DNA of 64,000 nucleotides, taken from assembly GCF_006345805.1 (NCBI RefSeq), contig NC_042999.1:149916001-149980000 (forward strand), read 5' to 3'. Origin of the DNA: Octopus sinensis. Its lineage: Eukaryota. Positions 1 through 64,000 of this stretch are shown in pieces. The notes beneath the pieces are model-generated. The model was not told where the DNA came from. It made no database searches and saw only the letters and a list, made by a program, of their open reading frames with translations. Made by a program: the position numbers and the translations under genes. Within the stretch, counting starts at the first letter, position 1; every line of letters begins with the position of its first letter.

Positions 1-2176
1 TGAATCCACTGTTTATAGAATTTCTCTGTAACCCATGGTTTTCTTGCTCCAGCATACATGCCTATCAATAAGAACATAATCTGACTTATACCAAAAGGCT
101 GAAACCAATCATTTAGCAAAATGGCTAATTACTTGGTGCAACCATAGCTGCTTTATTAATTAAAATCCTATCTCTATACGTAACCAACAAAAGTTATTTA
201 TAAATATCCAGCATAAACATATTTCAAGTAGATGGCATTATCTAAAATTCTTCACCTGTGTATAACCAACATAAACACTTCACTGCAATGTGGAAATGTC
301 AAGAAGAGATGACATTTCTTTATATCTTTTGATAAAGCATATTCTACTTTGCTTCAATTTTGTTCTTTTTTTTTTATCTCTTTCTTGTAAAGCAATGTAC
401 AGAAAATGCTAATGTGAAATTAATGGATGTGGTGGAAAGGGGTGGGGAGTCCTTCAATGTGCATGTTTTGAACGTATATCTGAACATGTATTGGCATCAA
501 CCATTAAGTGCTTGTGTATCAATCTATTTTTTTCAGCTTTGGATACTCAGTTTCACATTAACCAAGGAATAAATACTAAACTATTCATCCAAATAAATTA
601 ATGTAGTCAGACTATTCTCAAGTATTGCACTGTATTCTACATGACTCAGTGAAGCTGAAGTGAAATTAATCATTACTGATGCTTCACTGAGCAGCTGGCA
701 TTAACTAAGATCTTTCATCCATAAATAACCAATATAAACACACATGTACACACCATTTGGCTGGCATTAACTAAGATCCTTGAGCTATAAATAACCAGCA
801 TAAACAGGGAACAAGCACAACGGTCAAGTGAACATGACATCAGTTCATTAGTTTATATATATCATTAGACAATTTTTTATCCATGAAAAATTTTTTTAAA
901 TAAAATAAAAATTAATGTTTTCTTTACTTCAATTTAATAGTTAAGTAGACAGGCTCCAACTAATAATTTACAAATTAACATTATGAATCCTAAGAACTAT
1001 TAAAGATCTGTAGCACAATATTTATGTTAAATTAATCTAATCAAGGAGCTTCTAAATAGTTGCTCTAACAGTATTCATTATAGTAGTGAAATATCTTTAA
1101 AGCTCAAAACTCAGACATAACTGCGAGGCTAAGAAGTTTAATTCCCAATCATATGGTTTCATGTTCAATCGCACTGCAAGGTACCTTGGGAAGTGTCTAC
1201 TTCTATAGCTCTGGGGTTGACTAAAGCCTTGTAAGTTTGGTAGAGGAAAACAAAGAGGCCCATTGATATATATATATATATATATCTGTATAGGTGTGCT
1301 TGGTGTGTGTTAGTGTCACGTTGCATCAGTATCAGACAAGCGAGAGTTGATGACATGAAGGACAACCGTCCATAGAAAAGAGGCATCAACAAATTTTGTC
1401 CAATCCATGCATGGACAGGTGGATGTCAAAATGATGATAACTCTATATTTTAAGGGTCAAACCAACATACCTGCTGATCAGTTCTATGGAGTTGCTCAAC
1501 AGTTACCTCAACTAGAGTACTCAAAGTCAACATTATCACCATTGTTTTAACATCCATTTTTCCATGCTTGGATGATACTTGATGATGCAGAATTTTTATG
1601 GCTGGAAGCCCTTCCTGTCACCAACACTTGCCAGTATTCAAACAAGATTACACTCCCCTATGGCTGGACATGTTTTCTTTGAAAATTTTCAAAGGAAATA
1701 CACTGTATGATTGTGATACTCATTTTACAAGGATTGCATCAGAAATACAAAATCACACACAAGCATACATATATAGAGAGGGGTTCTTTCTGTTTCTATC
1801 TATCCAATTCTGCATGAAAAGCTTTGGTTGGCCTGGGGCTATAGTAAATGACACTTGCCCAAGGTGTCCTGCAGTGGAAAATAGCCTGAAACCAAGTGAT
1901 CAGAAAGCATACTTCCTAATCACAAAGCTATTCCTGTACATTGTAGAAGAAAAATAATTAAAACGATGTCATTATGCAAATATCCATGAACAGTAGAAAA
2001 ATTATCAATTTGTTATTTTAAATTATTCATTTAGACGTCATCCCTTATTTCTTATCAACAACGGCATTAATTAGAAAAAAGAAAACAAAGCAGTAAAAGT
2101 AAAGATATGTTTAAAAGCATTAGGTAACCATATGTAAACATTTAAACTGCAAGCAGGTGAGAGGAACCTTAATTAC

Positions 2177-2225
2177 TTGGCTTCACAGACATAGGCAGAG
2201 AATCTAATCTACTTCAAGTCACAAC
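2177..2225 (-). other. Candidate non-coding exon (49 nt)
   Basis: Acceptor cttgtcctttattggtag and donor CAA|GTAATT; stops in all three frames. Confidence 0.35.
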
Positions 2226-5200
2226 CTACCAATAAAGGACAAGATTAAAAAAAAAATGTAGTTCTAGACATGCTAGGCTGAAAAAGAAAAAAAACAAAAC
2301 AAAAACCAGATTTGTTCTGTCAAGATCAATCAAGAGACGTTTGAAGTTCAACAGCATAACAACATCCCACAGTATAAATTTACCAGTTAGCATCATTAAA
2401 ATTGCATTACAAACAGAATATGTTCAACCACAGTTCAGAACTGACTGAACATGCCTATGATCAAATGTCTCCCAGCCATAACCAACCCTTCTTGTATTCA
2501 AGAGTAGTGTAACTAAGACTACATTATTGAATATGTCCTTTTATTTTTGGGTCAGTAGAATGTGATTTGTGGAAGGGAAGGGGGATTTGTTATTTTTAAC
2601 AAGCCTAGCAACCACACAGATGCTTCATGTCGTTTGCTATTATTAATTGTCATGAACAGAAGTATAAATTGTAAATAAGAGACACCAATTAGCTATCATC
2701 ATTGCATAAAAGATTTTCTAAAATGCATCAAGGCAAAATGGTTCTCTATAGTTTTAACTGTCAACAGACTAAGACTTCATCCTTAGAGCAAAAATTTGAA
2801 ATGTTCTCCCTATAGCCAACAAAGGTTGCTAATTAAAATTATCATTTTTGTCTTCTAGTCAGGATGGAAGGTAGTTCCCATGGCTGCTTCTAAGACAAGC
2901 AGAAGGTACCTTCAAACTAGATATCTGACCTGAATGCTTGCAACAGAATGGACTCTGCTGAAGACACTCAAGGTACTAAGTGGTGGTACTAAACCAGGAG
3001 ATGGTTTACATCTACATTTGAAGTAGGCCAAGAGTCCAAGACATTAAAATTGCGGGCTCATATGTTGACCAAAACTGTGCCAAATATGTAGGTAGTCATC
3101 ATGAAAACACTTGATAAGAAACATTACATTCTAGAAACAAAGTTGTAGTTTGGGAACGTTTTTCATTGAGAAAAAGAAAATGGAATACATCAACAACATT
3201 TTAGGGTTCATTTTTCCATGCTTACATGAGTTGGATGGAGTTAACTGAAGTAGATTTCCAATGACCAGATACTGGCTTATTTCAGTTTCTATCTACTAAA
3301 TCCTTTCCAAAGCCTTTGGTCAGCCAAGAGGTTCAAAGGTTACATTTTTTTTTTACCAAATTAAAACAAGCAGATGCTTTCAAGAGAAACAACTTATATT
3401 ATCATGTTAATCAACATGACAAAGTGTTTTGTCAATTTGAAACAAAACATATTGAAACTAATATAGGACAAATCGCGACACCAAGCTTCCTTTAATTTAT
3501 TTAAGAAATATAAGAAAGATATTTCATTTTAGGACACAGGGAGACTGATATTTCTTCAGTCTAAGACTTATCTTTTACTTGTTTCAGTCATAGGACTGTG
3601 GCCAAGCTGGGGCACTACCTTGAAGTATTTAGTTGAATAAATCGACCTTAAAGTTACAGGAACATAAACAAACCAAAACCAGTTGTCAAAGAGGTGTGAG
3701 AAAGACAAACACAAAGACATATGCACAGACACACACGCATGTCTGTGTGCATATGTACACACACACACAATGAGCTTCCAGAGTTTCTGTCAACCATATT
3801 CACTGACAAAGCATTTGTCAGCTCAGAGCTATAAGACACTTGCCCAAGTTGCAGTAGAGCTGAATCCCAAACTACATGGTTGCAAAGGAAGCTTCTTAAC
3901 CACAGGGCTTATGCTTTTGTATCACTGTAAAAAAAAAAATTATAGACAATGATCCTTGAAGGCCCGAAAGCTTGAATTAGGGATCAGGTAGATATGTTAA
4001 ACCAAACAATGGATTATGCCTAGCACCCAACTAGACCACATTGAAATTTGAAATCAGAACTCAAAAGAAGATGAAATGCTGCAAGGCATTCTGTCCAATG
4101 TTGTAATGATTCTGTCAGTTCACTTTTATCCCAGAAGGATAAAAAGTCAACATGGCAAGATTTGAATACAGAATGCAAGAAGAAGGAATAAATACCAGAA
4201 GGTATTTCATCTAATGTTCTATCAACCTTCAATTAATCTGTAGCCTGTATATATAGTTGAGCCAACAGAATTCTGCACTGTTTTGATTTCAAATATCAAT
4301 GGAAAATAACAGTGTAAATGCCTCAAAAAGCTTCTGGTTTTATATTAAGCAGATGAGAGGATATATATCCAGCAATTAGTTGAACTGATCTCAAATCCTG
4401 TTATAGTCAGCTCTGCCTTTCATCCTGTCAGGGTCAACAAATAAGGTACCAGTCTAGGAGAATGAACAAGTGGAATTGTTAGAGCAACTAGGTAAGAGAA
4501 GGTGTGATACCTGTTCTATGTATTCTAAGTTCAAACGATTTGCTTACATCTCATTATAGTGAAGTGGTTTCTTCAAAGAGGATTAAGAGAGAGAAAAAAA
4601 AAGAGGTTATGCTCTAACTAGGTAGGGATAAGAGAGAGAAACAGGTGCCTTGCGGTAGAGGAAGTACAAGGTTACTCGGAGAGAGACAGAGAGAGAGAGA
4701 GAGTGGGAAGAGACAGAGAGGAGAAAAAGAGGAGAGAGGGGAAAGAGTGGAGAGAGGAGAAAGAGTGGGAGAGAGGAGAAAGAGTGGGAGAGAGGAGAGT
4801 GGATAGAGAGGGAGAGGAAGGAGAGGAGAGGAAGGAGAGAGGAGAGAGATCAGGAATGAAAACAGAAACAGGTGTGCTACCATAAAGGAAATACATGGTT
4901 ACTCAACCTGAGGGAAGTGCAGGAGAAGGAGTGAGTGGGAGACAGCAGGATAGAGATGGTAGCAAAATGCCAAACATACAATGGACGCAGATCAGAATAT
5001 AAATGGGATGGTTGAGTAAAGGAAGAGCAAGATATAGATGGTGGCAAGTGCCAAGGCATACCCTTGAGGTTCGAATGCCACATAATATAAGTGACATGAT
5101 ATTGCAAGGAAGTGTAATTAAAGAGTGCTGAAGTGGGGAGTGAGTGGTGAAAACTTGGGTATAAATATTTGGGCGGAGGAGGGGGGGGGCACCAGATAGC

Positions 5201-5409
5201 AATGGTATAGAGGAACAGGGCCATGAGGACAGGATTGGGGAGAGAGCTAGGCATAGCGTATGAAGGAGGAAATGTAAGGAAGAGATGTGGAGATGTAGAT
5301 TGGTTTGTTGGGGTGAAAACACAAGTCGGGGAGGTGGGGACTAGCAGATAGCAATAATAATAAGCAAGTATAATTATAATTGAATAACTAAATCAGTGTA
5401 ACTTAAGAC

Positions 5410-5630
5410 AAATAAGGAATTATTTGCCAAATAAGGAATAATTTGCCGAATAAGGAATAATTTGCCAAATAAGGAATAATTTGCCAAATAAGGAATAATT
5501 TGCCAAATAAGGAATAATTTGCCAAATAAGGAATAATTTGCCAAATAAAGAATAATTTGTCAAATAAGGAGTTATTTGTCAAATAAGGAATTTTTTACTG
5601 AATAAGGAATTATTTGCCAAATAAGGAATC
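5410..5630. repeat. 19-bp minisatellite (AAATAAGGAATAATTTGCC, ~11.5 copies)
   Basis: Directly visible head-to-tail repeats with degenerate ends. Confidence 0.95.
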
Positions 5631-5791
5631 ATCTATGTTAAACACATGGAAATAAAATCAATAACTGAACAATGGGGATAAAAAAATCAATAACTAAACA
5701 ATAAAAGATTAATGTTTAATGTTTTGCAAGTATCCAATCTCCAGCCAAGGCTTCACATTATTTCCATAAATGGCTATATTACTGTCCTCAC

Positions 5792-5859
5792 TTGATATCG
5801 ATTATATTTGGCCTGAGCCACCTACAGCTCTTGTAGCAATATCCTTCTTTGGTCTACTT
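5792..5859 (-). other. Candidate non-coding exon (68 nt)
   Basis: Acceptor ctatattttccttctgtgcag and donor CAA|GTGAGG; stops in all three frames. Confidence 0.45.
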
Positions 5860-8800
5860 CTGCACAGAAGGAAAATATAGTTTGTGGAATCTATTTAGTA
5901 TATGACCCATGCATAAAAGAGAAAAAATAATCATTGCCCCCCCTGGAAAATTCCAAAATAATTCCCCTTATCAAATACCAATAGGTACAGGTATGGCTGT
6001 ATGGCAAGGTTTGCTTTCCAACCATGTAGCTTCATGCTCAGTACTACTGTGTGGCACCTTGGGCAAGTGTTTTCTACTATAACCCCAGGCTGACCAAAGT
6101 CTTGTCAGTAGATTTGGCAGTCAAAACAGGAAAGAAACCCATCATATATATGTATGAGTGTATCCTTCCAATACTCTACAAAAGCATGTCTGGCCATGGG
6201 AAAATATAACTTTGCTTAGAAATAAGCAAGTGTTTGCAGTAGGAACAGCATCTAGCCATAGGAAATCTGCCTCAATAGATTCCATCCAGCCCATGCAAAT
6301 GGCTGTTAAAAAACACTGATCTTTGACTTGATCTTCAAAGGTAAAGTGAAATAGCTTCAAAATATCATTTGACCTTAAATTTTGGCAAAAACAGAATAAA
6401 TGTTGCAACTGTCAAATCTTCCCACTGGGTATCAGTACTGTAATGGAACCAAACCCAGTTGCAAATTTTGACATGATCAGGACTTGGTCGCCTACTTTTA
6501 AGCCGATTGGCTTCATTATAGGATTACTAATTACCCTCAGTTTTAGAAGTACAACCTTCTCAATCACCTACTACATCCACTCTTGTGTTAGTTACTACTA
6601 AGTTCATAAATTATTATTTATGTAGGATAGAGCAAACTGCATGACTATAGAGTTATCTATCATGTAATACTTTTGACTTTTTATCAAGAGGATAACTGAA
6701 ACAGCAACAACAAATTGAAGCTGACATAAACTTGATCCAGCAGCAGTTTATCCTTGCTTGTCTTAATCGCCTACTACTCATCAGCTGAATACAGCTAACT
6801 GTATGCACATGTATGTCTGTGTGCGTGCTGAAGTAGGATTGGTGAAGTCATTCATTATGGTGATCGTTTTAATCAGTACACAAACAAGTCTTGTGAAACT
6901 CTAGCTTCAACTGGTTTCTTGTGAAAAATATTTTATTGTTTGACCTAGCCACTCTGTTTCTGAGAAAGAAACTTGACTAACTCTCATCTGAGTCAACGAG
7001 AGACTCTCTACACGTGTGCGGAACATTTTAGAAAAAGCAGGCAAATCAGCCTAAAGTCATACCCTATCTTGACAAAAAAAAAAAAAAAGAAAGAAAAAAG
7101 GAGAAAAAGAAATAAATTGAAACAAGCACATTGGATAATGTAGTCCTTAATAGATTATGTCTGAAAAAAATATCAGAATGGTAACAACTTTGATCAAAGG
7201 TTAAGGTAACAGCTTTGATTATAGGCCTCCTGGAACAACCTGTTCTCACTGGTTTGGTCCAGTTTGCTATTAATGAGCAATAAAGAACACAGTGTTCTAT
7301 AAATGAGAGCACTAGATAATTGATGAGTGTTTGGTTTCTTAAATTCAAAAACTTTGCAATTTGCAACAGATACCTGTTATTGTCCCTGGAAAGACAAAAG
7401 GCAATCCTGGCTAGATTTGAACTCAAAATTAAATGAAGCCCTATTCATTGAAAAAAAAAAAAATAAAGCTATCAATTTTTTTTTTTAAATAAGCACAGTT
7501 TTGACTGGATTGGCAGAATTGTTCAAGCAGTTTAGTCCTAGTTTTTTTTTTTATTTGCATTCTGAGTTTAAATTCCACTGAGATCAAATATGGCCTTTCA
7601 TCCTCTTATGCAAGTAGCCAATTAGCTCCTCTGCAAGAAACTTGGTCTACTCTGATCCTTTCTCTCATACCTCTTCATCTAGCATAGTCAAAGGTGATCT
7701 TAGTCCTGCAAGCTGTATGGTGACCTCAAAACTGCAGGTGTCACAAAAAAAGCATCCAGTAAACACTATGGTATGGTTAGGAAGGGTATCCAGCCACAAA
7801 ATCCATGCCATAGCAGACACTGGGGCATGATGCAGTCCTCAGACTCATCGAAATCCTGTCAAACCATCAACCAAAACCAGCAAGGAACATGATCCTTAAT
7901 TATGAGAGTTGGACTGGCAGGATCATTAAGAAGAACTGAAAAGTATTTGAACTCTAAGTTCTGAGTTCAAATCCCATCGAGATCAACTCTGTCTTTCATC
8001 CCTGCAAGGTCAATAAAATTAAGTACCAGTCAAATACTGGCGCTGGTGGTCTCAACTAATCTCTCCCCTGACAAAATTCTTTGAGCTATTTATTCCACTT
8101 CTTTATGCTCAAGTTAAAATCTCTCGCTGAAGTCTCAAGTACTTATTTTATCTTTCCAAGGTTCAGTCAAGTACGAGGGTGTGGGGTGACATCGATTAAC
8201 CCTTCCCCTCAAAATTTCAGATTTGGCGTTTATATTATAAACAATCATCATCATCAAGTATTTAGCTTGGTTATGCAAAATCGGTGTGTCTGTTATATAT
8301 ATACGTGCGCGCTTAGACACCCTATATATAGAATCACAAATGCCATCAACCGGTTATTATTATTATTATTATTTTTAAAAAAAGCATTGGAAAGTGATCA
8401 CAATATGCGGCTTCCACTGCATATAAATGCACAGCGGGTGCCACGAATTAGAACCACAAGTAATGTTATCGACCGGTTATTATCAAAAACAGCGCCAACA
8501 AACTTTTCATTTGTTTAATGCCGTCAGGTTTAAAAAAAATTTAAACTGATAACAATAAGCGACTTCGACTGTAATATAAAAATGAATGACGTAATGTAAA
8601 AAAGTTCGTCTCCTCGTCACATTTCCAAACGAGTGACTCGCTGATTTGGCGGAAAAAAGAGAATCAAAAAAATTCGGCGCAAGTGGAATAATCAAGCGCA
8701 AGATTTTTTTTTTCTTAATAAAAATAAAATTAAATATATATAATTTGAAAAAAAGAAAGTAAAATCATCGTTCAGCGGTTATTCCTGGTCATTTCTATTA

Positions 8801-9789
8801 GTAAGCAGTATTAAACGACACGAGTAGAAAGTAATTCTGGAAAAGTACAGCGAACATGTGAAAGAGACCACCATGACAATGGTCACCCGTCGAAACATGT
8901 GAATTGACAAACATTGCCGTTTCTAGTCGGTCATGAGAGAAGGGGGAGCTAAAGCAAGCAGCTTACTAAAAATAGCAGCAGGGGCAGCAGTCACACGATG
9001 ATGCAACGAATATTGCATTTAGAAGGTGCTTTTTTAAAGTCATTTTGCAATAAATTCTTCTATTTATATTCACTAGTTCTGCAAGTGACACAACAGTAAG
9101 AAATAGTGCAAATATCTGATGCAGTTTACACTCAAACACTTTTTATTAAATTAATAATGTAAATATTTAAGTTGATTATTACTATCTCTAAAAAGTATGA
9201 TATCGTTGAATGACACAGCAAGCCAACGTGACTTCGTTCTTTAAATAAATAGCGTGATTTTCTTAAATATTTTGTTTTATCTAGACGCCTATCCCAATTA
9301 CCTGGGATACCTATCCCAATTAACTGCTATACTTTTAATTAAAAATTCATGATTTACAATAAAAAAAAATGTACTTAGTATCAATTATTTTATTTATTTA
9401 TTGGTTATTAGAATAAATATATAAAATAAAGATATTGACGTTAAGTGCAGGGTTTTTCAAATTGGATTTTACAGATCCCCAAAGTTTCGCAAGATAAAGG
9501 GTCTTTTGACAAAATTTAATAGAATTTCATTTTATAACTGCAATTTATAATACCATTTTCAAAACGACAAAAATATATGATTTTTAAATAAATAAATTCC
9601 CTCTTAAAAACAATATTTCTTTAATTTTATGTTTTAATAAAAGTAGAATGGCAGGGGACTCCAAGACTTTTTCTGAAAGGGATCAGTAACAATGACATCT
9701 GTATTAATGCACTTTTCAGACTCTCTCCTCTCTCTCTCTCTCTCTTTGTGCAGATGTTTGGCAACACAAAAATATCCAAGTGACTAACA

Positions 9790-9821
<32 letters not shown>

Positions 9822-9989
9822 GATGATAATAATAATAATAATGATAATGATAATAATGATGATGATAATAATGATGATAATAATAATAATGATAATAATA
9901 ATAATAATGATGATATTAATGATAATAATAATAATAATAATGATAATAATAATAATAATGATGATGATGATACTAATAATAATTATAGA

Positions 9990-10242
9990 GCATTATTTCG
10001 ATATAACTCGACAAAATCAAAACATTTTACTTCGGGTATTTCCGTGGAAGCAAATGACAGTTCAATTCTGTTTTCTGCTTGGAAATTTGCGAAAGAGGTA
10101 AGAACAAAATATGCAAGGCTTTTTTTCTTCAGGTTTAAAATGAGACATTGCCGGTATAATTTCGTTATATCTATACTCCACAAACCACGGAAATACCCGA
10201 AGTGAAATGTCTTGATTTTGTCGAGTTATATCGAAACAATGC
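9990..10242. mobile_element. MITE with ~58-bp terminal inverted repeats inside an (AAT/GAT)n tract
   Basis: GCATTATTTCGATATAACTCGACAAAATCAA...TCGGGTATTTCCGTGG is mirrored at 10185-10242. Confidence 0.85.
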
Positions 10243-10844
10243 CAATGATAGTAATAATAATAATGATGATGATGATGATGATAATGCGTTCTACTAAAGG
10301 CACAAGGCCTGAAATTTTGGGAGAGGGGACTAGTCGATTACATCGACCCTAGAGTTCGACCGTTATTTATTTTACCAAACCCGAGAGGATGAAAGGCAAT
10401 TTTTTTTCCTAATTTTAACACAAAAGTCAGCAATTTTGAGGAGTGGGCTCAAGTCGATTACATCAACCCAGAAAGGAAGAAAGGTAAAGTTGACCTCGGC
10501 GGGAATTGAACTCCGAATATTTTTACTCTAGGAAGCTTACAGCAAGCTCAGGAAATGTGATGCAAACAAATTCAAATATTCAGCATTCGGTGACGTATGC
10601 CCCCAGTAAATTGATTTCCCCTTCCCCACTCTTATTTATTTTATAGACAGATGATATTTTCTAATGATAATCCTTTCTACTACTAAGTGCTTAACTTATT
10701 TTATCGACCCCGAGAGGATGAAAGACAAAGTTGCCCTCGAAGGAATTTGAACTCAGGACGTTGACAAACGAAATGCCAACCAAGCGCTTTGTCCGGCGTG
10801 CTAACGATTTTGCTAGCTCGCTGCCTTAATAACTATATTTATTG

Positions 10845-11062
10845 TAAGGCGGCAAGCTGGCAGAAACGTTAGCACGCCGAGGGAAATGCTTTAGCGGTAT
10901 TTCGTCTATCTTAACGTTCTGAGTTCAAATTCCGTCGAGGTCGACTTTGCCTTTCATCCTTTCGGGGTCGATAAATTAAGTACTAGTTGCGTACCGAGAT
11001 CGATCTAATCGACTGGCCCCCCTCACCAAAAATTTCGGGCCTTGTGCCCAGAGTAGAAAAGA
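10845..11062 (+). mobile_element. tRNA-derived Meta/MESC-domain-like SINE (representative copy)
   Basis: A box TGGCAGAAACG, B box GTTCAAATTCC, central GCCTTTCATCCTTTCGGGGTCGATAAA. Other copies: ~7905-8185+, 10285-10828-, 14870-15625+, 17464-18670+, 33822-34040+, 40853-40921+, 57332-57550+, 60630-60863-, 62440-63065-. Confidence 0.9.
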
Positions 11063-11746
11063 ATAATAACAATATTTCCTACTATAGGGACAAGGCCAGA
11101 AAATTGGGTTGGGGAAGGTGACTAGACAATTACATCGACTCCAATGTACGACTAGTTTTTATTTTATCAACCCCGAAAAGATGAAAGGTAAGTTTCTAAA
11201 CTAGGGCACAAGGCTTGAACTGTTGGAGGAAGGGGGCAGACGATTAAATCTGAACTTTTATATATGTAACAAATAAACTTTTGCAATGTTTAATATTTTC
11301 ACACTACTCTTTTATCAACGAGTCGCCTAAATCTAGACCACTAAACTCTCTAATCATTAACATCTAGTGTGAACAGTGCCGATTATATATCTGCCCTGAC
11401 AATAGGTGGTGAAACCACGCAACTAGGTAGACGAAGTAAGAAATGATTTAAGTACACGTGATCTGAAGGAAGCAGGTGACGATGGTGGAAATGGTGGAGG
11501 AGGTGGGTGCGCCTGGTAAACATCGAGTTAAATAGTAGTAATGCAAGATATTATGTAAAAATGCCGTTGTTGTTTAGCCCAGGGTGAACCTGGATTCACC
11601 AAACATGATTAGATGCATTTTAATCGTAACTATCATATTTTTTGTTAAAAAAATAGTGCATATCAAATGTCACTATTCTTTATTTTTTTTTTAAATACAG
11701 GGTGTGTGGGTTGAGAGATTTGGCTGCTATTTCTTGCAGATCGAGC

Positions 11747-11967
11747 CAATGGTTCTCGAACTAATCTCTGATTCTTATTTTACTAGGATGGATCCCCATA
11801 ACCGTTCGATGTTTAAAAATTTCTACTATATTTTTATAATCAAAATAAAAACTGTATTTAAAAAATTAAATCATTTTGTGTAGTGTCGAATTATAACCAA
11901 TTTATTGCACAAACCCTGACAATAAAATCTAATATGGCCCCACAAGGAAACCTCAGTCGAGAACCAT
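11747..11967. mobile_element. hAT (Charlie-like) MITE, degenerate
   Basis: Ends CAATGGTTCTCGA ... TCGAGAACCAT. Confidence 0.6.
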
Positions 11968-13554
11968 AAGCTTAGAAGTTCTTTCCCTTGCTGGGTTGCA
12001 ATTCAGTGAAAGAGATTAATAAATAGGTTCACTCTGGTATTAAATTTACAGGGATTAGAGAAAAGTTACCTAATAGGTAGATTAATCATGGTTGTAAAGG
12101 GCCAATGTTTTCAACTGTCAAGTCTAAACACAGCATAAATAAGGTTAATGCTTTACATCACTTATATGTGCCCAATATAGTGGATACTTCATATTTTATC
12201 AACAAATGGGGGGAAAAAAACGTACAAAAAAGTTTAAATATTTAGGTTAAGGGCTCAAAGAACTGAAGCATAAATCGGACGACATAATTTCCGAGTCATT
12301 TTTCAATGAACAGGAAAATGCAAATCAAGATATTTTCAAAAGTATAGATTATAATAAAAATTTGGGATTAGTGTCAGTGAAATAAATTTTTTAAAATTTA
12401 TTTAGAGTATAAAGGATATGGATGAGGGAAAGTAACTAAGTAGCGCTAACTTAGGGATGTAACAGGTGAGTTTGTTCGATAGCAAATCAATGATCTTAAG
12501 TCAAACTGACCCACACTACTACCAATGTCATCTTACAGGCATGGGCACATTTTGGCGGTTGCTTGGTGACCCCACGAGTTTAGGACACCTATGCTTATTG
12601 TGTGCACGCTACAGTTGTGTATGCAAGGGTCCAGTGCAATGGTTTGTGCAGTGGGGAAAGGGCTATAATGTTAAGGTGCACCTGCCTGCAACCCACACAA
12701 ACAAAAAATTTGTTTTAAGTTTTAAGGTTTGTATTAAAATTAAGGGGCAGTGGTGCACAGCTAAATATTGCAGATCCCGATATACAGGTAGGACTTGGGT
12801 CACCATGTAGATCGGTAAAAAATGGGATGCCCATGGAATGTCTTTGAGCACTAAGTGCTAACAAATCAGTTTTTAAAAAGCATAAAAAGGAAGAAAAGGT
12901 TTTATAGATTAAGTATATATAAAATTGCATCATACATAAAATCTGAAATTAGAAACAAGAATTGTGATGTTCATGCCTTTTCCAAAGATTAGAAACCGAA
13001 GTTAATTAGAACGGTGCCAACAGGTAAACGAAATGCAAAATCAGTTTGTTGCAAACTGATTAACCTTAATGGATTATGGTGCTCACATGAAACTATTTCA
13101 TATATAAACACTTGTTTTAGATTAGGATGACTGGGAAGAAATGAGGTTCATACATTTCCTGAATATTTGCAACATAAATTGCCATGACTCAGATCTTTAA
13201 AAACTTAGCGACCAAGTGCAAATTGTGTTACCCTGAATTTTGTTGAGATATGAAATGATAAAAGTGGCATGTGTCAACAGCACGTAGGCCAAAAAACAAT
13301 TACAACTGCAAAACATGTCAAAAATAGTGGCATCAGGAGACATGGTGGGGAAAGGTGGGTTTGGCCCATAATAATGAACGATGTCGAAATGTTTACTTTG
13401 ATTTTGTAGACAAATTGAGTGTGTTTGAAATAAACACTCAGAATAGTTTATATTAAAAATACATCAGTAAGGCTTGTATAACATTGTAAAAGGCAATCTG
13501 AACACAAAATGTAACAATATACGAAGAAATATAAATAAACAGTTATATACTTAC

Positions 13555-14330
13555 GGCTTTATAAACAGTATGTTATAGATCCGTTAGGTGGTTGCGTTTA
13601 TGGATACATATTGATATAATTGTAGTTAAAAAATGATAATAAAGAGGTAATAGTGAAATGGTAATTATAATCCGAGAGAATGAGTGTAAAATATCCAGAT
13701 ATTAGCATTTAGTAATATATAAATATTTCCTCAAACTCGAACTGGTTTGAAAGATCGAGGCTTGTTTGAAAAGATGGCGTATCCTCCAAGCTGGAAGATC
13801 TTTAAGCAAGCCCACAATTTTCGTATTAAGTTTTTCGGATAGAAGGAAGAAAATTATAGTGTAAAAAAAAGCTAAACTTTATGTAAAAGGAAAATACAAT
13901 TTAAATGAAGAATATATTTGATCGTCCGTGATGGATATGACAAAAATGGTAGAGTGTAATTAATAAGCGGTTGTCTTCGGGACGCACTTCCACCATTAAT
14001 GTTTTCTCTTTGCATGGTATTAGAACGATCGGGGGTAGCAGTAGCAACAATGTGTGGGAGTAGCAAACTGTAGAATTGCAATCAGGTAGTTATATCTACT
14101 CTTCCTTTTCCTCGCTCTATACTAGTCAGCCCGTGCGGCTACACGTGAGGCACTGTTATAGAAAAATAACGTAGCTGCGCATGTGTATTCCAAACACACT
14201 CAGTGGACGGCCTCCAACTAAAAATAGAAAGTTGAATCGAGTAATGTATGGAAGTAAATACGGGCTATAATTCACATATATTCATGTGTTCTTTTTATTG
14301 GTTTACTATTGCGCATGCATTTGTGTTATT
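13555..14330. promoter_or_regulatory. Candidate promoter/first exon region
   Basis: Repeat-free and CpG-retaining. YY1-like AAGATGGCG at 13771, CACGTG near 14142, NRF1-like TGCGCATG near 14176 and 14310, pyrimidine initiator-like tracts, minus-strand GTAAGT donor at 13554. Confidence 0.45.
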
Positions 14331-16369
14331 TTAAAATAAACATTATTTGTAATTTACAACTGATGTTGCAAATTTAAAACTTGCAGAATATATTGAATGC
14401 ATATGCATATAATATTTTTTTTCTCTCTTTAACTTTCATCATTATAACTGTAATTAGTTAAAAATTTAGTTTTTACTACTACTCTCTCAAGCTAATCACC
14501 TTTACCATGACTTTCGAAGGCTCTCCCACGCTTAGCAGTACACAATTATTTTTAATTGTTTCTCTGAAGCCAATGCTTTGTGCTTTGGCTTTTAAATATG
14601 CAATGTTGAAAATTTTTATTTTTGTTGTTTGCCCGTGAGGGTGGTATTCAAGTTTACTTAATGGCCAAGGAAACTCAACATCAGTTATGTACAACCAATA
14701 GAAACAGGACTCAGAGCCTAATTATTATCAATGTTTGCTACGACTTGTTACCAATAAATAAGAGTAGGGGTCCCAACGCATTGTATTGCATAGAAGCTTA
14801 TAATGCTGTTACGACAGTCTTAATCACTGGTTCAATTCATGGACTAGCAATGCGATGGTTACTTGAGCAAGGCACTTCATTTTTGGCTCTTTATGTTCTG
14901 GGTTCGAATTTCACCGAGATCGACTTTCCTTTTATCTTTTCGAGATCGATAAAATAAGAATCAGTGGAGAACTGGGGTCGATGTAATCGAATTCCGCCCC
15001 AGTTGAAATTGTTGGCCTTGTACCAAATTTGAAAATGTTATTATTGCTATTGAGGGCGATTGAATAGTAGAATTGTTAAAGAGTCCGGGAAAATGCTTTA
15101 CAACATCCTTTCTGACTCTTTACACTCTCGTTTCATATGCCCCTTTGCTTTTTACCTTTCCAGGGCCGCTAAGGTGATGTAGCAGTTAAGTATTGGAATC
15201 GATAGTATCGACGAAGTACCTCCATCTCCGAATTGCTGGCATTGTGCCAAAATTAGAAAGTAAGATCCTGTGAAAATACTGGTTCAGATCACACTCCCAG
15301 ATGAATAGAAACTATGAAAGGGTTGCGAGTAGGGTGGCCAATCTCATTCAGAAATGGGCCAAGAGGCTGTTTTCAAAAGGCCGGGGTGGGGAAGTAGCTA
15401 ATGCATTCATCGCCCCTGAAACCATTAAGGCAACGGGCTGACGGAATTGTTAATGCTTAGGGACATTTCTTCTGACTTTTTGCATTCTGAGTTCAAATAC
15501 TGCCGAGGTCCACTTAGCCTTCCATCCTTTCGGGGTTGGTAAAATACAGAACCAGTCAAGTATTGGCGTCGATGTAATTGACCTCCTGCCCCCTTCCAAA
15601 ATTGCTGGCCTTGTGCCAAAATTAAAAAGTAAAATCCAATGAAAATACTGGTTCAGATCACACCCCCAGGTGAATAGGAACTATGAAAAGGTTGCGAGTA
15701 GGGTGGCCACTCTCATTCAGAAATGGGCCAAAAAGCTGTTTTCTAAAAGCCGGGGTGGGGAAGTAGCTAATGCATTCATCGCCTCTGTGGTGTACCACCA
15801 CCTGACAGTCGTAACTTGTTTTATAAAACTTCTGGTTAGATTGGAGGGCTTGTTTTCACGCTTCTAATGGAAGGGTTAGGTTTTGCAGGTCAGAAAATTC
15901 GTCTTCTATCAACACCTACTTTGTGGTGATCTCGGGATCCTATCCTGAATGTGCTGGAACCAGGGTCGGATTAAGCTCTTAAAATATTTTGATGCTCTCA
16001 TATATATGTAATTCGAAGTATAACAATAATAAACCATAAAATACATTTTTATTTTTCAAAACGAATCAAAACAAACAGTAAGATGGAATATAATATTTAT
16101 TTTTGCATACTTTCATTTCATTTCTATGTGAAAAGTTTTCTCCTACATTTTTCTAATTGCAAAGTCTTTGATCAGATCCTCACTATGACACCATGAACAC
16201 TTCGAAATTATATTTCCGATTATATAAATCAATGGAATATTATTTCAGCAAGTTTAAAGTGATTTCTTTTGTACCGTAAACAATTTGCAATTTCTGTGGT
16301 GCCCTCGCCTTCCCTCGATGCTCTGTGCACGTATTTATTTTGCTTAATGGTTAATCCAGCGCTGGCCGG

Positions 16370-17440
16370 AATGCATTGACGTTGATGCACCTGCAATGAG
16401 AGCGAACTGGTGAGGGCGTCTTTCGTGCGACATGTCTTTCTGCTGCTTGTCTTTTTCACCGAGCTGCAGCTATGGGTCAAGTGTAAACCATGATGGGGCG
16501 TTTGGCAACAAAAGTGTTGTTAGGCGCTCACAGCATTGTACCAGCTGAAGAAAGTTGTTAGCAAGAAAACAACTCAAGATTGCTATAGCGGGTTAGTTGA
16601 GTATATGAGTGATGATGTCCTGTGATTGAGTTTGGGCATCGACAAGAACAGTCTAGGTGGTTTCTTCTGAAGAACTTTCAGGTCGGAGACTATGGACAAC
16701 TTACAAAATTATTTGGCATGGTAGCACTACAGAACACAAGTACCAACAACCGAACCAGTCTGTGATACATACGAGGGGATGAAACTGTTCTACTGGTAAT
16801 CGTTCAGTTTCCGTTCATGAGTGACTTGTGTGAACTTGTGTCAAATAGCTACTGTCTCGCCGATCGATGGACAGGTCGAATCCGACCAGTGCATCGGTCG
16901 ATGCATCAGTTTCCTTTGGCTTCCTTTGTTAGAAAACAGAGGCAGATCTTCCTCTGCTTAGTGACTGTGTCGAAAGAGGTTGTGCAAAAGCACTTTTCTG
17001 TTCAACCAAGCTCCCATCAATATCATCATATATCACTTAAAGTGGATGATGAGGGTACAGAGGAAGGTGCTACCTTCTAGATTGGTTATAGAAACGTAGA
17101 TGTGAGTGGCAAGACTGGTGAGGCTGAATGGACCTACTCGGCATATGCTTTTCTAAGTAGGAGGGAAGAAACTGAATGAGGGCACTTTCGATGCCTTGGA
17201 GACAGTAGAGTAATCTGGGCCTTTTGTGTGTGGGGTCTACTCCGAATTACCTAGATGGACTTCTTCGCTATTAAGGATTCTATTTATTTATTTATTTATT
17301 TTTCTGAATTCTTTTTTTATCTTTCGTTATATCCTTGTTGGTGTTGTTTCTCTTTGATCGATGAAAACCCCACCTTTTGTGTGTTGCATTTCGTCCTTTG
17401 ATTTGTCTTCCATATCTTGGGCCCTGTGGCCAATAAAAAA
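16370..17440 (+). mobile_element. Tx1/L1-type LINE 3' fragment (ORF2 C-terminus plus 3' UTR), degenerate
   Basis: MDNLQN.LAW, DETVL..IVQ.P, IFLCLVTVSKEVV motifs; T-rich 3' UTR ending GCCCTGTGGCCAATAAAAAA. A similar 3' end lies at 29270-29345. Confidence 0.7.
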
Positions 17441-19959
17441 ATCATCATCATCATCATTATTATTAAGGAGGCGAGTAGGCAGAGACGTTAGCAATCCGGA
17501 AAAAAATGTTTAGCGGCATCTCGTTCGTCTTTACGTTAAGTTGAAATTCCGCCGAGGTCAACTTTGCCCTTCATCCTTTTGGGGGTCGATAAAATAAGTA
17601 CCAGTTAAATACTAGGGTGAGTCGATTACTACATCGACCTCCCCCCTTCTCCAGAAATTGCTGGATTAATGCCAGAATTCGAAAACATTATTATGTTTAA
17701 GGCAGCGAGCTGGCAGAATCGTTAGCACGCCGGGTAAAATGATTCGCTGCATTTTGTTCGTCTTTACGTTCTGAGTTCAAATTCCGTCGCGGTTGACTTT
17801 GCCTTTCATCCTTTAGGAGTCGATGAAATAAGTACCAATTGAACACTTATCATTTCTCCCGAAATTGCCGGCTTTCTGCCAAAACTTGAAACGGAGAGTA
17901 TGGCGAAGAAAATAAATGATCTAGTGGAATTTAAAAAAAATTAGATCAGTAATATTGATATTGGATTAAAGGATTTAGAGCTTTATTCTCACGATCTACT
18001 TTATCTTTATCTTAGGTCGATAAAATCACTGCTAGAGATTCTATTGACTCTTCGTTCGTATCTGTAAAAATATATATATAAAAAATTAAGGTGGTTTTCG
18101 GGTTGATAAATTTTAAAATGGTGCAATTTTTGCGCAAGTATTTCAACTACGGTAGATCTTTCTGCCCTTGGTGCACCCTGTAACCCACTTCGACATGTTT
18201 GGCTTTGTTGTTATCACATGGAAGAAGGCTGCAGACTGACAGAATCGTTAGCGCGTCTGGACAAAATGCGTAGCGGCATTTTTTTCGGTTCCTTATATTC
18301 TGAGTTCAAATCCCGCCAAGGTCGACTTTGCTTTTCATCCTTCGGAGGTCAGTGTAAGATAATTACCAGTCATGTACTGGAGTCGCTGGTATAGCCTTAA
18401 CCCTACCGCTCAGTATAGATGGTCTTGTGCCTAAATCAGAAACCGTTATTATCAGAGGGAAGAAGATCATCAGACCGTTAGCTGACATGCCTTTCGGAAT
18501 TTGTGGCAGCTCTGTATGTTCTGAGTTCAAATCCTGCTGAAGTCATCTTTACCTTTCATTCTTTCGGGGATAGATAAAATAAAGTATCAGTCAAATACTG
18601 GGGTCGATATAATTAACTATTCACCTCCCTCCAAAATTTATGGCCTTGTACTTATGTAAGAAATAATTATCACACGGTAAGAATTTGACCCCCGAGTTAT
18701 TTCTTTGTGTGCGTATGTGTGTGTGTGGGGGGGGGGGAGAACGACAAATGAAAGCCGTCTTTGAAATCCACGTGACATAGCCTAATTATTATCTTGCATT
18801 GAAATAGTTGATACTCGCACAAAAAAAAGAGAGAAATAAAATATACATAAATATATATCATCCTGGCAAAAACGGGGAATGTTATCAACTTTCCGACATT
18901 ATCAATTCTTGAGAATCCATTGAGAACAAACCGTATATTTAACAAATAGAACAAATATACAAAGTCAAAAGTGTATCAGATATATGAATGCAGAGGAAAT
19001 TGAGAGCTAAAAAGTGTTGAAATATTATTTTGTAACGAAATCCTGAAACCAACAGATGTTTATGGTGACAGAGAAATATGGGACTCCAAATTTAAGCAGA
19101 TAGCAAAACGATCATGTCAAAATGATAGATCCTCGCTAGAAATAAGGGACAGGGTCTGGATGATCACAAATGTACAGAAGACCGCGAGGAAGACTTGGGT
19201 ATCTCACGACAAGAAATATACAAAGAACAAAACTAGGGAACATAAAAGCGGAGGCAAAAGATGACACAAGAATTGTATTTAGATTTGCAAGCATAGTGGC
19301 AGAAAAGAAACTGGTGTATCAACTAGTGATGCAGAGAGGGGTGCAAAGAGGAAAAAAGAAAACTGAAACAGTTCTGTGAATTTGGGAAAGAGGATAATAA
19401 ACGTAAGAATATTATGCTCGTTTTGTCTTCCTAATTTTGCATGAGTTACTTGAAATTTAAGCAACACTTCCTGTAACGACAATAACTGTGTTGCACTCCT
19501 TTTCCAAGATCAAATTAGTTAAATTTAATGTACGGATTCTATGTGGAGAAGAGAGGCTCTTCGATCTCATACAGTTTAACATTAATAAGCCTACAGAGTT
19601 AAGTTAGTATGGACATGTAACACAACTAGCTTATTTATATACAACGGATTCGTAACAAAAGATGGAAAATACGGTCTTCGTTTTTGCGTCCATTGTTCTC
19701 AAAATTTGCACTTAAATGCCGTCATTTTGGGTGAAGTTAAGTTTAATTTTAGTAAATAAAAGCCATTCAATTCCATTTTTTTGTGACTCAACTCGATTGC
19801 AACACAGGTGTATATTCGAGATAACTGTGAAAAATGCCATTTTCCTTCTGCCACTTTTAGGGAGTTTACTTCTGTCATCTGTGGCGTTCACACTAACAAC
19901 CTTCTTTCCCATGAGCTTTGCACTCTTTCTCCATCGACACACTTAGTGGAAGACTACTA

Positions 19960-20176
19960 CGAGGGGTTGCTGAAAAGTTCCTGGCTATGGGTAAAAGAAA
20001 ATACAGGAAGATCATTTAATAATGATTTTATCCAATATATTCCCATCTCAGATTCACACACTTATTGCAGCGATCCTTCAGTTTTTCTAGGCTCTGTAAA
20101 AGAACTCGGAAGGTTGGGCCTCTAACCAGGCCGTACGGGACACCCTTGAAGCCAGGAACTTTCTAGCATCCACTCG
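19960..20176. mobile_element. mariner-derived MITE
   Basis: TIRs CGAGGGGTTGCTGAAAAGTTCCTGGCT / AGCCAGGAACTTTCTAGCATCCACTCG; TA flanks. Confidence 0.85.
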
Positions 20177-21449
20177 TACAAGTACTGAACAAGAGATTTT
20201 CTTATCACGACTGATTGTCATCCACGATATAAACCTTTGTTTTCTTCCAACTTGTCGTAGTTGAATAAATTACGTAACGAATGAATCAAATACGTATGTT
20301 ATACGTATAGACTATCTTTCGTCAATTCATTTCAATTCATCAGAAATTATTAACTTGCCACGTGTATCCTTCCTAATCTTGTTACATCTCTACCTGTTAC
20401 ATCTTACTGGTAACACATAGTTCAAATAATTATATATGCGGTGCCCCAGCACAAGGGCGGTGCCCCAGCATGGCCTCAGCCGGATGGCTGAAACAAGTAA
20501 AAGAGTAAAAGAGTATGCGCAGTAAGCTGGAAGTAGAAAGTGAATGCTGTAAATGTAGACTGCAGAATGCAATATTAATGGCGTGCTTTTAATACACTTC
20601 CTTTTTACTTCACATGTTCTGCGTTTTGTGTGCAACTATCGATTATTTATAAAAAGAAGATGAAAATAGCCATATAATGTTGATTTACATTGGTTTTGCC
20701 AAATACATTTTTGTCTTGTATCTTACAAAATTGTCTAACTCATGCGGGCATTAAAACTGATGTTAAGTTGATAACGGTTACGATGGAAATGCTTTCAGTG
20801 AAACTCACCAGTTCCATAATCTTTCAAATGGAGTATTTTACTTGCTTTAGTCATTAGACTGTGGTCATGCTGGGGCACCTCCTTGATGAATTTTTAGTCA
20901 AACGAATCGACTCCAGAACTAATTTTTCAACATGGTACTTATTCTCGTTCGGTCTCTTTTGCTAGATATGGCGACGCAAAGACACCAACACCGGGTGCCA
21001 AGCAATGTTGCAGGAAAAACACACACACACACACACACACAAACAAGTCTGTATACATTATACGGCGGTTTTTTTCTGTTTCATCTACCAAATCTACTCA
21101 CAAAGTTTTGGTTGATCCGAGGCTATAGTAGAAGACGTTTGCCCAAGGAGCCACGCAGTGGGACTGAACCCGGAACCATGTGGTTGGGAAGCAAGCTTCT
21201 AATCACGCAGCCATATTTTACTTTTTTATTTCTTGCTTTTATGCATAAGAAAATATTTCTGTCAATGATTCAAGAATGTATCTCGTATTCACAATTGAGT
21301 AGAAGAAAGAAAAGGAAAGTGAATTCATATTCTCTTTGAATCTGAACATAAAGGTTATAAAAATTCGTTTAATTCTTGGAACTGGATGTGTTTTATATAT
21401 CTGAGAAAAATACTGACTCTTTGAAGCACGGGTACATTTTAGAAAGGAG

Positions 21450-21615
21450 AGATTTAGTTTGGCTATAACCCTGGAAGACGCAAAAACAAGGGGTCACGTG
21501 GTTTTGTGTTTACAGCTGAAAATATCGATGCTTCTGCCCAATTAATAAGCCGTAAACACAAAACTATGTGGGAAACCGCTTTTGCATCTTCTAGAGCTAT
21601 ATTTAAACGAAATCA
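21450..21615. mobile_element. Palindromic MITE
   Basis: ~65-bp imperfect inverted arms (GAAGACGCAAAA..GTTTTGTGTTTAC / GTAAACACAAAAC..TTTTGCATCTTC). Confidence 0.7.
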
Positions 21616-22334
21616 CACCCGCTGAAGCATACTCGTAGGATAAAAGGCTTAACAACTAGCCAACAAAGAAATGGATGGATGGGGTGAGACTGGAAGAGTA
21701 TCTGAGAAAATGTTCGATAAATTGATATTTAAAAAAATAGTAGAAGATAGGAAATGTTTATCTCTAGACAGACTTACATAAACATTTAGTGGAGATAATA
21801 GTATGATAACCGCGTGACGAATAAACTCGAAATGGTACAATCGTTATCATTTTATCAATGATTTTGAATTAAATTGATAAATTTGAAGCTCTCATTTTAA
21901 TTATTTATTTACAAATCTTCAAAATACTGAACCGAGCCGAAAGTGTAGTGGTTCCTTTGGCGTTGTTGATGTTGCATTATTTCCAAGACCAAAGAATTTA
22001 ACCCAGAAATAGTCGGGGTTAATGAAATTTATACTTTGCGATATTACATCCAAATGCGTTCAAATCCATCCGAGGTTGTTTTAGCCTTTCATCCTTTTGA
22101 GGTTATTAAAATACGAGGGTCGATGGTATCGACTAACTCCTTCTCCCAAATTTCACTGGTAAATTAAAATTCTGCTCAGAGTTTCGACCCTCAGAAAGAT
22201 GTGAACGGAAATATTGCGGGGCATTTTTTGCGACGCGCTAACGTCTCTGCCAGCTCGGGATTATTTGGGGTGGAGTGGAAATGTTAGCAAGAATTTTCAT
22301 GGATCACTTTCCTATTTCACAAGAATGAACATAC

Positions 22335-22712
22335 TCTCTTTTACTCTTTTACTTGTTTCAGTCATTTGACTGCGGCCATGCTGGAGCACCGCCTTTAGTC
22401 GAGCAAATCGACCCCGGGACTTATTCTTTGTAAGCCCAGTACTTATTCTATTGGTCCCTTTTGCCGAACCGCTAAGTGACGTAAACACACCAGCATCGGT
22501 TGTCAAGCAATGCTAGGGGGACAAACACAGACACACAAACATATATACGACAAGCTTCTTTCAGTTTCCGTCTACCAAATCCACTCACAAGGCATTGGTC
22601 GGCCCGGGGCTATAGCAGAAGACACTTGCCCAAGATGCCACGCAGTGGGACTGAACCCGGAACCATGTGGTTGTTTAGCAAGCTACTTACCACACAGCAA
22701 CTCCTGCGCCTA
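22335..22712 (-). mobile_element. Full-length tRNA-derived CORE-like octopus SINE (representative copy)
   Basis: tRNA-like head (TGTGTGGTAAG..GGTTCAGTCCC), CORE-like CTTGGGCAAGTGTC, tail GAAACAAGTAAAAGA. Other copies: ~1122-1262+, 1778-1935-, 3568-3912-, 5980-6140+, 20836-21212-, 30140-30330+, 31173-31592-, 45700-46118-, 58916-59027-, 63580-64000+. Confidence 0.9.
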
Positions 22713-22819
22713 TAAACATGGGTATATTTTTTTTAACTTCAGGAAGAATATAAAGAATCAACTTTCAAGTTCACAAGCATTAGTATGGAGAGATAGAAAG
22801 GACAAATATATAGGCATAA

Positions 22820-23132
22820 AAATAGCACTTGAACACTCGGCTCGCGATCGTAAGGTCGAGAGTTCGATTTCGGCGGAGCATTGTGTCCTTGAGCGAAGCC
22901 CTTTATATCATGTTGCTCCACTCCACCCAGTTAACAAAAATGAGTCGTACACGTATTTCAAAAAGCCAGTCTTGTCATATTCGGGGTGTCACGCTAAATC
23001 TCTTTAAGAACTGCGTTAAGAATATGCGTGTCCGTGGAATACTCGTCCACTTGCTCGTTAATTTCACGAACAGGCTTTTCTGTTGATCGGATCAACTGTA
23101 ACCCTCGTCATGGTAACCGACAGAGTGCCACT
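22820..23132 (+). mobile_element. Third tRNA-derived SINE family (CORE-like GTGTCCTTGAGC)
   Basis: B box AGTTCGATT, TTGTGTCCTTGAGC, CTCCACCCAG; a related tail fragment lies near 59030-59150. Confidence 0.65.
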
Positions 23133-24919
23133 ACATGAACGAAATAAGAAGGATTAATGAACTGAAGATTTTCATCCAAAATAACTCCACATTGGGTTCT
23201 ATAAAAATGCTTCTGTTTCAAGGCTTTTTGATGTCAGGTCAAATTGGATGTTTAGAAATCAACAGCTTTCTGTACTTAGTTTTCAAAAATATAGAAAAGG
23301 CAAGCTGTTGCGTAAAGACTGCAGTTTTTAAAGCCTCTGAAGCTTTTCATATCTAGAAAGATGAGAGGTTTGCCATATTCTGAGATTTTATGAATGCTTC
23401 ATAGCTGGGAAAATTTTAAAAAGTGTTTCTGCTAATCCTTCTGGATCTTCAAGCAAAACAGCAATTTTACAGTTTCTTTATGAAATACACTGACTGTGTT
23501 TCAAATAATTTTTTTGAAAGTAATGAAGAATTTAGTAAAATAACTTAGTCGTTATTAAGCTGGTGTTTGGAACATAAATTATCACGAAAGTTTGATGCAA
23601 GGTTTTTAGATCACTTTAGAACAAGAAGTTTGTATCAGAGAGCCAAGAACAGTTTTAGGCGGGTTGGTATCAAAATGGTTAAGTGATTCGAAGACCAACT
23701 GACAGTATATCATTCAAGCTCTCGAAATTAATCGAACTGCTGCTGAGTTTGATGAGATGCCTTGTAAGTGACTCCTTGATGTCACCAAGGTAAATATTTT
23801 CACAATTATCTGGAAACTCTACTAGCTTTGGAATGGTGGTTATCTTTTGATTTACTTTTTGGTTCCAATACAGAAGCTTTGATACAAATGCTGGAATCCT
23901 TCCTCTTACGAAAGTGGCATTGATATTGATCTTTTCTCCATGCAATTCCGTGTTCAGTGGATTGACGTGCCCAAACATATCCCAAGACACGAGCAATTTG
24001 TCATCTAAATGGAGTTAAGGAATTCACTAATATTCGCCAAAAATGTTTTTGATTAGTTTGACAGACCAAACTCTATTGAGAACACTTCCACTTTAAAGTC
24101 ACCTCACTTTCGTGAGAAAAGGAGACCTATGTGTGTGTGTGTGTGTGTGTGTGTGAAAATGTACTTTAAATATTAATTTCGAACCCGGTTTAAATAGTTT
24201 CTATAAAAAAATCATGACCCTTCCAAACACCTTGTACCCTCTTTCTATATGCTCACCCCTTGTAAGCTCACAAACCCTACCACACCTTTCAAAGAGGTAC
24301 TATTACTTAGGTAAAGACCTATCGATATAGAGCTTCTTCGTGCATACGTGACCCTTACTTTAGAAGCTTCTAACATTAATTTATTACTAATTATTTTAAA
24401 CATTACAATTTTTGAAAATATATTTTTATCAATTGATAATCAGTTGATTTTCGATTTTAAAAGGTTATTGGTGATTTAAAATGTAAAGGTCAAAGTTGTA
24501 GCCTCTAAAAGGGTGAAATATTGGAACTATATATTTTATAAGTATTTATTTATTATTTTATATACGCTGTATAAATGTTGTAGACCTAGTAGTTTTGAAC
24601 AGAAAAAAGCCATTACTCTTCAAAATGCTCATACCTCACTTAATATGAAATTGAATATAAATATTGTTTTGTCTCATTGCAATAAACATATTAAAAAAAA
24701 AAGAAAATGAACTTTCAATAACAACAAAAAAAGCTAGTAATATCCTAAAAAATCAAAATAATGTCATGTTTACGTAACTAAACAAAATGAATGTATATAC
24801 GAAACAATCTAAGTACCTTTTCGTTTCGTGATTAAATGCAACTGACTGAGGCTCTGAGAAGAAAAATATTTCTCATGCAGCATGCATTACCCCAAACTTT
24901 TTTTCTTCTCATGCTTATA

Positions 24920-25262
24920 AAATGAATTTTTTTAAAGAGCACCGCAGTCATGACTTTCGGAAATAATTTTTCACTCGGAAATGTCGAAGCATGGAATGAA
25001 CTACCGACATCAGTTGTTAGCTGTCAGGACACTGCATCCTTTAAAAAAATTTTCACGCTTCCTGAAATTTGCTAAGACTACTCCTGATGTACCCACGCAT
25101 CCCACCCTTTCCTCTTTATGGCTCGTTTATTCTTCACGTTCCTGCCTTTGTGTTCAATTCTGTGTGTGTGTTTTTGGCTTTCGTAGTTGTTTTTCTTTAA
25201 TGCTTTCTGTCACTTCTTTCCCTCTTTACCGACATGTTGTAGCGCACCTGAGCACAATAAGC
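24920..25262 (+). mobile_element. CR1/L2-type LINE 3' fragment
   Basis: HDFRK.FF..VEAWNELPTSVVSCQDTASFK, typical of a CR1 ORF2 end. Confidence 0.75.
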
Positions 25263-26138
25263 TTATTACTAATACTAAGTAAATTACTCCTGTTCTTTAA
25301 TACCTGCTCTATAGCGTTGAGGTAATGACAAACAAATCTCTACTTCGTCCCAGAACAGCATAGCCATAGGTAGGAAACGTTGCGAGCTTCCAATGGATGC
25401 AGCAAATGTTAAGGAAATGCTTAAGGGAGGGGACATGATTTTTTCTTGGAAATATAAATCTGGTGTAATTCTTACATTTTAAACCCATTTTCAAAAATCA
25501 TCTTTGTCAGAGTTGCAATATGAAGAGGACATTATGTTGTCAGTGACCAGAAAGATACGGCTAATGGTGTGTCGTAGCTCAATAAAATTTCGTTATATAA
25601 ACCCTCGCCTTAGAAATTTCCATAAAAATTTTAACGTAGAGGGCACTAGTTCACATCAAATCTAAAAAGAGGTGCAGGTTGGATCGATTAATAAACCTCT
25701 GCACAAAATAAATTTCTGTTTGATTAAAATAATTCGGTGGATTTTTTACTCTTTATTTTCAAAATAAGAAAGAGGCGTTTTGAAAACGTCATTCCGTGAA
25801 GGATGGTACTGAACTTCAAAAGGTTGATAATCACTGTTCTAGAGAAATTGAATTTAGCACTGCAAATCAACGAAACAATGATCCATTTTTGCGCCAGTGA
25901 ATCTATATACAAGGAGGTGGACCCAGCGTTTTGGCCACAGAGACAATGTAGCTAGAGATCTATGAGAGAGGGGAACGTTACGTATACCTTTGTGGACATA
26001 GTGGTGTTTTGGCCATGAAGATAGTGCAGCCAGGAGAATATAAGAGAGCGGTGTCAGCCTGTACATTTATTTGGAGTTCGGAGAATCATTAAAGAGCTCA
26101 CGAATTTCTAGTAGGCTCTCGGCTCCTCAATAATAATA

Positions 26139-26195
<57 letters not shown>

Positions 26196-26349
26196 GTTTC
26201 AAAGTTCTCCACAAGAGCAGCAACTTTGGAGGAGGGGTGTTCAAACAGTGTTCAACTGGTACTATCGACCCCGAAAGGATGAAGGGAGGCGGCATGAATT
26301 TTTCTTGGAAATATAAATCTGGTGTAATTCTTACACTCTAAACCCATTA

Positions 26350-26943
26350 GTGCTGGTGAAAGTCTTGCGCAGAAAAAGTACAATCGCAGACACGACAAGG
26401 TAGCCCAAAACCTCCATTGGCTGCTATGCCGCGAGCATGATGGGTGCTTGGTACCAACATACCCCGGAAAATGTAATGGACAAAAAGGGGAAGGCAAAAT
26501 ACGTATGGGACTTTGACTTCGAGACAGGGCAAAGTATTAGAGGGATAAACAAGAGTGTCTAATAATTGACGTGGCAGTGCCAGGAGATCAACATATCATG
26601 AAAGAAAGAGAAAAGGTTGATAAGTATGGAGACCTGAGAATTGAGATCGCTAAGATGTGGCAGCTACGCGAGTAAAACATAAAGTTCATCCCTGCTGTCA
26701 TCGGAACATTGAGTTTAATACCACCCAATCTAAAAAAAAAACAAAAAAAAAAAACATCTGAAAACTTTGGAAATGCCCTACAATCTAGGTGTGTTGCAAA
26801 ACTCGGCATTACTTGGAACTGCACGCATATTGCGTAAAGTACTGTCTATCTGAGATCCTTGTTGTGACTTGACAAACAGTACAAACCCTCGGTAGACACA
26901 ATATCTTCAATCAACATCACGATAGTGTATACTGTGCGACGTC

Positions 26944-27005
<62 letters not shown>
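26350..27005 (+). mobile_element. Dong/R4-type LINE 3' fragment with (TAA)n tail
   Basis: RRHDKVAQNLHW..IIDVAVPGD..KVDKYGDLRIEIAKMW..LLGTARILRKVL*. Confidence 0.9.
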
Positions 27006-27006
<1 letters not shown>

Positions 27007-29051
27007 TTAACGGGTAGTCATGATGGGTATATTGGGCTTCGTATATTTTACCCCAGTGTCACTTTGATGGCATGAACTGCTCTCTCACTCAATAATAATA
27101 ATAATAATAATAATGATAATAATAATAATAATGATGATGATGATGATGATGGTGATGGTGGTGGTGGTGGTGGTGGTGGTGGTGGTGGTGGTGAATGCCC
27201 TGATGCAGTACCAGACAGTGGCTCTCATGTCTTCTGATCTTAACTGATTGGAAATGTTATCATGTACATTGTTTTGTCTTGGTATAAAAGATGGGCTACA
27301 GCAAATATTCTGTAACAATTCTGAAAACAACACCTCCGCCTTCGCTAAGGTGGAGGTAATAATAATAATAATAATCAGTAACTGATGGCGAGGGGGAAGA
27401 GAGAGAGATTACATCCTTCATGAATTTTGAGAGGAGTTATTCCCCCGGGGCCCAAAAGCAGTTTTGTTTCACGTTCTGCAAAATTTCTCAAGGCCCTAAG
27501 TATAGGGTACGATTATAGGGTATGAACGCTGTGTCCTTGATTAGTCGTCTGATATGTTATGGATATGCTAGGCTACCAGCGAGAGATAGAATTTATTTTC
27601 TTGATTACAAGCACGTTTCACGAAGCTCTATCTCTTCTCTGTTTCAATGTTTGTATTTTTTTAATTACCTTTGAAGTGAACACGAAAAATAGGTCATAAT
27701 ATTAAAGTAGGTCATCATATCGATTGCTTCTGTTGTTGTTTTTGTTTAGTTAGGTCAATCTAATTGAGCTGGCCTATATTTCAAACGCAATACATTTTAT
27801 CCCTAACTATCCCGCCATTTTCTTTATATATATATATATATATATTCTATTTAATTAGTCTAAATAGTCTCGTTAAAGTATTCTGTACCACAGAAACCTC
27901 GAGTGAAAAGTGAGAGGTTTATCCGCTGGTTGTAAGGAGAAACCAGAATGTATAGGTATGTGCGCGCGCGTGTGTTTGTGTGTGACAACATATATGACTC
28001 TTTCTCTCCTCTCTCTCTCTCTCTCTCTCTGTACACACACACACACACACACACACCACACACACACACATACACACACACAAACATACCCACACTCACA
28101 TATTCGATGTTTTCTATCCAAAGGGGTTTTTCGCATGCTATTATTTATAAGTTTATGTGTGTCCTCGAGATACATTATTCTAAAAAAAGGTGTGTACACA
28201 CAAACACACACACACACACACAACCATTGCTAACACTCGTAAGCGAGTATCACTTGACAGCATGGTTTTGTTAATTATTTTAGGTGCTTAATGTTGTCAT
28301 GAGCCGATATAAACACTCTCTGGCCGTATCGACTCCAGCTACCCCGTTTTTTTTTATACCTGACATTGTGCTCTTAGGAGTACATTTTTTTATGTGTCTT
28401 GTTAAAGCATCCAAATTTCCCTATATTTACACACTACCATCGAAATAAAAAGAGATAAATTGAATAATAAGATATGGTCGTGGCTGCAAAATCATTGATT
28501 ATGAGTCTGTTCTCTTCAAGTCTGACCAAGGGTTATACAACAGCAATAACAAGAACAACCACTCGACTAATTCTCCAAGACCTAGGAAAATTTCATTACC
28601 AGACATTTTATCAAAACCATTGCGCGAAGAAATGATACTGGTTGAATCAAAGTGCACTGGAATGTTTTCACAAATCAGTAGCGGTTTTATGTTACTGAGA
28701 AATGTAACGGATGCAATGGTTATTAATATTGATATCGCGTTAGTTAAAACTTGGCGAGACAGTGAGGTATGCACCAAATGAATTAACAGAAGGTAAAAAG
28801 TTAATTCTTACGGGTTTTATTTATCTGTAGCAATTCATCGTTAGGGACGATGAGCAGAGACTGAAGTCGTCGGCTGTTGGGAATGTTAGCAACAAGGTTC
28901 GCACAACTTTTGGTAATGTTTGTGTCAGATGTAATGGATAGAAAAAGATAGATGTGCGACGTCTAAGAGCGAAAATGAACTGTCCGCAAACATTCGGAGA
29001 GCGTGACAGAGCTAAGGACAGTAGCCGTGTACTTTTGGCCAAGTGCTAGGT

Positions 29052-29113
<62 letters not shown>

Positions 29114-29697
29114 AAGAGAGAGAGAGAGAAAGAGAGAGAAAGGGAGAGAGAGAGAAGTGTTGGACTGTAAACAAGATTAATGGTACTGCATGTGATGAGG
29201 GGCGCATGAAGCCATTCATAATCTCACTATTATATAATCATCTCATTCATATTCGTTCTATGTATTGTCCCCTCTGTAGTGTCCTGTCTGTTCTTGTTTG
29301 TCACCCCTCTATTTTGAGCCCTTGTGGCTATAATAAAGAAAAAGAGGGGTGTTAACTCTGTTAAATGCTGCGTAAAAGAGAGAGAGGCACGTTTCTCTGG
29401 CAAAATACCGAATGAAAGAGAGAAAGAATTCTGTTTGGGTTCTGTATTTATACATGTCCGAAAGTAGAAAGTAGGTTGGCAGAATAAAGATGGTGAATGC
29501 ATTTATCTGTGTTAAACTAAATTTAACCTAAAAGGATAGGGCTTATCTAAGTTTAACGGGGTATGACAGACGTCCCTCGTAAATTTCCATATACGAATGC
29601 CGAAAACAATGGAAAGAAGATTACAGAAAAATCTAGGCTAAGGTTTTGGATTCCCAAATTAGTTCAATATTGGAATCGGTCTTCAATAACAATATAA

Positions 29698-30086
29698 AGC
29701 AAGAGCACTCAGAAAGCGTAAACCTCCGCTAAGGCAATACAAACGTCCTCTCAACAACGATAAATCCAGGGATGATTTTTAAAATGAGAATATCTGAAAT
29801 AAACTCGATTGCTCTCACAAACAAGAATACTAAAAATGAACCCGACCGCTCTCAAAAATTAAGTAAAAAAAAAAAAAAAAAAAAAACCCTAAAAATTACC
29901 CAGAATCCTTGTCCGCCACCGGATCGATCGCAAAATCTAATCAGTTTGTGCCAGTCATGAGGCCAAGCATCTCTGAAAGTTTCCTCCGAATCCATCCGGC
30001 GGTTCTTGAGATATCTTGTCTGCGGACAAACAAACAAACAAACATGACTGAAAACAATACCTCCGCCTTCGCTAAGGCGGAGGTAA
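29698..30086 (+). mobile_element. Non-autonomous Helentron-like (HINE/DINE-1-type) element
   Basis: Subterminal ACCTCCGCTAAGGC near one end; (CAAA)n then hairpin ACCTCCGCCTTCGCTAAGGCGGAGGT at the other. The same end occurs alone at 27319-27358. Confidence 0.7.
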
Positions 30087-30657
30087 AAATACAAAATATA
30101 AAAATTGTTACAAAAACACGCACAAACAAAAAAATTATATCTGGCTGCGTGATAAAATGTTTGTATACCAACCATATGGTTCCGAGTTCAGTCCCACTAC
30201 GTGGTACCCTAAGCAAGTGTCTTCTACTATAGCCTCGAGCTTACCAAAGCCTTGTGAATAGATTTGGTAAACGGAAACTGAAAGAATCCCGTTGTATGCG
30301 TTTCGGCAATAAGAGACCGATAGAATAAGTACCAGACCGTCTTTACGTTCAGAGTTCAAATTCCGCCGAGATTGACTTCACCTTTTATCCTTTTGGGGTC
30401 GATAAAATAAGTACTAGTCGAGGACTGGTGTCAATGCAATCGACTTATTCCATGATCGAACTTGCTGGCATGTACCAACATTTTTCATCCAACATTTGAA
30501 TAAGAAATGAAAGACAAAATTACATGCTTTAAGTAATAAAGTAACAGTTAGACTTGAAAAAATTTCAACTGTTGCATCTGATGTTTCGGCAGTTTACTCA
30601 AATTTCCAGACTGGAATGTCTGGCCTGTTTCCTCTTGTCTCGTCAGCATCTGCGACT

Positions 30658-30712
<55 letters not shown>

Positions 30713-31312
30713 CGCTTTCCTTTCCTTCCTTCTTTTTCTTTCTTTTGTCATTTTTCCTTGTTCAGTAGTCATTAGACATATCCCACTATTACCACCGCTG
30801 TTATATCGGAACAATCACTTTGTTTTTTCCTTTCTTTTTCTTGTTGAAATAGTTTTAAAAAGTGTATATGAAAAAAGGAAAGGAAATACAAATACAAATT
30901 ATATCTTGCTCCCCTCTCTCTCTCGATCTCTCTCTCCCCTCCCTCTTTCTCTCCCTTTCCCTCTCTCCTTCTCACTTAGTTATTTCCTCAATTAGAATTA
31001 AAACTGGCTTCTTCTGTTTTATATTTTCTCTATCATGTCTGGCGATCTTTCTGAATTTGTACATATAATATGGCGGGCAAACAGAAGCAAAGTAGGCCGA
31101 TTGAAACTGAAAGACATGCACTAATAGTCATCGTGCACGTGTTTCTAATGCCTTATATATATGTATATATATACTTTAACTTGTTTCAGTCAATTGACTG
31201 CGGCCATGCTGGGGCACCACCTTGAAGCGTTTTAGTCGAAGAAATCGACCCCAGGGCTAACATTTTTTTAAAACCTAGTACTTATTCTATCGGTCTTTTT
31301 TGGGCCGAACTG

Positions 31313-31360
<48 letters not shown>

Positions 31361-31777
31361 AAAAATTTATATATAAGGAACGTGAAATACACGAAAGGAC
31401 GAACACGGAAAACAGACAAGTCATTCGAAGCCTTCAATCTCCAGTCAGAAACCGAATCATATATATATCCACTCACAAGGCTTTGGTTGTCTCGAGGCTA
31501 TAGTAGAAGACACTTGGCCAAGGTGCCACGCAGTGGGACTGAACCCGGAACCATGTGGTTAGTAAGCAAGCTACTTACCACACAACCACTCCTGCTCAAC
31601 TTGGCCATATATATATATATATATATCACGCGTTCAGTGACCGCAGTGCAAGGTAAGGTGAAATGTTTTGTTCAAGAGCACAACGCACCACCCAGTCTAG
31701 GAAATGAAATCACGTTTTGCTACATTGCAACGCCCTAACCACTAAGCCATGTACACTCTCCCCTCTCTCTCTTTCTG

Positions 31778-31834
<57 letters not shown>

Positions 31835-32075
31835 ATTATTATTATTTGAGAAACGCTATATATATATATTTTGAGCTATTAATAACTTCATGCTATAAAA
31901 ACATCTCAGACAGCAATTTTTTAACACGTCTGGTGAGACAAAATGACATGGTCGGGTGTGGTATGCATGAATATGCATGAATATAAGAAATAACTTCGTC
32001 CTCAGTGCCAGGAACCAACAATCACGGACTTTTTCTCCACCGTACTTAATTTATTGAACTCTCACATTGTCTTAC

Positions 32076-32347
32076 GATGACTGGAAGGCGATGGGGGTTG
32101 GACAGTAAAATATAAGAAAAGGGCTTCCTCAGAAAAAGTGAATTCAAACGGAAGAAGCAAGATGAGACAATCGTGGAGGGTGAGGACGACGAAGACGAGG
32201 GCGAGAAGAAGAGGACCGTGCTACTCTGGAACCGTATGGAATTTCCAGTCCTTTGAGCAGCCAACGAGAGATTGTTGGATGATTCGAACGTATGCAAAAA
32301 GGTGAAGGAAAAGACAAAATGCAGACCGCGGAAGAGATGGGCTTCGC
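32076..32347 (-). other. Candidate exon (Ser/Phe-rich), possible continuation of the vWA locus
   Basis: Strong acceptor ttcattatttctttcacttgtctgttccacatag, donor GTAAGA at 32075; lies in open frame 32046..32423, phase-compatible with the preceding exon. Confidence 0.3.
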
Positions 32348-32411
32348 CTATGTGGAACAGACAAGTGAAAGAAATAATGAAAAGTAATTTAAAAGTATAC
32401 AAACAGTTATA

Positions 32412-33024
32412 CAGGGTGTTCAAAAAGTCTCTCCGCAGTAAGTATTTTATTGCAAAATAAATATTTATAAGATGGTATAAGACTACAAAAGAATATATTA
32501 GAATTTACAAGGCTTTAAAAAACTTTATAAGAGGTGTTGAAAGTGTCGGTCTTCGTTTTCAATACATAAAATTTAATTTCTTTTTACTGCCGTATGAGCA
32601 CTTCCTAGGCTGATTTCCGTTTCCTGTGACAATTTGCGTTAGGACTTTGACGGGTTTGCCAACAGTTTATCAGCAATATTGGTGAGTGTTTCGTCTGAAA
32701 GAACAGTAGGCTTACCGCTTCTTGCTGCATCTTCCACTGAGCCTGTGTTTCCAAATTTTCTTATCAAATCCCGCACAGTGTCACGATGTGGAACAACGGT
32801 ATTTGAAAAAGTTTCACTGAACTGAAAAGTTTCACAGTCTCTGTGTATTTGTTCCAGCTTAAAACACCTATTCAATTAAAAACATGGTTAGCATGTTGAT
32901 ATGCTGAAGGGTACACAATGACCGAGGGGCAATGGCTGACACCCAGCCACCCACGCAGTGATAGCCAAGTTGCGCATGCGCAGGATGAAAAAATTCACTG
33001 CGGAGAGACTTTTTGAACACCCTG
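32412..33024 (-). mobile_element. Internally deleted Tc1/mariner transposon
   Basis: Perfect 28-bp TIR CAGGGTGTTCAAAAAGTCTCTCCGCAGT, TA TSD, HTH remnant TVRDLIRKFGNTGSVEDAARSGKP. Confidence 0.92.
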
Positions 33025-33050
33025 TATAAATCAGGTTATACCTTTGTTAC

Positions 33051-33219
33051 CAGGAAGACGTGATCTTTTTACATTCACCTCGACACCTGAATTACACACG
33101 GACACTTTCGAGACTTGAACATTTTTGAGTAGATCACTGCGAAGTACATGGAGGCGAAAGGTGGTCATGTTTGTGGTTGTGTTGGTGGTGGGAGATCAAA
33201 TCCGAGTGGTGGCTTCTTC
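33051..33219 (-). pseudogene. Thr-rich linker pseudo-exon ending in a Cys-containing segment
   Basis: aaactag|EEATTRI*SPTTNTTTNMTT...SVCNSGVEVNVKRSRLP G|gtaaca. Confidence 0.35.
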
Positions 33220-33296
33220 CTAGTTTACGGGGTGGTGTGTTCATTTCTTTTTTTTTTTGTGTGTTTTATTCATGTATGTCATTTAATTTATAACTA

Positions 33297-33808
33297 CCGT
33301 AAATACTCGAGTACAGTCCGCTCTTGAGTATAATACGCAGGGGATTTTTAGAGGACTGTACCTCTGACAAACCTAAACCTTGTGTATAATATGCACCCCT
33401 TCTCTAACTTGAGTCAAGGAGATCTATATAACGTCCTTGATTTGTAAAAATGTATACGGTAACGTCCTTTATTATTATTGTATATAAACATAATGCAAAC
33501 GTGTAGCTTTTTTTGTGCATTTTGTTTGCAGAAAATAAAGAAATAACACTAATAACGTTTAATAAATGTTGCTTAATGCAAGTTATGGATGATTCTTTTA
33601 TGACTTCATTGCTTTCTGGCTTAGCTTAAGGTATTTTCGCGCCCGACATCCCAAAATGCGTCTGAATAAACATTGCCGGACAGCAAATAGTGACTCGGAC
33701 ATTGCTTAGAAAATATTTTTCATTTTTAACCTTGTATATAGTACGCACTAGGGATTTTGACCTTTAAATTTTGGGGAGAAAATGCGGATTATACTCGAGG
33801 ATTTATGG
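33297..33808. mobile_element. pogo/Tigger-like MITE
   Basis: TIRs CCGTAAATACTCGAGTACAGTCCGC / GCGGATTATACTCGAGGATTTATGG; TA flanks. Confidence 0.85.
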
Positions 33809-34261
33809 TATGTATCTGTGTAAAGCGGCGAGCTGGCAAAATCGGTAAGGCGTCGGACAACAATACTTAGCGGCATTTTTTCTGGCTCTTCACGATCTGA
33901 GTTCAAATACACCGAGGTCGATTTTGCATTTCATTCTTTCCGGGTTGATAAAAGAAGTACTAGTTGAGCACTGGGATCGATGTAATCGAATTACCCCTTC
34001 CCTTAATATTGCTGGCCTTAAGCCAAAATTTGAAACCATTAATATCTGTGTATGAATATATTCACTTGGCTACCTGTGTAAATTTTGAAGAAAATCGTGC
34101 CCTGATATATTACTGTAACGTCCTTGTTGCGCTCGTGGTATTTTATATAACTACACTTACACATTCCTGCATGTCTTAATAACACGTTGTTGTGTTGTTA
34201 TAAATACGAACGGGAGCTGGTAACGAGGCAAAACAGAAGAAAGGATTAAGAAATTATTATT

Positions 34262-34860
34262 ATTATTATTTAGCAGCCTTGCTCTTTTTTATTACATGCT
34301 TTCATTGCAATGTCAAGCGTTGCTTTGTGAGTCTTTGGAATGTTCAGCGTTTTGTTTTTAGTTTTACATTTTCTGTTTTTTTTTGACAATCCTCTCCGTA
34401 AATATGTGTTAAATGCCTACTAGCGCAGTTTCTTTTTTATATATGCTTATTTGTATATTCTAAAACATATATTTCCTAAGGCACTTCCTTTTTTTTTTTT
34501 AATTGTTTCTGTTTACAATCCCTCATTCAGGTTATTTTTATTTCCATGTTTTTCCATATGTGAATAATTTCCCCTCCGATATGAGAGACATTTATTATCT
34601 GCTGGAACAGATACTTCGATTACGAAACAGTTCTTTCCATGGATGTCCTTGGCAACTATTTCTGGACGATTAACTTTGATCTCTTTCTCCACTTGGATTT
34701 GCATTCTAGAGTACAACTTTGTATTTTTCGCGACCTTTTGTGGTGTATGTTTAGCCAACCTCTTTTCTACTGGTATTTGTTAAAGCAGACAACATTTCCA
34801 GTGTGTAAAAAAGCAGAAAAAGCCTCAACTCTATTACGCCTGTAGACATGTTTTATAATT
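34262..34860 (-). mobile_element. Degenerate Dong/R4-type LINE fragment
   Basis: EIKVNRPEIVAKD..CFVIEVSVPADN; adjoining (ATT)n. Confidence 0.75.
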
Positions 34861-35084
34861 ATCTTTCTATTTGTACACCTAATTGTCAATCAAATACACA
34901 CATTTTAGCATCTCACTTTTACTATTCTTCAAAGTCACTAGCAACCTCCGGCCCTTTTTGATACATTTAAGCTTTTCATTTAAAAGATTGCATCTTTTTT
35001 TTTTCTGTTTCGTTTCATTCTTGCTCATACAACGTTAAATACGATACTTGTTGGAAAAGTTTAACAAACTACAAATTTTTTTTA

Positions 35085-36730
35085 ATGGTGTGGCTCGACT
35101 CATGACAAGTAATATCTCACGCAGCCCACTGGTCGAAAAATGTTTCTCGCATCTGTTTTAACCCATGCTCTTGCACATGCCCACTCACGTTTTTGCCTCC
35201 AGAACACAAATAGAATTAATGAGCACACAAGGAATTAATATATAAGCAAAAAGTTACCAGCCTAAAATAGTGTTGTGGTTAATAATCTGATGCAGACCAT
35301 TTGACAATGTTGGTGTTATTGGCAGAGACATGCAGCACGAAACTGAGGACCTACCAAAATTAATGGGGGAATAGAGATTCCTGGTGCAACGTAGAGAAAT
35401 GTATCTTGGTATGGGATGCTTGGAGGAGGAGGATATCCATCTGTGTTTGACACTTAATGTAAATACATTGTTGAAAGGCAAGTTTACTGCATTGTCCGTC
35501 TTGAGATAACATTTCATGTATCTGCTGCATTAAAAATATAATATATATCGAAGGGTGATGAAGATCGTCTCGTAATTAATCAATCAATCAATCAATTAAT
35601 TAATTAAAATTTCTTGGTAAAGAAATTGCTCTTCTTTATTTCTATATTTTGTCACTAACTTATCTACTATTTCTCTTTCATGTTAACTCATTGAAAAATA
35701 CTTTACTATTCTACCATTCTACTGTATATTAATATTAACACGTAGTGCAGGCATAATTATCTGGTTAAGTTCGCTTCACTCCACGATCACATGGCACAGC
35801 ATCCTGATCAAGTGTTTTTATGTGAGTGAAATTTGGTTCACGGGAAATGTATAATAACCTATCAAAGGAACCGTTCCAGTTCTTGGGTGACGTACATATT
35901 CTACCGCCTGGCTGGGGTGTATGGGGTCTCAGGAAGGGATAGCACCTTTGATGGAGGAACACGTCCCATTCTTAGGGATGGCACCCAAAACTTAGCTTTA
36001 GCTTCAAGCAGTTGTTTGCATGCAACGGGGGCCACACTTCAGTAAACCGCTTCGGGTAGCCAACGGGTATGTAACTCTTGGTAAGATAGGGCTTGCCTAC
36101 CTATGCATGTGAAGTCTGGCTCCGGTAGACTCTGCGAAAGAAACCTTCATGGTTCAACGAAGAAGAAAGTAACTGCAGCAACGCATTGTGGAGTGCAGAG
36201 AACAAGATGTCATCAACTGCATCCATCTCCATACCCATCCCCATCCCCAGGTGTCTTGATCTGGTCTTGCCGCTGGATTAAAGATGGTTACGGACGAGAG
36301 AATGAGGTTGACGGTGCGCCTTCCTCACTTTAAAGAAAGTCACCACACACACAAGTCGCCAGTCATCTCCAGGATAACTTGATGGTCATCGTCGCCCCGA
36401 GGGACGAACATGCATCGCCCTCTTTAACACCATCACTTGTTCTTTGAACGTCTTAAAGTAGAACTGCAATGTTGACAATTCGGCCCAAGTCTCCAGTCTG
36501 TAAAAAACTTCCTTCTATTCATCCGCCAGTCACGACCTTGAAAGGCGCCATGGTTGCTGCTCATACCTCTCCCACTCAAACTTATCTAAAAATATTGCTA
36601 CTGACTGAAAGAATTATGGGTCATAATGCACAAGAGGTGCTCCTGTGTTGAGACATAACTTTCTTAGATGATCAAAGCTTTGTGAGTGCAATATTTCTTT
36701 GTTACAGTCTTTCTTCTGCGCTTAAATTTC
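35085..36730 (-). pseudogene. vWA-like pseudo-exons (36730-36567; ~35452-35258; ~35196-35085)
   Basis: YCTHKAL..LLCIMTH with a GAG|GTATGA donor; CQTQMDILLLQAS...VLHVSANNTNIV..PQHYFRL|GTAACT; HGLKQMRETFFDQWAA* / REILLVMS. Confidence 0.55.
35840..36500 (+). mobile_element. RTE-like 5' leader fragment
   Basis: GC-elevated island resembling RTE/BovB 5' regions (GGCACCC..GCCAACGG..GTCTGGCTCCGG..GGTTCAACG); by-eye similarity only. Confidence 0.4.
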
Positions 36731-37524
36731 CTTACAGATATATTAAAAGGTAAGGGTTACGCTAGCACAACCTGATCTAGATAAATTTTCCACCAGTTTG
36801 TCAATAAAAAAAATAAAAAATTCCAGCGGTTGTCAATAACTAAATGTGTCGGGTGCCTCACAAAAGGTAGCTATTTATAAATAATCTATGAGAATTTTCT
36901 TGCTATCTTTAGAATCACGGAAAAGTGTTGCTTTGTTTGAGTGAGAAACTCAACATCGTTTATAACAGCAATTCACATAGAAATAGGAAAAAATAGAAAT
37001 CAACTCAGTGTCGCCGGCTATTTTGAACAATAATAACGGAGAAATTCGGTGATGGGAAAATGCATTTTATTTACAAAACTTGCTTCTGCCAGTTTTGTTA
37101 ACTTACAATCTCCTGTCATTTAATTTGATAATATTATGCATATACACATACATACATACATACATAATACATACATACATACATACATACATACATACAT
37201 ACATACATACATACATACACACATGCATTTATATATATATATATATATATAATTAATTAATAAGGGTGAGAGAATTAGATACTAATTTAATAGTATATCT
37301 ATTCAACACCAAGTGGCCTAGTGCTCCGAGAAACCTGGATTATTATAATATTTTATAACATATTATAATATTTTTACAAAATAAATATAAGAGAGTGGTC
37401 ACTATATGGCTCACTCTAGCACCAGTTAATCCAAAAGGTTTCAACCACGAAAATACATGTTTCCCATGAAGTCAGTACGATTGTTAGCTCACACGGACAG
37501 GGCAAATAAAAAATAACAAAAATA

Positions 37525-37623
37525 CAGATTATTTTGGGACAATTGTTTCGCTATTAATGAATTAAATGTAATTTTACTTACAAAAAAAATCCATTTGTAG
37601 CTCGTCAGCCAAAACTATCTGGA
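37525..37623 (-). ncRNA. Type-I hammerhead ribozyme, inverted copy (-)
   Basis: Plus strand reads TTTTGGGACAATTGTTTCGCTA...TAGCTCGTCAGCCAAAA, the reverse complement of the motif. Confidence 0.88.
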
Positions 37624-38214
37624 TGAAATCCACTCAATCACACGCCAGATTTTACCATAACGATAAATACGCGTGTGGTTCAATTGATTACATCCGACGT
37701 TATAATTCAAATGCCCCAACCAACAGCGCGCCAAACTCTCACGGAAAACAAATACAGCATTTAGAAATAAATGCAGCATAATTATAATTAATTAATAAGG
37801 GTGAGAGAATTAGATACTAATTTAATAGTATATCTATTCAACACCAAGTGGCCTAGTGCTCCGAGAAACCTGGATTATTATAATATTTTATAACATATTA
37901 TAATATTTTTACAAAATAAATATAAGAGAGTGGTCACTATATGGCTCACTCTAGCACCAGTTAATCCAAAAGGTTTCAACCACGAAAATACATGTTTCCC
38001 ATGAAAGTCAGTACGATTGTTAGCTCACACGGACAGGGCAAATAAAAAATAACAAAAATACAGATTATTTTGGGACAATTGTTTCGCTATTAATGAATTA
38101 AATGTAATTTTACTTACAAAAAAAATCCATTTGTAAACGTCGGATGTAATCAATTGAACCACACGCGTATTTATCGTTATGGTAAAATCTGGCGTGTGAT
38201 TGAGTGGATTTCAT

Positions 38215-38312
38215 CCAGATAGTTTTGGCTGACGAGCTACAAATGGATTTTTTTTGTAAGTAAAATTACATTTAATTCATTAATAGCGAAACAATTGTCC
38301 CAAAATAATCTG
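38215..38312 (+). ncRNA. Type-I hammerhead ribozyme, copy 1 (+)
   Basis: TTTTGG-CTGACGA-GCTA..(AT-rich loop)..TAGC-GAAA-C-AATT-G-TC-CCAAAA: intact CUGANGA and GAAA core, stem II GCTA/TAGC, minimal stem III with palindromic AATT loop, GUC triplet ending 38299, stem I TTTTGG/CCAAAA. Confidence 0.88.
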
Positions 38313-38750
38313 TATTTTTGTTATTTTTTATTTGCCCTGTCCGTGTGAGCTAACAATCGTACTGACTTTCATGGGAAACATGTATTTTCGTGGTTGAAAC
38401 CTTTTGGATTAACTGGTGCTAGAGTGAGCCATATAGTGACCACTCTCTTATATTTATTTTGTAAAAATATTATAATATGTTATAAAATATTATAATAATC
38501 CAGGTTTCTCGGAGCACTAGGCCACTTGGTGTTGAATAGATATACTATTAAATTAGTATCTAATTCTCTCACCCTTATTAATTAATTATAATTATGCTGC
38601 ATTTATTTCTAAATGCTGTATTTGTTTTCCGTGAGAGTTTGGCGCGCTGTTGGTTGGGGCATTTGAATTATAACGTCGGATGTAATCAATTGAACCACAC
38701 GCGTATTTATCGTTATGGTAAAATCTGGCGTGTGATTGAGTGGATTTCAT

Positions 38751-38847
38751 CCAGATAGTTTTGGCTGACGAGCTACAAATGGATTTTTTTGTAAGTAAAA
38801 TTACATTTAATTCATTAATAGCGAAACAATTGTCCCAAAATAATCTG
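38751..38847 (+). ncRNA. Type-I hammerhead ribozyme, copy 2 (+)
   Basis: Same motif; CTGACGA at 38765, GTC ends 38834. Confidence 0.88.
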
Positions 38848-39285
38848 TATTTTTGTTATTTTTTATTTGCCCTGTCCGTGTGAGCTAACAATCGTACTGA
38901 CTTTCATGGGAAACATGTATTTTCGTGGTTGAAACCTTTTGGATTAACTGGTGCTAGAGTGAGCCATATAGTGACCACTCTCTTATATTTATTTTGTAAA
39001 AATATTATAATATGTTATAAAATATTATAATAATCCAGGTTTCTCGGAGCACTAGGCCACTTGGTGTTGAATAGATATACTATTAAATTAGTATCTAATT
39101 CTCTCACCCTTATTAATTAATTATAATTATGCTGCATTTATTTCTAAATGCTGTATTTTTTTTCCGTGAGAGTTTGGCGCGCTGTTGGTTGGGGCATTTG
39201 AATTATAACGTCGGATGTAATCAATTGAACCACACGCGTATTTATCGTTATGGTAAAATCTGGCGTGTGATTGAGTGGATTTCAT

Positions 39286-39383
39286 CCAGATAGTTTTGGC
39301 TGACGAGCTACAAATGGATTTTTTTTGTAAGTAAAATTACATTTAATTCATTAATAGCGAAACAATTGTCCCAAAATAATCTG
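39286..39383 (+). ncRNA. Type-I hammerhead ribozyme, copy 3 (+)
   Basis: Same motif; CTGACGA at 39300, GTC ends 39370. Confidence 0.88.
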
Positions 39384-39821
39384 TATTTTTGTTATTTTTT
39401 ATTTGCCCTGTCCGTGTGAGCTAACAATCGTACTGACTTTCATGGGAAACATGTATTTTCGTGGTTGAAACCTTTTGGATTAACTGGTGCTAGAGTGAGC
39501 CATATAGTGACCACTCTCTTATATTTATTTTGTAAAAATATTATAATATGTTATAAAATATTATAATAATCCAGGTTTCTCGGAGCACTAGGCCACTTGG
39601 TGTTGAATAGATATACTATTAAATTAGTATCTAATTCTCTCACCCTTATTAATTAATTATAATTATGCTGCATTTATTTCTAAATGCTGTATTTGTTTTC
39701 CGTGAGAGTTTGGCGCGCTGTTGGTTGGGGCATTTGAATTATAACGTCGGATGTAATCAATTGAACCACACGCGTATTTATCGTTATGGTAAAATCTGGC
39801 GTGTGATTGAGTGGATTTCAT

Positions 39822-39919
39822 CCAGATAGTTTTGGCTGACGAGCTACAAATGGATTTTTTTTGTAAGTAAAATTACATTTAATTCATTAATAGCGAAACA
39901 ATTGTCCCAAAATAATCTG
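39822..39919 (+). ncRNA. Type-I hammerhead ribozyme, copy 4 (+)
   Basis: Same motif; CTGACGA at 39836, GTC ends 39906. Confidence 0.88.
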
Positions 39920-40358
39920 TATTTTTGTTATTTTTTATTTGCCCTGTCCGTGTGAGCTAACAATCGTACTGACTTTCATGGGAAACATGTATTTTCGTGG
40001 TTGAAACCTTTTGGATTAACTGGTGCTAGAGTGAGCCATATAGTGACCACTCTCTTATATTTATTTTGTAAAAATATTATAATATGTTATAAAATATTAT
40101 AATAATCCAGGTTTCTCGGAGCACTAGGCCACTTGGTGTTGAATAGATATACTATTAAATTAGTATCTAATTCTCTCACCCTTATTAATTAATTATAATT
40201 ATGCTGCATTTATTTCTAAATGCTGTATTTTTTTTTCCGTGAGAGTTTGGCGCGCTGTTGGTTGGGGCATTTGAATTATAACGTCGGATGTAATCAATTG
40301 AACCACACGCGTATTTATCGTTATGGTAAAATCTGGCGTGTGATTGAGTGGATTTCAT

Positions 40359-40455
40359 CCAGATAGTTTTGGCTGACGAGCTACAAATGGATTTTTTTGT
40401 AAGTAAAATTACATTTAATTCATTAATAGCGAAACAATTGTCCCAAAATAATCTG
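40359..40455 (+). ncRNA. Type-I hammerhead ribozyme, copy 5 (+)
   Basis: Same motif; CTGACGA at 40373, GTC ends 40442. Confidence 0.88.
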
Positions 40456-40924
40456 TATTTTTGTTATTTTTTATTTGCCCTGTCCGTGTGAGCTAACAAT
40501 CGTACTGACTTTCATGGGAAACATGTATTTTCGTGGTTGAAACCTTTTGGATTAACTGGTGCTAGAGTGAGCCATATAGTGACCACTCTCTTATATTTAT
40601 TTTATATATATATATATATATATTTCGCGAAATTTGCTATGATGATTCGGTGTCTGACTGAAGATTGAAGGCTTCGAATGATTTGTCTGTGTTCCGTGTT
40701 TGTCCCTTCCTGTATTTCACGTTCTTTATGTATAAAACATTTATCCTTATATTATCGCGGCGTTACGTGCACCCCCCCCCCCCCCCCCCGTTTGTTTATA
40801 ATATATATATATATATATATAATATTTATATATATATCATTTCTTTTTTTTTAAGGCAGTGAATTGGCAGAGTCGTTAGCAAGCAGAGCAAAAGGCTTAG
40901 CAGCTATTTGTCCGTCTTTATGAA

Positions 40925-43900
40925 ATGCAAACAACCATGCATGTTCATGGCCACTTGGTCATCGGCCCCGGAAAACTCCAGGGATGACCACCATTGAATA
41001 CACTGGTGGCCGGCAAACACGATCAACTGCTCCTCTGTGTCCGCGATCGGAGCTCCGGATGTAGGTTCTTAATTGACACAGACGCATAAGTCAGCGTGAT
41101 CCCAGCGTCATCAAGGGACCTCCGTTACGGAAAACGAGGCCAACCTTTAACGGCCGCCAATGGCTCCGCAATCAAGGCGTAAGGTCGCTGCATCCTTTCT
41201 CTCAACGTCGGCTCACAAAAATACACACGAGCATTTACCATCGCCGATGTCCATCAGCCCATTATCGGGGCAGACTTTCTTCGAGCACACTTGCTATTGA
41301 TTGATTTGCAGTGGAGACGACTCATCAAGAGCAACATATACGCTTCCATGTCTCAGACAACATCTGCACAAGTTGCTCTCTGCATAGCAACCGTCTCTCA
41401 AACCAAGAACGAATTCTCGAATCCCCTTGCGAGTCGCCCGACAATCTCCAAACTTACAGCCCGCCACAGAGTGACCAACAACATCCCCACTACCGCCCCC
41501 TCCCCCAGTGCACAGCCGCGCACGTTGTCTATCACCAGACAAACTTGCTATCGCAAAGGCCGAATTTGACAATATGGAGGCGTTGGGCATTGTTCACCGA
41601 TCCAGCAGTCCATGTTCGGCACCCCTCCAGGTGGTACCAAAACCCAACGGAGGTTGTGACCTTGAGAAGATTACCGCCGTCTCAACGCAGACACGACACC
41701 CGACTGCTATCCCTATTACGTGCATACAGGACTTCTCAGCCCAGCTAGCCGGGTGCTCGGTTTTCTCGAAGGTCGACCTCATCTGAGGTTAGCGCCAAAT
41801 AACTTTACAAGACGACGATGCACCTAAAACCGCTGTGATAATTGCTTTCGGGCTGTATCAATTCCTACGTATACCCTTGGCCTGAAAAATGCAGCACAGT
41901 CCTTCCAACGCTTGATGCACACCGTGTGCAGGGGTTTTGTGTTTGTCTTTGCATATCCTTATCGCAAGCCAAAATGCGGAGCTATACAAGAAGTGCCAAG
42001 TGATTCTTTTTGATAGACTGGGACAGTATGGTCTAGTAATCAACCCTGCCATGTGTGTTTTTGGTATTACAGAAATCGATTTCCTGGGACATCGAATCAC
42101 AGGTGCTGGTGCTACATCCCTGCCAGAAAGGTGAAAGCACTGTCAAAAGATGGTTCAAAAAGACAGGTGGAGTGGGATGATGCAATGACCTCAGCCTTCA
42201 AATCCACAAAACAAGCCCTGGCTAAAGCAACCATGCTGTCCTATCCTCATATGTCAGCTTGGACTGCACCTACAGTCGATGCCTCCGACACAACCATTGG
42301 GGGTTTTTGGGATCAGAAATACAGTGCTTTTGACAGGGAACTGCTGGCTGTCCATCTAGGTGTCCGCCACTCTCGCTATTTTCTTGAAGTCCGCACGATT
42401 GCAATGTTCACAAACCACTCACCTTTGCTATGAGCAAGCTCTCAGAGCTTTGGTCTGCACGTCAGCAACGACAGCTATCGACCATTTCTGAGTACACCAC
42501 GGACATCTAACACATAACTGGAAAAGGCAACCCAGTCGCTGACGCACTCTCTCGTGACCTTACCTGCTCTCACACCTAACTAGCTCCAACATCAGAAGGC
42601 TTGGATTACGAGGCTATGGCTGCAGCCCAACAGACAGATGACGAGATCAGGATCTACCGCACTGTCATCACGTCACTTTCCTTGCAGGATGTGCACTTTG
42701 GCACCAACGGCACAACCCTACTGTGTGATGCATCCACTGGGAAGCCACGACCGATTGTCCCATTAGCCTGGCGCGGACTGTCCCACCTGGGTACTAGAGC
42801 CACACGGCGCCTGTTGTCAAGTAAACTTATCTGGCATGGTATGGCCTTGCAATTTGGGGAGTAGACTAAGACCTGCATTGCCTGTCAACAAGCCAAGGTC
42901 CATCAACACACCAAAGCACTCCTCGGCAACTATGAACTACCACAGGCCCGTTTCGGCATTACCAACATTGACCTTGTCTGCTCCCTACCACATTCACAGG
43001 TTTTCTCGTACCTACTGATCTTGGTAGACCACTACACTCGTTGGCCTGAGGCTATCCCTCTTCGCATCACGGAAACACAAGAAGTCAGCCGAGCCTTCAT
43101 GACAAACTGGGTTGCCCGTTTCGGTGTCCCAGACAGCATCTCATCCAACTCCAATTCAACTCCAAGCTGTGGAATGACAAGCGTGACCTTTTTGGAATCA
43201 CAATGAAGCGCACAACAGCCTACCATCCACAGACTAACGGGTTAGTGGAGAGATTTCACCGCCGCCTGAAACAATCGTTGACAACCAGACTTAATGGGCC
43301 CAATTGGATAGATCCATGGATGATGCTGGGAATCTGCACCGCCCGAAAGGAAAATTTCAACACTTCTTCCGCTGAAATGGTGTATGGTGCCCCTCTTACA
43401 GTGCCAGCAGAGTTCCTTCCGAACACAAAGTCAGACCCAGATGTCAAAAGGTATCTCACGCAACTGAGAGACAGTGTGTTCTAGTTGCTTCCTATTCCAT
43501 GTCCACACACAGTACACCTAAAACATCCGTACCAAATTACCTCCACACGGCTAAGTTTGTGTTCGTTCGACGTGACACACGACAAAAACCCCTCCAGTCC
43601 CCCTACGATGGCCCATATGAAGTCATATGTCCGGGAGACAAATCGTTCTAGCTCCTAATTGGTAGGCAAGACACAGTTTCCATCGATAGATTGAAACCGG
43701 TCCATCTCAATATTGACAACCCCGTCCAAGTAGCTCAACCACCAAACAGGGGTGCCCCAGGCAAATCACACCAGTCCTTGGCAAAGAACAGTCACCAAAG
43801 AGCCGAGTGACGACATGCACGGGTAGGGCAGTTAAAACGCCTTCCCGGTTCCAATGACAGTCAACAGTTCTGTGGAGGAGGTATATGTAGGGCACTGCCC

Positions 43901-44196
43901 AAGGATTTATAATGGACGAACTGTAGACAGGAACTTCGCTGCGGGCTAGCTAAGGAGCTGGTCTGCAGCGAAGTGGACTTCCTGTTAAGCGGACTTCCTG
44001 TTAAGCGGACTTCTACGAAACAGGAGTTGACTGGCGGCTGTCGTTCACATGTGTTTAATTTAAATAAATTTGTCATTTATACATTCTGGATCTCCGTTAA
44101 TTTTTTTGTGTATAGCTTAGCTAAAGCTATATTAGTCTCCAAACTCAAAACCCATTTGGGCTAAACACAACCCCCTCTTTCCAGTGACATCCTACA
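40925..44196 (+). mobile_element. Ty3/Gypsy LTR retrotransposon, degenerate and 5'-truncated (gag end, protease, RT, RNase H, integrase, PPT, 3' LTR)
   Basis: FLIDTDA..AANGS..PIIGADFL (protease); AKAEFDNMEALGIV..FSKVDL and IDFLGHRI (RT); VDASD..YSAFDRELLAV (RNase H); VDHYTRWPEAIP, TTAYHPQTNGLVERFHR (integrase). Many stops and frameshifts. Confidence 0.95.
43886..44196 (+). repeat. 3' LTR of the Gypsy element
   Basis: Follows PPT GGAGGAGG; terminal inverted TGTAGG...CCTACA; contains AATAAA. Confidence 0.85.
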
Positions 44197-44985
44197 CACA
44201 CCTTTTTTAAAAACATTTTAATTTTATTTTTAAAATATTAAAAAAACAAATTCATTTTAATTTTGAATTTTTATTTTTTATTTTCTATCCTTCATTTTCA
44301 CGTTATTTTTCAGTTTCTATCCATCACACACACAAATACCAATATACAAAGCTTGAATACCACCCCAATATAGACACATAGTGCACACACATATTGATTT
44401 GGCCTGACATGTGCAAATAGAACCAACACACACGTAAGATACACACATACGCGCAAACATGCATACATGCACATACACACACACACACACATATATGTAT
44501 ATATATATGTATATTAATAAATAAAACATATGCATATATATGTACATATATGTACGTACCTACCTCTATATGTATATATACACGCATATATGAATACAGG
44601 ACACCAAAAAAACGTCGAACACAATGAGAAACGAAAACATAGACACAAACACAAGGAACTGGACATTTTTCTTAAACAACAAAAAAGAGTACAGGACAAA
44701 TAACACAAGGGAAAAAAACCCTTCTTCAGTCGCCATGGTTTCATCTACTCTACGTATATATATATACACTCACACAAGCACTCATGCACACACACACACA
44801 CACACACACGCACACACACACACACACACACGCACACACACACATTCCCTCTCCGTCATACGCACACAGCCACACACAGCCATTCACACATCTTTCATCT
44901 CCTTCGACTAAGACAAACACCAGCTACTAACCTGCTCGTTGACTCATACGTACAAACACGCACACACGCACACACACACACACAC

Positions 44986-45053
<68 letters not shown>

Positions 45054-45259
45054 GACATTTTCACAATCTCTTGTCCCCCAAACCACTTTCCCTATCTCTT
45101 TCCACTTACAGTCACTTCAGCAATATACCTACACACCTGCTGTTGGCGATTTCTTTTCCTTCTTTGGACTTTTCCCTTCCTCCTTTCCAACCAAGAGCTA
45201 TGCTCGAAACGTCAAAAACACTCTCTTTTTTACTGAGCGTCAAACTAGTACATTCCTTG

Positions 45260-45620
45260 AGAGGCGGTTGGATGGAACCTACACTCGCCTCCTTATGAGA
45301 GCTCAAAATCTCTCGTGGAAGCGCCATCCAACCAAAATGCAAATATATGGGAAACTACCACCTGTGTCATCTCTTGTGAAAGGTAGGAGAGTCCAGTTTG
45401 CTGGACATTGTTGTAGAGCTGAAAAAGAAGTAATTTCTACTCTTCTCCTCTGGAAGCCATCTACTCGCAATACCAGAGGGCGCACACTCTCCTACCCTGA
45501 TGTAATCTCCAAGGATACAGGCATCCAGCAACAGGACCTCCGTAATGACATGATGGACCGTGAAGTCTGGCGTAGCATGGTAAATTCCATTGTCTCGACC
45601 ACGGTCGAACAATGATGATG
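45260..45620 (+). mobile_element. RTE-clade LINE 3' fragment with (TGA)n tail and TSD
   Basis: RRVQFAGHC.R..LLLWKP..RGR..MDREVWR; ACATTCCTTG at 45250-45259 and 45621-45630. Confidence 0.9.
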
Positions 45621-46164
45621 ACATTCCTTGTGAATACATTCCTTGTGCACGTCCTCTTGTCTGTTAATTTTATTATTCGTTTATATGAATTGACTCTATG
45701 CTTTTACACTTTTATTTGTTTCAGTCATTTGACTGCGGCCATGCTGGAGCACTGCTTTTAGTCGAAAAAATCGACCCCAAGACTTATTTTTTGTAAGCCG
45801 ACTACTTATTCTATCGGTCTCTTTTGTCGAACCGCTAAGTTACGGGAATGTAAACGCAGTATCGGTTGTCAAGTGTTGCTAGGGGGACAAACACAGACAC
45901 ACAAACAAACAAACATACATACATACATACATACATACATACATGTGTGTGTGTGTATACGACGGGCTTCTTTCAGTTTCCGTCTACTAGATCCACTCGC
46001 AAGGCTTTGGTCGACCCGAGGCTATAGTAGAAGACACTTGCCAAAGGTGCTACGCAGTGGGACTGAACTCGGAACCACGTGGTTGGTAAGCAAGCTATTT
46101 ACCACACAGCACTCCTGCGTCTCTCTCTCTCTCACTCTCACTCTCTCTCTCTCTCTCTCTATGT

Positions 46165-46227
<63 letters not shown>

Positions 46228-46872
46228 ATATATATAAAGCCATAAGGAAATGGTGGGGTTCAATAGGTGGTTCATTAACTTTTAGATATTATATTATGTC
46301 AACTTATTTATTTACTAAAATGACAATTACAAGAATATACATACATCTATAACATATTATGCTTTACATATAAAAATATATTAATATATAAAGATACCAG
46401 TAATTATTAAAATATAACATACAGGAATATAAATTGGGAAAATAACTTACAGCTGTTTCAGCCAAGAGGTAAAAATACCTCATGTTACCTTTATTCCTCC
46501 AGCAGACTGAAGTAATAAGTAGATGAAATTGAGGTACTTGGTTGTTACTTTATAAAGTACATAAGGTTACGTTATAAATAAAGCATAATATGTTATACAT
46601 GTATGTATATTCTTGTAATTGTCATTTTAGTAAATAAATAAGTTGACATAATATAATGTCTAAAAGTTGATGAACCACCTATTGATCCCCTCCATTTTCT
46701 TATGTAATTGTAAAATATCTCTTTACCTTCACCCATTTAGTACATTCGGTAATGTAATTGCAATGCAATAAAAAACACTTGTGTATTAATAATTTGGTAT
46801 TCTACCAGCAGTATATTGGGTAGATATTATCCCTTAGTTGGTTGGAATCATAACCTCTAACTTTCTTTGAAT

Positions 46873-46935
<63 letters not shown>

Positions 46936-46971
46936 GTATGTATGTATGTATGTATGCATGTATTGTGTATG

Positions 46972-47676
46972 TAGTGACTTCATTTAGGCATGGAGTAGAT
47001 TCAAACCTGAATCTGTCAATTTCCCTTAACATTGCAGTAGCATTTTTCTCACAGAAAAACAATAGTTGACAGGTGTTACATTCAACATATGGCTTTGCCA
47101 AGTCAATTTATGTATTTTCAGCTTAACACTTGACCTTTAATATGCCATCTAAAGTTGAAATTAAATAAGGGCGACCTGCATCGAACGAAGCTATTGTTAT
47201 CAACAATATGTATCCCTTTCTAGCTAGCCTGCATAATTATAAATACTAAAATTCCGTAAGGAAAAGTTAGTTGGTGAACAGAGACGACCGGAGACGGACA
47301 GAGACGGACAGCCACGGGAGGCTGACGGCGGAACAAACTTCCTTCTACTCTCTCACTTTCACAAGCTCATCTTTCTCTTCTGACAAACATCACTCTATCA
47401 CTAACTTTGGCTTACTACTACAACTGACAAGAACACATACACACTTATACAAGGGAAAATTAACTCTCAATTATATGCTACACAACTACCCGTCGAGGCA
47501 TGGCTTTACATTAAGTAGCGTAAATAAAATTAGGAGTTAACATCAACTTCTACCATTTTTCTTCTTACACATCTGCAACATCAACACCCGTTACATTTTG
47601 ATAACAATCCAAAACGAACTCTAACATTTACCCGTTACAATTGGTAACCTCCTCCGACTCCCAAAATTATACTGTT

Positions 47677-47744
<68 letters not shown>

Positions 47745-48100
47745 CTGAAAGTGAAAGAATGAATTAATGAGATTGAAAAACTAGTAATTTTATTGTGAAT
47801 CAGCACTGATTATACCAGATTATTGCCTGATAGTGCGTATTAGTGAAATGAAGCTTGATACGTCCATAGCTAACATACATAAATGTCGTTGTGTGGTAAA
47901 TACACACAACATGTAGGCATGTTTAACCAATTAATGAGGTATAAAGACTGAATAACTAGTAAATTTTGTTATTACTAACCCATTTAAAACCATTCTGCGG
48001 ACACAGCTTCTGGGTGATTCTGTCAATCGAAACTTGTTTTGAATACGTCCATTCAGATAAGCAGTTTTTACAGGTGCAAAATGGTATTTCAGCACTCACT
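46972..48100 (-). pseudogene. vWA-like pseudo-exons (~48100-47980 domain end; 47228-46972 next domain start)
   Basis: SIDRITQKLCPQ with a GTTAGT donor. Acceptor tttataattatgcag then RKGYILLITIASFDAGRPYL...AENT*IDLA...KNATAMLREIDRFRFES. Confidence 0.55.
47254..47678 (-). mobile_element. Possible solo LTR
   Basis: Minus strand begins TGTAAC next to (CA)n and ends ..CCTTACG (degenerate TTACA); ~425 bp, non-coding. Confidence 0.35.
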
Positions 48101-48137
48101 TCCATAACAAAACAACAACAACAACAACAACAATAAT

Positions 48138-48582
48138 AATCCTATGGGATTTTATGATTCAGTGCGACCATGAGATGGAGAACAGGAAACCAGACATAGT
48201 GTTAATTGAGAAAGAAAGCAAACTATGCTGGATAATAGATATAGCATGTCCAGCTGACAGCAAGGTATGCGATAAAGAAGAAAGAAAAGTCGACAGATAT
48301 AACAGGTTAGCTTGGGAGGTTAAGCAGTTGTGGTCGATGAAAAAGGTAGTAGTACCAATAATCGTCGGAGTCCTGAGAACAGTGAGTAAAAATCTTGAGA
48401 AGTACATGGAACAAATAGGGGCTGCAATAAGGGTGGAGCACTGGCAGAAAATAGTACTGCTTGGAACTGCTCGAATACTCCGGATGGTGCTCGAAAAATA
48501 AGGGGTGTCACCTTAGTCCACTAGTAGTGAACAGCTGGCACCGTAGTACATCTCCAGCGGTAGAAGCTGTGCAAAGACAACA
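48138..48582 (+). mobile_element. Dong/R4-type (RLE) LINE 3' fragment, family A
   Basis: RKPDIVLI..IIDIACP..VVPIIVGVL..LLGTARILRMVL* restriction-like endonuclease; follows (CAA)n(TAA)n. Confidence 0.9.
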
Positions 48583-49615
48583 GCAAATTCCGGAATTAGA
48601 CATAGTAGAAACAAGCGCAGAAAAAGCTAAGCGCATGAAAACCCGTGCTAAAACTGCGGCCTTAGATATTCTGACTGATAAAAGGCAAGAAAAACCTCTC
48701 AATGGCAAATACCCAAAGAGAGCGAATAATGCCGAGGTTGACAAAGCCCTTACTCATCAATGGCTAATGGCTTCTGGCTTAAAATCTAAAACAGAAGGGT
48801 TTATCATAGCAACCCAAAATCAATGCCTACCTACAATGAACTACCAGGCCAACATATTAAAGAACGGCAGCTTCCCAACGTGTCGTGTATGTCAACAACA
48901 AAATGAAACCATTGATCATGTTGTCTCCATGTACAGTCTTCTTGCGCCTACAGAGTATCTCAACAGGCATGATAGAGCTACACAATATATTCGCTGGGTT
49001 ATTTGCAAAAACCTGGGCGCGACATGTTAAAACTGGGGGGAACACAAACCACTTCCAGTGCTTGAGAATGATCACATGGATCCTCTGGAACTTCAACTGA
49101 CAGAAAGATAAATGCAAATAGGCCAGACATCATATTGAAAGACTTTTGGCAAAAATCATGCCTCCTCATTGATATGACTGTCCCAATCGATATAAACATA
49201 TCTGTCAAGACCTACCAAAAACTGTGCAAGTATAAAGATCTTGAAATAGAAATTAGTAAAATGTGGAACCTGAAGACTAAAACAATACCTGTTGTCATAA
49301 GTGCCCTGGGAAGGATAGGAAAAGGTGCTGATTGCTACCTAACTCAGATACCAGGAAACTCCAAAATGGCAGAAATTCAAAAGATAGTGCTCATGGGAAT
49401 TGCCCATATCCCAAGCAAAATACTTTCTATGTAATCTCAAGATTTAAAACAAACACATCATTTTCTTATGGTTTCTTAAACATTCTCTAGAACAACACTA
49501 TGTACAAAACCAAATATATGGCATCCTAGGCATAACACCAGCGTGAACTTCTAACTTGTCTCTTGAGGTCTCTGGGTGAGATTTGTACAAATGTAAAGCA
49601 AAAGTCAAACATAAA

Positions 49616-49670
<55 letters not shown>
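48583..49670 (+). mobile_element. Dong/R4-type LINE 3' fragment, family B, with (TAA)n tail
   Basis: CRVC..ETIDHVVS..RHD zinc knuckle, RPDI..LIDMTVP..KYKDLEIE endonuclease, 3' UTR then (AAT)n. Confidence 0.92.
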
Positions 49671-49671
<1 letters not shown>

Positions 49672-49672
<1 letters not shown>

Positions 49673-51138
49673 GTCCGCGCAGTACGGATATAAAATGTTT
49701 GATAAAAATATAAATCATCTCATTTACATGGATGATTTAAAGCTTTTTGCAAAAAATGACCAACAACACAAGGGCTTACTAGCGATTTTCAAACAATTCA
49801 GTGACGACATCAGAATGCAATTTGGCCTCGATAAATGTGCAAAAGCTACCTTTATCAAAGGAAAAATGACAGAAGCATCTAACGTTAACCTTGACCAGCA
49901 GAATGTCATAAAAGAATTAGACCCAGCGGAGAGCTACAAGTACCTAGGGGTAATTGAAGGGGACGGAATAAGGCATTCAGAGATGAAAGAAAGGATCAGG
50001 AGAGAATGTTATCGAAGAGTGAGAGCAATACTCAAGACAGAGCTGAATGCAAGAAACAGGATCGAAGCGATCAATGCATTAGCCATACCAGTCGTGACTT
50101 ACAGTTTCAATATCGTTAACTGGTCAATTACTGAAATATGTCAGCTTGACAGAAAAATACGAAAACTGTTGACAATGCATAGAATGCACCACCCTAAGGC
50201 AGATACAGAACGACTTTATCTGCCAAGAAAAGAGGGAGGCCGTGGTCTTTTACAACTGGCAATAACAATGAAGATTGCTACAATTGGCCTAGACACCTAC
50301 CTGAAAAAGTCTGAGGACTTGTCTCAAAACATGAAAACAAGAAAGCATCATACTCAGTAAAAAACAGGCAAAGGAATATCTAAGTGAATTCCGAATACAA
50401 CAAACTTCGGGATTAGAGATAGACATACAAGAAACATGCACAGAAAAAGCTAAGCACATGAAAACCCGTGCTAAAACTGCGACCTTAGATATTCTGAATG
50501 ATAAATGGCAAGAAAAACCTCTCTATGGCAAATACCCAAAGAGAGCGAAGAATGCAGATATTGACAAAGCCCTGACCCATCAATGGCTAATGGCCTCTGG
50601 CTTAAAATCTGAAACAGAAGGGTTTATCATAGCAGCTCAAGATCAATGCCTACCAACAAGAAACTACCAGGCCAACATACTAAAGAACGGCAGTAGCCCA
50701 ACATGTCGTGTATGTCGACAACAAAATGAAAACATTGATCATGTTGTCTCCAAGTGCAGTCTTCTTGCGCCTACAGAGTATCTCAACAGGCATGATAGAG
50801 CTGCACAATATACCTAACTCAGATACCATGAAACCCCAAAATGGCAGAAATTCAAAAGATAGTGCTCATGGGAACTGCTCATATTCTACGCAAAATACTC
50901 TCTATGTAATCTCAAGGTTTAAAACAAACAATTTTTTTTCTTTTTTAAAAATTTATTTATTAGACATTCACTAGTACAACACCAAAAAAAAAAAACCAAT
51001 TATATGGCACACAAGGCATAACAACAAAGTGAACTTCCAACCTGTTGTCTCTTGAGGTCTCTGGGTGAGACTTGGAGCCAACTTGTACAAACATAAAGCA
51101 AAAGTCAAACATAGAATAATAATAATAATAATAATAAT
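49672..51138 (+). mobile_element. Dong/R4-type LINE fragment, family B (RT to 3' UTR, internal deletion near 50811)
   Basis: NHLIYMDDLKLF..FGLDKC..YKYLG..LYLPRKEGGRGL RT domain; homologous to 48583-49434; (AAT)n tail. Confidence 0.93.
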
Positions 51139-51689
51139 AAATGCCCTGATGTAGTACCAGGCAGTGGCTCTCATGGCTTCTGATCTTAACTGATTGGAAG
51201 TGTTATCATGTACATTGTCTTGTCTTGGTATAAAAGATGGGCTACAGCAAATATTCTGCTCAATACCACAGATTTGTTTGTCAGTTGTTTGACCTTAACC
51301 AGTTGAGCATGTCCCTTAGTGGCTGATGATATGTACATCTCTGATCACGAGCAGAAGTAGTGGGGGAGCATCATAATCATGTGTTGAGAGGGATTCTTTG
51401 GGGTTTGAATAATTCACCTCTGGAAACATGGGTGTTTCGTTCAATATCCATAAACAACCCTTATTCAAGTACCTTTTGAGCGGGATGGGTTACTCGACCA
51501 GAAGAAAAACCTAACTGCCCCCCCCACCTGCAAGGTCATGTGCTGTTTATCTTGATATGAGATCACCATGTCGCGCACATATGGTTGTGATGCATGTACC
51601 CTTATCAGACGGGTAGTCATGATGGGTATACTGGGCTTCGTATATTTTACCCTAGTGTCCCTTTGATGGCATGCACTGCTCTCTCATTC

Positions 51690-51744
<55 letters not shown>

Positions 51745-51755
51745 TTAATAATAAT
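51139..51755 (+). mobile_element. ~550-bp non-coding element between (AAT)n tracts, probably Dong-mobilised and non-autonomous
   Basis: Its 3' end recurs at 27010-27090 and its 5' end at 27194-27312, each adjoining trinucleotide tracts. Confidence 0.65.
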
Positions 51756-51756
51756 G

Positions 51757-51870
51757 GAGAGAGAGAATGGAAGACCCGGATGATAATGGGTACAAGCACC
51801 TTGAGATCCTGGAGCTGGACAATATCTTACATAAAGAAATGAAAGACAAGGTTATCAGTGTAATATTTCA
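51757..51870 (+). mobile_element. Small Dong/R4 RT fragment
   Basis: DNGYKHLEILELDNILHKEMKDKV parallels YKYLGVIEGDGIRHSEMKERI near 49930. Confidence 0.6.
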
Positions 51871-52261
51871 AGTGCAGCAAGTAAAGAATTGACCAGCTTA
51901 AACCAACCACCTACTTTTGTAAAATAATGTTGACACATACAATTGCTAAGGGCCTAAATACTGGACTTTATAACTTTGACCATTACGTTGTCAGAGCAAA
52001 AAGATTCAATCCAATAATACCAACATTAACAAAAATTCTGTCACACCTTGTGCTTACCCAACAAAAGAGAAACACCTACCAGCTTGTTTACTTAGTTCTA
52101 CATGCATGAATAAATTCTAAACAATAGCACAACCCCAAATTTAATCATTTTTTCTTCAAAACACCTTTCCATAACAACCAACCATAAAAACTTAATTACC
52201 ACCCCACTCAAACCCACAAATATGAATTTTGCTCAACAGAGGCGATATAAAGGCAAGTCTA

Positions 52262-54450
52262 ACTCTACTGTATCGCAGTTCGACGATGACTTAGCTGGTC
52301 AAAACTTCGAAGTCACTGTCAACATCAACATTCTTGTACAAGAATAATAAATTCGCATTCAACAAAAGTATAGAGCAATCCATCAGATTAATGTAAAATT
52401 GTTTTTATTGTAAACGAACATAAAAACAAACATTAATGTGTGTGTGTGTATATGTGTGTATGTATGTATGTATGTATGTATGTATGTATGTATGTATTAT
52501 GTATGTATGCATGCATGCATGCATGCATGTATGTATGTATGTATGTATGTTTGTATTATGTATGCATGCATGCATGCATGCATGTATGTATGTATGTATG
52601 TATGTATGTATGTATGTATGTATGTATGTATGTATGTGGTTTGTTTTCGTCCTCATAACTTAGCGATTTGACAAAAGAGGCCAATAGTATAAGTAGCCGG
52701 TTTTAAAAAAAAACAAGAGCTGGGTTCGATTTGTGGGCGACTAAACCTTTTTAAAACAGTAGTCCAGCATGGGCACAGTCATGAGCAAAGAAGTCAAAGA
52801 TGAAACACAAAGATAAAGTCCTCCATGTTTATAAAAAAGAGAAATAGGAATCGAAACCCTGAATGCAGAATTTACTCCACAGTGTTTGATGCCTTGTCTT
52901 AGATCTTCAGCTACCAATGGAGTCGTATGAGAGCCGTTGTGACAAATTATATGCCAGTGGTCTTCATCTGTCGCAGTTGTGTTCCAGGACTTGACTCTCC
53001 GTAACACACAATGAAGAAACACTTTGGCATTGCACTCTCCCTATCGTTGAACGACACGTGGACGAGATGTCTCAAAGTCTCTATAAATTGTCATGTATGT
53101 ATGTATGTATGTATGTATGTATGTATGTATGTATGTATGTATGTATGTATGTATGTATGTATGTATTTATGTATGTATGTATGTATGTATGTATGTACGT
53201 ATGTCATTATTCAGTTTTATTTCAAGATTTCTTGCCAATAGAGAAGAGCTGCTTTCTACCTAGATCAACGGTTCCTTCATTTGAATTTTAACATCAACAA
53301 GGTATTTTTGTATGTATGTATGTATGTATGTATGTGTCAGGTCACTTTCGAGTGCTACTGATAACATGTAATCCAGTACAACTTGTTGCATGGTCGGGTC
53401 GTCGGCAACTAAACCGGCAACCCCACCAAGCTTGCTTGGTGAGGAGGGTGTTTATTGGACACCCTGCGGGATGAAAAGCGAAACCCGTCAAAGGGCGGAG
53501 GAACTCTTGAGAGTCAACGACCATCCAATAAATGTCTTAAGGCTGTATCATGCGCGGGGACATAGAAATAATCGAACTGAATACCCGATCGCGCGGTTAA
53601 ACCATTGGGAGTGAAGGACTGCCTTTGTTAGGGCATCCTTCTAGGAGAAGGTAACTCAGGTAGATGGGAGTAACTCCGACATAAAACCTGCGGCTCAGTG
53701 GTTACCGATGATGTTGACTTGTTCTTCTTTTCGGATTATGGCTGCTGTTGCTTAGTGAGTGGGATTGACTCAGTGCACAGCCTTTCCTCACTTTAAAAAA
53801 AATCTTCTTGCACAGGCATTGCACGATAACAACATTGTTCATGATTGTTGATGGTGCTGTGAGTCTCAACTGAATGGCTGGTTGTAGCCTTAAAAAGCAA
53901 ATAAAAGTCACATTTGATCACAGCACCAATAACAGTTAAGCTTCGTGCAATGGCCCTACTCGATAACGAGGGGGCAGCCATCATGTATCCATGCATGCAT
54001 GTATGTATGTATGTATGTATGTATGTATGTATGTATGTATGTATGTATGTATGTATGTATGTATGTATGTATGTATAGGTTATAGGTTAGAGACAGGTGT
54101 TCTCTATATAGAAGACACTTCGGAGTGCTCAAGAGATTAGAACTTGAGCAGGTACAGGAGTAAATGTAAGGACAGGCAAGTGAGGCAAATTGATTTACAT
54201 AGAAAATTAAATACATTTAACACAAGAAATGTACATATGTATGAATAGAAAATGGTCCAACTTACACAGAATATAAATGATATCAGAAGTTAAATGGGTT
54301 GAGTTTTCCGAGTCCAACAGCTGCTTCTGGGGCTTGGTGGTCTGGAATAATGATAGTTACTTGGTTCCATTATCGGATAACTCCGCTTCCTTCTTCAGGG
54401 CAGAATTTTATATTTCAGGTGTTGACAGGATGGAGTTTAAAGATAGAATA
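52262..54450 (-). pseudogene. Best-preserved vWA-like domain: exons ~54450-54266, 54103-54078 plus 53092-52876, and 52332-~52262
   Basis: ELSDNGT/QVTIIIPDHQAPEAAVGLGKLN..YHLYSV|EHLSLTYNRQFIETLRHLVHVSFNDRESAMPKCFFIVCYGESSPGTQLRQMKTTGI*FVTTAL..EDLRQ-ASN|NVDVDSDFEVLTS*VIVEL. GTAAGT donor at 54265 with a phase-consistent acceptor at 54104. Confidence 0.6.
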
Positions 54451-55240
54451 TGTACGTACGTATGTATGTATGTATGTATGTATGTATGTATGTATGTATG
54501 TATGTATGTATGTATGTATGTATGTATGCATGCATGCATGCATGCATGCATGCATGCATGTATGTATGTATGTATGTATGTATGTATGTATGTATGTATT
54601 TATGTATGTATGTATGTATTTATGTATGTATGTATGTCATTATTCAGTTTTATTTCAATATTTCTGGTCAATAGACAAAGAGCCAGTTTTTAACCTAGAT
54701 CCAAGGTTCCTTCATTGGAATTTCAACATCAACAGGCTATGTATGTATGTATGTATGTATGTATGTATGTATGTATCTATGTATGTATGTATACATGCAG
54801 ATTTGTATGTTTTGTTTTATGCATGTCTTCCCATGCATATATTTGCATATCTAGACATGCTCATATATACTTAAATGATAAACTTCTGGAAAGTTTTACA
54901 GATTTCGACAGTTCTAGTGATGGCTTGGATCTGTAGTCTTAGAATCAGCTTTCTCCTTTCTGGATTTGAGAATTTCTTACAAATCTTCACTGTGCCATTG
55001 AAAGATTGGATTTGGAGAATGCATGTTATTTTCTGTTGTTCTTTCTTCGAAAAGCCTATACATGTATGTATGTATGTATGTATTTATGTATGTATGTATG
55101 TATGTATGTATGTATGTATGTATGTATGTATGTACGTATGTACGTATGTATGTATGTATGTATGTATGTATGTATGTATGTGTATGTATGTATGTATGTA
55201 TGTACACACACACATATGTGTGTGTGTGTGTGTGTATATA
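52436..55240. repeat. Cluster of (TATG)n/(CATG)n microsatellites
   Basis: Tracts at ~52436-52637, 53093-53204, 53990-54076, 54450-54636, 55060-55240; they generate the YVCM/HTYI ORFs. Confidence 0.95.
53338..53985 (+). mobile_element. Non-autonomous RTE-derived element inserted in (TATG)n
   Basis: RTE-like leader motif CTAGGAGAAGGTAACTC..AAACC and RTE-like 3' end CTCGATAACGAGGGGGCAGCCATC; no real ORF. Confidence 0.55.
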
Positions 55241-55299
55241 TGTATATGCATATATATAATATATATAATCATACATATGATTACATACGTGTGCGCGCG

Positions 55300-55445
55300 T
55301 GCTGTTTCTATGGGTTTTAAGTACTTGTTGAGAGAGTTCGAGTCGGTCGCTAACAAAACGACAGTAGTTTTTGAGTTAAGAGCGTTCCCGGTGTTTGTAA
55401 ATATATGGTTGAATTGGTGTGTTGCTTGAGCTGTCGGTTCACACA
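55300..55445 (-). pseudogene. vWA-like pseudo-exon fragment
   Basis: HIFTNTGNALNSKTTVVLLATDSNS (start of ORF 55084..55446) resembles the vWA TNTGxAL and VvvllTDGxS motifs. Confidence 0.5.
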
Positions 55446-55647
55446 CATATGTGTGTGCATCTATTCATCTAACATATCATAGGTAGAGAATCTTGGGAAT
55501 GTCTTACAAATCTCCACTCAGCCATTGAGAGACAGGATTTGGAGAAGGTGCGTCAGTTTCTTTTGTTCTTTCTTTGAAAAACCTAGTATTTCTAGGTTTT
55601 TGTGTAAATATGTATGTGTGTGTATGCGTGTATTGATATATATATGC

Positions 55648-55685
<38 letters not shown>

Positions 55686-55914
55686 ATACATACATACACA
55701 CACATGCACGCACGCACACACACACACTCACACACACACACACATATATATTGATAGAAATGGCAAGACAACAAAAGAATGAAAGATACCTTGATATATA
55801 AATAAAGGAATATATATCTGTAAATATATGGGACAATTATTCGGTAGCCATGTCGGTAGCCTCCGCACCGACATCCGAAACTCGGAGTTTTATTATGGAT
55901 ACCGAATAATTGTC

Positions 55915-55994
<80 letters not shown>

Positions 55995-56132
55995 GTGTTA
56001 GTAGAATAAGAAATAGAAAGTCTTTGGTACAGTATTATATATTTGAAAAAGTGAATAGAAATGGTTTTCCCGTCAGTTTTCCCACTTTAATAAAATTATC
56101 GGAAAAGCTATTTCTATTCATTTTTTCATACA

Positions 56133-56698
56133 TATTGTTGTATTTCAGGATGGTCATTTTTCTTTTTTTTTTTTTGCCAAATAAACACATGCACTAAATA
56201 TTTGTTCTTCACTCATTTATTACTGTTCTTATTCTAACTCATCTTCATTGTCCGAAAATCTTTCGTCACACATCTGTGACCTCTTCAGCGACACTTTCCG
56301 TCTTCGTGTGTGCTCTTGCTCCACCTATTTCATTCTGTTCTTCTATGATATGTATCCTTATATGCACATGCTTTTGCGTCCATATTTGTGTGTGCGTGCA
56401 CATGTGCATGCACACACACACACACACGGACGGACGGATGCAAACGCATACGCATATAAAGATACACATCACAGAAGAGCAGAATGACATAAACGGAACA
56501 AGAGCACACACGAAGACAGAAGATGTCGCTGAAGAGGTCACAAATGCGTGACGAAAGATTTCCGAATAATGAACATGAGTTAGAATAAGACCAGTAATAA
56601 ACGAATGAAGAACAAATATTATATTGCATGTGTATATTTGGCAAAAAAAAAAAAAAAAAGAAAGAAAGAAAAATGACCGTTTCGAAATACAAGAATAT
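56133..56698. mobile_element. Inverted pair of Penelope pLTR-like fragments, each with a minimal hammerhead-like motif
   Basis: Arms ~56133-56365 and ~56452-56698. TGTCG-CTGAAGA-G-GTCAC..GTGAC-GAAA-GATT-TC-CGA at 56524-56567 (+), mirrored at 56249-56293 (-). Confidence 0.65.
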
Positions 56699-57238
56699 CT
56701 GTTTCAGCAAACTATTTCACAAGGAATCTGGCTACACAAATACATAAACGTGTGTGTGTGCGTTAACAGGGATGTGGGTTCGACTCTCACGCGGATAGGA
56801 AAGCCTTCTTTTTTTCTGTGAAAGGCTTATATGTCCCTTTATTAGACTATTTTCCTTAGTCATTGCACGGTGATCGCCATAAGTTTTAAGCTTATATAAA
56901 AATACAATTATTATTATTTACAGGATGGTAAACTCGGCGCCGTATAAAAAAAACAAAAAACATTCGCACCTAATGCATATAGAAAGTTTGCTTACACAAA
57001 AACAAACCCAAACTATTATAGTTCTTAAATTTGACAGCACTAGGGAGTCTGATTCGCTGGTGTAAAGGTAACAGAGTCGCGTTAACCAAGGGATGTGGGT
57101 TCGGTTCCCACGCGGATAGGAAAGCCATTTTCTTTTCTGTCGAGGGCTTATATGCCCCCTTTATTAGACTAAATTATTATTATTTACAAGATTGTAAACT
57201 CGGCGCCGTATGAAAAACCATTCGCACCGAAAGCACAC

Positions 57239-57273
<35 letters not shown>

Positions 57274-57286
57274 GGGAGAGTTTACG

Positions 57287-57329
<43 letters not shown>

Positions 57330-57609
57330 TGTAAGGCAGCGAGCTGGCAGAATCGTTAGAACGCCGAGCAAAATGCTTAGCAGCATTTCGTCCACCTTTA
57401 CATCTTGAGTTCACATTCCGCCGAGCTCGACTTTGCCATTCATCCTTTAGAGGTCGATAAAACAAGTACTAGTTGAGCGCTGGGGTCGATGTAATCGACT
57501 TAGCCCCTCCCCCAAAACTGCTGAACTCTTGCCAAAATTTGAAACCAATATAAATGTAATGTAACCATCGGTTATAATAGACGTTTGATCATTCACGTGT
57601 TACTAATAC

Positions 57610-58224
57610 ACACACTACTGCAGGTGCATAAACAGAGTAACTGATGTCTTCAGAGAACGGAATCTCAAACCAGACGACTGCTGTCATAGCAGCGTGACAA
57701 ATGGATAATTAATTCCACAAAAGGTGCCTTAAAGCACGCAAGAACTGTCAGATATAATAAATAGCCCACAGTCTTTGTAGCAACATTATTCACAGTTTTG
57801 CTTGAAAACAAATTTTTCAAGAAACCTGTCTTCAGGATAAACAACTCTTACAGAATCACGCAGCATCAGAGTTCATAATAGTTTGACTTAGTCATACAGA
57901 TATGAAATATTTTGAATATATCATTCAATACAAACGTTATTATTATCAGTAGAAAATACTGAGATCGTCTGCTTTCTCCCAATTTATTTTCTCGCTTGTG
58001 TATTTTATGAACAAAGAAGATTGTAATTTTTTAGCCCACTCCCTGGGTATAAGGTGACAAATTAACCTCGAAATTTGTGCTGGTATGCTTGTGGGTGTAT
58101 GTTATGTCTCCTTTTCAAGTACGTGATACAATATTTGCTGTTGTTCCCGTTGGCATTATAACTAATGTCAATGGAACTCAAAACTTTAGAGACTTGTTAC
58201 AAAACATCTCATCTGCCTCACACT
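57610..58224 (-). pseudogene. vWA-like pseudo-exons (~58224-58040 and ~57930-57610)
   Basis: ECEADEMF..ANIVSR..GDITYTHKHTSTNFEVNLSPY, then YIQNISYL...RFLEKFVFKQ...GLFIISDS with several stops. Confidence 0.45.
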
Positions 58225-58372
58225 CTCTAAGTTTGTCACAGGTAGGTGAATATTTGAACAAAAGGCTTACGCATATAGAAAACAACTTACATGCACGCGT
58301 CTTCGTGCATGCACATACATACACATGTACACACACAGACACATGTACATGTACACAAATATACATACATAC

Positions 58373-58408
<36 letters not shown>

Positions 58409-58828
58409 ATCTCTCTTTCCCTCTCTCTCTCTCATTTCCCTCTTTCTCCCTCTCCCTCTCACTCCCCTCTCTCTCTCACTCCCCTCTCTCTCTCACTCCC
58501 CTCTCTCTCCACTTCTTTCTCTCTCTGTACACGCACACACACACACACACACTGTACTTAAGAAAAAAACCTTAAACTTTAGTTTCATGATGAAGTTGCA
58601 ACTTGAACACACGGAGGAAACAATTTTGTGTGCCATCTATCGATCAAACAAAAACTAAATGGTTACCCAGATTTATACTCTGTGTAAGTTAAAGTCACAA
58701 TCTGATCACAAAACTTAAGTAGCAAATTTGTATATCGTAAGTATTGTATAAAGATCATATCTAACTCTGTCTCGTACTAAATTCTCTGTACTGGCTAAAT
58801 AAATTTTCACCCTCTCACAGCCTTACAC

Positions 58829-58864
<36 letters not shown>

Positions 58865-59235
58865 CTAGCCATAATGTATGTATGTCTATGCGCGTGCGTA
58901 TATGTATGTATTCTTTTCTTTTATTCTTTTATTTGTTTCAGTCATTTGACTGCGGCCATGCTGGAGCATCGCCTTTAGTCGAGCAAATCGACCCCCAGGA
59001 CTTATTCTTTGTAAGCCTAGTACTTATTAACAGAAGTGCTTCGGGTGGATTGTAATCAAAAGAATACAGTCATGTCCCACTGTCACGCTGAAAATTACGT
59101 GAAGAGAACACATATCTATGAAATGTTCAGTCACTTACACGTTAATTCCCATAATTATGGGATTTCACAGTCGTCATTTCTGGTTTCTATCACAATTTAC
59201 TTTCACGTTTTTACGAGACTAAATTGCACGTTAAC

Positions 59236-59700
59236 CTGATCTCGCTGACTGCATGTCTATTTAAGTTTCGGGGGAGACCCATAACTTCTAAGCGAATCTC
59301 GGTATATGGAAACTGTATTGAAGCTTATCGGGTGTATTGTACCTGTAATTCAAAAAGTACACCCTTATTACACACTGCCCTACTCCGATTCTGCATGAGA
59401 ATTATGTTAAGGGTACACAGGCCTGTGATATATTCAATTGCATACACATTAATCCAAGAGCAGATAATACAGTTCTTCATCGTCGAATAACAGAGAGCCA
59501 CTACTACCACCATGTTTGTAATAGATGGTGCTGCGTGCACCGGGCTTATGACAGCTGAAGAAGTGCGACGATTATTATATCGCTGAACAGAAACTTCAAG
59601 TCCTGAATGAAAGCCCCCAAAACCGTATCGTTCAATAAAAATAGTCTTCTGTTTCCAATGATATTGAGATCTACCACTTCTGTCGTCACGCGCGTATTAT
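59236..59700 (-). pseudogene. vWA-like pseudo-exons (C-half; ~59700-59450 and 59342-59236)
   Basis: AFIQDLKFLF / FSCHKPGARS / SITNMVVVVA / DEELYYL across frameshifts. Next exon has acceptor ttttgaattacag and reads PDKLQYSFHIPRFA*. Confidence 0.45.
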
Positions 59701-59832
59701 TACTACATACATACATACATACACACACACATACATACATACATACATACATACATACATACATACATACATACATACATACACACACACACATATACAT
59801 ACATACACACACATAAACATACATACATACAC

Positions 59833-59895
<63 letters not shown>

Positions 59896-60223
59896 TATAC
59901 ACACAATTTATATATGCGTGTGTGCGTGTATGTGTCTGGATGTGTATACAAACACACACACATGTATGCATGTGTGTATTTATGCACAGATATATACATA
60001 CGTACATGTATGTGCGTGTTTATGTATGTGTGTGTGTATGTATGTATGTATGTATGTATGTATGTATGTATGTATGTAGGTAGGTATGTATGTATGTGTG
60101 TGTATGTATGTATTAAAGTATGCATGTATGTGCATATATAACTCAGTACATTATACAATAATTAAATCAATATCCAGCAACATTGTTTTCTAGTTTTGCT
60201 AAATAATGACGTACTTGGTTCTA

Positions 60224-60258
60224 ATCGCTTCTGGCCTTTTGGGTAAGATGAAAGTATA
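60224..60258 (+). pseudogene. U2 snRNA 5' fragment
   Basis: ATCGCTTCT-GGCCTTTTGGGTAAGATGAAAGTATA versus U2 ATCGCTTCTCGGCCTTTTGGCTAAGATCAAAGTGTA; similarity stops at about nt 36. Confidence 0.8.
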
Positions 60259-61264
60259 CAAATGTGACTGGTTTAAGTAGTGTTATGTTACGACTTATGT
60301 ATTGCAAATCATGTCACGTGTGCAATATGTTTCAGTTGTTGCTTCTACGCCGTAGCCTCATGTTAGCTCTTACTGAGCAGACTAAACGATGAAAGGCACT
60401 TTTGCCGTGACCATGCTGTCCACTTCGTCTTCTAGGGATGGTGTACCTCTGATTATATTACCCACCGCCTCTTCTTTTTTTAATAACAGTGTAGTGTGGT
60501 TTGAGAAAAATGTATCTGCTACTTCTGACAAGTCAAGCGTCGATGTAGTCTCTTTCGTTGGTCATTCACGCGTAAGTTCATCGGACCTTGTTGTTTAGCC
60601 CTAGGCCAGACCACATGGCGGCATAATACATATTTCTTTACTACCCACAAGGGGCTAAACACAGAGGGGTCAAACAAGGACAGACAAACGGATTAAGTCG
60701 ATTATATCGACCCCAATACGTAACTGGTACTTATTTAATCGACCCCGAAAGGATGAAAGGCAAAGTCGACCTCGGCGGAATTTGAACTCAGAACGTAGCG
60801 GCAGACAAAATACGGCTAAGCATTTCGTCCGGCGTGCTAACGTTTCTGCCAGCTCGCCGCCTTGTGGCCGCATAATACCCTCAGCGCCCCACCCCTATTT
60901 TTATGTATAAAGAAATATCTTATTTCGTTGCAAGACTCAACGAAAATTTTAGGAAAAAAAAAAGAAAGAAGTGGAAATTTGACCGGTGATTGTGTTACAT
61001 TATAAGGCACAAAAAGAAAATGACTCTCCCCAGACACAACAGAAATATATTATATTTTACTAATTTATATATTCTATGAATCATTTGATATTTAATATAC
61101 TATTATATGATTTGTATACAATATTATAATATTATTATTATCTCCAATGATAAGCCTATTGTATTACTATTTAGTATTAGCTTTCACAACTTGTAAGAAG
61201 TAGGTCTGGGATCGAGGTTATTTTGTTCTCAGAAAAAGGGGTGGGGTCCCTTTTGTGTCCATCA

Positions 61265-61400
61265 CTATCTCAGAAAACCCGCTGTTATCCTTGAATGTTC
61301 TTCTTCTTTGGTTATTTCATGTAACTGCGAACGTGGCTTTGTACCAGTGTGACCAATTTTCTGCTGCTTCAAGAATGATGAGCCGACAAAGTTTTTTCTA
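61265..61400 (-). pseudogene. vWA-like pseudo-exon (N-half), cut by a palindromic MITE
   Basis: KNFVGSSFLKQQKIGHTGTK resembles the vWA KxFVxxlvxxfxIGxxgT segment. Confidence 0.4.
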
Positions 61401-61401
61401 C

Positions 61402-61672
61402 TGTTGCTGCTTCGTGTAGAAATCTAGGCGAGCGGGGTCACAATCACCACAGTGATAACAAAGACGAACAATGGTTTAAATTTTATGGAGCCATCTATTT
61501 TCTACTCGTACGAGTAGAAAATAAATGGCTGCCATGCATTTGTATATACACGCGGTACACCTGCACGATGTTACGTAAGAGTAGAAAATAAAAGGCTCCA
61601 TAAAACTAAAAACATTGTTCGTCTTTGTTATCACAGTGGTGATTGCCTAGATTTCTACACGAAGCAGCAACA
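61402..61672. mobile_element. Long palindromic MITE/foldback element
   Basis: TGTTGCTGCTTCGTGTAGAAATCTAGGC...GCCTAGATTTCTACACGAAGCAGCAACA with ~100-bp arms and an internal palindrome at 61490-61530. Confidence 0.85.
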
Positions 61673-63737
61673 ATTATAATAATCCACTGCCTTCCTCCCA
61701 ACGCCTCCATTTTGTCTACCGTGTCCTTAGGCACCAACTCTCACCTGGACCGTCTCAACGCCCACCAAGGGGCAGTAGCGCCCACTTCGAGAACCTATGA
61801 TCTAAAGCAATGATTTCTAACGCAGATGCTAAAGCCTCCTAGGGGGAGTTGTGAAAGCACAAGAGATTATTTTAGTAAAGGATGTATGCTAACAAGAGCC
61901 ATAATTTTTCTTAAAAAGAATATTTAAACCAATTATAATTGATGACAGGTGACCCACGGCCAGCCTTTCTTTTTCTCTCTCCCTTTTTCACACTGGTTGT
62001 GTCGCTGACCGGTCCTAAATTCTGTGTCCCATTGTCTTAGGATTTGTTGTTTTCTAATCCCTTAGAATGCCATTTAAGCGCTACCCACCATTTTTGTCTT
62101 CTTGGCCCTGAGGCTATATTTTGCTCGTTTCGTATTTATTTCGTCTTTGTCCATCCACTTAAATTACATTTATTCACTTTTGTATATCCACTCTGTACTG
62201 TTTTATTTGCTTTCGGCTCTATAGCCTCCGCAACTTTCGCGGGCACCTCCAGCATAGGAAGTTCTCAGTCTTATCATTAATGGTGCGAAACTGAGTAATA
62301 CCATCTGGTTCATAACTGATGAATAATTAGGGACCTTCTGTGTCTGTCTCCCGTCCAGTTGTACACTCAGTATACGTTATTCGGTTTTACCTGTCGTTTG
62401 TTTATTTACAATACATCTTTTCATTTATTATAATACTCATATATTGGCTTCAAATTTTGGCACAAGGCCAGCAAGTTCTGGAAGGGGTGAGTCGATGAGA
62501 CTGACCCCATTGCTCAACTGGTGCTTATATTATCGATCCCAAAAAGATGAAGTACAAAGTCAATCCCGGAGAAGACGGACGAAGGTTATTTCTTTATTGC
62601 CCACAAGGGGCTAAACATAGAGGGGGACAAACAAGGACAGACAAAGGGATTAAGTCGATTACATCGATTCCAGTGCGTAATTGGTACTTAATTTATCGAC
62701 TCCGAAAGGATGACAGGCAAAGTCGACCTCGGTGGAATTTGAACTCAGAACATAGCAGCAGACGAAATACCTATTTCTTTACCACCCACAAGACGCTAAA
62801 CACAGAGAGGACAAACAAGAACAGACAAACGGATTAAGTCGATTACATCGACCCCAGTGCGTAAGTGGTACTTAATTTATCGACCCCGAAAGGATGAAAG
62901 GCAAAGTCGACCTCCGCGGAATTTGAACTCAGAATGCAGCGGCGGACGAAATACCACAAAGCATTTCACCCGGCGTGCTAACGATTCTGCCAGCTCGCCG
63001 ACGGACGATGGTTCTGTTAGGCATTTTACCCAGCATGCTAACGATTCTAGCAGCTCGCCACCTTCATTATAATACTTATATAATTAACCTCCAAAAAGTC
63101 ATTATCAGGGTTAAAATTTGCATAGAACATTGTGTTTATCAATGAGAAGAACCAAGACTGATGATGTGTCAATTGTGCAATATATTTTCATATATAAGCC
63201 CGTTCCTTCTTCAGTAATTTGCATGAAAATATGATACGGGAGGTATTTAATTCACATAAATGTCTAAAAAAAGAATCACAGACTGGTTGGGATAATATGA
63301 GAAAATGTAGTTGATAAACCACTGCATAAAATTAGCAGCTATTTGACAAAAATAACCTATTTATTTATTTATTTATTTGTTTCCTTATTTGCTTGTAAAC
63401 CGTTTATTAGTGAAAGGAAGTACAGAGCTATTATAAAATGCTGTGAAAGCGTTCCGTTTTTTTAAATTTTTTTTTTATTTTGATACGCTCAAACAGTGAG
63501 TCTAGGAGGAAGGCGAGACGTTATAAGAAAAAATAGGAAGGACACATTGCCTAATGTGCTCTTCGATTCATTTTTCTCTGGGCGTGGTAGAGTGTGTAAG
63601 AAGCTTGCTTCACAACCACGTGGTCTCGGATTTAGTCCCACTGCGTGGCACTTTGGGCATATATCTTCGGCTATAACCTCGGGCGACCAAAGAATTGTGA
63701 GTGAATTTGGTAGACACAAACTGAAGGAAGGCTGTCG

Positions 63738-63768
<31 letters not shown>

Positions 63769-63784
63769 ATGCGTGCGTGCGTGC

Positions 63785-63821
<37 letters not shown>

Positions 63822-64000
63822 TTTGTGCCTGTGTTTGTCCCCCCCACCACCACTCGACAACCGGTGTTGGCGTGTTTACGTCCCTGTAAATACGCGTTTC
63901 GGCTGTAGAGGTCAATAGAATAAGTACTAAGCTTTAGAAATATAAGCCCTGGAGTCAATTTGTTCGAATAAAACCCTTAAATGGAGTGCCCCAGCATGGC

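Follow-up and report, generated by a model that had tools for sequence, protein, structure and literature searches.

Metazoan non-LTR retrozymes were described by Cervera and de la Pena (2020, PMC7229834) with units of 170-400 nt, and retrozyme units of 51-972 bp were reported by Li, Clavereau and Pollet (2026, bioRxiv 10.64898/2026.07.22.740005). As far as these accounts describe them, the metazoan elements are tandem arrays of non-coding units. Every unit has a type I hammerhead with a palindromic loop 3, the monomer is strongly self-paired and of low G+C and lacks an LTR and an ORF, and autonomous Penelope-like elements (PLEs) are found in the same genome. Dimers of 8 of the 9 retrozymes tested in the 2026 preprint showed no cutting. 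PLE-associated hammerheads are likewise type I, with a 2-bp helix III and a palindromic loop (Cervera and de la Pena 2014, PMC4209133); a dimer model is given there and a circle is proposed as the template for copies of more than one unit. In a squid, 235 Rfam hammerhead hits are tabulated, with no analysis in the available text (PMC6962438).

The insertion anatomy of EN+ PLEs has been described by Craig et al. (2021, PMC8557442), Arkhipova et al. (2013, PMC3846280) and Frangieh et al. (2024, PMC11167929). Tandem copies are truncated at the 5' end, as is a further copy in inverted orientation; a tail of 30-40 nt is often present at one end only, the targets are AT-rich or (TA)n, and the reverse transcriptase (RT) has two internal start sites downstream of the hammerhead. 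PAc, a predicted dimer, cleaves both strands and extends them, and its RT starts at two internal sites; in vitro, ribozyme mutants gave no drop in insertion, the start sites were alike on the two strands and none of the reads had its end at the cut (PMC11167929). Non-autonomous Chlamys elements such as MRC1 are PLE derivatives with multicopy head-to-tail insertions (PMC8557442). The available texts of bioRxiv 10.64898/2026.07.22.740005, PMC11167929 and PMC8557442 call open the re-entry of retrozymes into the genome, circles as template, and the inverted arms and tail of PLEs. A literature search on octopus or cephalopod retrozymes and on paired priming by PLEs, whose coverage of subscription journals is thin, found no paper describing the family reported below or a one-of-each count of its ends.

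The hammerhead locus

The window is the whole 64,000-nt stretch of Octopus sinensis DNA that was analysed. Its preliminary description reported an array of hammerhead units, and a re-reading of the sequence placed the CUGACGA cores on the + strand at 38229, 38765, 39300, 39836 and 40373. The predicted cut sites (Table 1) and the monomer lengths between them (535, 536, 536 and 536 nt) stand as first given, and the near-identity of the units is borne out by only 3 variable columns among 5 full units. The region 37252-40602, described as non-coding, is overlapped by no stop-to-stop frame of at least 100 aa. The units and cut sites are thus retained, whereas the plain one-direction array is not: the left part of the locus is an inverted arm, and the consecutive complete hammerheads number 5 on the + strand and 1 on the - strand. 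The inverted arm also holds a partial hammerhead (-) without CUGACGA and with C17 at 38074. Both arms end in (TA)n. The 536-nt monomer had been called long for its class, which is correct against the 170-400 nt of PMC7229834 but not against the 51-972 bp of the 2026 preprint. No autonomous Penelope-like ORF (RT and GIY-YIG between pLTRs) was found in the window with the ORF list and tblastn.

Table 1. Features of the two-armed hammerhead insertion, in window positions
Feature	Position	Strand	Basis
(TA)n target microsatellite, left side	37228..37251	.	sequence
Inverted arm of 888 bp; starts at unit position 475, spans one full unit and ends at S2	37248..38135	-	
Fixed end S2 of inverted arm, unit ~287-291, after CACCCTTAT			
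Predicted terminal hairpin H2 at unit ~229-274, immediately 5' of S2	37265..37310	-	
Sixth complete type I hammerhead, core from 37608, predicted cut after C17 37538	37525..37621	-	
Head-to-head junction, blunt (0-nt overlap), unit positions 475 / 373	38135..38136	.	
Direct arm of 2468 bp; starts at unit position 373, spans four full units and ends at S1	38136..40603	+	
Type I hammerhead 1, predicted cut after C17 38299	38216..38312	+	
Type I hammerhead 2, predicted cut after C17 38834	38752..38847	+	
Type I hammerhead 3, predicted cut after C17 39370	39287..39383	+	
Type I hammerhead 4, predicted cut after C17 39906	39823..39919	+	
Type I hammerhead 5, predicted cut after C17 40442	40360..40455	+	
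Reference monomer of 536 nt between two predicted cuts, G+C 32.5%	38835..39370	+	
Predicted terminal hairpin H1 at unit 122-147, immediately 5' of S1	40564..40589	+	
Fixed end S1 of direct arm, unit 161, after CTCTCTTAT			
(TA)n target microsatellite, right side	40604..40623	.	sequence

Ribozyme fold and related families

The locus shares with the metazoan non-LTR retrozymes all the features listed above, including the autonomous PLEs in the same genome, and it shares with the PLE-associated hammerheads the type I fold, the 2-bp helix III and the palindromic loop. The ribozyme had been taken as a minimal type I form; its helix I of ~13 bp and extended helix II show that it is not a min-HHR. 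The reported stem II insert of ~45 nt is present as 43-44 nt and is better described as a paired extension of helix II, which is kept in sister families. These long helices and an almost invariant GUAAAAU loop set it apart from the minimal ribozymes of PMC4209133, and the two-tier helix II distinguishes it from the hammerheads described for metazoan non-LTR retrozymes. For this long-helix form the proposed Rfam check failed, with no hammerhead family among the 4 matches at E <= 1 in positions 35000-43000; none was present among the 9 matches at E <= 0.1 in four loci.

Folding of the ribozyme region gave z of -4.9 to -5.7, with 0 of 200 shuffles equally stable. Two diverged sister families (B and C) are present in the same genome with covarying ribozyme stems; families A, B and C are 61-80% alike and all consist of ~530-nt non-coding tandems. 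Among 11 distinct sequences from the three families and variants, 11 of 29 named stem pairs are changed on both sides, and 89% of cells are paired compared with 30-42% when slid. Compensatory changes are present in all ribozyme stems, and the full core is kept in 201 of 219 hammerhead matches. The circular fold of the reference monomer has an energy of -146.9 kcal/mol (z -7.3, 30 shuffles), and the circular-fold z values for families A, B and C are -7.3, -4.9 and -7.1 (30 shuffles each). Computed energies are -179.3 kcal/mol for the active dimer, -170.6 kcal/mol for two active monomers and -183.1 kcal/mol for the free fold. The active dimer form is favoured over the monomer form by 8.7 kcal/mol, and the free dimer fold, which pairs the core with the cut site, lies 3.8 kcal/mol below the active dimer. 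Dimer-dependent cutting is predicted here from folding energies. Compared with the metazoan retrozymes described previously, this family is known from genomic sequence, and its expression, cutting and circles are predicted.

At least 1,434 units of the family are present in the genome as exact pattern hits, and a control pattern gave 0. In a first copy sample, 40 of 788 candidates were scored; the full units of scored loci are 96-100% alike, and family loci are dispersed over more than 15 contigs. A search pattern for relatives in which a different base follows the cut had 14 hits, all further non-coding variants, with no RT hit within 1.5 kb.

The unit was found in 20 sequencing runs, none of which is recorded as RNA, and contigs containing it came from four runs of guessed type; in such contigs a circle and a tandem look alike, and neither strand nor ends can be read from them. 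An A>G change at unit position 85 is frequent in runs X1 and X4 and absent from the first 100 listed of the 1,434 genomic hits, and is no evidence of editing, for which a DNA run of the same animal would be the comparison. The A>G changes at unit positions 57 and 66 are genomic. With regard to possible RNA editing written into the genome, array-fixed changes comprise 16 A>G and 9 T>C, single-unit changes 14 and 20, with uncertain polarity; the array-fixed A>G excess has p 0.04 against composition and p 0.12 against single-unit changes. Splicing from GUAAGU inside helix II is not supported; the one loose contig end lacks a match in the genome. The ribozyme strand features runs of five or more T, and such runs argue against Pol III transcription. 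A bacterial promoter scan was at chance level, with a model that is not relevant to this host.

Two-armed insertions and the candidate helper

Duplicates (L046, L087, L194b and L197) were dropped before counting, with L194b kept in the junction tallies; five more family-A places on contig C1 lie outside the counted loci. A two-armed structure, in which a 5'-truncated tandem is joined to an inverted 5' copy, is present in 59 of 78 independent insertions. The ends lie at unit positions ~161 (S1) and ~290 (S2), and the combinations are S1+S2 in 52 insertions, S1+S1 in 1 and S2+S2 in 0, with 6 irregular or cut off; 52 mixed pairs in 53 correspond to p 1e-14. In family B, S1+S2 was found in 10 among 20 loci and equal ends in none. 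The S1-S2 distance, or tail, is about 130 nt in family A and 110 nt in families B and C. A separate predicted hairpin with CTTAT belongs to each start site, and the H2 fold is predicted to be the same in families B and C. The 5' break points differ from locus to locus, and the 3' ends are fixed and lie in (TA)n; in nearly all listed loci the sequence bordering the 3' ends is of the (TA)n type. Inversion junctions overlap by 0-3 nt in 19 of 30 cases, like chance, and 11 have 3-27 unmatched letters. Unit-unit junctions are as clean as control windows, and of 137 arm starts only 1 is at a distance of 5 nt or less from the cut site.

The truncated tandems, inverted copy, one-sided tail, target and two internal start sites are those of EN+ PLEs. 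Unlike these elements, the family has no ORF, its tail is longer than their 30-40 nt and a hairpin and CTTAT belong to each start site; the one-of-each rule and the common arm haplotype are counted here. The head-to-head arms and two fixed ends also differ from metazoan non-LTR retrozymes as described, since the word "inverted" occurs 0 times in the available text of PMC7229834. The preliminary description proposed a non-autonomous, PLE-mobilised element copied by read-around reverse transcription, and the insertion anatomy of the 78 independent loci supports this. The hammerhead repeat is very probably a PLE-mobilised retrozyme.

A candidate helper, PLE-D, is a young Neptune/Nematis-type family that targets (TA)n and has intact 784-aa frames with RT, CxxxxC and GIY-YIG. 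Its copies are mostly 98-99.5% alike in DNA (range 95.6-99.5), and S1+S2 ends are present in 11 of 11 two-ended insertions (21 loci). The S2 end of PLE-D has TTTTCACCCTTAT (13 nt) in common with family B and TCACCCTTAT (10 nt) in common with family A, each at the same end. Another young, (TA)n-targeting family, PLE-A (the L084 family), has two ends about 39 nt apart; it has no 10-nt word in common with family A and is a less favoured, though possible, helper. Beyond the end motif, nhmmer detected no homology of the unit to PLE-D or PLE-A at E <= 10. End motifs of a similar kind also occur in other PLE families of the genome, sampled by scoring 150 of 5,029 GIY-YIG candidates. With less confidence, the helper is taken to be PLE-D or else a related family that carries this motif at its end; that it is PLE-D itself has slightly less than an even chance. 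The family resembles the Chlamys elements in being a PLE derivative with multicopy head-to-tail insertions, whereas MRC1-type elements, as described, have a longer 3'-end likeness to an autonomous family and no canonical hammerheads, and here the likeness is the 10-13-nt motif only.

Mode of copying

The two arms are identical at polymorphic sites, which were picked from the same loci, in 47 of 51 informative loci (26/28 and 21/23, with permutation expectations of 4.4 and 2.6). The sole S1+S1 locus, L049, has arms that differ at 6 of 18 sites and is the only first-sample locus differing at many. Additionally, 16 variants private to a single locus are each present in at least 80% of its units (3 or more units), and 11 of these are found in both arms. 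A further 24 variants are in only some units of their locus, which indicates some local turnover. One haplotype per insertion, together with the lack of an arm-start pile-up at the cut, favours read-around copying of one RNA circle. In 12 of 52 loci both arms are well over one unit, which also speaks for read-around. The landing of two back-to-back arms at two fixed points suggests that a borrowed Penelope-type enzyme likely copied one circle onto both DNA strands.

In the proposed mechanism, a multimeric transcript would self-cut as a dimer into 536-nt monomers, which would be ligated into circles. The endonuclease would cut both strands of (TA)n, and one enzyme complex, probably a dimer, would hold one circle and use one DNA end as primer at S1 and the opposite end as primer at S2. 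The RTs would then go round the circle, each a variable number of times, and the two cDNA ends would be joined bluntly or by an overlap of 1-3 nt. An RNA circle is the probable template, with paired priming, and it is reasonably probable overall that the family is a non-LTR retrozyme with a predicted dimer self-cut and circles that are copied by a borrowed PLE RT/GIY-YIG enzyme.

The template could also be a linear multimer, transcribed from a uniform source array and left uncut, with the same helper and start sites and with the ribozyme as a passenger or acting in another step. This template also predicts no run-off at the cut site, the computed free fold is inactive, and ribozyme cutting is dispensable for PAc insertion in vitro (PMC11167929). 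However, the locus-private variants have become fixed across as many as 15-16 units and across the two arms, which requires amplification of one monomer at some step; no ordered mosaic common to independent loci was observed outside segmental duplicates, and the longest arrays reach at least 17 units (locus L198). A linear template is unlikely.

Fold-back self-priming, in which target-primed reverse transcription makes the first arm and the second arm is primed on it, was proposed for rotifer Penelope elements (PMC3846280) and would alone give identical arms and a tail at one end. Arm lengths fit this in 8 of 52 loci, and in several short loci the arm starts are within a few nt of each other, but the lengths misfit in 44 of 52. 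The S1 arm is longer in 22 loci and the S2 arm in 30, and arm lengths are weakly related (rho 0.22, p 0.11), with differences of up to 3.9 kb. Some 5' positions in this comparison are artefacts of a 40-nt cut-off, and junction positions were therefore drawn from a separate junction analysis. The window junction joins unit positions 475 and 373, and fold-back is very unlikely.

The units could instead be solo pLTR debris of an unsampled autonomous PLE, a scenario treated in bioRxiv 10.64898/2026.07.22.740005, expanded locally by unequal crossover and homogenised by gene conversion. The variants confined to part of a locus's units agree with this, and the PLE families are sampled in part. With 32 PLE proteins as queries, however, no unit was found as the pLTR of an RT frame in 84 retrozyme loci and the window, so the downgrade to ordinary PLE debris foreseen in the preliminary description does not apply to the loci examined. 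PLE hits in 6 of those loci are read as separate neighbouring insertions; the PLE neighbours of L045, L065, L086, L121 and L127 are read as having inserted independently into (TA)n tracts that they have in common with the units. In the sampled PLE loci no pLTR homology with an autonomous PLE extends beyond the 10-13-nt end motif, unlike the Xenopus retrozymes, where the 2026 preprint matched 24 of 57 families to known elements. The three diverged families of non-coding tandems and the locus-specific 5' break points with fixed 3' ends in (TA)n also argue against pLTR debris, which is highly improbable.

Tandem units and terminal hairpins are also known from Helitron-derived repeats, but a DNA-level satellite or Helitron-like rolling-circle element with an incidental hammerhead can be dismissed almost entirely given the compensatory changes in all ribozyme stems and the random 5' truncation, inverted arm and one-sided tail that match PLEs and PLE-D.

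Retrozymes, inverted arms and the one-sided tail are already published, and since the element class is known, the value of this family is as a test system and not as a new kind of element. It offers a short natural substrate and a young candidate helper, present in the same genome, whose frames are intact; its two start sites, separated by 130 nt, are easy to tell on a gel compared with the usual 30-40 nt. It also yields a sharp prediction, namely that every insertion uses both sites once, on one RNA. Tentatively, the family may be a genomic record of PLE insertion by one dimeric complex on one circle with two marked start sites, in which the tail would be the inter-subunit start distance and an old non-coding A/B/C lineage would parasitise this process by mimicking only a 10-13-nt end motif and a fold, and would not itself be a pLTR of its helper.

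The window locus and its ribozymes

The family A repeat features a 535-536-nt hammerhead unit, whose positions are counted from the first base after a predicted cut (window 38835). Five plus-strand hammerheads have predicted cuts at 38299, 38834, 39370, 39906, and 40442, which agrees exactly with the preliminary description, as does the 535-536-nt spacing. The five full units differ at 3 variable alignment columns, in keeping with the near-identity described, and 0 frames of 100 aa or more overlap the locus, which bears out its non-coding character. The array proposed there stands for the five plus-strand units, however, its left part is a minus-strand copy of the repeat that had been overlooked. 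The suggested Rfam check left the ribozymes undetected; in folding, the stability of the ribozyme region far exceeds that of shuffled sequences (z -4.9 to -5.7). Unit position 325 reads G, T, G, T along four full plus-strand units (window 38300-40442), which may be a period of two units or arise from the assembly of a T run.

Features of the window and of selected genomic loci (S1 and S2, fixed ends at unit positions ~161 and ~290; PLE, Penelope-like element)
Feature	Sequence	Position	Strand	Remarks
Left arm	window	37248-38135	-	ends at unit position ~290 (S2)
Head-to-head junction of two arms	window	38135/38136		both arms point outward into (TA)n
Right arm	window	begins 38136	+	ends at unit position 161 (S1)
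Ty3/Gypsy-like pol remnant, broken	window	41183-43484		RNase H-like and integrase Pfam matches in separate short frames; G+C ~50% vs 36% in surroundings
LINE remnant	window	49674-50817		RVT_1 and zf-RVT matches in two frames
Tandem repeat, 184 bp	window	62587-62955		two copies, 88% alike
Family A array L198	G000:C1	95538800-95548790		at least 17 units, right end not reached
PLE-A	L093	1520-6270		young two-ORF family
PLE-D	L163	2559-6925		young two-ORF family

Constrained folding favors the dimer form, in which two ACAAUUGU palindromes make up an 8-bp helix III, over two monomer forms by 8.7 kcal/mol. The free fold, where the core is paired to the cut site, is 3.8 kcal/mol lower than the dimer form. 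These modeled energies agree with multimers that would be cut and circles that would stay locked, a regulation described in PMC4209133; a 2026 preprint (bioRxiv 10.64898/2026.07.22.740005) reports that 8 of 9 tested dimers were uncut. The unit is present in 20 sequencing runs from 8 studies and four organisms, and 0 of the 20 are recorded as RNA. At unit position 85 (window 39455), G replaces A in ~75% and 100% of the contig depth of two runs, X1 and X4, respectively, and in 0 of the 100 genomic matches listed (of 1,434); the change may stem from editing or be a variant carried by other animals.

The genome-wide search suggested in the preliminary description recovered dispersed family A copies, with 788 candidates in the 2.72-Gb genome of the window (G000), 40 of them scored, and full units that are 96-100% alike. 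A 35-letter pattern gives at least 1,434 matches (control 0), and the whole hammerhead core is kept in 201 of 219 family A matches. Two diverged sister families are present, B (524-nt unit, 1,089 candidates) and C (534-nt unit, 129 pattern matches), with aligned identities of 301/490 (A-B), 334/496 (A-C), and 410/515 (B-C). The circular folds of A, B, and C share one branched shape (z -7.3, -4.9, and -7.1, respectively). Among 11 distinct ribozyme sequences, both sides changed in 11 of 29 named pairs and paired cells amount to 89% vs 30-42% in slid controls, with the structure drawn from family A and relatedness not considered in the shuffle control. Almost no variation is seen in helix III and the GUAAAAU loop. 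In families B and C, helix II has U-U at its base and the cut-site triplet is often GUA, which makes the activity of their ribozymes less certain. Older diverged variants between A and C (L140, L143, L146, L147, and L148) retain the ribozyme architecture; the L148 variant ends at S2 and S1. A separate hammerhead family with a long helix II (L091:7860-7930 (-), L087:1340-1430, L114:2230-2320, and L132:2900-2980) combines a palindromic loop 3 (CAUAUG, CACGUG) with 3' ends that are short and lie in (TA)n.

Fixed ends and template of the insertions

Two samples of family A were assembled. The first (the window, 38 loci from the genome search, and one further locus) yielded 39 insertions after removal of duplicates, and the second, taken in order along one contig (C1) regardless of likeness, yielded 39 independent insertions. 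Two arms are present in 30 of 39 insertions of the first sample: 25 exact S1+S2, two S1+S2 mutated close to S2 (L041, L067), two truncated (L032, L058), and one S1+S1 (L049). The second has 29 of 39, with 25 S1+S2, three with one irregular end (L193, L202, L214), and one cut by the region edge (L198). Together, 52 of 59 two-armed insertions are S1+S2, one is S1+S1, and none is S2+S2; where each end falls on a fixed site (53 insertions), free choice of ends gives p 1e-14. Single-armed loci end at S1 (11) or S2 (8). In family B, 10 of 20 loci are S1+S2 and 0 of 20 have equal ends, and family C has 4 clear S1+S2 cases among 12 loci. A predicted hairpin directly precedes each fixed end; after the hairpin come CTTAT and AT-rich letters that grade into the target. 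Penelope-like elements are known for an inverted copy and for a tail that is often present at one end (PMC8557442 and PMC3846280), and in PMC11167929 the tail corresponds to the stretch between two internal sites at which RT starts. This tail is 30-40 nt in published elements, whereas it is ~130 nt in family A.

In 26 of 28 informative loci of the first sample (4.4 expected with arms shuffled among loci, maximum 12 in 20,000) and 21 of 23 of the second (2.6 expected, maximum 9 in 10,000), the two arms agree at their polymorphic sites. Across 78 insertions, 58 variants are found in 80% or more of the units that cover the site at some locus, and 24 in only part. Sixteen variants are private to a single locus with at least 3 units, and 11 of these are present in both arms; in the L198 array, private variants are fixed in 15-16 units. 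The arms of L049, the sole S1+S1 locus, differ at 6 of 18 sites, as expected if two events were joined.

Arm starts are scattered round the unit: 1 of 137 falls 5 nt or less from the cut (~3 expected if uniform). Of 208 unit-to-unit junctions, 183 are exact, with 14 length changes (2-14 in six control windows of 112-215). The spread starts and clean junctions argue that the enzyme is not running off a cut linear monomer, and the copied sequences show free passage of copying through the predicted cut site. Average arm lengths are similar (medians 746 and 774), the lengths of paired arms are weakly related (rho 0.22, p 0.11), the longer arm can be either (22 and 30 loci), and both arms are well over one unit in 12 of 52 loci. 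One circle read round by two enzymes would explain all of the arm, haplotype, and junction data. Most of these data are likewise explained if the template is an uncut multimer from a uniform source array, though the array itself must then stem from one monomer. Fold-back copying of the first arm into the second fits only the 8 of 52 loci with compatible arm lengths.

Penelope-like elements and the proposed mechanism

The genome is rich in elements with RT and GIY-YIG (5,029 candidates, 150 scored), which include the autonomous families PLE-A (781-aa frame) and PLE-D (784 aa). Both feature a CxxxxC-type linker motif, an upstream ORF1, a hammerhead variant in which U3-A8 replaces C3-G8 (UUGAAAA, UUGAUAA), and two ends in (TA)n that are separated by 35-40 nt. 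The linker motif is the one given for Neptune and Nematis in PMC8557442. A TTTTTTA run at their ORF1/ORF2 overlap is a likely frameshift site. Likeness among PLE-D copies is mostly 98-99.5% (range 95.6-99.5), and L165 and L174/L175 contain tandems of the full 4.4-kb element. Among 21 PLE-D loci, both ends can be seen in 11 insertions, and all 11 are S1+S2. TTTTCACCCTTAT is common to the S2 ends of PLE-D and family B, and TCACCCTTAT to those of PLE-D and family A. TTTTCACCCTTAT is the longest word that B shares with the 4,366-nt PLE-D monomer; family A shares an 11-letter word elsewhere that is longer than TCACCCTTAT. A profile of A, B, and C found nothing beyond the end motif in PLE-D and PLE-A at E <= 10, and nothing apart from retrozyme (non-coding hammerhead repeat) insertions in 35 GIY-YIG loci. 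Related end motifs are present in other PLE families of the genome and no further homology was found at E <= 10, so PLE-D is a candidate helper only. The unit occurs as a pLTR in 0 cases among 84 retrozyme loci and the window. Retrozyme and autonomous PLE insertions lie end to end in shared (TA)n at L045:2930-2970 and L152:1500-1720, as a common target would predict.

At the level of sequence, the repeat combines a covarying fold, dispersal, youth, and a defined target with two arms, one of each end, and a single haplotype per insertion, and it is a metazoan non-LTR retrozyme by the sequence-level definition. In the proposed mechanism the repeat would be transcribed, the transcript would be cut as a dimer by the hammerhead, and the monomer would be ligated to a circle, possibly by RtcB (PMC7229834). 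The (TA)n target would be cut on both strands with paired priming by one complex, the two cDNAs would be joined end to end, and PLE-D may act as the helper. A link between retrozymes and Penelope-like elements is in print in the 2026 preprint (bioRxiv 10.64898/2026.07.22.740005). Searches of mostly open-access main texts found no paper on family A or on a one-of-each end count, and such repeats may be listed in supplements. Family A is of value mainly because the Penelope insertion mechanism and the circle hypothesis can be put to a direct test with it.
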